From Octopus sinensis (taxonomy: Eukaryota): a DNA stretch of 64,000 nt. The notes under the pieces were generated by a model. That model saw only the letters and a program-made list of their open reading frames with translations, did no database searches and was not told the DNA's origin. Numbering within the stretch: the stretch's first letter is position 1; every line of letters begins with the position of its first letter. The DNA lies in NCBI RefSeq assembly GCF_006345805.1, contig NW_021835954.1:1-64000 (forward strand). Direction: 5' to 3'. A program made the position numbers and the translations under genes. Below, one piece after another: positions 1 through 64,000 of this stretch.

Positions 1-751
1 ATATTCCTTCGTTGAAGAGACTTTCGTTACGTGGTGAGTTGAAGTGGAAAAATATATAATAATATATACGACGGGCTTCTTTCAGTTTCCGTCTACCAAA
101 TCCACTCACAAGGCTTTGGTCGGCCCGAGGCTATAATAGAAGACACTTGCCCAAGGTGCCACGCAGCGGGACTGAACCCGGAACCATGTGGTTGGTAAAC
201 AAGCTACTTACCACACAGCCACTCCTGCGCCTGTGTTTGCTAATTATTATTTCAAATTTTTGCAACAATGGGAGGAGGGGCTTGGAGGAGGTGGGAATGA
301 GTCGATTACATCGACCCATTGTTCAACTGGTACTTATTTTATCGACCCCCGAAAGGATGAAAGGCAAAGTCGACCTCGGCGGAATTTGAACTCAGAACGT
401 AGCGGCAGACGAAATACCAATTTCTTTACTACCCAAAAGGGGCTAAACACAGAGAGGACAAACAAGGACAGGCAAACGGATTAAGTCGATTATATCGACC
501 CCAGTGAGTAACTGGTACTTAATTTATCGACCCCGAAAGGATGAAAGGCAAAGTCGACCTCGGCGGAATTTGAACTCAGAACGTAACGGCAGACGAAATA
601 CAGCTATGCATTCCGCTCAGCGCGCTAACCATTCTACCAGTTCGCTTCTTTTCGCGCTTTGCTAACTATAGTTAGTTAGCAAACTGGGAAATTGGTGAAA
701 ATATTGCAATTTCGTATTATCATAAGGAGTTCTTAGTCCATGTTCGCATGT

Positions 752-789
<38 letters not shown>

Positions 790-854
790 TGTATGTGAGT
801 GCGTGTGTGTGTGTGTGTGTGTGTATGTGTGTGTGTGTGTGAGTGTGTGAGTGT

Positions 855-885
<31 letters not shown>

Positions 886-1425
886 CGCGTGTGTGTGTGT
901 GTGTGCGTGTGTGTGTGTGTGTGTGCATATATTGTATTTAATGCCGAGCAAACTATTTCTTTAGTTTCGGGAGAAATTTGAGGTTTCTTCAAGAACGTAA
1001 TGTAGAACATGCTTTACCAAAAATATTAGCATTCTGTTTTATTCCTGGATACAAATTTTACTGGCACCACTGATAAGGTGATAACGGAGAGAAAAGACCT
1101 GACATTCAATTGATCTATCTCTGTGTGTTTATGTATCCTCAGCCACATGCCATACCGAATTCCACTTTATCAACTCACCCTCATGCGCGCTCACTATGTT
1201 CCCTGCTTTTCACTCTCTCCCACCCCTTCTCTCCCCACTCTCTCCTACCCACTCTCTCTCCCTTGAGTCTTTACAAACAAACACATACATATATATACGC
1301 ATAAATACGTGTGCGTATATAAATGTATTTATCTGTATTTATTATAACATCTATATACATGTATATATGTGTTTATATATACATGATGTATATGCATATA
1401 TTATATATATGTACACATACATATG

Positions 1426-1472
<47 letters not shown>

Positions 1473-1550
1473 ATGTATGTATGTATGTATGTATGTATGT
1501 ATTATACAGATATATCCACAAAGAAATCGCTATCACGATACACAGGAACA

Positions 1551-1710
1551 CTGGCTGTGTGGTAAGTAGTTTGCTTACCAACCACATGGTTCTGGGTTCA
1601 GTTCCACTGCGTGGCACCTTGAGCAAGTATCTTCTCCTATAGCCTCGAGCTGACCAACCCTTTGTCAGTGGATTTTGGTTGACAGAAACTGATAGAAGCC
1701 CGTCGTATAT
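1551..1710 (+). mobile_element. tRNA-derived SINE family B (CORE/V-like centre). Copies at 66-222, 1837-2295, 2435-2610, 33320-33525, 43300-43680
   Basis: TGGCTGTGTGGTAAG A-box, GGTTCAGTCCC B-box, CACCTTGGGCAAGTGTCTT core. Confidence 0.85.
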
Positions 1711-1715
1711 GTATA

Positions 1716-1784
<69 letters not shown>

Positions 1785-1989
1785 CATAAATATACACACA
1801 CCCACACACATATATATATATATACACGACGTAGGAATGGCTGTGTGATAAGTAGCTTGCTTATGAACCACATGGTTCCCGGTTCAGTCCCACTGCGTGA
1901 CACCTTGGGCAAGTGTCTTCTACTATAGCCTCAGGCCGACCAAAGGCTTGTGAGTGGATTTGGTAGACGGAAACTGAAAGAAGCCCGTC

Positions 1990-2057
<68 letters not shown>

Positions 2058-2639
2058 TGGTATGTATGTATATGTGTGTGTGTCTGTGTTTCTCCCCCCC
2101 CCCCCGACATCGCTTGACAACCGATGCTGGTGCGTTTACGTCCCCGTAACATTAGCAGTTCGGTATAAGAGACCGATAGAAGAAGTACTAGGATTACAAA
2201 GAATAAGTCCTGGGGTCGATTTGCTCGACTAAAGGTGGTGCTCCAGCATGGCCACAGTCAAATGAATGAAACAAGTAAAAGAGTAAAAGAAAAGAATATA
2301 TATATATGTACTTATTCTATCGTTCTTTTATGACGAACCGTTAAGTTACGATGACGTAAACGTACCAACACCGGTTATCAAGCAATGCAGGGAGGACAAA
2401 CACAGTCACAAAGACATACATGCATATGCATATATACGACGGGCTTCTTTCAGTTTCCGTTTATCAAATCCACTCACAATGCTTTGGTCGGTCCGAGGCG
2501 CCATGCAGTGAGATTGAGTAAGGTCACCCTAGGTACCATGCAGTGGGACTGAACCCGGAATTATGCGGTTGGTAAGCAAGCTTCTTACCACACAACCACG
2601 CCTGCACCTACATATATGCATAGCAACCCGTCATCAGCG

Positions 2640-2905
2640 TGTGACAATCACCGGCTAGGGATGAGAAGTGATTTCGAACGCAAAATGCTATATGCTTTCT
2701 CCAGCCGGGAGAAACAGATGGGTCCGTGTGCATTACGTCAGGCTAGAGATGGGGACGATAATTTCCCTTCACAAATACTGATCGGGCACAGACAGTGTTT
2801 TGTCAGCCAGCTGGAAGAGATATCTTCTTGGGGCTATAAACAACAGTAGCATCGTCCCATATGGGTCAGCCATATTTAGGTGGCAAATATACTTCGCAAT
2901 GTCGT
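2640..2905. repeat. Unclassified ~250-bp dispersed repeat. Copies at ~41080-41297 and ~60650-60880
   Basis: Shared CAAATACT...AGCCAGCTGGA.....ATCT.C.TGGGGCTA.AAA...CAGTA block. Confidence 0.7.
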
Positions 2906-2939
2906 GCTGCTACTGCTTATATCTCGCTCAGAGATTTAT

Positions 2940-2972
<33 letters not shown>

Positions 2973-3086
2973 ACATATATATATATACATATACATATAT
3001 ATATATATGTATATATATGTACATATATATCATACATACATATATATATATTATATATATATATATATGTATGTATATTATATATG

Positions 3087-3165
<79 letters not shown>

Positions 3166-3169
3166 TGAG

Positions 3170-3790
3170 ATCAAAAGTGTACGTACGCCACTATATGTAT
3201 ATATAGAAAAACAAAACAAAAAGTGGAACAAGAACGTAACTGGCGACAACAAAATATCTGGACAGTTAGACGATGCAAAAAAAGGACAGGAAAAAACTAG
3301 GACTGATCATTCGGAGCTTTCTTTCGTCAGTCGAGTTCCAGTTTCGTTGCAGTTTCGGCCGGTTACATTCGAGACTGCTCCAATCTGGCCGCTCAAGAAA
3401 ATCTAAGTTAAGAGCACTAGGTTCTTTGGAAGAAAGCAAGCGAATGTTTACGAAAACAAAGACGAAAAAAAAACGGAGAAATGGTAGACAATTACAAATA
3501 CAAACAACAGGACATTAACAACAGGTGTCTTTCGACTAAGGACGATTTAAATTAAGCTGGCGTGTGTAGAAGTGAAGCCTTATTTCAGGAACATAAGAGA
3601 TGAAAGTCATGGACAGGAATATAAGAGATGCTACACGGATGGTAGTCGAACCAAGAAAGAATGGTCAGGCTTGGTGGAACATGTTTATATGTAGGTGTGT
3701 GTGTAGGCTTGGTCTGATCTTTTCAATGGCCTCCTTTAATCTATTCTAACTATAATTCATACTTTCATGGTACTCCTTATATATTTTTTA
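3170..3790 (-). mobile_element. Penelope-like element 3' remnant
   Basis: Minus-strand RLKEAIEKIRPSLH resembles the GIY-YIG C-terminal R...EA..I....P.LN motif; T-rich downstream UTR. Confidence 0.45.
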
Positions 3791-5104
3791 TGTTTATATT
3801 CTTATATTTCTATATTCTTGTCATTTATGTCTTAATATAAATATGTGGTTATATGAATGGAATAATATCTCATGTCAGACATCTGAATTATGAATTTGCT
3901 TGTCTGAATGCTTAAGACAAATATCTGAAATTTTTATCTCAAACCAAATTTTATTAATCTTTAGCTCATATACGAGCGAAAAAAAACAAAAAACAATTAT
4001 ACTATATACTGGAGCTTTATCGCCATTCAAATTTTCGTGTGTGTGTATGTGTATACGTATTTTTGTGTTCAAATTTTCGTGTGTGTGTATGTGTATACGT
4101 ATATATGTGTGTGCGTGTGAATATATAGATATATATATATACACACACACATGCATACGTATACATATATATTTGTAGTTTAATATATGGATTCACAGGA
4201 TCATGTAGCTATCACGGAAAGCTCCTCCAGCGGGCCTGTGTAGCAGACCATATATTAATTCAATATGGGGGAGTAAAATGCAGAGCTTTATGCAGCTGAA
4301 ATCCAGTACGTCTGATCGATGAAATTATGTCATGAGGGGTATATAAACAATAAAATGTCAGGAGGAATGAGAGATTAATATATTTTTTTTAACCGCTTAT
4401 CATCCTTAGGGTTACAGCTGTTTCGCAGCCTTCATCATGTAATAACAATTTCAGCGTACAATAAAAATTATTTTACATGTCTGCATTAATATGAATGCTA
4501 CGCATTATACAAATACAATTGTATATTTACAAATTAGTGCAGATAAAGAAAGCTTGCTCATCAGACCACTAGGACATCACGGTTACACCAATACTTCGAC
4601 TCTGAGTCATAAAGTTGGTTTACTTTTTCTTCTTTTTGTTTTAATTTTCTATTTATTTATTTATTTATTTTTGTCGTGCAAATAAAGTAAGATATGAGAA
4701 ATAAGTGAAGAAAATTCAATAGAGAAGCGAACCTGCGTCTTTTACTCGACTGGGCAGGAATCTATCACCATTCTGCTCCGCTTGCGCACAGAATGCAATA
4801 GGAATTAAGCAGTAACAAAATGAAACAAATAAATAATAATATAGAAAACAAGAAACAAGAAAGGATATAAAAATAAAAAAAAACAAAAATATGATAATAA
4901 ACAAAGAAATATTTCGAAAAAAAAAACCCTAGTTTATACTGATTAAAACAACAAAAAGAATTAAAAAAAGACGATCTGTCGTGCAGCCAAAATATTTATC
5001 TATTAATAAACGAGGTGGATTATTGCGAGTTTTCCCATGAACCTTTTCAACTATATCATATCAAATGAACTGGTTATACGTATATAGTTATTATGTATAG
5101 GGCA

Positions 5105-5172
<68 letters not shown>

Positions 5173-5295
5173 ATGTATGCAACTATGCATGCATTTCTGT
5201 ATGTATGCACATATATGTGTGTGTGTGTGTGTGGATATATATATATATATTACATACGCACATATTTATATATATCTATTACATATGTACATATG

Positions 5296-5333
<38 letters not shown>

Positions 5334-5459
5334 CATATGCACATACACACACTCACACATATATATCCTCGTGTAATTATGAATATAGTATATTTGTTAG
5401 ATGTATATAGATGTATATGTCTACACACGCACACCCAGACAAGAATATATATATATATA

Positions 5460-5544
<85 letters not shown>

Positions 5545-5613
5545 TGTGTGTGTGCGTGTGTAATTATATAATTATATATATCACAACAGATATATAACTA
5601 ACTATACATGTAT

Positions 5614-5648
<35 letters not shown>

Positions 5649-6249
5649 TATTCGAGACAATATATATCTTTCGTTTGGTGGTGGTAGGGGTTATGTTTGT
5701 TGTGGTGGTCTATGTTTGTATATGTAAGAGTTTGTGTGTTTGTGGGTGTGTGAAAAGAGAGAGAGAGTGGGAGGAGAATTTGTAAGAGGGTGGTTGGAGT
5801 GAGAAAGGAGAGGGGTTTTCATAGAAATTTCTGTCTACTTAGAAAATTGATAAATAGGATGGAGAAAGTGGTTGGAATGGAAAAGAGGAAGAAAGAGGAG
5901 GGAGTGAGAGAGGTGAATAGTTAAGGTGAGGTGGGCATGGGAATGGCAAAGCAAGGTAGGTATAGGGGTCTTACAGGTAAGGATGGGAAAGGGGCGGTTA
6001 ACAAGCGGTGGGAAGTACCAAATATAAAAAAAATTAGAGCCAGCAAGGTAATGCATGTGCGCACTTGTGCTTGTATATGTATGTGTGCGTGTGTACACAC
6101 ACACACACATAAATACACACACAAACACATATAAATACACACACATCAGGTACACTGTTGGCCAAGCAAGGGTATAATTAACTGTCGTCAGTAGCCTTAA
6201 TCTCGTTGGTCTGGATGATGGTGGCTGGATAACATAGGAGTGGGCAGAC

Positions 6250-6284
<35 letters not shown>

Positions 6285-7047
6285 CGGGAGGAACGTTTAC
6301 TTACGAAATAATTCCAATTGTAGATGATGACGACGATGACGGCGATGATGATGTTGATGCTGCTGTTGCTGTTGAGCGAACGGTCTTCGTCCCAGAGCTC
6401 GCAAGATGGGAGAAGTCCGAAACGTGGTCCTTTGCTATTCGTAAGACCCGCAGAAGAGAAAGCAGGTCAACCCCCGACACCGAGAGCATCGACGGATTGA
6501 TGAATGTGCATCCAGGCTCAGCGGTTGCATAGGAAGTCGGGGACAAGAAACAGGAAGAAGGAGTGAGAGAAAGTTGGGGCGAAAGAGTACAACAGGGGTC
6601 GCCACCACCCCCTGCCGGAGCCTCGTGGAGATTTAGGTGTTTTCGCTCAATAAACACGCAACCAACGCCCGGTCTGGGAATCGAAACCGCGATCCTCCGA
6701 CCGCGAGTCCGCTGCCCTAACCATTGGGCCATTGCGCCTCCTGATGATGCTGTTGTAGTGAAAGTTGATGGTGTTGAGGCTTGTTTAACTCTAGGCCAAT
6801 TTTGATTGAGTATATTTAGCATCAAAGGTGTTTCTGTCGTGAACATCCCCTCTTAATTTCAGGACTACATCACCTAACAAATTCTTGCCCCACCCAACAC
6901 CTGCCCACGGTTTTTTGTTTTGTTTTGTTTTGTTTTTGAAGACAGTAAGATGTGATTTGAGGCACATTTCACTAATATTTCTAGCAAACTGAGCTACCAC
7001 ATAGTGTTACCATCGTTGGCTCGAAAGACTCCTAAGTGACAGCTCAT

Positions 7048-7083
<36 letters not shown>

Positions 7084-7384
7084 GAGTACTTGAATCGATG
7101 CGATCGACTGTCCCCCTCCCCACAATATTCAGGCCTTGTGCCTATAATAGAGAGGATTATTTTTAATATTAAGACAGCGGGCTGGTAAAATCGTTAGCAC
7201 GCCGGGCGAGATGCTTAGCAGTATTTCGTCTGTCGCCACGTTCTGAGTTCAAATTTCGCCGAGGTCGACTTGGCCTTTCATTCATTCGGGATCGATAAAT
7301 TAAGTACCAGTGAAACACTGGGGTCGATGTAATCAACTTATCCCATCCCCAATTTGGTTCCTCTTTTGGCAAAATTTGAAACCA

Positions 7385-7415
<31 letters not shown>

Positions 7416-7425
7416 ATTATTATTA

Positions 7426-7482
<57 letters not shown>

Positions 7483-7489
7483 TATTATT

Positions 7490-10400
7490 CAGTAGTTTTA
7501 TTTTTATAGCGTGCTTTCACTTCACTACCGAGCGCAGCTCTGTGTGCCATGGGTATGTGCTGTGATTTGTTGTGATGCTCTGATGGTTATTGTATGGAAA
7601 GTGTTCTGCGTAGGATGTGTGCAGTGCCTAGTAGTGCAATTTTCTGTATGTTATATGTGTTTGTAAGTCCTGGTGTTTTTGTTATGTATTTGTCTGAATA
7701 TTTTTTTATCATGCCTAATGCACCTACTATGATAGGAATTGTTTCTGTTTTCAGGTTCCACATTCTAGTTACCTCTATTTCCAGGTCTTTGTATTTTGAG
7801 AGTTTCTCCATTTCTTTTAGAGACACGTTGTCATCTGCCGGTATTGATACATCAATTAGAAAGCATCTTTTTTCTTCATGATCTCTGACAACTATATCTG
7901 GTCTGTTGGCCTTAATTCTCTATCTGTGTGTATCGGCATATCCCAGAGTATGGTTGCTTTCTCGTTTTCTGTGACCTTTTCTGGTGTGTGCCTATACCAT
8001 CTTTTTTCTGTTGTTATTCCATAATGATGGCATAGCTTCCAATGTATGTAGGTTCCAACTCTGTCATGTCTGTGAATATATTCCTTCTTAGCCAGGACTG
8101 GGCAGCTAGAGATAATATGATTTATTGTTTCTTGTCCATCTCCACATATTCTGCAGTTACTTGTAATATTTCTTTTCATTACATGTTTTTGGTAATTTCT
8201 GGTGGGGAGGCTTTGGTCTTGTGCTGCAATTAAAAATCCCTCTGTTTCTGCTTTGAGTCCTGAGCTTCTCAACCATTGCTGGGATTTTTCTTTGTCTATT
8301 TCTTTTGCGTTTAGTTTAGTGCAGTATTTACCATGAAGGGGCTTTTCTTGCCATCGTTTTATCATGGCTCGTTGCTGTTCTATTTTTAGTTTGGATTTCA
8401 TTTGTTTTATAGCTTTTGTTGTTTCTTCATCATCTTCTTCTTCTTTGTGTTTATTAGGTGGTATGATTTCTTGTTTGTATTTGTCAGCTTCCTTAAATAC
8501 TGAGAACAGTTTTTTGTTTTGCTCGTGTTTTGCTGCTATCTGGATCAGTTTTCCTTCCTTCTGAAGTAGGTATTTTTGCAGTCCTATGGTGGTTATTTTA
8601 TAGTAGTTTTCCAGCTGTATAAGGCCTCTACCACCTTCTATACGTTGTATATATAGTCTTTCTATGTCAGATTTTGGGTGATGCATCCTAGATCCTGTCA
8701 GTATTTTTCTTGTTTTCCTATCTATTTTGGACAGTTCATTTCGTGTCCAGTTAAGGATATTGTAGCTGTAACTTATAACTGGGACAGCTAAAGTGTTGAT
8801 ACCTATTATCTTGTTTTTAGCATTGAGCTCTGTTTTTAGTATTGATCTAACTCGTCTATAATATTCTTTTTTTATTTTCTCTTTCATTTGTGTGTGTTGT
8901 GTCTTATCTAGTTCATGGATTCCTAAGTATTTGTAAGTTTGGCTTTGGTCTAATTCTTTTATTTCATTGGTTTTATCTAGTGTGATGTTGTTACTCTTAA
9001 CTAGTTTTCCTCTTTTCATGGTTACTTTGGCGCATTTTTCTAATCCAAATTTCATATCTATTTCTTTGGTAAATCCATGAACTGTCTTTAATAGTGTTTC
9101 CAGCTGTTTGTCATTTGCAGCGTATAGTTTTAGGTCATCCATATATAAAAGGTGGCTGATCGTTTTGCCGTAACATTTATATCCGCATCCAGTTCTATTT
9201 AGCATATCAGATAGAGGTGACAGTGCCAAGCAGAAAAGGAGTGGAGAGAGCGTGTCTCCCTGGAATATTCCTCTTCTAATGGGGATGTCTTTGGTTTTCA
9301 TGAGTCCCTCTTTTGTTTGGAGGTGTAGGACTGTTTGCCATTTATTCATAGAGTGCTCTATGAATTTTATGATTGTTGGTGCTACTTTGTTAATGGCTAG
9401 TGTTTCGAGGATCCATGTGTGGGGGATGCTATCAAACGCCTTTTTGTAGTCAATCCAGGCCATACTGAGGCCTTTCTTCTTTCTGTGGCTGTCTTCAGTT
9501 ACGGCTTTATTAATCATTAGTTGATCTTTACAGCCATATGAGCCCTTGCGGCATCCTTTCTGCTCTTCTGGGAACAGTTTGTTTTCGTCCAGGTGCTTGT
9601 TCAGCCTTTGCGTTATCACTGCCGTAAATGCCTTGAACATAGTAGGGAGGCAGGTTATTGGTCTGTAGTTTTCTGGTTTTGTTGTTTCATTTGATTTGGG
9701 AATTAAGATGGTTTTCCCCTTCGTGAGCCATTCAGGCATTGTCTCTGGCTCTGCTAGTATGCTGTTAAAGTTTTCAGCCAGCTTTTTGTGCATTCCTGTT
9801 AGATATTTCAACCAGAAGTTGGGGATCTTGTCATGCCCAGGTGCCTTCCAGTTGCTTAGTTTTTGCAGTGCCTGGGTGACCTCTTCAGTTGTTATGGGGG
9901 TCCAAAGTTGTTCAGATGCCGAGTTTGTTATTTTCATACTCCTTTTTTTTGGCTGTTCGTTCGCCGACCATATTTCTTTCCAGAATTCTTCCAATTCTTC
10001 TGCCGTTGGTGCTGCAGTGACTTCTATTTTATTTTTGCCCAGTTCTTGGTAGAACTTTTTGAGGTCGGAGTTGAACTTTTTGTTCTGTTCAAAGAAGCGT
10101 TGGCGTTTCACGTACCGGCGGATCCTTTGAGCTTTGGCAAGGATATCTTGCTTCAGTTTTTCTTTTATCTCCGGCAAATCTTTTTCCGTGATGTTATATT
10201 TGCGGAGCATTTTTGTTCTCTTTTTGTTGCTCAGTAGCGTTGCTTGTTTGCTGATTTCATTAAGAATCGACAGGTCTTTTCTAATTTTTTAAATTTTGTT
10301 TTGGATGTTATTTATCCACAGGGTTTGTTTGGGTGGTGGTACTCCTGTTTGGGCGGGTTTGGGTGAGTATCCAGCTTCTTTTGTGGCTGCAGTGGCTGCT

Positions 10401-11494
10401 GCGTATATCAAGTCATTTAGTTCAGTGATATCACTTTTTTTTGTTTCAGTGGCTAGTTCAGTGACGGCTAGGTTATGTTGTTTATAATTGGTGTTGTTAT
10501 TGCGTTTATTTTTATTCTTGGGAGGTATGGTCGGTGGTCCATTTTGAGCTCTGTGGTTTTTAGTTCTTTGATTATTTTATTTTTTATATTATCATAATCA
10601 TTAGGCTCCCCTTCGTTGTTTACATCGTGTTTGTTGGGAATGTTGCGTTTGACTTCGTGTTTTACAGTTTCAGTGTTTATATTATTGGGCATTGTTGTGT
10701 GGCTTCTATCTACATTTTCCTGGTGTATTTTTTCTTTTAAATGTTCTATTTCTATTTCTGATATTTTTTTGGCTTTGAGAATGTATCTTCGTACGTTAGC
10801 TAATTTATTAGGGTTCATTGCTGTATCCAAGTCTATACCTCTATTATTTTCCTTCCATATTTTATATGTATGTGTTGTTGTATTTTCATTTTGTGGGTAG
10901 AGCATTGCTGTGAAGTATGCGTGTAAGATAGAAATGTATTCCTCACGTGTCCATTTACGTCTTTTGGGTTTTAATTGCGGGACATGAGGTACAAAGTCCG
11001 GCCCATTATTTTGACGGTCGTCATTTTCGTAGGGTACCGGTCCGTTTATTTCTGTTGTCACATTATTTCGCACGTGTAGTTTTTCGTACATTTTTTGTTG
11101 TAGGTTTAATGTACGTACCGCTCGATTGTTATTCTTGGGTTGAATAGTATCGGTGGCATTTAATTTCTTCGTAGTTCCTTTGTACATGGTGTTTGAGGTC
11201 GGGGATGATCGTGTTGTTCCACGCATGTTTACATGTGTTGCGTTAGAGGTGGAGATGATATCGAGTCAAAATACATCATTTCGTTTCGAAAATAGTAATA
11301 AATTTCAATTCGTATTACTTACTCGGATATAGTCCAATTCTTTGTTAGTAAATCTTTGGCTCCATAGGGTGTCCTTGTTTTCGATGTTTGTGGATAGATT
11401 TCGGAGCTCTGTATTTTCCTTCTTACATCTTAAACGTCCCCGGTGTCTTCTCTTAAACGTCCCCGGTGTCTTCCTCTTAAACGTCCCCGGTGTC

Positions 11495-11496
<2 letters not shown>
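7490..11496 (-). mobile_element. Near full-length R4/Dong-type non-LTR retrotransposon (RT + CCHC + restriction-like endonuclease) in a (TAA)n array
   Basis: One ORF broken by about 3 lesions. N-terminal KRRKWTREE (10468-11226), RT motifs, CCHC finger, RHD and C-terminal RLE region (PDIVVRD...KLSKYKDLEIEVTRMW, 7587-7900). (TTA)n flanks on both sides; AATAAA just before the 3' end. Confidence 0.9.
7892..10210 (-). CDS. Reverse transcriptase portion of the Dong/R4 ORF (772 aa uninterrupted)
   Basis: NWKAPGHD, NYRPITCL, WIDYKKAFDSIPH, GIFQGDTLSPLLF, LLYMDDLKLY, YKYLGI, CRICGDGQETINHIISSC, RHD. Confidence 0.9.
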   Translation of the reverse strand: MLRKYNITEKDLPEIKEKLKQDILAKAQRIRRYVKRQRFFEQNKKFNSDLKKFYQELGKNKIEVTAAPTAEELEEFWKEIWSANEQPKKRSMKITNSASEQLWTPITTEEVTQALQKLSNWKAPGHDKIPNFWLKYLTGMHKKLAENFNSILAEPETMPEWLTKGKTILIPKSNETTKPENYRPITCLPTMFKAFTAVITQRLNKHLDENKLFPEEQKGCRKGSYGCKDQLMINKAVTEDSHRKKKGLSMAWIDYKKAFDSIPHTWILETLAINKVAPTIIKFIEHSMNKWQTVLHLQTKEGLMKTKDIPIRRGIFQGDTLSPLLFCLALSPLSDMLNRTGCGYKCYGKTISHLLYMDDLKLYAANDKQLETLLKTVHGFTKEIDMKFGLEKCAKVTMKRGKLVKSNNITLDKTNEIKELDQSQTYKYLGIHELDKTQHTQMKEKIKKEYYRRVRSILKTELNAKNKIIGINTLAVPVISYSYNILNWTRNELSKIDRKTRKILTGSRMHHPKSDIERLYIQRIEGGRGLIQLENYYKITTIGLQKYLLQKEGKLIQIAAKHEQNKKLFSVFKEADKYKQEIIPPNKHKEEEDDEETTKAIKQMKSKLKIEQQRAMIKRWQEKPLHGKYCTKLNAKEIDKEKSQQWLRSSGLKAETEGFLIAAQDQSLPTRNYQKHVMKRNITSNCRICGDGQETINHIISSCPVLAKKEYIHRHDRVGTYIHWKLCHHYGITTEKRWYRHTPEKVTENEKATILWDMPIHTDRELRPTDQI

Positions 11497-11574
<78 letters not shown>

Positions 11575-11577
11575 TAT

Positions 11578-11700
11578 GGGTTTTTCTTCTTCTTTCAAAT
11601 TTGCTTCCATTTCTTGCCGAGTGTCTTCCCGACTCCTAGGGCAAAGAAACTCATAGTATACATTGGTAGGCCATTAAACTAAACTCACTAGTTCGTTCAT
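11578..11700 (-). mobile_element. Probable 3'-UTR-only remnant of another TAA-tailed LINE
   Basis: About 120-bp island between two (TTA)n arrays, ending A-rich into AATAATAAT on the minus strand. Family assignment is inferred. Confidence 0.35.
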
Positions 11701-11723
11701 TTATTATTGTTATTATTATTATT

Positions 11724-12279
11724 GAGTGAGAGAGCAGTTCATGCCATCAAAGTGACACTGGGGTAAAAATATACGAAGCCCAATATACCCATCATGACTA
11801 CCCGTCTGATAAAGGTACACCAGGCACATGCATCACAACCATATGTGCGCGACATGGTGATCTCATATCAAGATAAACAGCACATGACCTTGCAGGTGGG
11901 GCCCAGTTAGAATTTTCTTCAGGTTGAGTAGCCCATCCCGCTCAAACGGTCCCTGAATAAGGGTTATTTAAGGATGTTGAAAGGACCACCCATGTTTCCA
12001 GAGGTGAACTATTCAAACCCCAAAGAATCCCTCTCAACACATGGCTATGATGCTCCCCCACTACTTCTGCTCGTGATCAGAGATGCACATATCGTCAGCC
12101 ACTAAGGGACATGCTCAACTGGTTAAGGTCAAACAACTGACAAGCAAATCTGTGGTATTGAGCAGAATATTTGCTGTAGCCCATCTTTTATACTAAGACA
12201 AAACAATGTACATGATAACACTTCCAATCAGTTAAGATCAGAAGCCATGAGAGCCACTGCCTGGTACTGCATCAGGGCA

Positions 12280-12280
<1 letters not shown>
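11724..12280 (-). mobile_element. Unclassified ~557-bp non-coding element with (AAT)n tail, copy 1
   Basis: Bounded by (TTA)n on both sides; homologous to 13767-14221 in the opposite orientation. Confidence 0.7.
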
Positions 12281-12361
<81 letters not shown>

Positions 12362-12499
12362 GTTAGTATTGTTGCTGTTGTTATTAGTGAAGTGCAATTG
12401 AGCAGACATGTGATCCGTGATATTCCTACCATAATACCACATTTTACTTTCAGTCAATGAATGTATCAACGATAACACAATCCAATATGTCCCTCGTTA

Positions 12500-13761
<1,262 letters not shown>

Positions 13762-13766
13762 TCGTG

Positions 13767-14221
13767 TAAAAGATGAGCTACAGCAAATATTCTGCTCAAT
13801 ACCACAGATTTGCTTGTCAGTTGCTTGACCCCTGTACTTTAGTGGCTGACAATATGTGCATCTTTGATCACGAGCAAAATTAGTGGAGGAGCATCATAGC
13901 CGTGTGTTGAGAGGAATTCTTTGGGGTCTGAATAATTCACCCCTGGAAACATGGCTGTTTTGTTCATTATCCTTAAACAAACCTTAATCAGGGACCTTTT
14001 GAATGGGATGGTCTATTAGACCTGAAGAAAACTCTAACTGGGCCCCACCTGCAAGGTCATGCGCTGTTTATCTTGATATAAGATCACTATGTTGCGCACC
14101 TATGGTTGTGATCCTTGTGCTTGGTGTACTCTTATCAGACGGGTAGTCACAGATGGGTATATTGCGCTTTGTATATTTGTATTTCAGTGTCATTTTGACG
14201 GCATGCACTGCACTTCCACTC
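13767..14221 (+). mobile_element. Same unclassified element, copy 2 (5'-truncated, (GAT)n tail)
   Basis: Colinear with the reverse complement of 11724-12195. Preceded by (TAA)n(TAG)n; ends CACTC then AATGATGAT. Confidence 0.7.
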
Positions 14222-14289
14222 AATGATGATGATGATGAGGAGGAGGATGGGGATGATGAGGATGATGATGAGGATGATGATGATGATGT

Positions 14290-14975
14290 ATCAGTAAAAT
14301 GTAGAGACTGTGGAACTTGGAACGAGACAGTAGCATGCATTGTGGAAGAATGCCCAAAGTTGGCACAGGAAGAATATAAGAAATGGAGGTACGACCAAGC
14401 TGTAAAAGTTTTACACTGTAAATGTGCCAGAAATGAGGATTTGAAGCTGGAAATACATGGTACAACCATCGAGTCGAAAGAGTTCTAGAGTCGGAGAAAT
14501 GTAAAGTTTTGTGGGACTTTCCAGTTCAAACGGACAAGAAATTAGAAAACAATAGACCCAATATTACAATCATAGATGAGGAAAAGCGAAGTTGCTTACT
14601 TATCGACCCATCATGCCCATTTGATTCCAGGATCACAAAGAAAGAGTAAGAAAAACAAAAGCAATACAATCCCCTAAAATTTGAAATAGGAAGAATTTGG
14701 AGCATGCGAGCAGTAACGGTCAGACCTATAATAATTGGTGCGTTGGGGACAGTAAACCAAGACATAGACAAATAGCTGAGGGAGATTGAAATAGAATGCC
14801 CGGTGGAGCACCTACAGAAAGTTTGTCTCTTAGGGGCAGCAAGGATTATCAGGTAAGTCCTAAGCACTTGAAAGACTGCTAAAAACTTGTGGATACCGAA
14901 GGTTACAGGTAGTAACCCGCTACCCACATAATCCCTACAAGGATTAAGACCGAATCTGAAACAAACCCAAATAAT
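14290..14975 (+). mobile_element. 5'-truncated Dong/R4-type LINE 3' end (CCHC + RLE), second subfamily
   Basis: KCRDCGTWNETVACIVEECP, VLWDFPVQTD...RPNITIID, PIIIGALG, LQKVCLLGAARII (frameshifted); ends in AATAATAAT. Confidence 0.8.
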
Positions 14976-15288
14976 AATAATCCTTTCTACTATAGGCACA
15001 AGACCTGAAATTTGCGGGGAGAGGTAAAGCCGATTATACCGATCCCAGTACTTAACTTGTACTTAGTTTATCGACTCCGAAAGGATGAAAGGCAAAGTCG
15101 ACCTCGGTGGAATTTGAACTCAGAACGTAACGGCAGACGAAATACGGCTACGCATTTCGCCCGGCGTGCTAACGTTTCTGCCAGCTCGACGCCTTTAAAA
15201 TAGACTGTCCTTCTATCTCACGTAGCGACGGGTGAAATACCGCTAAGCATTTCGTCCAACGTGCTAACGATTCTGCCAGCTCGCCTTC

Positions 15289-15332
<44 letters not shown>

Positions 15333-16454
15333 CTTCCTCTGTCTCCTTTGTCCTCGGAAGTCATTGTCATACATCGTAGTAATTATTTGATTACAGGTAT
15401 TTAGAAGACATGCACAGAACTGATATGTATTTGCATGCACAAATTGATAAATTTATCCCAGAATTTTTTTAGACGAGATTACCTTCGACCTTTTTCCAGT
15501 ATTTGTTCACAGGAGATTCTATTCTGATACAGAATCCAGACTCTCCATCATGATTCTCAGGCGACCAGCAAATGTCATATTTTTCTAGTTAGAGAATTGC
15601 AAGTCTACGGTATTGTCCTGCTTAATTTTCAAGCTTGTCATGATGTTATGATCTCCAAAATTGGAAAACATACAGCCGAAGATTCCAGTTGGCCTTTACC
15701 ATTCCGTCGATATCTTGTACTTTTGATAATGGTTAAGCAATAACAAGTACCTGATTGAATGAATGTTGCGAAATAAATGTAAGATATCAAACAGAAAATC
15801 TCTAGATATATACAAATATGTTAATATTTCTTTATTGCCCACAAGGGGCTAAACATAGAGGGAACAAACAAGGAAAGACAAAGGGATTAAATCGATTCGA
15901 TCGACCCCAGTGCGTAACTGGTACTTTATTTATCGACCCCGAAAGGATGAAAGGCAAAGTCGACCTCGGTGGAATTTGAACTCAGAACGTAACGGCAGAC
16001 GAAATACCGCTAAGCATTTCGCCCGGCGTGCTAACGGTTCTGCCAGCTCGACGCCTTTTTTTTCTTTTTCTTTTCTTTTTTTTTTTTTTTTTTTGGCCTC
16101 GATCGCTCCCTTCGAATTTCAGACCATTTATTTGTATGTATACAAATATGTGAAACTGAGGATTTCATAAGAAATATTCTTCGTTTCATTCGGTGCTTGG
16201 AAAATTTTAACAGTCGTAACCACATGTGGTAACTACGTGATTCTCGGCATATACATGGCTCAGCGACATCGTAGAGATCTTTGAATGGAAATAAATTGGC
16301 GCAGATACAACACCAAGGTGATGTTTAAACTGAAATGGCTAGGTTATAGTCGCTTGCCCAATGTCGAACAATATTGGAGGAATAGCACACACACACACAT
16401 ACACACGTAGACATCTAAACACGTTCTCACAGAACAATGAGTACACAAACCTAC

Positions 16455-16664
16455 GCCGTACAAGAATTTGGACCTGAAGATCTCCATTTCCAGCGACTTC
16501 GAGGGTCACCTCCCAGTGGTGTCGGGCGTCAACGAAGAGCCCTCGACTACAACAAGACGACCAAAGTTTTTCTTTTTTTCCAAGGTCTGGGGTCTGCCGC
16601 CCCTAAGCCCTAGAACATCACCTAATCACCCTTACCCGTCTTGTTGCTTAACAACAACAACAAC
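16455..16664 (+). repeat. Unclassified ~205-bp repeat with (AAC)n tail. Copies at 30875-31097 and 56646-56841 (minus)
   Basis: All three begin GCCGT(T/A)CAAGAATTTGGACCTG and end GTTGCTTAACAACAAC. Confidence 0.85.
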
Positions 16665-17439
16665 ACAACACAAACCTACAGCTATACATGTGTCAGCACA
16701 TAGTTACTCATACACTTAGACACGCACATTTGCACACATATACATGCATATAACTAAAAATACAGACACACACACAACATAGACACATACTCTCAGCTAT
16801 TCACAGGTGGAAGCACTCCGTCGGTTACGACGATGAAGGTTCCGGTTGATCCGAATCAACGGAACAGCCTGCTCGTGAAATTAACGTGTAAGTGGCTGAG
16901 CACTCCACAGACACGTGTACCCTTAACGTAGTTCTCGGGGATATTCAGCGTGACACAGAGAGTGACAAGGCCGGCCCCTTGAAATACAGGTACAACAGAA
17001 ACAGGAAGTAAGAGTGAGAGAAAGTTGTGGTGAAAGAGTACAGCAGGGATCACCACCATCCCCTGCCGGAGCCTCGTGGAGCTTTAGGTGTTTTCAATAA
17101 ACACTCACAACGCCCGGTCTGGGAATCGAAACCGCGATCCTACGACCGCGAGTCCGCTGCCCTAACCACTGGGCCATTGCGCCTCCACTATTCACACATA
17201 TACATTTATACACACGCACGCACACACGCACACACGCGCACACGTGCGCGCGCAGGCAGTTCTCTGAATATTCCCCGTATAGGAATGAATTCCAAAGCAG
17301 TTCAAGTTCCTGTCAGGTGACACTATTTATAACAATTTCATCTAATTAACAGACATAGCACGAAATTGTTAATCAACTTCGAGCCTAATTGCCAACATTG
17401 GACCATTTTCCATGCATGAAAATTAATATTTTCCTTGCC

Positions 17440-17466
17440 CGAGTGTGTGTGTGTGTGTGTGTGTGG

Positions 17467-17497
<31 letters not shown>

Positions 17498-17870
17498 TGT
17501 GTGTGTGTGTGAGGAGGGAGAGAGAGAGAGAAAGGGAGAGAGAGAGAGGGAGAAAGAGAGGGAGAAAGAAATCGGGAGAGAGAGAGAGAGAGCGAAAGCA
17601 GGTGAGAGAGAGAAAGAGATGAAGGGTGAGAGAGTGAAAGGAAGAGTGAAAGAGATAGAGAAAGCGGGAGTGAGAGAGAGAGAGAGAGAGTGAGGGAGAA
17701 AGAGTGAAGGAAAGAGTGAAAAAGAGAAGATGAGTGAAAGAGGGTAAGAAAGCGGGGGAAAGAGAGATGAAGAATGAGAGAGAAATAGAGAGAGAGAAAA
17801 CGGGAGAGAGAGAAAGAGAGAGTGAGAGAGAGAGAGAGAGAGAGAAAGAGAAAGTGAGAGAGAGGGAGGC
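17440..17870. repeat. (GT)n followed by a GA-rich low-complexity tract
   Basis: Direct reading. Confidence 0.95.
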
Positions 17871-17960
17871 AAGGATTTCCAGTTACCTCCATCCACTTCA
17901 TTTCATTTATTGTCTTAAGCAGGAGTCGAAATAATAGAGTTGTACATCGTACATGCATAC

Positions 17961-17996
<36 letters not shown>

Positions 17997-18499
17997 GTGC
18001 GTGTGTAAGTATACATATTTTGTTATGTCTCGGGAGGGTCATAATGGCAACAAACACATTCGCTGTTTCTCTTCCACTTTTTTTTTACCATTAGTCATCT
18101 AGTTAACCACTTAACCAAAAACAATAACAATAGCAGAGTCAAGGCGACCTTCATGAAGGTCGCTTTGACTTTGTTATTGTAATATTGCTTTTGTGTTTGT
18201 GTTGGTGTTGTTATTGTATTTGGTATTTGTGCTTGTATTTCCTGGAATCCGATAATTTTATTGGTGGAATGTAACGTACATCGTACATACCCAGAGAATG
18301 CGGAAGAATCCAACAGGACTCAGTCGTATTCCACTCGATGAAGCGCCTACACACGTCTGTCACGGGAAAATATTCAACTATTTTGTAATTATAAAGAACG
18401 AGCAAAACGCCCCCCCCCACGCCCCGTCTAATGGACGGTGCTGAGTTGTCAAACATTTAAACCAAATTTTCTCAAAACAACTTGTCCGACCGTCCCATA

Positions 18500-18794
18500 G
18501 GCCTCCCCTTTGAGAAACACTGATTTAACCTAAATTTGAGACACCAGCAAAAGAAGAAATAAAGATAGACTTTTTTTCTATTCTAAGAAAAACGATTTTA
18601 CAAATGCACGTTCCCACGGCTTTATCGATCGCATCCTCACCTGGAATCGATTTTTGTAATTTTTTTCAACACTTATACACGCCTTGATACCGTCGGTATC
18701 TACATATCAAATTTGAGCGCAATCGGATGGAGGATGCCCGAGATCCTAGAAGACACACGCACACAGACAGACAGAACGGATTTTATATAATAGA
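18500..18794 (-). mobile_element. Helitron-like 5' portion; a similar remnant ends at 54782
   Basis: Minus-strand start TCTATTATATAAAATCCGTTCTGTCTGTCTG resembles the other Helitron 5' ends; 3' end not located. Confidence 0.5.
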
Positions 18795-19331
18795 TAAATT
18801 TGTGCGGAAACAAATGTTGCGTTCTACTATTAAAGCTTGATATCCTCCATCCTCATGTTATATCATCCTTATATTGTAAAGAGAAGTTCCACATGTAGGT
18901 TAACATGTGGTAGCCAAATAAAGCATAAGAGCTATTATATGCACGTTACGAAGTTTTTACTCGAATCATACTATATATATAGCAATAAGAAAATAGAGGG
19001 GATCAATAGGTGGTTCATCAACTTTTAGACATTATATTATGTTAGCTTATTTATTTATTTTCTAAACTGATAATTACAATAATATACATACATATAACAT
19101 ATTATTCTTTACATATAAGATATATCAGATATAAAATATAGTAATATATAAGGATACCAGTAATTATTATAGAATAACAAACATGAATATAAATTGGAAC
19201 GCCAATAACAAACGAAACACCATCACGGGCTACCGAAAACATACCCCCATGTGCTTAATTACACAGCAACAGTTAATACATAATGATTTGATGCCGTATA
19301 TTAATACATCACATGCGCTCTATTGTACATA

Positions 19332-19843
19332 CCGTAAATCCTCGAGTATAATCCGCATTTTTTTCCCCAAAATTTAATGGTCAAAATCCCTAGTGCATAC
19401 TATATACGAGGTTAAAATGAAAATTATTTTCTAAGCAATGTCCGAGTCTCTATTTGCTGTTTGGCAATATTTATTCAGACGCATTTTGTGATGTCGGGCG
19501 AGAAAATACCTTAAGCTAAGCCTGAAAGCAATGAAGTCCTAAAAGAATCATCCATAACTTGCAGTAAGCAACATTTATTAAACGTTATTACTGTTATTTC
19601 TTTATTTTCTGCAAACAAAATGCACAAAAAAGCTATACGTTTGCATTATGTTATATATACAATAATAATAAAGGACGTTACCGTACACATTTTTACAAAC
19701 CAAGGACGTTATATAGACCTCCTTGACTCAAGTTAGAGAAGGGGTGCGTATTATACACAAGGTTTAGGTTTTTCAGAGGTACAGCCCCCTAAAAATTCCC
19801 TGCGTATTATACTCAAGTGCGTATTATACTCGAGGATTTATGG
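19332..19843. mobile_element. Tc2/pogo-like (Tc1-mariner superfamily) MITE
   Basis: 21-bp TIR CCGTAAATCCTCGAGTATAAT / ATTATACTCGAGGATTTATGG (1 mismatch), TA on both sides. Confidence 0.85.
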
Positions 19844-19929
19844 TACGAAGTTCTGAAACTGTACTGAAAATATGTGAAACTGAAGAGCCATTTATTAATC
19901 TTCTACACCCCATTTCTTTCTTTCCCTAC

Positions 19930-19984
19930 ACTCTGTCCATCCATCCCTCTATCTATCCATCTATCTATCTATCTTCTCTTCTAT

Positions 19985-20034
<50 letters not shown>

Positions 20035-20136
20035 CATCTATCTATCTATCTATCTTTTATCTATCTATCTATCTATCTATCTTATCTATCTATTTATCTA
20101 TCTATCTATATATCTATCAATCTATCTATCTATTTC

Positions 20137-20196
<60 letters not shown>

Positions 20197-20233
20197 ATCT
20201 ATCTATCTATCCATCTATCTATCTATCTATCTA

Positions 20234-20265
<32 letters not shown>

Positions 20266-20300
20266 CATCTATCTATCTATCTATCTTCTATCTATCTATC
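19930..20300. repeat. (ATCT)n / (GATA)n microsatellite. Further arrays at 20968-21203, 27278-27519, 27864-27925
   Basis: Direct reading. Confidence 0.97.
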
Positions 20301-20967
20301 CAGTGTCCAACAATTTCCGACCTGTGGGCTTATGTCGAACAACTGCTGTCACGTATGGGACGAGTCGGTTTATCAGCTGAGTCTATCGTCAATATTGTCA
20401 CGCTCCTTCCTTCAAACGGGAAGGAAGAGCTTTTTCATCATCCTTGTGGCTATGGCGAAAATGTATCTGGTGGACGCGTCTGAAAGGATTGGAGACAACA
20501 CTTTCCTCTCTGGTCAATCTCTCATCAACTTCTTCAAGTACCACTTGAAAAGGAAAGTGAGAGTAGAGAGGCAAGTTTTGTCTAGCGAATGTTTTAAAAA
20601 AAGATGGGTGAATGTAGCAAGAATGGCACGTATGAATGACGAAGCCACCTTGAGCATAGTCCTATGAACCCAGAACGAAAACGAGAGTTGCTTATTTGCA
20701 AAAAAAAAAAAAAAAAAGAAATATAAAGTGACTTCATTGACCGAGGTTACCGTGGTCTTTTCCGTAGGCTTTTCTTTCCACGGGTAAACCTCACCTGTCC
20801 TCCCCTTTACACTTCATATTGACATTTCTGTGATAACGATCCCTACTGATCATTTTTTTTTCCTCTCCCCCCTTCTTTTTTTTTTTTTTTTTAAACCTTC
20901 AAAAGAAAAGCTCTACCTTGTAGTTTGTTCTATCTGTGTGCAGCCCTGTGTGGCTAATAAAGAAACA
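20301..20967 (+). mobile_element. 5'-truncated copy of the Tx1-type LINE, within (ATCT)n
   Basis: Nearly identical to 26520-27277. 5' junction tctatc|cagtgtcc; 3' end AATAAAGAAAC then ATATCTATCT. Confidence 0.92.
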
Positions 20968-21006
20968 TATCTATCTATCTATATCTGTCTATCTATCCAT
21001 CTATCC

Positions 21007-21072
<66 letters not shown>

Positions 21073-21149
21073 ATATCTATCAATCTATCTATTTATCTAT
21101 CTATCTATCTATCTATCTGTATCTATCTATCTATCTATCTATCTATCCC

Positions 21150-21203
<54 letters not shown>

Positions 21204-21435
21204 CCTCTTCTCATCTCACAATGGACGGACGCTAGTCATATCGGCTCCACGTAAGTTGGCCACTTTTACATGTTTAAAACTCCTTGTTGTCAAATATTTT
21301 GTTTTAATCGTTGTGCAAGTTCATTCACTAAAAAACCTGAGAATTATTCACGTAGAATTCCGCCCCTGTATGGGCGAAATTACAAAAAAACTTTCAAAAC
21401 TTTCGTGGGTTTTTTAGCCATTTTTCATTTTGAAA

Positions 21436-23434
21436 ATGGCAACTAGAAACCACGTGGCTAGCCCGCCAGTCATGCAGAACGGTAGCAAAACACTATTGCT
21501 ACCACTAGCTGCTAAACATCGCAGCGTGAACACCGCTGTCACCACCATCACCACCACCAACAACAACAACAACAAATCTAACGTCGCATTCACCATCGCC
21601 GCGACCAAAGACATTAACTTAGATTTCCCCTCACTCCCCACACCACTTGTTGATGATAAAGGGACAGAGAAAGGGATTTCAAAAATGAATACAAACGAAA
21701 ACATGAATGCCAGCACCACCACCATCACCACCAACACAACAACAACGAAATTGGCACAAAGCCGCCTACCAAAGACAACACCGCCAACACCAACACCACT
21801 ACTACGACGTCAAATGCTACATCCAAGCCTTCTGCTGCTAATACCGCCAACACCAACACACCACTACCATGACTTCAATTAACACTGCCACAATTAACAC
21901 TTCTACTGCCAAATTCAAAACGAATTTTGCGGACGTAACAAAACAAAAAAACAATTGTAACATCATCACCACACAAGAGATAAACCGCACAAAGGCACTC
22001 TTCTCCAAAGAAGGAGACAAATTGCACCTTCATATTCCACAACACATCGTGGAAAACACACACAAAAAACAATAATTTATAAGTAATAACACAAAAAACA
22101 AGAAGAACAGAAAATGCACCGCAGGAAAAAATCGATAAATGCCTTCGTCCTGTATGGGACTCCAAGGAATATATCAGTTGGGGAAACAAATTTGGTACAG
22201 TCCAAGTACGTTTCCTCAACGAAAGTTTAGCAAAACGTTTTTCCACATTGGAGCTGCATTCGGACGACTTGGTAATGATACCAGTCTATTTAAACAAAAG
22301 GGTCACGAAAGTCCAAATAAAAACATACCATTTGATGTCGAAACACAATGGTTGGTCTCTGCCATCTGCTTTGAAATGTCAGAGACAATGTCAGAGACAA
22401 ACATCCTGGAAATCGCGGTTCTAGGAGAGAAAACTATGTGGGCAAATCAATCGAATTCCTGCTTCAATTGGATGAAGCAGCAAGAGAGAAGATACCCACC
22501 GCTATAGAACTGCCAGGAGGCTACAAACTCTATATAGTGGTAGAGGGCAGGCGACCACGCTGCTATTTGTGTGGAAGCGAAACACACTTGAAAAAGACGT
22601 GCCCAACCACTGCACACCAAGAGCAACAACAACAACCACCACTACACAACCAAAGCACTCCGGAAAAAAAGCTCTACTACCCACACCACCATCAACACAG
22701 AAGACAAGAGAAGCACACAAGCTAATCCGTCATCAACCAAAAACCACTCGACACCTGAAAAACCACAACAACCACCATCAACAGCAAAACCCAAAGGAAC
22801 AGAAAAACAAAGAAAACACCACAAACTGATCCCCCATCCCTTATACCGCACTCAACACACACAAACACTCAACAACCAACAACAACGAAAACAACAACAC
22901 AACCACTTACACAGACATACATAGAAGCCCACAACATACCCCTACCCCCTTCTGATTCCTCAGAAATTTCGTCGGAAGACGAAACCAGTGAGGAATGGCA
23001 AATAGCTACAAAAAGAAGGAAAATAAAGAGCAGAAACACAACCAAACCAAATGCAAACACGAACAAAGCAGGGGGAAATACATCTCCCGAAGACATTTCA
23101 AAACCAACGCAAACAACAGCCACACCAACACCACAAAACATATACAGCAAACATGCTCACAGCCATAGACACCAAAAACACAAATTTGATGGAATACATC
23201 CAATCAAAAACAAACATAACAGAAGATGACATAAAAACAAACAATCACCCATACACAACACCACCAGACCACATCAAAATATTACACATCTCCAAAAGTC
23301 TGCACCACACACTCAAAGGCATTTTCCCCAGTGCGGTTGGTAAATGCCAAAAATATCTCACAAAGAAACTGTACTGGGATCTTCTCGAGGACAAACCACG
23401 GAGGAGAAAGCAAAAACTTTCGAGCAGTAAGTAA
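21436..23434 (+). pseudogene. Tx1 ORF1 (frameshifted), with CCHC knuckle
   Basis: IVVEGRRPRCYLCGSETHLKKTCP (CX2CX4HX4C) at ~22540-22605; Thr/Asn/Gln-rich low-complexity segments; several frameshifts. Confidence 0.75.
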
Positions 23435-23461
23435 CCCTCTGTATTCTAATTCATTAGAACT

Positions 23462-26400
23462 ATGATCAAGATTGGTTGTAAATGCGCGTGGCTTGGGGTC
23501 CCCTTGGAAACAAGGGTACCTCTTAAATGACATAAAGTCACATAAGTTAGAAATCATAGCCATAAGCGAGACCAGACTCCACAATCCGCGGGCCCTAAAG
23601 ACCATGTTTGGCGGACAGTTCAACATTTATTTTTCCCCCTGTCTGCCGAGAATGGGCGGTAGTGGCACCGCGGTACTTTTTCACAAGAGTCTGGATCTCA
23701 ATGTAAGGACAATATTCGTAGACCCGGAGGGTAGACTGGTCGTCCTGGATGTCGACGGCAGCAATGGGTGCGCTTTTCGACTCGTATCAGTTTACGCACC
23801 CGCCCTTAACAGGTCGGGCGGATTTCTTTCAACGTCTAGAAGTTTTCTTGGGAACGTCTCGTCCTTTACTCTTAGTGGGGGATTGGAATGCTACCTTGGA
23901 CACGCATGTAGACTACGTGGGTAGAGATAGGAATAGACGGGGATGCAAATGCCTCAGAGACCTGCTCAGACGCTTTCAACTGTCTGACAGGTTCGACTAG
24001 ACCACCCGAATGCGCCAACGTGGACATGGAGCAACCGCATCGGGTCGTCGAGATCGTATCTAGATAGGATACTGTGTAGGACAGTAGATAGAGATAGCAT
24101 AGGATGTCCACAATTCCACATAGTCAGCTACACGGATCACAAACTTGTGACATGTACGCTAGACTTAGGTAAGACACTTAGGCAGGGTCCCGGATACTGG
24201 AAACTAAACGCGTCTTTCCCATCGAGACAAGTTTTCAGAGACCGGATTAGCACACTAGTAAAGAGGGCTTTGACGGGAGCCATCATCAACAACAAATGGT
24301 GGTTTGCCCTCAAGAGAGCAGTAAAAGCAGAAGCGATTAGGTACAGCAAAGCACTAGCCATAGATAGAAATAGAGTAGAGGGTGAGCTAGTTAAGAAGCT
24401 AGAAGAGGCAATTAGAAGCGGCATCGCATCCGACGTTTTGGCGGCGAGGTTGGCCCTCGACCAACACTTCAACGCCAAACACGAAGGATGTGCTGTCAGA
24501 GCTAGGATGCGTGCTCTAAGGAACGAAGGTGTTGGAGCCGCGAGAGAGGCCCGGGTGGCAGAGGCGCAACAGGGCAACAAAGCCACCATTCGGTCACTGG
24601 TAGATGAACAGGGGCGCGAATTGCTCGAGCCAAGTAAAATGTGTGAGGCCTTTCAGCAGCATTTTGCCCGACTGTTCGGAACGAGTGGAGGGCAAGAACG
24701 TAGGGTGGACTTCAGTGCCTACCTACATAGCCTACCACGACTCTCGACAAGAAAGGCAGGGTGCTGCGAAGGTGCCATCACGGCGGCGGAAGTGCGGGAA
24801 GCGATGGCAGAATGCTCGAGGGACAAATCACCGGGTTTGGATGGTCTACCCTACGAGCTTTACAATTGTATGCCAGACTTGTTTGGAGATCTCTTGGCGG
24901 CGGTGTACTGCAACTGGCAGCAAAACGGGAGCATTCCTGGTTTTGTGAGCCGAGGAGCCGTAACACTGCTGAAGAAAGATCTAAACAAGGGAAATGTAAT
25001 AGATAACTTTAGGCCCATCACTCTGCTTAATGCAGACTTGAAAATTTTGGCCAAGGTGCTAGCCAAGAGGTTGGCGCTTGTCATCGAGAAACTGGTCGAC
25101 AAGGCGCAAACATGCGCCGTGCCAGGCCGGACCATCCATGACAACCTCCATCTGATGCGCTACATCATAGACAGGGTAGTTAACGAACCTGGCATGGGTG
25201 GGGCCCTGATCAACTTGGATCAATCGAAAGCCTTTATAGGGTAGACCATCGATACTTGGAGGCAGTCCTGAGAGCGGCTGGTTTCGGTCCCGTCTTCCGC
25301 GGCTGGATAGCTGCCTTGTACAGAGGCATCCGTTCGGTAATTCGCGTAAATGGACATCTATCGAGACCTTTCGACATTGCACGTTCGGTCCGTCAGGGAT
25401 GCCCCCTCGGCGCTTCTATACGTATTGACTCTTGAGCCACTACTGCGGAAGCTGGCGACTCTAAGGGGCATCCCGCGAGAATTGGGATGCGGGACGAGCG
25501 TGTCTGCATACGCGGACGACGTCACCGTCATAGTGTCTAGCCACGAGCACATCGAGCTGGTCGGCGAGACACTGAAAAACTACGAAGCGGTGACAGGAGC
25601 GAAAATCAACCGGGAAAAGTCAGTGGGCTTGCGACTAGGCACCTGGAGAAGCAAGCCCATGCCGTCCACCAGCGCCTCCGTCGTGGGACGCTGGACCGAC
25701 GGCCCGGTTGAGTTGCTCGGGGTCTGGTTTGGTCCGGACCTCCAAGTGGAGAAGAACTGGAACGAGATAACGAGTAGGGTGGTCACTCTCGCCCGCAATG
25801 GGCCGAGAGGAAACTGTCCCTAAAAGGTCGAGCGGAGGTGGCGAACACGTACATCGCGTCCGTCATCTACTACCGCCTGACCGTCGTACCTTGTCCCGAC
25901 CCTACCATCACCAAACTACAACGCATCCTCTTTCGCTTCTTGTGGAAAGGATGCGTCCCGATGGTCAGGCGATCCATTTGCTGTCAACACCCGTTAAAAG
26001 GAGGGCTGGGCATGCCGTGGTTTGATGCGCAGACACGCGCTGAGACTGCGACATCTCTGGCTCTATGTAGACGACGGTGAACAGGTGTGGTCGCCGTTTG
26101 TGAGGCACGCTTTCCCGCAGCTCGTCTCCATGACCGAACTGCAGTCGTGGATCAAAAAGAGGCCGAGGAAGGGCGAATGGCACCGCGAGTGTCGCGTTGC
26201 TCTCAAGCAACTCTGCCGTCCTGGGTCGACCTTAAGTGACTTCAACACAACCAAAGCATTCTATAGGGGTTTAGTGGAGGGGAGGTACGACGACGAGCTC
26301 GGGGCGAACCTGGACGTCGACGAGGAGTACCTGACCCGCCTGTTCGGGACGACTTTCGGGCCAGGGCCCATGGACAACTTCCAGAGATCCCTGGCCTGGC

Positions 26401-26889
26401 AGTGCTACCGAGAAGCGCTACCCGTTCGGGATAAGCTCTACAGACACGGCTCGAGAAACACGGGGCCGACCTGCCCGAGATGCGGTCAGAGCGACGAAAC
26501 CGTTCTGCACGCACTCGTTCAGTGTCCAACAATTTCCGACCTGTGGGCTTATGTCGAACAACTGCTGTCACGTGTGGGACGAGTCGGTTTATCAGCTGTC
26601 TATCGTCAATATTGTCACGCCTCCTTCCTTCAAACGGGAAGGAAGAGCTATTTTCATCATCCTTGTGGCTATGGCGAAAGAATGTATCTGGTGGACGCGT
26701 CTGAAAGGATTGGAGACAAACACTTTCCTCTCTGGTCAATCTCTCATCAACTTCTTCAAGTACCACTTGAAAAGGAAAGTGAGAGTAGAGAGGCAAGTTT
26801 TGTCTAGCGAATGTTTTAAAAAAAGATGGGTGAATGTAGCAAGAATGGCACGTATGAATGACGAAGCCACCTTGAGCATAGTCCTATGA
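23462..26889 (+). pseudogene. Tx1 ORF2 (APE endonuclease, RT, C-terminal zinc finger), frameshifted
   Basis: NARGL...IAISETRL, LLVGDWNA, KSPGLDGLPYELY, NFRPITLLNADLKILAK, LINLDQSKAF, SAYADDVTV, CPRCGQSDETVLHALVQC. Confidence 0.9.
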
Positions 26890-27287
26890 ACCCAGAAATC
26901 GAAAACAGAGAGTTGCTTATTTGCAAAAAAAAAAAAAAAAAAAGAAATATAAAATGTGACTTCATTGACCGTGGTCTTTTCCGTAGGCTTTTCTTCCACG
27001 GGTAAACCTCACCTGTCCCCCCCTTTACACTTCATATTGACATTTCTGTGATAACGATCCCTATTGATCAATTTTTTTTTTTTCCTCTCCCCCCCCCTTT
27101 TTTTTTTTTTTAACCCCCCCTTATTTTTGTCCTCTTTCTCTCCTTTTACGATCCTTTTGATCGAAACTCCCCCTTCCTTTTTTTTTTTTTTTTTTTTTTT
27201 TTAAACCTTCAAAAGAAAAGCTCTACCTTGTAGTTTGTTCTATCTGTGTGCAGCCCTGTGTGGCTAATAAAGAAACATATCTATCCC

Positions 27288-27476
<189 letters not shown>

Positions 27477-27481
27477 ATCTG

Positions 27482-27519
<38 letters not shown>

Positions 27520-27694
27520 CATGTTGTTGACTTCATAAGAATTTAAACTTTCGAGAGAACATGAAATAATTCTTTCGCAGAATAATGGTTCTCGAAGCAG
27601 ATAATAAAGCTGTAATTTATCGCATGTAAATATCGGGTTGAAAAAACTCTTTTGCATAGAAAGAAATTGAAGGTTATTATCTATCTATCTATCT

Positions 27695-27862
27695 TTTTTT
27701 TTTGTTCTTTTTTTCCCTTTTACGATCCCTTTTGATCGAAAACTTACGCCACCTTTTTTTTTTGTTTCTTTTGTTTTTTGTTTTTTGTTTTTTTCATCCC
27801 CCAAAAGAAAAGCTCTACCTTGTAACTTGTCCCATCTGTGTGCAGCCCTGTGTGGCCAATAA

Positions 27863-27863
<1 letters not shown>
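27695..27863 (+). mobile_element. Third, more diverged Tx1 copy (3'UTR only), flanked by ATCT repeats
   Basis: AAAAGAAAAGCTCTACCTTGTA...CTGTGTGCAGCCCTGTGTGGCCAATAAA. A few ATCT units upstream and an (ATCT)n array downstream. Confidence 0.85.
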
Positions 27864-27921
<58 letters not shown>

Positions 27922-28137
27922 CATCCATGTCAGTCTGTCTGACTTTCCTTTCGTTCACTCTGTCCTATTCTTTCTTAGCCAGCCTCTGTTAATTTTTTTA
28001 TACACATTCGCTCTCTTTCTCTTTTTCTTTTCTTTGACTTTTTACATGCATTAATACCATACAAGACATTTGAGGTGGTAGTGGTGGTGGTGGTGGTGGT
28101 GTCAGTAGTAGTGGTGGTGGTAGTAGTAGTGGTGGTG

Positions 28138-28185
<48 letters not shown>

Positions 28186-31100
28186 TAGTAGTAGTAGCAG
28201 CAGCAGCAGCGGCAACAGGAGGGGCGGAGAGGGAGTTGTAGAGGAAAAGGAAAAAAACGTAACAGATGAATCCTCCTACACTTCAAAACCACACATTGTA
28301 TTACACTGACTCACATCTGCAATTTCTGCTAACCCCCTTACGCAACCAACTCGCTTCTCTAACTCGCCCACCAACCAACCAGCCGACACCCACCAACTCA
28401 TCCACCTTAGCTACCTTATCCACCCGCCTACTTACTTTCCTCACCGAATAATGTCGTTGGGGAGTCGAAGTGCTTTGGCTGGCAACCGGGTTACTCGTTA
28501 CCTTTTGCTAGGTTAACTAATCCGGCCACCGCTAGAGGCTACGACATTCAGTAATTGGATTTTGTATGAAACGAAAGTTGATCTATCACCATAGACTTGT
28601 TGGTAAGGACATTATTAAAGCCAGATATCAGAATAAACTATATTATCTGTAGCTGCACTGAAATTTATCTTGATTATCAACATTTTGTAGCTGAGCACTT
28701 CTTTTCTTGGAAAAGCTTCTCACCTCACGCCATGTTTTGCACAAAAAAGCAAATTATTCTGACCCAGAGGTCGGTAAACTTCTTATAGCATTGAATCCTT
28801 TCATAGAATCCTTAAATTACATCCCACTAAGTAAATCTCTAAAATAAAATTTTAAAAAGTATCGTTAATGTAAAAAGAAATTCTTGATATAAAAGTAATA
28901 CTTTATTTTTGTTTTTTGTGTCATTGCCACTTTTAATAGGAAACATTTAAAGAAATTTTATGAAAATACTGAGCGAAATTGATAAAGAATAATACAAATT
29001 CAATCATATTATATTGATGTAGTTGGAATATTTAACGAGAAACTATGTGCTTGGTGAATACTAGTTATTGCATTGATATTTGACTGGAAATTAAGGAGTT
29101 TTAACCTTGAATTACGGCGCTCTTCCAAATTCGATAATAATTCAGCGCCCTTAATGTGTTTATCAACCCCTTGGGTACCCAAATAGCCAGCAGTCACCAT
29201 TTTTCAGACGTTAATTCTACCCACTGGGTTGTTATCCCACCCACCATAACCCTCTTTTTAGATATTAGCATTGACTACTTAAACCACCCCATTCTTGGTG
29301 GCAAAGTTTTATAGAAATTACTTTAAAAAAAAAGAAAGAAAACGGCGAGGACTCATAATGAAATTAAAATGGAATTTTGTTCATCTGTCATGTTTAGGTT
29401 CACTGCTAACTCGCTGTTTTTTCTCATATTTCTAATCTTGACAAAGATGGTTTTGAAATCCGTTTTCAGTCTTGTACATCTAAATTTACATATATTGGCC
29501 AGAAAAATCCGCGATAAACTGAGTGCGCGATAGCTGAACCACACCACGATATGTCGAGAGATTGCTGTATAGGTACAAGGCCTGAAATTCCGGGGGACGG
29601 GGTTAGTCGATTACAGTACTTATTCTATCGACCCTTAAAAGATGAAAGGCAAAGTCGACCTTGGCAGAATTTCAATTCAGAACGTAAAGAAAAAACGAAA
29701 TACCGCTACACATTTCCCCCGGCCGGCTCACGATTCTGCCAGCTCGCCATATTGGCAGGATTAATAATAAAACCAAATCAATCCGCGAAAAACTAGATTT
29801 GGGCATCCCGAGATAGCGAAACGATTATGTCAATGGTTAAAAGTCACTTATAAATCTCATTACTACATATTTCTATGAAGGAGAGAGGGCAAAAACGTTT
29901 GAGTATCTCTCTATTTATCTATCCATTTATTCATGTATATGTATGCGTATGTGTTTATGTGTGTGTGGGTGAGTATATATCTTTTTTGCTTGTGTTTGAC
30001 CCGCCTTCACTACTTAACAACTCGTGTTGGTTTGTTTACGCACCCGTAACCTAGAGATTCGGCAAAAAAACCGATAGAATAATTACCGGACTTTAAAATA
30101 AAAATATAAGTATTGGGGTTAATTTGTTAGACTTGCAGGGATTCGAGCTCCAACCACGAAATTATCAGTTTGCAATCACGAGTATGCCACTACAGTTTCA
30201 TATGAGCGATCTAAAAATCGACCAATCAGTGTGAAGCTGTGGCGTAAACGGCTCCTCGAATATTCATGAAATTCGTGCCCTTTTACCCTACTTAAACAAA
30301 TTAGGCCTAAATTACCGCAGACGGCAGTTGGCCTTCAAGCAAGATAGATCACAGCAGACCACTGCGAGCCTTCAAACAAGACATATCGCGGCTCTCTTCT
30401 CCAAGCTTCAACAATGTGCAGCAGTTACAGTGTCTCAGGTTTTGTCTTCCAGACAATTAATGTCCAAGTGAACGCAATAAATCTACTCCTACTTATCTGC
30501 GATAATTTGCGCTTTTATATTCACATATTTCTATCAATAAAATAGAGCTGAACGTCCGCGAGTTTGTCTATTTTATGTTTACATGCAGCCATTCTGAGCT
30601 TATATTCAACATCATCATACTTTCTAACGACCACCCACGCCACAATTGTCTTCAGCAGCACGCAATTATACAAGCTCGGGACAGACTAAACCCTTGAAGG
30701 CGACACACCAGCATGGTTGCAGTCCAATGACTGAAACATGTAAAGGATAAATAAATAGAAGGAGTAGATATCTTGAAGTTAAATATGGGGGGATTCATAA
30801 TGTCTAATGTATCTGCAAATAATTGTTGTTGCTATGGATGCTTACAGCTGTTGTTATTGCTATTGAGGCTACGGTTGTTGTTGTTGTTGTTGTTGTTGTT
30901 ATTGTTAAGCAACAAGACGGGTAAGGGTGATTAGGTGATGGTCTACGGCTTAGGGGCGGGAGACCCCAGGCCTTGGAAAAAAAATTTTTGGTCGTCTTGT
31001 TGTAGTCGAGGGCTCTTCGTTGACGCCGGATACCCCTGGGAGGTGGCCCTCGAAGTCGCTGGAAATGGAGATCTCCAGGTCCAAATTCTTGAACGGCTGC

Positions 31101-31985
31101 TGCTGCTGCTACTGGTGTTACAGTTGTTGTGGTGGTGGTGGTAGTAGTGGTGGTAGTGGTGGTGGTGGTGTCACATCGCTGTCTAATTCTGATACCTGCA
31201 TTCTTTATACGGCTGTTACCGTAGTTTTTTTTTTCCTTCTTTTAATCCAACGATGTGAGTTGGATGTTTCAATGAAATGTATACCACACAGGAGCCAACC
31301 ACGGATTAGTTGGCAGAAATAGCTCTAAATCAAATATATGAAACAGTTTGGACTATACTTTTCACGGGGTGGGGGTCATAACTACATACACAGTATCCAA
31401 CATGGATGTTTACCGTGAGAGGTCTAGAAAAGAAAATTGCAAAATTTGATTCAACAGCAGCGATAAAATTTATCAATGTGAATCTTTGTACAATTGGTAA
31501 CTGGAGAAATGGAACCCGGGGTATATCTTAGGTCAACGGCTTGTTTTCAGTCGAGTTTTAAAACATCCTGTAATTTATGGCTTTCTTATACATAAACAGT
31601 GAAATCTTGACGTATATTTATCTATAAATGCAACCAAGACTCTAAACAACTATTTGGATAATTCTAAAACGATGGTAAAATTTCTTAAATTCCTATTAAA
31701 TCTATCTTAATAAAAATGTTGTTTTTTTTGTCGAGCTAGATGGAAATTTTTCCGAAACAAAACTTTGTTGATAGACTAGTACAAAAAGTAATAACAATGT
31801 TTTTGATTTAGACATAAAACCAGTAATTTTAAAAAGAAGGAATTAGTCGATACCATTGGCCCAAGTATTTTGCTGGTATTCTTTTTTATCGAACGAGAGA
31901 GGACGAAAAGTAACGTTACTTCGACTCAGAATGTTAGTCGCAACGAGTAACGAGAGGCATTTCTTCTGACGCTCCCATGAGTCTA

Positions 31986-32710
31986 CCAGCTTACCTATTT
32001 CTTTATTACCCACAAGGGGGCTAAACACAGAGAGGACAAACAAGGACAGACAAAGGGATTAAGTCGATTACATCGACCCCAGTGCGTAACTGGTACTTAT
32101 TTAATCGACCCCGAAAGGATGAAAGGCAAAGTCGACCTCGGCGGAATTTGAACTCAGAACGTAACGGCAGACGACCGCTAAGCATTTTGTCCGGCGTGCT
32201 AACGTTTCCGCCAGCTCGCCCCGATGATCAGCTGGTGCTTATTTTATTAACCATGAAATAATTGAAAGGAAAAGTCGACCTCTTCGGAATTTGAACTTAG
32301 AATATAGTGACGGACGAAAAGCTGCTAAGCATTTTGCCCGGCGTACTAACGATTCTTATTTCTTTATTGCCCACAAGGGGCTAAACATAGAGGGGACAAA
32401 CAAAGAGATTAAGTCGATTATATCGACTCCAGTGCGTAATTGGTACTTAATTTATCGACCCCGAAAGGATGAAAGGCAAAGTCGACCTCGGCGGAAGTTG
32501 AACTTAGAACGTAACGGCAGACGAAATACCTATTTCTTTACTACCCACAAGGGGCTAAACAAAGAGGGGACAAACAAGGACAGACAAACAGATTAAGTCG
32601 ATTACATCGACTCCAGTGCGTAACTGGTACTTATTTAATCGACTCCGAAAGGATGAAAGGCAAAGTCGACCTCGGCGGAATTTGAACTCAGAACGTAACG
32701 GCAGACGAAA
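31986..32710 (-). mobile_element. Tandem multimer of SINE family A
   Basis: Four consecutive partial units, including the tail-to-internal junction at 32529/32530. Confidence 0.88.
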
Positions 32711-33276
32711 TGTTCTTTCAGGTAGACTGACTGTTTCTTCTCGGTGAAAGTTTCACACAAAGAGCGTGGAGTTAAACCTGGTCGTTGTTGATGTGTACAT
32801 GTTGTTGAAGTCGACGGAGATGGAGACGACGATGGTGATGACAGAGGCGGAGATGGAGAACGTCCTGTCTGTCGCTAGTGTATAAATAGCGTCTTCATAG
32901 CTGGAGCAGTAGCATGGTTGGCTGGCTGGTCGTCTGTCGCTGGAACTGGAACATGGCTGAGTAGCTCTGTGGTCAGTGACTAGACCTTAAAAGGTCTGGA
33001 GTCGAAAGACGTAGAATAGTGAACTCAGGCCTATTTAAAGGATTAAAGTGGCTCAAAACAGGGCATCTGAAACACAGTGTCACGAGACCTTGTCTAAAGG
33101 CAGTGATTGGTTGGCTTACACACTGGCGCTAAATAAGTAGAGAGACAAACCGCGCCAAATGCCAATCAATCAGAGCAGTGGACACAACAGGTTCAAACTA
33201 GCCAAAGGTGGTTGTATTCTCAAACGAGATCATTCCTAATGTGTCTCTCAAACAGTGAGGATATCAGATATGCTAC

Positions 33277-33277
<1 letters not shown>
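32711..33277 (-). mobile_element. Solo-LTR-like segment
   Basis: Minus strand TGTAGCA...CCTGAAAGAACA with TTTAAATAG followed by TTCACTATTC. No TSD found. Confidence 0.4.
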
Positions 33278-33312
<35 letters not shown>

Positions 33313-33599
33313 ATTTGTTTGTGTGTCTGTGTTTGTTCTTCCAGCATCGCTTGACAACCGATGCTGGTGTGTTTACGTCCCCGTAACTTAGCGGTTCAGC
33401 AAAAGAGACCAATAGAATAAGTACTAGGCTTACAAAGAATAAGTCCTGTGTTCGGTGTGCTCGACTAAAGGCGGTGCACCAGCATGGCCACAGTCAAATG
33501 ACTGAAACAAGTAAAAGAGTAAAAGCTGGTAAGAGAAAAGTTTTGTCAATAGTACGTTGCTTTCCACTTTTCGTAATTAATTTTGAGAGTTTATAAAGA

Positions 33600-33880
33600 C
33601 TTCACTAACCCCTTCGCTATCTACTAAACTCTCAGGATAAAAGGGCTTTTTAAAATAGTTTTCCATTTGGCGACAGTAGTCCTCATCTTTCCGTGCTTTA
33701 TCTGGATGCATTTTTTGTAAATGCTCATTCATTCTTGAAGGCGTCGTTGCTTCATTTGATAACGGTTTTTCATGCGTTAGACATGACGGCAATTGCTCAT
33801 TATTTATATATATAAAGCTTTATTTCAAATATTCACTCGAGGATTGATGGTGCTTTCTTTTTCCACTCATTGCAAATTTT
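33600..33880 (-). mobile_element. hAT (Buster/Charlie-type) transposase N-terminal BED-finger remnant
   Basis: MSGKRKH..SSEYLK*SFI...PSCLTHEKPLSNEATTPSRMNEHLQKMHPD resembles the P.C..C...LSNE.MKPS.L..HL...HP motif. Confidence 0.6.
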
Positions 33881-34020
33881 TTGAAGAGTAACGCACACAA
33901 CAATTGTACATAATTACACCACTAAATAAAATATAATGGAGGCCACAATATACGAAGTGAACAAGCAAGACTGTGTGCATCTAAAAAATACTATTCAAAA
34001 CAGGAATACAGTATTGTAGT

Positions 34021-34108
34021 GACGCCATTTTGGAAATCTTCAGCACGCATGCGCAGAGTTTGGATTCTTCCGGGAGGCCTGCTGGAAGTTCCCTCATGCG
34101 CATGCGCA
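34021..34108. promoter_or_regulatory. YY1-type and NRF1-type motif cluster
   Basis: GACGCCATTTTGG at 34021-34033, GCACGCATGCGCA at 34043-34055, TGCGCATGCGCA at 34097-34108. Function untested. Confidence 0.35.
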
Positions 34109-34671
34109 GAAAACTAGCAGCAGCAAAATTTCCCTTGTATCGTCCTCTCGAATGCTGGCAGCCGAACAGGACAGTCGTGCTTTAGAAATTCTCTCAAACT
34201 GCTACCTCGTGGCGCTTCTCCGCTATGCTTGAATGGACAGGATTTGGTTCACTCCACTTGACTACTGCAACAAGCTCCTAGGCTACCGATTCACCCTGAA
34301 AGAAGAATGTATATATATATATTGCGAATCCAGAAATAAGGTATTTATGCTGTTAAAGCTAATCGGAAGTCTTGACTCTTTCCTTCGATTAATATTTTAA
34401 TGTAAAGGAAGCAAGCTGCACCCATCCAGTGTTGCAGACCTTTCATCCTGTTACAGCATTAACAATTTATTATTCTTGTTCAAACACGTTTTTAGTCATG
34501 ATATATACTTATCTCGCATTTTATTTTAATAACCATTACTAGTTTAATCATGTATAATACAATTACTACTATAGGTAAAATTTAGTGTTATGTTACTTCA
34601 CTGCCACCTGACCACCCCTTAAAGCCCCCTTCGACATGCCCAGTGCCCCCTTGGGAGAGGTAACGATCCCG

Positions 34672-35316
34672 TTACCATCCTCTGTTATAGAGGGTCCGTT
34701 TTTCGTTCCATGTCACCCTTCTCTTTAAAAAAGTATCATTTTCTTCACGTTTATCCAGTGAATCGCAGACGAAAGGCCTTTGGGCGAGCTTAACCTCATC
34801 CAGTCGAGGCAGGACCCAAACATCGAGTCTGCTGACGTCACTAAGATAATGCAGATAATTTTCAACAGTCGATTTGGATATATGGAGAATATCTGCGATC
34901 ATCCTGGTCGTATAATGGGGGCTGGTGTTGAGTAACTCCTCCATTTTGTCACTGTTAGTCTCAGTTGACCGGCCAGACTGAGTTGCATCTTGAGCGGAAA
35001 ACTTTCCCGATCGAAATAAGCTTGGAAATCACTTCCAACACACGTATTCCGTAACAGCGTCTTAACCCGTACACATATTTTCCCGCAGGCTTCCGCCGCT
35101 TTGTTGCATTTTTCTTTTAAATATAAAAAGCACGACGTATCGATAATGTTCGTGTTGGTCCTCCACCTTCAGGGTGGTCCCGAGCACTTAAAATACAACC
35201 TGTCTCGCTGAAAGTTAGCGTCGCACTACGTTGAAGTGTCAAGTATCTAACGAGTGCGCATGCGCAAGGGACATACTGAAGTCGACAAAAACCGAATGGA
35301 TCTTTGACCAACCTAA
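34672..35316 (-). mobile_element. Mariner transposon 5' part (mellifera-like), degraded
   Basis: TA|TTAGGTTGGTC terminus at 35316; HYTTRMIADILHISKSTVENYLH...SRLDVWV...FLKRRVTWNEK. Confidence 0.85.
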
Positions 35317-35656
35317 TATATCAATGACTTTCTAAAACATCTTTTGACATTATGCTCAGAATGGGCAACAATATATTTGCTCCAGTATTCAACTGGTACT
35401 TATTTTATCGACTCCAAAAGGATGAAAAGCAAAGTCGACCTCGACGGAAATTGAACTCAGAACGTAACGGCAGACGAAATTCCGCAAAGCATTTCGCCCG
35501 ACGCGGCAACGTTTCTGCCTGCTCACCACCTAACGCTCTCATATATATATATTGTCTTTTTTTAAGCAGTTCTATGAAGAGATTTTATCTCAAACAAAAG
35601 CCAAAACATTATGCCTATCAATGGTGCATCATACAGAGATAGCGTTTATAATTTAA

Positions 35657-36441
35657 CTAGCAGCATAGCCCGGCGTTGCTCGGGTATGTAAGAGCCCCTA
35701 GTAGGCAACGACTAATCCCAATCTAGTCCTTTCCCTCTAGGGAACAAAGGCGCATGTGTAGGTTGCAATGTCTTCTCTTCACTCCCAAATAACTATCAAA
35801 CAGCTATCGATAATTCAAGCCAACCAATTCCTACCAGGAAGAAATTACATTCGAGACTTTACCCCCAACACCGCCACTTCTGCTAATAGCTGCTGCAGCC
35901 GCAACTTATTCCAATACTTTTTTTGTTTACACTTTCTTTATAACTACCACCCCAAACGTTTTACCTTAAATTTTTGACGTACCCTAAGGGTCCTCGGACG
36001 CTACTAGCAAACTCTTGGTTTATTATAAACCGCTTTTGTAGTGTGCATAAAAAAACCTTTTCCATTCGTTTGTTCAGTTTGGTTACTTTTGACTTTTTCG
36101 TTGTTGTCACTCACATTGCTGCCCGCTTTTTTGCCGTTTTTGTACATTTCTATACATTTTGGGATACTTACCCCACGTGTTCCGAGAGTTAAAAAGGTCG
36201 AGTTGCGTCCCCTAGACAGTCTGTAGAAATGTGTTGCATATAAAAAGCTTAGATTCTCGACCCAAGTCGAATTTTTTTTCAGAACTGGGGGAACTTTTCA
36301 AAATTTTCGCTGCGTTAGTTTTGAATTATGTGTGTGTCAAGTTTCATCAGAATCGGTTGAAAGCCGTGGTCAGGGTGAGGGTACAACCTGACAGACACAC
36401 AGACACACAGACAGACAAACTGCCGTTTATATATAGAGAGA
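35657..36441 (-). mobile_element. Non-autonomous Helitron, second family with the same 3' end
   Basis: Minus strand TCTCTCTATATATAAAC... to CCCGAGCAACGCCGGGCTATGCTGCTAG, inserted between A and T. Confidence 0.85.
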
Positions 36442-36739
36442 TGCTGTTTCAATTGCACACACAGAGTTTAAACTTCTATAGCTTTTCCAAATGTTCACTA
36501 GACACAACCTTTTTTTTAAATCTTACTATGAGAAATGTACCATTTTCCCCCAGTATGCTATGGGGACAAAAAGATTGAGAACACCTAGATTAAATAATGG
36601 ATCTAAGCGGCCCTGTGATTTTCTTAAAATAATACAACTACTTTAACCAGATAAGAAAAATAACAAATTATCTTGTATGTCGACATAAATAATATCAGAA
36701 GAGATCAGAGAGAGAAAAATAAACCTACCTTATAACAAA

Positions 36740-37010
36740 AACATCAAGTGTAGTAGGTATGCATAATTTGGAATGAGTAATGAAGCTAATACAGAGAAAA
36801 TGAACAATTTATCTTGGATAAAGGATTACTGTTTCATTGTAGAGTTTGAAAGATAGATATTCTTTTGTCATCAAGGAGCAAGAAATAGCTATTAAGAATC
36901 TCATTAAGAAACGTTACAGAGATGCCAATAGATCATCTTGTCAAAATAATAGATGTCTGTTATGTCAGAATGGTATGAAAATATATAACTCATGTCGTTA
37001 GCAGCTAGTT
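36740..37010 (+). mobile_element. Degraded Dong/R4-type fragment
   Basis: FVIKEQEIAIKNLIKKR...NRCLLCQ resembles AAQDQSLPTRNYQKH...NCRICG. Confidence 0.5.
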
Positions 37011-37307
37011 GAAAATGTCAGTCAACTTCCGTTAATCGGGTTATATAGCAAGAACGTAATAGAGTAAAAATAAACAAGAATGCGGAAGGATCGTTAACGT
37101 TGAGTACTGCCTCAACAAACTGACGATTCCCTTTCACGGAGGCTGTAGACAGGAGAGCCGTCGGTGCGTCGAATAAAAAACATCATGATAATTTTAACAC
37201 AACATCCTTACATCCTGAGTTCAAATATCGCCCATGTCGATTTTTCCTCTCGAACTTTCGAGGTCAATAAAACTACGAACCTATCATTGTTGTTTTGGTC
37301 CTGTTAA

Positions 37308-37612
37308 CTAACTGAGTGGCCCTCCGTCGGTTGCGACTACGACGATCCCAGTTGATCCGATCAATGGAACAGCCTGCTCATGAAATTAACGTGCAAGTGG
37401 CTGAGTAGTCCACAGACAGGCGTACCCTTAACATAGTTCACAGGGGCATTTCAGTGTGGTATAGAATGTAGCAAGGCTGGCCCCCTTTGAATTACTGGTA
37501 CAACTCTTTTTTTCCAGCTGAGTGAACTGGAGCCACATGAAATAAAGCGTCTTGCTCAAGGACGCATCGTGCCGCCTGGAATTGAACTCACGACTTCACG
37601 ATCGTGAACTAA
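37308..37612 (-). mobile_element. SINE insertion with a 13-bp target-site duplication
   Basis: TTGGTCCTGTTAA at 37295-37307 and 37613-37625; B-box on the minus strand; tail shared with 16820-16990. Confidence 0.8.
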
Positions 37613-37907
37613 TTGGTCCTGTTAAACCCTGATTAAACAACCCCCTTATTTATTCAGGTGTTGTGTATTTTGGACTGCATTTTGGAAGAAACCCTTCCCT
37701 TTTTTTAATACGGTATAGTGTATTTCAGGGGAATTTGGCTCATGTTTAAAGTAAAGGGACGATGCAAAGGCCCCTTTATAAGCACGTAAAATACCAGCCA
37801 AGTACTGGAGGTGGGGTGATATGATTGACCAGACTCTGGAAGTAAAAGAATGCAGGACTCTGGGAAAGCTGTTCTGGTGGAAATCCACAGGTTCACACAC
37901 GTACACG

Positions 37908-37939
<32 letters not shown>

Positions 37940-38102
37940 CGCACACACACACACAAATATACATATTTATATATAATATAACATAATATAATATTATATA
38001 TAGTGGGGGGGGGGCGGAATTCACAAAAAAAAACAAAAGACGAAGGCAGGTGGTGTAGACAACAAATGAATGTATTAGTATAACGCTCGGGAAGTGAAAA
38101 GG

Positions 38103-38140
38103 CCTTTAACGTTTCGAGCCTACGCTCTTCCTCAGAAAGG
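38103..38140 (-). ncRNA. Minimal type I hammerhead ribozyme motif (Penelope-associated type)
   Basis: CCUUU CUGAGGA A GAGC-GUAG-GCUC GAA ACGU U AAAGG: stem I CCUUU/AAAGG, catalytic core, stem II, palindromic stem III ACGU, cleavage triplet GUU. Confidence 0.7.
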
Positions 38141-38829
38141 AACACACAAAGAAACAAGGAGAGAAAATAAAGAATGTGTAGTGGCTAGCGATCTATCTAT
38201 CTATATATCTATCTATCTATCTATCTATCCATCTATATATATCAATATATATATATATATATTTAGAGAGAGAGAGAGAGAGAGAGAGAGAATGGTGGTT
38301 GTGGTGGTGGAAACGTGCATCCTTAATACCGTTAACGTAATTCTCAGACCGAACCAACGTGAGACGAAAGGAAACAAGGCTGGACCTTCAGATTATAGGT
38401 ATCTTGGATTCACTCTTCACCGTTGTAAAAGACACTTGCATAAGATGCCACGCAGTCAGATCGAACACACTGCGTCGTGATAGGGAAGAGTACTTCTTCA
38501 CCATTAGGTCTTGTGTATGCGTGCGTGTCTGTGTGTGTGTGCGCGCGTTATTATTTCGTTTAGGTGTAACGATAACCTGATAACAGAACTCAGTATACTT
38601 ATATTTCAGAAAGAAAAAAGCGCCAGCCAAGTACAGAGCGATAAGAAATTAAAGGAATAACAAGGGAATAAGAAATAATCATTAGCTTACAATTGTTTTT
38701 GCTATATGATGTAATGCGCTCATAGTTCAGTGTTTGTATGTCACCGGTTAGCTTCGCCGGAGCTTCAAACACGAAATGCAGTGGTATTTGGGAAATAAAC
38801 TATGTATATATGTGTGTGTGTGTGTGTGT

Positions 38830-38862
<33 letters not shown>

Positions 38863-38863
38863 T

Positions 38864-39010
38864 GGCGCAATGGCCCAGTGGTTAGGGCAGCGGACTCGAG
38901 GTCGTAAGATCGCGGTTTCGATTCCCAGACCGGGCGTTGTGAGTGTTTATTGAGCGAAAACACCTAAAAAGCTCCACGCGGTTCCGGCAGGGGGTGGTGG
39001 CGACACCTGC
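38864..39010 (+). mobile_element. tRNA-Arg-like SINE family C. Copies at 6440-6738 and 16800-17183 (minus)
   Basis: GGCGCAATGGCCCAGTGGTTAGGGCAGCGGAC-TCG-..GGTTTCGATTCCC head with a TCG anticodon-like triplet. Confidence 0.85.
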
Positions 39011-39019
39011 TCAGAGGCC

Positions 39020-39883
39020 CATACAAAGTTATAGAAAGTGTACAGAGAGGAGTATGAGTCGCACACAAATGTACCAGTGGTTCAGACGCATCGTTGAAAC
39101 AAATCAGCGTCGTCTTGTCACTTGACGCGCTTTTGGCGGGCGTGGAGACATTGAATGCTTCCATTGACTTCATTGCTGCTTCATTTCCGGCTCGAAACCG
39201 CAGCCGCAGCTTTCGTCACCAGTGATGACCTTCGAAAAAAGTTTCGGACCAACTTCAGACTGTTCTTTCTGTTCACGACACGCACTCAGTCGTGACTGCT
39301 TTTGATCTTCTATGAGCAAGCAAGGCACAAATTTTGCTGCAGTTCTTTTCATTCGCAATTCCTCGTTCAAAATTCGTTGGCGGGAGCCCCAGGACACACC
39401 AGTCAAATCAACAAGTACATCAATTGTTCGACGACGGTCCTCCAAGATCAGTTCATGAATTTTCGTGATATTTTCATTCGTTCGGGAGGTCAACGGTCGC
39501 TGTGAATGAGGTTGGTCTTCAAGTGACAAGTGATCATTCCTAAGGTGTGAAAACCACTCATAAACTTGTGTTTTGCTCATGGCAGTGTCCTAGTAAGCTG
39601 TTAGAAGCATGTCACCTGTTTCGGCCGCCGTTTTCCCCAGCAGAAAAACAGAATTTCACGGAAGCATACTGTTTCTTCGTTTCATCCATCGCAAAAATCG
39701 ACGAAATGACGAGAAGCACTGCAAAGCAATGACGCAGCACGTGGCAGTACGACTCCAGCCGACGACGCCGGTCGACAGACTGATGCCTGAGGATCGCATC
39801 AAGTGGCTTCTAGCAGCGGAAGCCTGAATTACAACGAGCATGTCCCACAGAGAACGTTTCCAGTTACTTTTGGGTACCACTCG
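39020..39883 (-). mobile_element. Mariner transposon 5' part, rearranged
   Basis: TA|CGAGTGGTACCC terminus at 39883; MSKTQVYEWF...AAKFVP...KVITGDES...KTTLICF. Confidence 0.85.
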
Positions 39884-40003
39884 TATATATACATACATAC
39901 AAACATACATATATATAAGTAGAGAGCAATGTAAAAACATTACGGGGGATATATTATAAATAATTAAGATTATTTATGAATATATCAATGGCCAAACATG
40001 TTA

Positions 40004-42717
40004 TCTATATATATAAAACTGTAGTTGTGTGAGTGTCTGTCCCCTTCGATTTAGATTCCTAACTACTCCCACATTTTGCGGTGCAGTTTAACCAAATTCG
40101 GGTATCTTATAGTCGTAATTCATATCGAGCCCTTCTGGCTATTAGCGCGCGTCTACGATGAGTCTACGATTTTAAAAATAATTTAACATCATTTTTTATT
40201 CCATTTTAATGCATAATTTTTCGTGTGTCGATGGTGGCGGAGTTGGCGTCCATGGTCACAGCTGCACCTGTTTGCTTCTCCCCCTTCTTCCCTCCCTCGT
40301 GAAGCTGTGGGGAAGGGAGTGTAAGGAAATCAACGTCGTAATGCGTTGTCAAGGAGACCAGCGTTCTTTTAGAACAACGACTTCATGGCTTGAAGTCGCC
40401 AAAACAGAAATCGCTAAAAAAGCTGAAACAGATCCACAAAAACGGCAAAAACCGCCACACAGGGCAGGTTTCCTCTGCAAACAATTTGCACAACGAATGT
40501 TTTAGTTGTTGCACAAATCTTTATATATAAAAGTGAAGTTGTGTGTCTGTCTCCTACGATTTAGATTCCTAACTACTCCCACATTTTGCGGTGCAGTTTA
40601 ACCAAAACCGGGTATCTTATAGTCGTGATTCTTATCGAGCCCTTCTGGGTATTAGCGCGCGTCTACGATGAGTCTACGATTTTAAAAATAATTTAACATC
40701 ATTTTTTTCCATTTCTTCCAACTTTTTCGTGTGTCGATGGCGGCGGAGTTGGCGTCCATGCTCACACCTGCACCTGTGTTGCTTCTCCCCCTTCTTCCCT
40801 CCCTCGTAAAGTGTGACTGCGCATGCGCAGTCACACGTTCGCGCATGCAGTCACACTGTCGCGCATGCGCAGTCACTTTCGCGCATGCGCAGTTTTACGT
40901 TCGCGCATGCGCAGTCACACATTCGCGCATGCGCAGCCACACTTTCGCGCATGCGCAGTCACACGTTCGCGCATGCGCAGCCACACGTTCTCGCATGCGC
41001 AGTCACACATTCGCGCATGCGCACTCACACTTTCGCGCATGCGCAGTCACACTTTCGCGCATGCGCAGTCACACAACCATGATTGTCACACGCTGATGAA
41101 AGGTAAACACCTTGAAACTCGGGTACGTGTGTATCATGTGTTGAAGACGGGGAGGATGACTCCCCTTCACAAATACTGAGAAGACACAGATAGTGTGTCT
41201 ATAGCCAGCTGGAGGAGATATCTTCCTGGGGCTACAAACTACAGTAGCATCCACTTTTATGGGTTAGCCATATTCAAATGGCAAATATGCATCACCATAT
41301 ATCTATATATATAAAACTCTAGTTGTGTGAGTGTCTGTCCCCTTCGATTTAGATTCCTAACTCCTCCCACATTTTGCGGTGCAGTTTAACCAAATTCGGG
41401 TATCTTATAGTCGTGATTAATATCGAGTCCGTCTGGCTATTAGCGCGCGTCTACGATTTTAAAAATAATTTAACATCATTTTTTATTCCATTTTACTGCA
41501 TAATTTTTCGTGTGTCGATGGCGGCGGAGTTGGCGTCCATGGTCACACCTGCACCTGTTTGCTTTTCCCCCTTCTTCCCTCCCTCGTGAAGCTGTGGGGA
41601 AGGGAGTGTAAGGAAATCAACGTCGTAATGCGTTGTCAATGAGACCAGCGTTCTTTTAGAACAACGACTTCATGGCTTGAAGACACCAAAACAGAAATGG
41701 TTAAGAAAGCCCGAATTGGCATCTATAAGGGAAGTAACTCTCTAAAAATGCTTATATAGTTATTTCCCTTACAAACCCGAGCAACGCCGGGCGATACTGC
41801 TAGTCTATATATATAAAAGTGAAGTTGTGTGAGTGTCTGTCTCCTACGATTTAGATTCCTAACTCCTCCCACATTTTGCGGTGCAGTTTAACCAAATTCG
41901 GGTATCTTATAGTCGTGATTCTTATCGAGCCCTTCTGGGTATTAGCGCGCGTCTACGATGAGTCTACGATTTTAAAAATAATTTAAAATCATTTTTTATT
42001 CCATTTTAATGCATAATTTTTCGTGTGTCGATGGCGGCGGAGTTGGCGTCCACGCTCAAACACCTGCACCTGTGTTTGCTTCTCCCCCTTCTTCCCTCCC
42101 TCGTGAAGCTGTGGGGAAGGGAGTGTAAGGAAATCAACGTCGTAATGCGTTGTCAAGGAGACCAGCGTTCTTTTAGAACAACGACTTCATGGCTTGAAGT
42201 CGCCAAAACAGAAATCGCTAAAAAAGCTGAAACAGATCCACAAAAACGGCAAAAACCGCCACACAGGGCAGGTTTCCTCTGCAAACAATTTGCACAACCG
42301 AATGTTTTAGTTGTTGCACAAATCTTTATATATAAAAGTGAAGTTGTGTGTCTGTCTCCTACGATTTAGATTCCTAACTACTCCCACATTTTGCGGTGCA
42401 GTTTAACCAAAACCGGGTATCTTATAGTCGTGATTCTTATCGAGCCCTTCTGGGTATTAGCGCGCGTCTACGATGAGTCTACGATTTTAAAAATAATTTA
42501 ACATCATTTTTTTCCATTTTAATGCATTTTTTTTGCTTTTATGTAAGGGAAGTAATTCTCTAAAAATGTCTACGATGAGTCAACGATTTGAAAAAATTTA
42601 CTATAATTTTTTTCCATTTTTAATGCTATTTTTTGCTATTTTTTGGCTATAACTCTCTAAAAATGCTTTATAGTTATTTCCCTTACAAACCCGAGCAACG
42701 CCGGTCGATACTGCTAG
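40004..42717 (+). mobile_element. Tandem array of five non-autonomous Helitron units
   Basis: 5' TC(T)ATATATAAAA starts at 40004, 40518, 41302, 41804, 42323. 3' hairpin CCCGAGCAACGCCGG plus CTAG ends at 41803 and 42717. Exact CTAG|TC head-to-tail junction at 41803/41804. Confidence 0.85.
40811..41074. repeat. Minisatellite of 12 units (~22 bp), each built on the GCGCATGCGCA palindrome
   Basis: Ten intact GCGCATGCGC cores; exact 22-bp spacing from 40903 to 41057. Confidence 0.95.
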
Positions 42718-43162
42718 TAAAATATAAAGAAGAAAAACGTTTAGAATTATGAGCAAGTCACAATTATAACTAAGAGGGTTTAAAGAATACCTTACATGCT
42801 AAAAATAGCAGTCAAAACCGCTATAAAGCCATTATATCACTCATATTATTTCTCCTCAAGATAAAAACTGTCTTCGGGCGACATGGCAAATAGAATCCAC
42901 AACTTGAAAATAACTGGTTAATTCCCCATTGCAATTTCGGCGTTAGGGACCACTTAAGGGACCCATTCGCTTCGTCAGGGGAAATATTCTTATAGACAGA
43001 AATCAAAACAAGGCTTTACCTTGGGGCTAGCATGGATCCCGACTGGCAATAGAAATGTTTTCACCTCTATCTACACAATCAAGTTTTGAATTCAAATGCC
43101 ATGTCCAGCGTTTATGTGAAAAGACAGGTAATTAATTAAGATGGTAAAGTCTTGTTTTGATT

Positions 43163-43238
<76 letters not shown>

Positions 43239-43240
43239 CT

Positions 43241-43294
<54 letters not shown>

Positions 43295-43692
43295 TACATA
43301 TACTCTTTACTCTTTTACTTGTTTCAGTCATTTGACTGTGGCCATGCTCGAGCAACGCCTTGAGTCGAGCAAATCGACCCCAGGGCTTATTCTTTGTAAG
43401 CCTAGTACTTATTCTATCGGTCTCTTTTTCCAAACCACTAAGTTATGGGACGTGAACAAACCAGCATCGGTTGTCAAGCGATGTTGGGGGGGGGGTACAA
43501 ACACAGACACACTAACATATACACACACATATATACATATACATATATGCGACGGGCTTCTTTCAGTTTCCGTCTACCAAATCCACTCACAAGGCATTGG
43601 TCTGCCCGATGCTATAGTAGGAAACACTTGCCCAAGGTGCCACGCAGTGGGACTGAACCCGGAACCATGTGGTTGGTGGACTCTTACACAGC

Positions 43693-43731
<39 letters not shown>

Positions 43732-43734
43732 AAG

Positions 43735-43814
<80 letters not shown>

Positions 43815-45207
43815 CGTCTGTATGTATATATGTATGCGGGTATGTAAATGTGTGTATGTTCTCTTGAGAACTCTAACACTATTACGTGTTATCTCACTGG
43901 TTTGCTAATTATCTCCCTTAGATGCGGCTACCAAAATTTATAAACGTTAACATTTTTTCCCCATATATTTATTTCTAAAATAACCCTTAAAGAGTTTTCA
44001 TTAAAATAAACTCCCACATGCATTGAGCATATATGCTTCCATTAGTGTATTCAATAAATTTATCAAACAAGCATTTTATTCCCATAAATAAGCGCACCAA
44101 AATTGTTCTTTAGTTAACAAGGAGTAAACGCCTTAAGATTCCATTCCGTCGAAGTTGTTTCAAATTTTGGCACAAGGCCAGCAATTTTAAGGAGAATGGT
44201 AAGTCGATTACAGCGAGTCCAGTGCTCAACTGGACATTATTTTGTCGACCCCGGAAGGATAAAAGGTAAGGTCGACCATGACGGAATTTGAACTCAAAGC
44301 ATGAAGAACCGGAAGAAATGCCGCTAAGCATTTTGTCCGGCGTGCAAACGATTCTACCAGCTCACTGCCGTAATGCTAATAATAACAATAGGTTCAAGTT
44401 TTGCCACAAGGCCAGCATTTTTAGGAGAGCTGGGATTAGTCGATTGCAACGACCCTAGTACTTAAGTGGTAATTTATTTTATCGTCCCCTTATGGATGAA
44501 AGATAAAGGTGTGCCCAGCAGGAATTGAACTCAGAATGCAAAGAGCCGGAACAAATACTGTTAGACATTCTTTCTGGCGCTCTAACGACTCTGCCAGTTC
44601 GCCGTCTGAAATATTGATAATTGCTTTAAACTTTGACCCAAAACCAACAATTTTAGTTGAAGTGGGCAGTCAGTTGCATCAACCCCGAGAAGGATGAAAG
44701 GCAAAGTCGACCTCGGCGGAATTTGAACTCAGAACGTAAAGACGGGCGAAATACCGCTAAGCATTTTCCCCGGAATGCTAACGATTCGGCCAGCTCGCCG
44801 CTTTAATAATAATCCTTTCTTATTATAGGCACAAGGCCTGAAATTTGGTGGGAGGGGACTAGTTGATAACATCGACCCCAGTGTTTCACTGGTACTTAAT
44901 TTATCGACCCTGAAAGGATGAAAGGTTAAGTCGGCGTCGGTGGAATTTGAACTCAGAACGTAGACACGGACGAAATGCCGTTAAGCATTTCGTCCGGCGT
45001 GCTAATGATTCGGCCAGTTCGCCGCTTTAATAATAATAATAATAATATTCCTTTCTACTATAGGTACAAGGCCTGAAATTTGGGGGAGGAGGCTAGTAGA
45101 TTATATTGAACCCAGTATTCAACTAGCACTTATTTTTATCGCCCCCGAAAGTATGAAAGGCTGAGTTGACCTCAGCGGAATTAGAGCGTAAAATCAATAT
45201 GCTAAAG

Positions 45208-45432
45208 GTTCCACGCATCTCGAGCAGGCTCAGCTGACGGCACTTCCGTGGCTGTAGAGTTCGTCTCGAACCGGTAGTACCACAACTTTCCAGTAGCACT
45301 GCTAGGCTAGGGATCTCTGGAAATTATCCGTGGACTCCGATCAGAAAGTCCTTCGGATCAGACTATCAAGTTGATAGTCTTGGTCGGCACCAGGTCTCCC
45401 GGAAATGTCGCTCTTTTCCGCCACTCTATAGA
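45208..45432 (-). mobile_element. Diverged internal fragment of a related Tx1 ORF2
   Basis: Minus strand reads DNFQRSLA*QCY...LPVRDELYSHG...ACSRC versus DNFQRSLAWQCYREALPVRDKLYRHG...TCPRC at ~26370-26485. Confidence 0.75.
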
Positions 45433-45522
45433 ATGCTAAAGTTGACTTTCTTCGACCGCAATGCCCAGCATGAATGGGCTGTGAGTGTTTGATGGCATTG
45501 CAGATGCCAAGCGCCCTGCTGC

Positions 45523-45554
<32 letters not shown>

Positions 45555-45576
45555 ATGATGATTGTGGTGGTGGTGG

Positions 45577-45613
<37 letters not shown>

Positions 45614-47369
45614 AATGAGGAGGAGGAGGAGAGGAGGAGGAGGAGGCGGAGGAGGAGGAGGATGATTGTTTGTTGCTTAGCCACAACACCAACAATTTGG
45701 ATTGGAGAGGATTAGTCGATAGTACAGATCCAAATACTTGATGAGTATGAATAAAAGATGAAGTTGACCCCGCGCGAATTGAACTCAGAATGTGAGGAAC
45801 GGGAAGAAATCAAACAATTCTGCCGATCCATAATTTCTTGCAATGGGCACAAAACCAGAAATTTTTTATGGAGAGAACTGTCGATTACATTGATCACGTA
45901 ATTTACCGACCTGGGTTGGTACCACATTTTATTGAAAAGATGGAAGGCAAAATCCATCTCAGCAAAACTCAGAACGCAAAAGGCCACGAGTAAAAACTGT
46001 TAAGCATTTTGCCTGATAATCTAACAATTCAGAAAAATACCTATTTCTTTATTACCCACAAGAGGACACAGAGAGGACAAGCAAGAACAGACAAACGGAT
46101 TAAGTCGATTATATCGACCCTAGTGCGTAACTGGTACTTAATTTATCGATCCTGAAAGGATGAAAGGCAAAGTCGACCTCGGCGGAATTTGAACTCAGAA
46201 CGTAGCGGCAGATGAAATACATATTTCTTTACTACCCACAAGGGGCTAAACACAGAGAGGACAAACAAGGACAGACAAAGGGATTAAGTCGATTACATCT
46301 ACCCCAGTGCGTAACTGGTACTTATTTAATCGACCCCGAAAGGATGAAAGGCAAAGTCAACCTTGGAGGAATTTGAACTCAGAACGTAGCCGCAGACGAA
46401 ATACCGCAAAGCATTTCGCCCGGCGTGCTAACAGTTCTGCCAGCTCGCCGCCTTACAATTCAGAAAACTACTGTATCGAAGAAAATTTCCACTGTGTGTA
46501 GCATATATAATAGGATATGCATCGGCAACTGAAATCTGAAATGAGAGTTTTGTCCCTTGAATCAGTCAACAACTGAGAACTTTACACATGAAAACTTAGA
46601 TTTCTATTTCTAATTCCTAATTATTTTCCATTTTCTATGCTGAAGCGAAACGATGTGATACTGGTAACATGGAATCGTGTATAACCTGTTACATAGTTGA
46701 GTCGTAGGTCCAATAACTATTTAGCAATAGCACAGGCACTCAGAAATTCCTGGTGGATGTCCTGTGTGTTGGAAGACCATTGTGATTGAGGCATTCCTCA
46801 GCTTTTATTGAAGCATGTATCTCGGGGACGATAACTATAATATAAAATCAGATAGGCAGGGATTAAAATCGGACATTCTGGGCATCCTTAGTTTGTACAT
46901 GAGACCATGATGTTCCCACATTCCTGGGCCTGCAACCCGTATCGGCAGTAGATATCTTGCGTCAGCTTGTCTCTGATCTATGTCAATAGGGTGGAGAGGA
47001 TTTATATGGTGTCGTGTAAGCCTTATTGGACTTAAAACTTTGAACAAGCTGACATTTTGTTGACATTTCACTGACATTGCTGACATCTTGCATAAGCACG
47101 GGTGGTTTAGCTTTAAACTTTAAACTTTTTAACTCTTAAACATTGTTTATTTGAAAATCCGATGCAATAGGAAGGCGGCGCTCATGCACACCTGAAGTGT
47201 TGGAAGTGCGTTATCAGCGTATGTAGGCGACCTACGTTAGATATAAATTCGTCTGTTTATCGTCCAACACAGAGAAGAGATTCAGTTGCTGCGTGAGTGT
47301 CTGAGCAACTCCCTTTTAGGAAGGTCGGGATGAGGGTATTATAGAAAAGGAGGACTAAAAATTTCCTAT

Positions 47370-50160
47370 CTTTTCCTATCCATTTTGGCGCGACAGACAG
47401 ATGTCCACTTTGCGCTCGCAAAAACAAAGAAAATATTTGCAAAATGTGCGTTTAATATGAATATCTCATGCTGGAATTTGCGTGCTCTGATAGATAACAT
47501 GAGTGACTGTAGGCCTGATAACAGGAGTGACTGTACTGCACTTCTTGCTCTAGAACTAAATCGGTATAACATAGATATAGCTGCTCTTTCACAAACTCGT
47601 TTGGAAGGTAATTGTCAGCTTGGGGAGGTCGGACGTGGTTACACCTTTTTTCTAGAAGACATCGAAGGAAGAGCGCAGAGAGGCTGGAGTTGATACTGCA
47701 GTTCGATCTGGAATCCTCAAAAGAGAAGTTTCCTATCCCTATAAATGATCGTTTGATGATTCTGCGTCGGCATTTAAGAGTTGAGTGATTTGCTGCTCTG
47801 ATATTCTCCTGTTCTATTCAAGCTTGGTGAAGATAAATCTACTTTCCATGCCCAGCTGAGAGTTGCACTCGGGAAAATCCCCAAACCAGACAAATTCATT
47901 CTGCTGGGGGATTTCAATACCAGGGTTGGAAGGGATTGGCAAACATGGAACTCTATAGGGCGTTTCGATTTAGGAAAGATGAATAGTTTCGATTTAGAAA
48001 GATTTAGGTAAGGTGAAAAACGATTTAGGGAAGATGAATAGTCCCATGCTCCTAGAGTTGTGTGATAAATATGGCCTTTATAGTGCAAGCGCCCACTTTA
48101 TGCGCAAAAGTGATCACACAATTTGGATTTACCCGAGGTCTAAGGCTTGGCACTTGCTTGATTATGTTATCATTGACAAGGGCGATGTCTATAATATATA
48201 TAATGTCAAATCGCTTCGTGGATCGAAGTATTGCATGGACCAGTGCTTCGTGCGAGCAAAGGTTCGGATGGTAATTAGAGTGAAAGAGAGAAGAGGCCCA
48301 GCTGGGATTCCTCGACTCCTGAATGTCCTTAAGATACATGATCCTACAGTGAAGAAAGAGCTTTGGAAACGTTTATCTTGCATCGAAGTTGATACGACTC
48401 GGGAGTAGCTTCAACACCAAGTTTTTCAATGCGTTGCTGAAAGACTGAAATATTCTACAGCCAGTCATAGGGATTGGTTTTACAAAAATGGTGCTGAGGT
48501 ACAGAAACTTCAGTCTGCAAAGCGCAATGCCCATTTTTTAATGGAAGACAAGGTTTGCAATATCGGAAGAATATCGTCTTCTTCCATCATCTTTTTGTTC
48601 TTCGTGTAGTTCAGGCTTCCGACAGGCGAAAAGAGAAGACTTCAAGTACAAATGCAATTTGCAACTGATTTATTTACAGGTTTCACAGGATAGGTGAAGT
48701 GTGCTGCTCTCAGCAACCATCTTTGGCTGTGTGCATTGTGTAGTAGCTCCGTTAGTGCGGGCGCATTGCCTCTGGAGATACAACCTATAGACAGGTCCAG
48801 CCAGTGGTGGTGTTCAGCCAGCGCTGCTGAAAGGTGGCGCCAAAAAGAGAGAGGTCTAAATCGGGTTTTCCTTTTATATAGTTTTCCATCGCGTGCCTTG
48901 TTGTGATCTCCCACATGGCAAATGGATGCAGGTGAGGTCTCGCTCCAGTCTCGGAAATGGCAATGGCTACCGCGAGATCTCATCTAATATGGCGCTGACT
49001 GCTTGTGCCGCTACAACCACAGTATATTACTGCACATGGGGGCTGTCAGTAGTTTGTAAGAATCTAGCACTACATCATTACAAGGATTCAAAATCCCTCC
49101 TGCTGCGATCTCTCAAGAAGATGCAGAGCAGCTGGTAGGAAGGTCTTGCACGTGATATTCAAGCTGCCAATGAGCAAATGATTGTAATAAGCTCTACCAT
49201 CTTATTAAGTAAGTTTATGGGCCTAAGAGTTTTGATTTGGTTCCTTTGTTTTCCAAGGAGGGTTCTACTCTGCTTACTAAATCAACAGAAATCACAGGTC
49301 GCTGGATTGAATATTTTTCGGAACTTCTAGACCGCGAGTCAGTTGTAGATGATGTAGTAATTGACGCAATTAAAAAAAAAGCCGTCATAAACTCTTTGTA
49401 CTTTGTATCCTCAATGGACGTGGTAATGATGCTAATAAGTAAGATAAGTAGGTTGAATCTAGGTAAAGCACCTGACAAGGACAGAATTTACGCTAATGTT
49501 TTGTGCTTTGGCAGTTGCAGAATCGCACAAAATGTTCATGACCATATTAATGTAGTCTAGTGGGATGGCGCTGTTCCCAAGGACTTCTCTATAAAGGAAA
49601 GGGAATCAGAATAAAGTGTAGCAGTTATAGAGGTATTACTCTACTGTCAGCTACTGGCAAGGTTCCGGCAAGTATTCTTATCCACCCGAATAAACACCTT
49701 GTAAATGATGTCCGACCCGAATCTCAATGTGGCTTCCTTTATGGGAGAGGAACAATGATTATGATTTTCACAGCAAGACAGATGCAGGGGAAGTGCTGTG
49801 AGTAGAATATGGATTTTGTTCTGATTTTCATTGATATAACCAAAACCTTTAATACGGTGAATACTCAGCAAACTTGATTGTCTAGATTATTTTGTATCAA
49901 TAATTAAATCATTTCACAATGGGCCGATGCTGGTGGTGAAAGGGCAGGACCCTTTCCTGTAGAGAATGGTGTCAAGCAAGGGGATATACTTATCCCAACT
50001 CTTTTTTCTTGTGTTTTGCTATTACTCCTACTCATGCTTTTACTATTGATTACTCTTCTGAGTTCTATGTTCTGGCATCAATTTGCTGCCAATCCGATCT
50101 GCTGCAATTCATCAAGCAGTCAACATAACAAAGACTCGATTCTTCCAAGACAAAGTCTCG
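47370..50160 (+). mobile_element. Degraded RTE (BovB-like) LINE, interrupted by an LTR-like insert
   Basis: SCWNLRAL...ELNRYNIDIAALSQTRL..GYTFF, LLGDFN, LLDYVI, VYGP, YRGITLLS, PESQCGF, GVKQG. Confidence 0.85.
48596..49082 (-). mobile_element. Solo-LTR-like segment
   Basis: Minus strand begins TGTAATG and ends GAAGAACA; TATA (CTATATAAAAGG) precedes AATAAA. No TSD found. Confidence 0.55.
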
Positions 50161-50214
50161 GATCATTTAACCCTGATCATTCAGGGTTAAAGGTCAGTTA
50201 GATTTGACGCATAA

Positions 50215-50884
50215 TCTATATATATAAAACTGTAGTTGCGTGAGTGTCTGTCCCCTTCGATTTAGATTCCTAACTACTCCCACATTTTGCGGTGCAGTTT
50301 AGCCAAATTCGGGTATCTTATAGTCGTGATTCATATCGAGCCCGTCTGAGTATTAGCGCGCGTCTACGATGAGTCTACGATTTTAAAAATAATTTAACAT
50401 CATTTTTTATTCCATTTTAATGCATAATTTTTCGTGTGTCGATGGCGGCGGAGTTGGCGTCCACGGTCACACCTGCACCTGTTTGCTTCTCCCACTTCTT
50501 CCCTCCCTCGTGAAGCTGTGGGGAAGGGAGTGTAAGGAAATCAACGTCGTAAAGCGTTGTCAAGGAGACCAGCGTTCTTTTAGAACAACGACTTCATGGC
50601 TTGAGACACCAAAACAGAAATGGCTAAGAAAGCGTCTACGATGAGTCTACGATTTAAAAAAAAAATTACCATCATTTTTTCTATTTTAATGCATTTTTTC
50701 GCTATTATATAAGGGAAGTAACTCTCTAAAAATGTTTACGATGAGTCAACGATTTAAAAAAAAAATTACCATCATTTTTTATTCCATTTTTAATGCATTT
50801 TTTTGCTATTTTTTATAACTCTCTAAAAATGTTTATATAGTTATTTCCCTTACAAACCCGAGCAACGCCGGGCGATACTGCTAG
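50215..50884 (+). mobile_element. Complete non-autonomous Helitron monomer (same family as the array)
   Basis: A|TC start, hairpin CCCG-AGCAACGC-CGGG at 50857-50872, CTAG|T end, no TSD. Confidence 0.88.
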
Positions 50885-53349
50885 TTTAAAATAAAATTGC
50901 ATCATCATCATCATCATCATCATCGTTTAACGTCCACTTTCCATGCTAGCATGGGTTAGACGATTTGACTGAGGTCTGGCGAACCAGACTCCAATCTGAT
51001 CTGGCAGAGTTTCTACAGCTTGATGCCCTTCCTAACGCCAACCACTCCGAGAGTGTAGTGGGTGCTTTTATGTGCTACCAGTACGAGGGCCAGTTTGGTG
51101 GTACTGGCAACGGCCACTTCTTAAACCAAACCTTATCACCAGAAGGCAGAAAAGACATTGATTAATGAACTCCAACGTATCAATATCAGAAAATACAGGC
51201 TGTGGCAAGATAAGCTCCCCTCTTTTACACAGTTGTTAGTATGACTCTCTTGATGTGAAGCAGTTGGTAAGGAAGTCTTCATGTAGTTAATATTTTATCA
51301 TTTTTTTGTTTTTATTTTATGGTTTAGGCTGGCGCAAATTGCACATTTATTGCCAAAAATTTTGTCAAAAATGGTGAATTTTTTGCTGCATCCTGTAAGA
51401 CGGTGTGGTTGAAGGGACCGTTCTTGATTAATGATTTGCTAGATCAGCGTTTATCTGAGGCTAAACAACAACATAACAATTATTTGATGAAATGATTTAC
51501 TTCACAGTTAATCCATTTGTAGTCTGTAGCTGAGACAGTGTGTGGAGGTGCGTGTCTTAGTGGCTAGGGCGTTGGACTCCTGGTTGTAAGATTGGTTTCA
51601 ATTCCAGGACTGAGCGATGCTTTGTGTTCTTGAGCAAAACGCTTCTTTTCCCGTTGCTCCAGTCCACTCAACTGGCAAAAATGAGTAATTCTACAACGGA
51701 CCGGCATCCCATCCAGGTGGGGAATTTATACGCTATGAAACTGGGAAACTGACCCTTGTGATTAGGTATGACTTGAAAATGTACCTTTACCTTGCCTTGG
51801 TTGAGACTGAGTTTTGTGTGCATCAGTAGTTAGCCACCAGAGAAAAGGTGTTGTTGATTCCTAGGTTGGCCCCTAACAAGAAAACCTATCATTGAAAGCA
51901 TTTCAGCCCCGACTATCCTGTCCCTGGTTTACAGACATAACCTTCTTTCTAGGACAGCATTCAATTTTAATAAACATGTAACTAATGAATTGATGGAAGT
52001 GCTAAATATATTTCAGAATGTGAGTGTCGTCTTGTCTAACCATAATTGTTGAGACACAGAAGTCATCGGCAGACACTGTTTTTCCCTCACATCTTAATTG
52101 TTCGCAGTGATACTCATCATCACTTTTTCAGAATATGAGAATATATTTCAATGTCATATCACAGGTGTAGTGGATCTTGCAAGCATGAAGTGGATTCGAT
52201 CCACCATAACCAATTTTAAATTAACACTTCAACAGAACTTTTCCCAGTGGAACAATGGTTTTTCTCTGACAGCAGTTTTACATTTGCCAGATTGCCTTTA
52301 GCTAGGCCGAAATAATGTCTTCACCACTTGACCCTTTCTAACCTCTTCTACTTCACCAAAAGCTAGAATAGAGATAACAAGACCACCAACTAAATCTATT
52401 GTTCTCAATGATATATCTATCCTGGATAGTTATAAAGGCAAGGACACCCCCAATCAAAAGTCAGTCGGTGATGATTCAATGAGTCCAGTCACATGGTAAC
52501 GACTCAACCAGTTAGTCACTCGGTGACAACGAAGTCTGCCTGACCAACTAGAACCTTGGTCACAGGGAGAAATGAAGTTTACTGTCAGCAACTGTGAGAC
52601 AACGCCCCACACCCTACAACTTTTCACTAGCTCTAATTCTGTTCTTACAACATCATTCTGTCTCTCTCAGTAATTACTACTAAACAATGAAGAGGACACA
52701 AAAAAAAAACTTTACTTCGCATGCTTTTGGATTTATCAAAACCTGCTCGTCGAGGCAAGGTGTTGTAACGTAATGGTAAATAAATATTTCCATAAAACTT
52801 CATGCATTGTCCATCTTTCACATCTTACAACTTACCATCATAACAACAAAATTTTATCGTTACAACTGCTGGCTCCGACATTTCATATTATTGTGTACCT
52901 AATCAATCTTAGCAGTTACAGTTGGTGACCCTCGACTTCAACTAAAGAGTTTATCGTTACAACTGCTGACTCTGACATTTCATAATATTGTTTACTAATC
53001 AATTTCTCCCGCTTATCGTTACAACTGGTGACCCCGCTACATAGGTTATATTAATCTCGGATATGCAAATAAATTTGTCATTTTGCTTTTCAAGGATGAT
53101 ATCTCGTTAATAGAATCATTACCCAGAAATAAGAACAGTCATTGCCAAAACAGTTTGAGCATTAAAGTGCTGTTCAAGCTGCCCTGTCCGTTTTTTAGTT
53201 CTGTCAACATGAATGATTGCTTTCCAATATGGCTGTGTTAGTTTATTCAAAGCAGTACAAAAACCATTCACTTTATTATGAGCCTTGAACATCTCTTGAA
53301 AGATCCTGGGACATTTCTTTCTCTGACGGAATATTTCAACCACAAACAC

Positions 53350-53580
53350 GGCGAGCTGGCAGAAACGTTAGCACGCCCGCCGAAATGTTTAGCAGTATTT
53401 CGTCTGCCGCTACGTTCTGAGTTCAAATTCCGCTGAGGTCCACTTTGCCTTTCATCCTTTCGGAGTCGATAAATTAAGTACCAGTTATGCACTGTGGTCG
53501 ATGCAATTGACTTAATCTGTTTGTCTGTCCTTGTTTGTCCCCTCTATGTTTAGCCCCTTGTGGGCAATAAAGAAATAAGA
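53350..53580 (+). mobile_element. tRNA-derived SINE family A, representative full copy (about 24 copies or fragments in the window)
   Basis: A-box TGGCAGAAACGTTAG, B-box GAGTTCAAATTCC, central GCCTTTCATCCTTTCGG.GTCGATAAA..AGTACCAG (Meta-domain-like, by inference). Other copies near 290-660, 7187-7350, 15030-15290, 15826-16055, 29575-29750, 31986-32710, 35385-35530, 44165-45190, 45700-46450, 53700-53920, 57800-58020. Confidence 0.9.
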
Positions 53581-54023
53581 GTATTTTAACCACATTGCAA
53601 TTTATCATCCATGAAATGATTACAAAGAAAATTTATCTCTTCATACAGGGGTAAGAGAGAATCAGCCAATGGTAAAACTGACCCAAAACTTTGAGTTGAC
53701 ATATTGATTTCAAATTTTGGCACAAGGCCAGCAAAATCAAGGGAGCAGGTAAATTGATTACATCGACCCCATTGCTCAACTAGAACTTATTTCATTGACC
53801 CCAAAAGGATGAAAGGTAAAGTTGATCTCAGCTGAATTTGAATTCAGGTGTTAAGATGGATGAAACGCTGCAAAGCATTTTGCCCAACATGCCAACCATT
53901 CTGCCAGCTTACTGTCTTAACTTTGGAGTTGACATATCAATAACTTATAGGGACACCGTAGTTTGTTATGCAACCATTATATACTATAAAGTATATTAAA
54001 TGCTTTATAAGTCACTAGCTTAA

Positions 54024-54243
54024 CCTTTTCGTTACTGTATTTATTCTGAGATGCTCTGTGTTTCTTCCAATTACTTTAACTATAACAAAGAACTTTGTAA
54101 AATAACTTGGTTATCATTCAGCTAGTGATAGGAACATAAATTGTGACTAAGGGTTGGTGGAAGATTTTCATTGAAAACTTATGAAAACAAGACATTTGTA
54201 CTCAGAACCAGAGCCGGTTTCAGCCAGGTTGGTAACGAAAGGG
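54024..54243. mobile_element. piggyBac-like MITE
   Basis: TTAA|CCTTTTCGTTAC ... GTAACGAAAGGG|TTAA. Confidence 0.8.
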
Positions 54244-55463
54244 TTAAAATCCACACTTATGCAGACTTTTAAGCTAGCTCATGCAGAGAGCTAATTAGAC
54301 TAGTGACCCAAAACTAATGAGAGCTAAATAGCATGACTATAATACATCAATAATGACTATATTCCCCTGTAGTGTTTGATCAGAGATTAAGGGTGGATGA
54401 GAATTAATTCTGTAATGCAATCATTCGATTGTTCCAGCCCCAATTTGAATTCCAACTGTTGGCCAATTTGTCTCTAAGTTCTTATCTCAACATAAAATTA
54501 ATGAAGCAAATGTCATCCATCTCCCCCTTCATCTCTGACATCATCTGACAAACGCCAACCATTTTGGCATAAATCAGTCAAGTTTTACCTGCTAGAAATA
54601 ACAACCAAAATACTTTTAAATCAGATTCCAATGTTGCATGTTCAAGAACCAAATGAAGGGCAGATTTTCAATCCCAGGATCATCCTGATTCCAAGAAGGA
54701 TTCCATATGTCTATGGAGAGCAAATGTAGAATGAGATACGGGGGGTCCCAGACAGACAGAATTTCATGTTTATTATTATAGATTATTGCGGTCTACTGTT
54801 GACAATTCTCCTTCTTCTTGAAGTAGACTCTATGTCACCAAACAAGGTGATTTGAAAGCAAGACTTGTATATTTATCTATTTATTTTATTTGTTTGTTTA
54901 TTTATGTTTATTTATTTATTTCTTTTATATATATTTCAGACATAATAAAAGTTAACAATTTAAATGTGAATCAGTTAAAAGAACGAATTATTGTCTACTT
55001 TTCCATAGTATTTGAATCTGTATTCTAACATTTCGAAGACGTGGCTTTCAAATGGAAAATTTTAATGACTGCAGCATTCCGATATTTAACGACTATAAAA
55101 CTGCCGAGAGACATGAGTGGGAAAGGATATGTGTTGTGTATGTGTATGAAGAGGAGAGGGGGGAAAGAGAGGGGGAGAGGGGAAGAGGGACGGTGGAGAG
55201 AGAAAGAAAGAGAGTATACATATATCATCATCATCATTATTATCGTTTAATGGACATTTTCCATGCTAGCATGTGTTTGACAGTATACATGTGAGTGTGT
55301 GCGTGTGTTTGTGTGTGTTCATGTGTATATGTATATGCACGCACATAACAAAATATGTATACTTACACACACACACACATATATATAAATAAATGAAGGG
55401 TTAAGGCAAGTTAGGCAGATCAATATATAAATTATATTAAATACATGAAATAGCAAAAATGTA

Positions 55464-56028
55464 TTGGGTTGTCCGGAAAGTTCGTGCCGATTTATAGTAG
55501 CTTACTTTTCGACTTATTTTAGAACATGGTTGAGTCCATAAAATAGGATTTGACTACACCTCTATTAAGAGCACAGTTTAAGCTATCTTTTCATGGAAGA
55601 AGGTTTATGTTCCTATAACCTGTGTTAATTCTGTAACCCTTTAAAATGGAAAGTAAGAAAGCTCATTTTCGGCATTTGATGCTTTGGGAACCAGACAAAA
55701 ATTGCTGCAGCTCGGCTGGGATGTGTTACCCCACCCTCCATATTCACCAGATATTGCTCCTTCGGATTTCCTCTTATTCAGGTCTCTGCAGAATAGTCTT
55801 AATGGTAAAAATTTCAATTCCTTGGATGATGTAAAAAGATACTTTGATGAATTCTTTGCCTTGAAAGCACCGCAATTCTGGGAAGAGGGTATTTTCAAGT
55901 TAAAGGAAAGATGGAGACGCATTGTGAAACAATATGGTTATATTTGGTTGATTAAAAATGTAAAGGCAAATATTTATTGACCTTTTTCTTTCCATTAAAA
56001 ATCAGCATGAACTTTCCGGACAACCCAA
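55464..56028 (+). mobile_element. Internally deleted mariner (565 bp) with both TIRs
   Basis: 30-bp TIRs with 2 mismatches, TA flanks. N-terminus MESKKAHFRHLML joined to C-terminus LPHPPYSPDIAPSDFLLFRSLQN. Confidence 0.92.
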
Positions 56029-57022
56029 TATAACCCCTTTAATTCTCTATATCATTTGTATTCTGTGTAAGTCGGACCTTTTTCTATACATACATGTATA
56101 TAATTTTTGTATTTCATACATTTAATATACTTTATATATTGATCTGTCTAATTTGCTTATCCCTACATTTACCCCTATACTCACTCAAATTTAAATCACT
56201 TGAACATTCCGAATGAATAAGGGGATGCAATCCAATGGTAGAAAGAATTCTACAAATTAGGTTCTACAAAGCTAGTCAGAAGGGCAAGGGTTCATGTGAG
56301 CGTGCGGTAAATAGTTAATAAAAAATAAACAGGAAAAAAAGGACAAGAAAAAAATCAACAACATGAGGATGTAGTACATGCAAAATGTGGGTGTGGGTCT
56401 TTTTGTTTTTGATGTTGCATGATGTTTATAAATGAGTGTCACCGTCACACAAGCAGAGTCATTCATTTCCAATGATGTGCTTGGACATGTCAAAGCATGA
56501 GGAAATATTAGCTTGCTTGGAAACAGGTGAGAGTTGGTGACAGGAAAGGCATCCAGCCGTAGAAAATGTACCTTAGCAAACTCCGTCTGGAAAAGTGGAT
56601 GTTAAAACAATTAAGATGATGGATGTGAAGGGTTTGTTGGTGGTGGTTGTTGTTAAGCAACAAGATGGGTAAGGGTGATGGTCTAGGGCTTAGGGGTGGG
56701 AGACCCCAGACCTTGGGGTAAAAAAAAAACTTTGGTCGTCTTGTTGTAGTCGAGGGCTCTTCGTTGACGCTCGACACCACTGGGAGGTGGCTCTCAAAGT
56801 TGCTGGAAATGGAGATCTCCAGGTCCAAATTCTTGAACGGCTGTTGGTGGTGGTGGTGGTGGTGGTGCTGCTGCTGCTGCTGATGATGATCATGATCACC
56901 ACCACCACCACCACCACCATCACCATCATCACCATCACCACCAATAATAACAACAGCAACATCCTAATTGTTTTTAATAGCTATGCATGCAGTAATGCTA
57001 GATACAGCTTCAACGAAACCTT

Positions 57023-57696
57023 TCACAGACATGCACACTGGACGGCCACCATGTCACCGAACCGTTTTGATATGGTTACATTATGTTTGTTCCGATAAAG
57101 CACAGTCAGTGCACTCGTCTGGATGGGGACACAAAACGGCGCCGGAATACTGGGATCAAGGGTAGCAACAATTGCATACTTGCTGCGCATTAACGCATGG
57201 TTAGTTGAGTTAATTTGCTCCAAGTTTGTTGGACATTTTCCAGAACAATAGTTAGCATTGTATCCGACAGGTGCATAAATTATATTATGCCAACCAATTT
57301 CTACAAAGCTAACATACCATGAAGTTAAATGGCAATTGACTTGAACTGATTCTGAAGAATTCGATGGTGGTGTGGTACTTGCATTTATGGTGCCATTAGC
57401 TCTCGTTGTTGTATCTTGAAGTGGTGATTCTGATGCCAATTGTACACGACGTTTCTTGCGAAGATTATTGCTGCTTATATTAAATGGTTCGATGTTTTCG
57501 TATATTACCAAAAGAGGGCACTTCCTATTTGTTCTTTCAAACAAGCAGGAATGATTTTGGGGATTCAGCAAAAGAGAAGATTCTATGGTGAAGTTTAATA
57601 TGGTCTTCTTCAGAGCAAAACTTTGCAAAACCATGTCAGTGACGTTTATTACATAAAACGAAGAATTGCTTCTCGGGGAAACTTGGACAAAAACGC
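57023..57696 (-). CDS. TGF-beta/BMP-family ligand, last coding exon (end of prodomain, furin site, mature cystine-knot domain)
   Basis: Open frame from acceptor ttatattttcag|GC at 57696 to TGA at 57023. Encodes FYVINVTDMV (prodomain FDVT-like motif), RKKR furin site and CHLTSWYVSFVEIGW...APVGYNANYCSGKC...STNHA...IPAPFCVP...DMVAVQCACL, which aligns with the BMP2/4-type mature domain. Orthology cannot be assigned by eye. Confidence 0.92.
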
Positions 57697-58224
57697 CTGA
57701 AAATATAAAGCAAATGAGAACTGATTAAGAGTTATGTAAATTTGGGGGTCAGACAAACACATTTCTTTATTTCTATGAAAGATTACACTTTAGAGTGGAA
57801 AGCAAAAAGAAGGTAGCAAGCTGGCAGAACCATTAACATATTGGACATGGTGCCTTGTGGTATTTCTTCTGATTTTTTCACATTCTGAATTCAAGTTCAG
57901 CTGAGGCCATCTTTGCTTTTCATACCCCTGGAGTCAATAAAATAAGCTCCAGATAAGTACTGGTGTTGGTGAGATCAACTAACCCCTCCCCTCAAAATTA
58001 CAGGCCTTGTGCTTAAATTAGAAACCATGACAGAAAGAAAAGCCTCAAGATGTTATGATGTTCATGTCTTTCCCAAAGGTATTAATGATGCAGGTAAATT
58101 TTAATTAAGTCATGAGTTTGATTTTATTTCACTGTAAGCAATTAAAAACAATAGAAGAGATACAAATAATACAGAGATACAAAAGGAGTTATAGATGCTA
58201 TAGAAATATAAATGGAGATATAAA

Positions 58225-58623
58225 TCTATATATATATATAAAGCTGAAGCATTGCTCGGGTTTGTTTCGGCCCTTTAGAGTTGGAATTTTTGAATAGTAA
58301 AAATTTTGCATTATGTAGCCTGTTATTCTCTTTAAGTGAACATTTTTCTGGTTGAAATGCACTGAAAAATGGTGACACAGTAGTCAAAAAATCGTAATAA
58401 ATAGGGATTTTCATAGAAAAAAGCACCTTATTGATGTAAATAATTTTTGGTGTTAACATGGTCCGATTTGAATTTTTTCTTCTATGGAAGGAAGAGCAAG
58501 CCTTCTTCTATCATACTCTCAATTTTGGTCAACTTGCGCCGCAGGGTCTCGGAGAAGATAATGATAGTTGAAGGCTACCAAACCTGCCACACACAGACAA
58601 CTTCAGCTTTATATAGAGAGAGA
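58225..58623 (-). mobile_element. Helitron-like element whose 3' terminus is replaced by an inverted copy of its 5' end
   Basis: TATATAAAGCTGAAG occurs inverted at both ends; the 3' motif CCCGAGCAATGC is cut off before the hairpin and CTAG. Confidence 0.6.
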
Positions 58624-58649
58624 TTAATGCAATGCCAACAGTAAAAGAA

Positions 58650-59715
58650 GCAGAAAAATCCTGGGAAGGATAGTGTTTGGTGAACAAATCACAATGCAAT
58701 AAGATTGTTCCAATGAGAACAATGGTGGTGGTGTTGAAGGGTTGGGGCTATATCAATACAAGAGGTCAGCTGAGATGCTGCAAAACACAAATGGCTGGAA
58801 AAGTCCAGGAAATGAAAAATTATCAGATTTTTTAGAATAAATATTTAATAGGAATACGTGAGGCACTAGCAAAAGATATTTAATAGCAAAAAAGACTTGG
58901 AAACAACACCAAAGTGGTTAACTGAGTGGAAAACCATTTTCATCCTTTGTGTAAACTACATGGCCATATCTTGCCTTTCTTCAGCTTACAAAAGCTTAAC
59001 TGCAAAATAGCAAATGATTGATAAACAAAAAGAAAAGCAACTTATTTCCAGAAGAGTAGGAGAGATGCTACAAAGATTCATATAACCATAAAGATAAATT
59101 ACAATAAAAGAATAACCATATTTGAAGACTGTTGAAGAAGAAAGAAAGGTCTGAGAATGATGTGGACTGACTCCCAGAAGGCTTTTGGTATTATCCTCCC
59201 CATGTGAATCTTAGAAGCCTTAGGCCTGAGTAGCAATAATAAACAAAAAAATTTAAACACATTATAAGCAAATAATATTTTGTAGATAAAACAAAATAAG
59301 GAACAATAAAAACTGCTCCCAAATCTATTAGAAGGATATTCTAAGGGAACTCCATATTACTTGCTTTTTTGTTTTTGTTCTTGTTTTTTCTCTTTCTTTG
59401 CTTGACACTAATACCTTTACCACCAAGTTTAATCAAACCGGATCTTGAATACAACAACTACAGGTGAAACAGCTGCACACACTAATGCAAAATGTACACT
59501 GATTTACCTGACAAATTGATATGAGATATGCATTTGAAAAAGGTGTTGAGACAAGCCTGAAGATAGGAAAATTAATTAAAAATACAAATGTTAGGCAAGA
59601 TAACGAAATAGGAGAATAAGTGTTAGACTGTGCAAAGACTCATGAATATTTAGAAATCGATGACAAGACGAAGTACGATACATAAATGAAAAGAAAGGTT
59701 AGAAAAGAATATTAC
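58650..59715 (+). mobile_element. Degraded Dong/R4-type RT fragment in the TGF-beta gene intron
   Basis: WKSPG, KKGLRMMWTDSQKAF, KVRKEYYR match the 7892-10210 protein. Confidence 0.7.
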
Positions 59716-59719
59716 AGAA

Positions 59720-60520
59720 CCTCATCATCATCATTTAATGTCTGTTTTCCATGCTGGTATGGGTTAAGACAGTTTGACAGGAACTGGCCAGCTAAAGAGC
59801 TTCCCGAGCTCCATGCCTGTTTTTGGTATGGTTTCTGTGGCTGGATAACCTTTCTAACACCAACCACTCTACAGAGTGTACTGGGTGCTTTAATGTAACA
59901 CCAGCATGGATACCTTTTATGTGGCACCAGCACCCATGAGCCCACAAGATTAGGATCGCTTAGCTGAAGGGGGATGCAGGGGACATGCTTGTATGCAAGG
60001 ACAACCATGATTTCTCTTAGCTTGACTTGTCTTCTCAAGTACAGTAAACTGCCAGAAGCCTCAGTCCCCCGTCATCCCCTCTGTGGAGCCCAACATCTGA
60101 AGATCCTTTCTCACCACTTCATCCCATGTCTTCCTGGGTCTACCCCTTCCACACATTCCCTCCACAATGAGAGATTGGCACTTCTTGATGAAACTGTCTT
60201 CATTCATAGGCCTTACATGACTGCACAAGCACAGTCTTCTCTCTTGCACACTACATTTGATGACTCACATTCCCAGTTTTTCTCTCAAATCACTCACACT
60301 CTATCACAGAGCCTTTTCATGTCCTCTATATCCAGGGCCCACATCTCACTACCATGAAGAAATATTGTATGCATGCAGCATACACTCTTCCTCTCACTCA
60401 ATGAGTGAATCTCTGTTGGCAACTTCTGTTTACCTCTCTGAATTTTCTCCACCCTATTCTTATTTTAACTATTCCACTCTCAGTGCATCTTGCCCCACTA
60501 CTAATTTTGTCCCGTAGGTA
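59720..60520 (-). mobile_element. RTE-type LINE 3' end with (GAT)n tail. Related tails at ~50905-51120, ~55225-55290, ~56510-56630, ~62195-62570
   Basis: RRLCLCSHV...VEGMCGRGRPRKTWDEVVRKDL; shared 3'UTR reading CATCATCAT..TTTAACGTCC.CTTTCCATGCTAGCATGGG on the plus strand. Confidence 0.75.
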
Positions 60521-60883
60521 GCTGAAATTATCCACTACCTACCTCTAAAGATCCTCTGGTGCATTTGAGAAAATCGATTTTCAAAATAACTGCAGACGTC
60601 ACTAGAAAACTCTTATATATTTGCAAGGTGGCCTTCTCTTTCATCGCGACCTGGTGGTTACCACCCGTTGACAAGGGACAAAAATCCCGAAACTAGTCCG
60701 TGCGTATCACTCAGACTTGTGAGGAAGGGATAGCCTCCCTTTGCAAATACTTCAAGGGCACTGAAATGGTGTCTAAAGCCAGCTGGAGACGACGATCTCC
60801 TGGGGCTATAAAGCTACAGTAACACCCCCTCCCCTATGTGGTTAGCAATGTTAAGATGGCTTCTATACTTTACATTGTAGATT

Positions 60884-60962
60884 CTCTAATGTTGAAGAAC
60901 ATCGAGAGAGAGCTAATTCCATATGAGTTATTGTTTCGTTAAGGGGTTGGCAACTTACATTG
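60884..60962 (-). pseudogene. 79-bp partial duplicate of the TGF-beta prodomain exon, in the downstream intron
   Basis: Same orientation as 62032-62110, with 5 mismatches in 79 bp (NVSCQPLNETITHMELALSRCSSTLE). Confidence 0.85.
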
Positions 60963-61374
60963 CCCCTGTACATGGCTTGTACAGCATTTTTCTGGCAGAC
61001 ACTGAACAATAACTGTTGAAGCAAAGCAGCAGCTCCTTGTTTCCTCATCACTTCCAGAAGGCATGCAAATCTCAATTGCACTGACTCTTTTGTTAATTTA
61101 TAATTTTAAAATATTCAACATAGACAGGCATTTTAAATATATATCCTTGTGCTATATGAACATTTAATGTGGCTTTAGAGTCAGATCCTGGCTGCTATTT
61201 TCAGCATGGCAGTATCTCGTGGACACCCTAAGTAATAATTTTAATAATAATTATTTACCTTTGAAGGTTTTTATTTCCATGCTGGCCACTTGATAAGATC
61301 GTTATTTAATTTAAATTAACGATCTAATCCTCATATATATATATATATGTAGTAAATAAATTAATAGTAAATAT

Positions 61375-61830
61375 ATGCTGCCACCGCCACCGCCACCACC
61401 ACCACCACCCCACCACCACCACCATCACCACCACCACCACCACCACACCACCACCATCATCACCACCACCATTACCACCGCCACCACCACCGCCACCACC
61501 ACCACCACCAGCACCATCACCACAATCACCACCACCACCACCACCATCATCACCACCACCATTACCACCACCACCACCACCACCACCGCCACCACCACCA
61601 CCGCCACCACCACCACCACCACCACCGCCACCACCGCCACCGCCACCACCACCCCACCACCACCACCACACCACCACCACCACCACCACCACCACCGCCA
61701 CCACCACCACCACCGCCACCGCCACCACCACCACCGCCACCACCACCACACCGCCACCATTATCATCCCCGTCATTGTCGTCCTCTTCTTCGTCGACGTC
61801 ATCATCATCATCATCATCGTTTCCAACCAC
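61375..61830. repeat. Imperfect (CAC/CGC/CAT)n low-complexity tract in the TGF-beta gene intron
   Basis: Direct reading. Confidence 0.95.
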
Positions 61831-61934
61831 CACTTTAATGTTAACATAAAAATCATTCTATTAATGCAAATTGCTAAAAGCTCGTTAATCTAACCGTTAT
61901 TTCTTCTTCTTTCCTTTTAGATAATTATACTTAC

Positions 61935-62138
61935 TGTCAATTGGTTGTGAGCCATCCATCGCCATGGAAACGGTCATGTTAACATCCGACATTATGCTTT
62001 TAAGTTGAGAAGATCCTGTGGGGTCGAATGGCTCTAATGTTGAAGAACATCGAGAGAGAACCAATTCCACGTGAGTTATTGTTTCATTAAGGGGTTGGCA
62101 ACTTACATTGAACACCAAATTCTGCAGTGTAGATTTTT
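61935..62138 (-). CDS. TGF-beta/BMP-family ligand, prodomain exon (204 nt, phase 1/1)
   Basis: Acceptor atcccccaacag|AA at 62138 and donor GACA|GTAAGT at 61935. Encodes KSTLQNLVFNVSCQPLNETITHVELVL...GSQPID, matching the BMP propeptide motif FFNLSSIP..E.ITSAEL. Its last base A plus GC of the 57696 exon gives an in-frame Ser. Confidence 0.82.
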
Positions 62139-64000
62139 CTGTTGGGGGATAAAAAAAATGGACAAAGATTAATAATCATTAACATCATCATCATCATCAT
62201 TTAACGTCCGCTTTCCATGCTAGCATGGGTTGGACGATTTGACTGAGGTCTGGCGAACCAGACTCCAATCTGATCTGGCAGAGTTTCTACAGCTGGATGC
62301 CCTCCGTAACACCAACCACTCCGAGAGTGTAGTGGGTGCTTTTATGTGCCACTGGCACGGGGGCCAGTTTAGTGGTACTGGCAATGGCCATGCCCAAATG
62401 GTGCTTTTTATGTGCCACCTGCACAGGAGCCAGTCCAGCGGCACTGGCGACGACCTCGCTCAAATGTTTCACATGCCACCAGCACAAATGCTAGGAAAGC
62501 GACGCGGTAACGATCACACTCGGATGGTGTGCTTAACATGCCATCGGCACGAAGGCCAGCTTGTTGCTCTGGCAACGATCTCACTCGTATGGTACTCTTA
62601 GCGCACTTTTCCATACTTGGAAGGGCAGGATGAAGTTTATTGAAGCAGTCTCTGGCTTGATGCCCCTCCTGCCCTCTTGTTGTCAACCCTCACCTGTTTG
62701 CAAACAAGGCAATATTTCTCCATGGCCTGACATGATTTCACAGAATATTAAAAACGGATAACACTGAGCCTTACAAAGGAGATGAAAAAGGACCAAGATA
62801 TCTGGCACCTTGCTGTACTCAGGAAGACCTGGCCACCACAGCAGAATTGATACTGGTGTTGGCTCCACATAAAAAGTTCTCATGTTTGTACCACATTAAC
62901 CTTTAGCACACTGTAGGTCCATCATGTCACTAAATGAGTTTTCTCCCTTGTAGTAAGAGGACATAACTACACAACCATGCTGGCACCAATTCATGAATAA
63001 AAATTATGAGGAAGAATTCTGTAAATTCTTTTAATCATATAGACAATAGAATGGCAATCAGAAGTAGAACACATCTATAGGATGTATGTGTTGGCATCAT
63101 TGGCCAAATATACTTTCTACATACAAAGAAAATTAACTGTCAACAGAAATTCTCATATCATGCCTTAATCTAAATGATTTAACTGGTGCACAGGAGATTA
63201 TAATTAAAATAATATGATGACATGTTTTGCAATTAATATTTATCTCTTATTTTAATCAATTTTGTCTCTTATTGCATAATATGAGAAGAACTGTATCAGA
63301 AAATGTTAGATATGATAGAATATTCTAATGTAACATGCACCTCTCTATAATTTGGCTTTACTTTAAAGATCCATTTTCCTTAAAAGGTCTCCTTAAAAGG
63401 TCCATTCTCATTTGCTGTTTCTAAGTCCACTTAATCTCTCTACTGTGGAAACAGCTGAAAATTAGAATTTAATCACAAGAAAGCAAAGCAGGAAATAAAT
63501 GCCTTCTTGTATTTGTGAGGGTCTGAATTCTAATTCAAAATGCGGAATGCATTGTGGTTATTATTGGTGGGCATTTCAAATTATGCCTGTCTCTCTTACA
63601 AATACTTACTCTTTATTTGGTTACTTGCTGCACCACATATCAGGCCACATTGGATATTTCCAGTAGCATATCAATTTTCCCTACAAGAAGGGTTAGGGTT
63701 AGCTGCTCACTCAACCTTTCTCCATAATTATAGAAAGAAATGCTTTGAGCATTCCCTGCGATATATGTCTATATATATCAAACAGAAGCCAATTTTGTGC
63801 AGTGGTATATTATCCATGTGTTTTTATATTTGATCCAGCATGAACTTCATTTTAGATATTTACATGGACTTGAGTCCCCTATCCAAATTTTTTTATGAGA
63901 ATAAATAACAACGAAAGCTTAATATGATTAAATCACATTGGATCTTAGCAGTCATGTTTTCAGCTCATTGCTAACACAATGTCCTACTCAAACCAATTCT

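What the first reader, a model, noticed from the sequence alone, without database searches (positions are those of the whole stretch)
57023..57460. BMP-like ligand lacking the dimer disulfide cysteine and with altered receptor-binding residues
Seen: the mature domain has six Cys; the usual PCCVP is PFCVP (codon TTT at 57134-57136). By manual alignment to BMP2, W31 is Ile, the pre-helix loop is one residue shorter (CPTNLEQINSTNHA), L100 is Ser and S88 is Thr. A ~38-aa Ser/Thr-rich extension with three N-glycosylation sequons lies between RKKR and the first Cys. Established: BMP2 Cys78 forms the interchain bond; GDF3, GDF9, BMP15 and Lefty lack it and act as non-covalent dimers, heterodimer partners or antagonists. 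W28/W31 line the type I receptor site and L90/L100 the type II site. Inference: a divergent, possibly lineage-specific invertebrate ligand that may be a non-covalent or inhibitory BMP. Caveat: TTT differs from TGT by a single base.
Basis: partly seen in the sequence, partly recalled or inferred. Interest (0 to 1): 0.75.

Follow-up and report, generated by a model that had tools for sequence, protein, structure and literature searches.

The report
Cephalopod BMP-like ligand lacking dimer cysteine
This is the last exon of a real, conserved octopus gene for a secreted growth factor of the TGF-beta/BMP superfamily in which the cysteine that normally bonds the two halves of the dimer is replaced by phenylalanine in every cephalopod copy found. 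It is therefore a genuine lineage-specific variant rather than a sequencing error, but of a kind already known from GDF9, BMP15, GDF3 and Lefty.

Summary
Window 57023-57696 (-) is the last exon of a three-coding-exon TGF-beta gene. It is 100% identical to the automatic NCBI model 'BMP4-like isoform X2' of Octopus sinensis.

The mature domain has six Cys, with Phe (TTT, 57134-57136) where the interchain Cys should be.
- Phe is present in five independent DNA sources, coded TTT or TTC.
- These include Argonauta hians and a spliced 505-aa mRNA from a more distant, unidentified sample.
- dN/dS in the knot domain is 0.05-0.09.

An exhaustive HMMER search finds a sharp gap (E 4e-89, then 1e-27), so this is a discrete clade. 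It is about 40% identical to everything else.

Family-HMM scores and neighbour-joining bootstraps ally the mature domain with a loose lophotrochozoan group. That group includes Lingula 'GDF3-like', a Ridgeia protein and the scallop gonadal 'AMH-like' genes, and it has lost the same Cys repeatedly. The prodomain, however, looks most like BMP2/4.

Non-covalent dimerisation is a strong inference. Agonist versus antagonist is untested. This is a new member of a known kind, of moderate interest.

The parts
57023..57696 (-). Last coding exon, including the stop codon at 57023-57025. It encodes the C-terminal part of the prodomain, the furin site and the whole mature ligand. It starts in phase 1 after the acceptor ttttcag.
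   Evidence: Sequence and translation. tblastn with P0001 and P0003. 100% identical to the NCBI O. sinensis protein P0001.
57449..57460 (-). Furin-type cleavage motif RKKR, followed by a further Arg at 57446-57448.
   Evidence: Translation. R-x-K-R is invariant in the aligned orthologues: RKKRR, RWKRR, RRKRR and RRKRD in P0005.
57335..57448 (-). 38-residue Ser/Thr-rich N-terminal extension of the mature ligand, with three N-glycosylation sequons (NGT, NAS, NSS).
   Evidence: Translation. Fastest-evolving segment: omega 0.40 against another Octopus. Length varies between orthologues.
57026..57334 (-). 103-residue cystine-knot domain with six Cys.
   Evidence: PF00019, E = 3e-24. Best solved relatives are BMP6 and BMP2, E about 2e-21. 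omega 0.049 and 0.061.
57134..57136 (-). Phe codon TTT at the position of the interchain (BMP2 Cys78) cysteine.
   Evidence: The same position is TTC in L002, TTT in L001, TTC in the L003 mRNA and TTT in Argonauta L004.
57281..57283 (-). Ile codon at the position of BMP2 Trp31, the second Trp of the W-x-x-W motif.
   Evidence: Alignment. This column is I, N or V only in the cephalopod clade. It is W in 153 of 164 sequences, and F or Y in the other four non-cephalopod exceptions.
61935..62138 (-). Middle coding exon: 204 nt, in frame, acceptor ccaacag, donor gtaagt. It encodes prodomain residues EKSTLQNLVFNVSCQPLNETITHVELVLSRCSS... and is skipped in NCBI isoform X2.
   Evidence: tblastn with Argonauta P0003, 57% identity, E = 4e-21. 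Frame check. The same exon is present in Argonauta genomic DNA and in the 505-aa mRNA.

Best explanation
What it is. The region is the 3' exon of an intact, selectively maintained gene for a secreted TGF-beta-superfamily pro-protein of the BMP class. The gene belongs to a clade found so far only in cephalopods: Octopus, Argonauta and two more distant, unidentified lineages.

How it most likely works:
- The protein has a signal peptide and a BMP-type prodomain.
- It is cut at RKKR by a furin-type convertase.
- This releases a glycosylated ligand of about 140 residues whose six Cys form the three knot disulfides.
- The seventh, interchain Cys is a fixed Phe, so the ligand cannot form the usual covalent dimer.
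- It most likely acts as a non-covalent dimer, either with itself or with another BMP-class ligand. The Phe would pack into the hydrophobic dimer interface.
- The altered type I receptor ('wrist') surface comprises the lost second Trp and a pre-helix loop one residue shorter. This predicts receptor preference or affinity unlike BMP2/4.

Shown: the gene is real, the Phe is conserved, selection is purifying, the mRNA is spliced in a relative, and the clade is discrete.

Inferred: non-covalent dimerisation, the role of the Phe, and altered receptor use.

Origin. The mature domain groups best with a loose lophotrochozoan set of ligands that share CxLxxWYVxF, NHA[FY]xKSxY, xCVPI and MVAxxCxC. That set includes Lingula 'GDF3-like', a Ridgeia protein and probably the scallop gonad-expressed 'AMH-like' genes, and it has lost the interchain Cys repeatedly. 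I put this placement at about 0.5.
For: Gene identity and structure:
- PF00019.
- 100% match to NCBI O. sinensis P0001.
- Three coding exons, conserved in Argonauta genomic DNA.
- PF00688 propeptide at 37.7 bits in the 505-aa orthologue.
- The prodomain profile matches BMP2/4 prodomains: hhalign probability 98%, E = 8e-14.

The Phe is real:
- PFC is present in P0001 to P0005 and in seven further cluster members.
- Codons are TTT, TTC, TTT, TTC, TTT in five DNA sources.

Selection: knot-domain omega is 0.049, 0.061 and 0.094.

Expression: L003 is a 1593-nt contig carrying the uninterrupted 505-aa CDS, whereas genomic contigs of the same cluster break at the exon-3 boundary.

Discrete clade: E = 4e-89, then 1e-27. 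Clade bootstrap is 87-94%.

Affinity of the mature domain:
- Cephalopod knot domains score 101-114 bits against an HMM of the lophotrochozoan group built without them. They score 82-92 bits against BMP2/4 and 77-86 bits against BMP5-8.
- Of the human ligands tested (GDF9, BMP15, NODAL, GDF3, GDF15, AMH, INHA, INHBA, GDF8, TGFB1, BMP3, GDF5, BMP9), all but AMH score better against the BMP2/4 HMM. AMH is within about 1.4 bits either way.
- In 232 of 300 neighbour-joining bootstraps, the sister of the cephalopod clade consists only of members of that group.

A separate canonical Bmp2/4 exists in cuttlefish (PMC6581508).
Against: - No protein-level data exist. Dimer state, receptor use and direction of signalling are all untested.
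- No expression evidence was obtained for O. sinensis itself. The exact products are not on record in the transcript-bearing collection.
- Identity to the lophotrochozoan group (35-42%) is no higher than to BMP2/4 (37-41%).
- Bootstrap for the joint clade is only 21-32%.
- All these sequences sit on long branches, so the grouping may be attraction.
- The prodomain matches BMP2/4 better than it matches that group.
- The species behind P0002, P0004 and P0005 are not identified, so 'coleoid-wide' is an inference from similarity.
- The AlphaFold model was unusable, mean pLDDT 53.5.
Confidence: 0.72

Rival explanations
1. Artefact or decay. The TTT is a one-base assembly error for TGT, or the locus is an unexpressed, decaying BMP paralogue.
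For: TTT and TGT differ by one base. The window is rich in repeats and retrotransposons.
Against: - Phe is coded in five independent DNA sources from at least four species, with both TTT and TTC.
- The reading frame is intact in all of them.
- omega is 0.05-0.09 in the knot domain.
- A spliced mRNA exists in a relative.
Confidence: 0.02
2. Origin rival. The gene is a cephalopod-specific, fast-evolved duplicate of BMP2/4 (dpp), as the NCBI names suggest. On this view its resemblance to the Lingula, Ridgeia and scallop ligands is convergence or long-branch attraction.
For: - The best scallop hit by raw phmmer score is BMP2/4, 63-73 bits.
- The prodomain profile is closest to BMP2/4 prodomains.
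- The exon-1/exon-2 junction falls where the ...TVRSFHH... stretch of BMP2/4 prodomains aligns. From memory, the conserved BMP2/4 intron lies there.
- Bootstrap for the alternative grouping is weak.
Against: - The BMP2/4 HMM scores 10-32 bits lower than the HMM of the lophotrochozoan group.
- The sister group lay wholly outside the lophotrochozoan and other divergent-ligand classes in only 6 of 300 bootstraps.
- Several derived motifs are shared with the other group: Trp five residues after the first Cys, NHAxxRSxY, xCVPI and MVA.
Confidence: 0.3
3. Functional rival. The ligand is mainly an antagonist or modulator. It would bind type II receptors or other ligands without productive type I recruitment, as proposed for BMP3, GDF3 and Lefty, rather than signalling itself.
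For: - The second Trp of the type I site has been replaced by a non-aromatic residue, uniquely in this clade.
- The pre-helix loop is shorter.
- There is no covalent dimer.
- From established knowledge, BMP2 wrist mutants that keep type II binding act as antagonists.
Against: - Purely sequence-based.
- GDF9 and BMP15 also lack the Cys and are agonists.
- The knuckle residue L100 is also changed (S, T or A), which argues against simple type II sequestration.
Confidence: 0.25
4. It is the divergent cephalopod orthologue of Nodal.
For: - NHA[FY]I[KR]S and a non-Ala residue before the conserved Pro in several relatives recall Nodal.
- One member of the related group has scallop NODAL as its best scallop hit (P0013).
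Against: - Scallop NODAL (7 Cys...RHHEDMVVEECGCR) scores better against the BMP2/4 HMM than against the group HMM.
- Scallop NODAL and human NODAL fall outside the group in the neighbour-joining tree.
- Gastropod Nodals keep seven Cys (PMC9907556).
- Cephalopod identity to NODAL is 27-33%.
Confidence: 0.06

Closest known systems
GDF9 / BMP15 (vertebrate oocyte factors)
   Same: Six-Cys mature domain without the interchain Cys, forming non-covalent homo- and heterodimers.
   Different: They have Ser, not Phe, at the position, and they keep both Trp. Identity is 28-35%. Both score better against the BMP2/4 HMM than against the group HMM. They join only at an unsupported deep node. No orthology is claimed.
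GDF3 (and Lefty) as Cys-less modulators
   Same: The interchain Cys is missing; GDF3 has Val. They are described as BMP inhibitors or Nodal-type co-ligands (established knowledge).
   Different: GDF3 is otherwise a close relative of GDF1/Vg1 and scores 143 bits against the BMP2/4 HMM. By my recollection, Lefty also has a longer C-terminus and a different helix region. Here the protein ends C-x-C-x, like the BMPs.
Scallop 'AMH-like' TGF-beta genes (Ai/Cf/My TGFB-11 and -12; PMC10763453). Probably also oyster gonadal TGF-beta-like, which is recalled from memory and was not checked.
   Same: - Molluscan and BMP-like, but orphan.
- CHLQPWTLDF-type start and YAYLKNLY helix.
- Prodomain motif PLLVVFENID..F, against cephalopod PLLVIYENIEPF.
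- One copy (Ai11) has also lost the interchain Cys, to His.
- The best prodomain profile match of the scallop genes is the cephalopod clade: probability 92%, E = 7e-8.
- They score 21 bits higher against the group HMM than against the BMP2/4 HMM.
   Different: Only 28-32% identical in the knot domain. Most copies keep CC. In the neighbour-joining tree they sit with human AMH and inhibin-alpha, not directly with the cephalopod clade. Gonadal expression is known only for the scallops.
Lingula anatina 'GDF3-like' XP_013394129 and Ridgeia piscesae KAK2178947, with unnamed relatives P0009, P0013, P0019, P0042, P0044, P0087, P0104 and P0105
   Same: Shared motifs CxLxxWYVxF, NHA[FY]xKSxY, xCVPI[RKQ] and MVAxxCxC[LM]. 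The interchain Cys is replaced by H, L, R, Y, T or S in most members but kept in P0042 and P0087. They form the sister group in 77% of bootstraps.
   Different: They keep the second Trp, or an aromatic residue, at that column. None has Phe. Identity is 35-42%. I found no literature describing them.
BMP2/4 (Dpp)
   Same: Best-scoring solved structures and best scallop hit. Similar N-terminal prodomain: alpha-1 helix, the PxYMLxLY motif and the FNVSxIP strand. The NSTNHA glycosylation site is shared.
   Different: 37-41% identity. No CC, no second Trp, different pre-helix loop and an extra intron. Cephalopods have a separate canonical Bmp2/4 (PMC6581508).

Membership tests
TGF-beta superfamily ligand | C-terminal TGF_beta domain (PF00019) above the Pfam threshold | tested here: met
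   86.1 bits against a cutoff of 27, covering the full profile 1-104.
TGF-beta superfamily ligand | Six knot cysteines in canonical spacing (C...CxGxC...C...CxC) | tested here: met
   All six are invariant across orthologues and relatives.
TGF-beta superfamily ligand | Prodomain plus a dibasic furin site upstream of the mature domain | tested here: met
   RKKR is conserved. PF00688 scores 37.7 bits in P0005, 21 bits (below threshold) in Argonauta, and is not detected in O. sinensis. hhalign against BMP2/4 prodomains gives 98% probability.
Covalently dimeric ligands (most BMPs, activins, TGF-betas) | Seventh Cys (BMP2 Cys78) that forms the interchain disulfide | tested here: not met
   Phe in all 12 cephalopod sequences seen.
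BMP2/4 (Dpp) orthology group | Groups with BMP2/4 in trees and best match to a BMP2/4 profile; CCVPTELS and W-x-x-W motifs | tested here: not met
   The BMP2/4 HMM scores 82-92 bits, against 101-114 bits for the other group. The sister group was essentially never outside the divergent-ligand classes. The motifs are absent.
BMP2/4 (Dpp) orthology group | BMP2/4-type prodomain | tested here: inconclusive
   The N-terminal half matches BMP2/4 prodomains best. It also matches scallop 'AMH-like' and Ridgeia prodomains at similar single-sequence scores.
GDF9/BMP15 | Six Cys with Ser at the interchain position, and grouping with GDF9/BMP15 | tested here: not met
   Phe, not Ser. Identity is 28-35%. 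The two groups join only at a node with 4% bootstrap.
Nodal | Groups with Nodal; seven Cys; ...HHxDM[IV]VEECGC C-terminus | tested here: not met
   PMC9907556 for gastropod Nodals.
Lophotrochozoan 'WY' group (a working name of this report, not a published family) | Motifs CxLxxWYVxF, NHA[FY]xK/RSxY, xCVPI and MVAxxCxC, and a better score against the group HMM than against canonical families | tested here: met
   Motifs are present. The score advantage is 10-32 bits over BMP2/4, and the control human ligands behave the opposite way.
Lophotrochozoan 'WY' group (a working name of this report, not a published family) | Supported monophyly with the group | tested here: inconclusive
   The sister group is composed only of group members in 77% of bootstraps, but the joint clade itself has only 21-32% support. 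Only neighbour joining was used, on about 102 columns.
Non-covalent dimeric ligand (functional class) | The dimer dissociates without reduction | not testable with these tools
   Needs recombinant protein.

The most novel reading that the evidence does not exclude
The cephalopod gene is the coleoid representative of an unrecognised, ancient family of BMP-class ligands. The family would be lophotrochozoan, with a possible amphioxus member (P0011). It would include the gonad-expressed scallop 'AMH-like' genes and probably oyster gonadal TGF-beta. The interchain cysteine has been lost many times independently in this family. It would be an invertebrate counterpart of the vertebrate GDF9/BMP15/AMH type of non-covalent reproductive signals. 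In cephalopods the vacated position was then fixed as Phe as part of a remodelled dimer and receptor interface.
Probability: 0.3. Interest if true: 0.6.

Novelty: new member of a known kind. Interest (0 to 1): 0.4.

Why it matters
TGF-beta ligands without the interchain cysteine are few. Those that have been studied (GDF9, BMP15, GDF3, Lefty) all act in unusual ways: as non-covalent heterodimers, latent forms or antagonists.

A ligand of this type, under strong constraint across deep cephalopod divergences, adds an unstudied component to cephalopod BMP-type signalling. Automatic annotation currently hides it under the name 'BMP4-like'. Anyone who interprets BMP ligand expression, knock-downs or Noggin-bead experiments in cephalopods should know that this second, atypical ligand exists.

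The recurrent loss of the same cysteine in related lophotrochozoan ligands is a natural experiment on how far the covalent bond is dispensable. The possible link to the mollusc gonadal TGF-beta genes gives a testable lead on function.

Tried and rejected
- **Word-indexed protein search with alignments.** It returned almost nothing beyond the query families, so no named mollusc relatives were obtained.
- **The listing of cluster members.** Most relatives are unnamed Logan or ENA sequences. Only Lingula, Ridgeia, amphioxus, an acoel ADMP and a few others carry names.
- **AlphaFold2 on a 10-sequence alignment.** Mean pLDDT was 53.5, so the model was not used and no fold search was run.
- **Species behind SRR8281669, SRR11869384 and ERZ21867824.** A literature search found nothing.
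- **Expression in O. sinensis.** The exact products are not on record. The gonad transcriptome paper's supplements do not mention the gene.
- **Supplement searches.** The Lingula BMP paper's supplements and the EGF-CFC/Nodal paper gave no usable sequences.
- **Nodal orthology.** Considered because of the NHA[FY]I motif, and rejected.
- **AMH relation.** Human AMH is the only human ligand that does not prefer the BMP2/4 HMM, but the margin of 1.4-4.8 bits is too small to use.

Full report
**What is at the coordinates**

On the minus strand, 57023-57696 is an exon that opens after a ttttcag acceptor and runs to a TGA stop at 57023-57025. It encodes the end of a prodomain, an RKKR furin motif (57449-57460), a 38-residue Ser/Thr-rich stretch with three N-glycosylation sequons, and a 103-residue cystine-knot domain.

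- Pfam TGF_beta matches end to end (E = 3.1e-24).
- The closest solved structures are BMP6 and BMP2 (E about 2e-21).
- The exon is 100% identical to the NCBI protein 'bone morphogenetic protein 4-like isoform X2 [Octopus sinensis]' (P0001).

tblastn with the Argonauta orthologue found a second coding exon at 61935-62138. It is 204 nt long and in frame, with ccaacag and gtaagt boundaries. NCBI isoform X2 skips this exon. Exon 1 lies beyond base 64000. Argonauta hians genomic DNA shows the same three-exon structure within 4.2 kb.

**Checking the observation**

- There are six Cys.
- PFCVP has TTT at 57134-57136.
- Ile sits at the BMP2 Trp31 position.
- The pre-helix loop is one residue shorter.
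- Thr is at S88 and Ser at L100.
- 38 residues lie between RKKR and the first Cys.

The pattern is not chance. In an alignment of 164 mature domains, Phe at the interchain column occurs only in this clade, and 136 sequences have Cys. A non-aromatic residue at the second Trp column is also unique to this clade.

**Is the Phe real, and is the gene alive?**

The word-indexed search found three further proteins. The exhaustive HMMER search added a 505-aa one (P0005), and its cluster holds seven more members. All twelve have P-F-C.

| Source | Phe codon |
|---|---|
| Window | TTT |
| L002, another Octopus, genomic, 88% nucleotide identity | TTC |
| L001, 127-kb ENA contig | TTT |
| L003, mRNA | TTC |
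| Argonauta L004 | TTT |

A synonymous difference at the very codon rules out a shared assembly error.

Nei-Gojobori dN/dS in the knot domain is low in all three comparisons:

- 0.049 for O. sinensis against L002
- 0.061 for O. sinensis against Argonauta
- 0.094 for L001 against L003

The prodomain and the N-terminal extension are less constrained (0.13-0.56).

L003 is a 1593-nt contig that carries the whole 505-aa reading frame without introns. Genomic contigs of the same cluster read through the exon-3 boundary instead. The orthologue is therefore transcribed and spliced. I could not obtain expression evidence for O. sinensis itself.

**How isolated is it?**

Searching a profile of the four orthologues against 1.84 billion representatives gave three clusters at E <= 1e-30 (5e-168, 1e-107, 4e-89). 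The next hit falls to 1.3e-27, where generic BMP-class ligands begin.

Knot-domain identity to anything outside the clade is about 40% or less:

- BMP2/4: 37-41%
- BMP6/7: 36-38%
- NODAL: 27-33%
- GDF9/BMP15: 28-35%

The clade has 87-94% neighbour-joining bootstrap support. Cuttlefish have a separate canonical Bmp2/4 (PMC6581508). This gene is therefore not the cephalopod Dpp orthologue.

**Nearest relatives**

Among the next-best hits is a set of ligands that share several derived motifs with the cephalopod clade:

- Trp-Tyr five to six residues after the first Cys (CxLxxWYVxF)
- NHA[FY]x[KR]SxY in the helix
- xCVPI[RKQ]
- MVAxxCxC[LM]

The named members are Lingula anatina 'GDF3-like' and a Ridgeia piscesae hypothetical protein. 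An amphioxus protein (P0011) is similar.

Most members lack the interchain Cys, with H, L, R, Y, T or S in its place. P0042 and P0087 nest among them and keep CC. The Cys has therefore been lost repeatedly.

I took the scallop ligand sequences from Table S1 of PMC10763453. Two points follow.

- The scallop NODAL-like gene is a different thing: seven Cys and ...RHHEDMVVEECGCR.
- The scallop 'AMH-like' genes resemble the cephalopod and Lingula/Ridgeia sequences. That paper reports them as gonad-expressed. They have CHLQPWTLDF, YAYLKNLY and a PLLVVFENID..F prodomain end.

**Quantitative tests of placement**

*Family HMMs built without the cephalopod sequences.* The four cephalopod knot domains score:

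- 101-114 bits against the Lingula/Ridgeia group
- 82-92 bits against BMP2/4
- 77-86 bits against BMP5-8

Scallop My12 'AMH-like' scores 84 bits against the group HMM and 64 bits against BMP2/4.

As controls, human GDF9, BMP15, NODAL, GDF3, GDF15, activin, GDF8, TGF-beta1, BMP3, GDF5 and BMP9 all prefer the BMP2/4 HMM. Human AMH is neutral. The preference is therefore not a general property of divergent sequences.

*Neighbour joining.* In 232 of 300 bootstraps the sister of the cephalopod clade consists only of members of that group. In 6 of 300 it lay wholly outside the group and the other divergent-ligand classes.

*Against this placement:*

- The joint clade itself has only 21-32% support.
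- Pairwise identities are no higher than to BMP2/4.
- All these sequences sit on long branches.
- The prodomain profile matches BMP2/4 prodomains best (98%, E = 8e-14). BMP5-8 follows (95%) and scallop 'AMH-like' next (91-92%).
- Conversely, the best prodomain match of the scallop genes is the cephalopod clade.

I therefore treat the placement as the better of two hypotheses, at about 0.5. A cephalopod-specific BMP2/4 duplicate stands at about 0.3.

**Mechanism**

From established knowledge of the superfamily, the six conserved Cys make the intrachain knot and the seventh makes the only interchain bond. With Phe there, a covalent homodimer is impossible. The ligand must act as a non-covalent dimer, as a heterodimer partner or, less likely, as a monomer.

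The position drifts freely in the related lophotrochozoan ligands. Across the cephalopod sequences, whose synonymous sites are saturated (dS about 2.3 between Octopus and Argonauta), it is invariably Phe. This suggests that the side chain has acquired a role, most simply hydrophobic packing at the dimer axis. This is inference.

The type I receptor surface is remodelled. The second Trp is I, N or V, and the pre-helix loop is shortened. The type II 'knuckle' residue L100 is S, T or A, whereas L90 is kept. These changes predict receptor use different from BMP2/4. They do not tell agonist from antagonist.

The AlphaFold monomer model was too poor to use (pLDDT 53.5).

**Comparison and novelty**

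As a kind, a TGF-beta ligand without the dimer cysteine is known: GDF9, BMP15, GDF3 and Lefty. This gene is not a member of any of those families (see the membership table).

It is present in NCBI only as an automatic 'BMP4-like' or 'BMP2-A-like' model. I found no paper that describes it, or the Lingula/Ridgeia-type ligands.

I rate it a new member of a known kind, of moderate interest. The more novel reading is an old lophotrochozoan family of gonad-linked, recurrently Cys-less ligands. The evidence does not exclude it, but the present trees cannot establish it.

Noticed in passing
window 60884-60962 (-), compared with 62032-62110 (-): A 79-bp fragment of the middle coding exon is duplicated in the downstream intron at 93.7% identity. 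It translates to ...NVSCQPLNETITHMELALSRCSSTLE but has no exon context.
   Followed up: partly
window 61400-61830 and 56830-56960: A long (GGT/GGC)n microsatellite lies in the intron between the middle and last exons. An (ATC/ACC/GCT)n tract starts about 60 bases after the stop codon, in the probable 3' UTR.
   Followed up: no
window 7892-11226 (-): An apparently intact non-LTR retrotransposon. It has a 772-aa ORF with RVT_1 (E = 1e-32) and zf-RVT, preceded by a 252-aa ORF1-like frame.
   Followed up: partly
window 23472-26807 (+): A second, frame-broken LINE. An Exo_endo_phos endonuclease piece, two RVT_1 pieces and zf-RVT sit in separate frames. GC content is 0.54, against about 0.40 around it.
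   Followed up: partly
window 39170-39580 (-) and 55684-55980 (+): Short ORFs that look by eye like mariner/Tc1-type transposase fragments (e.g. ...HPPYSPDIAPSDFLLF...). There was no Pfam hit at E <= 0.001.
   Followed up: partly
L004 about 9760-10345 (Argonauta hians BAAFZT010000031.1): The NCBI Argonauta model P0003 starts at an internal Met (MVEHYLL...). The reading frame continues upstream to an earlier Met with a hydrophobic, signal-like stretch, so the deposited model is truncated at the N-terminus.
   Followed up: partly
window 61935-62138 (-): NCBI 'isoform X2' of O. sinensis skips this in-frame 68-codon prodomain exon. Argonauta and the 505-aa mRNAs include it. Whether the skipped form is real or a modelling artefact is unknown.
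   Followed up: partly
proteins P0009, P0013, P0017, P0019, P0022, P0044, P0077, P0104, P0105; scallop AiTGFB-11: In the lophotrochozoan ligands nearest to this gene, the interchain Cys is replaced by seven different residues (L, R, H, Y, T, S and, in cephalopods, F). Close relatives P0042 and P0087 keep CC. This points to recurrent loss.
   Followed up: partly
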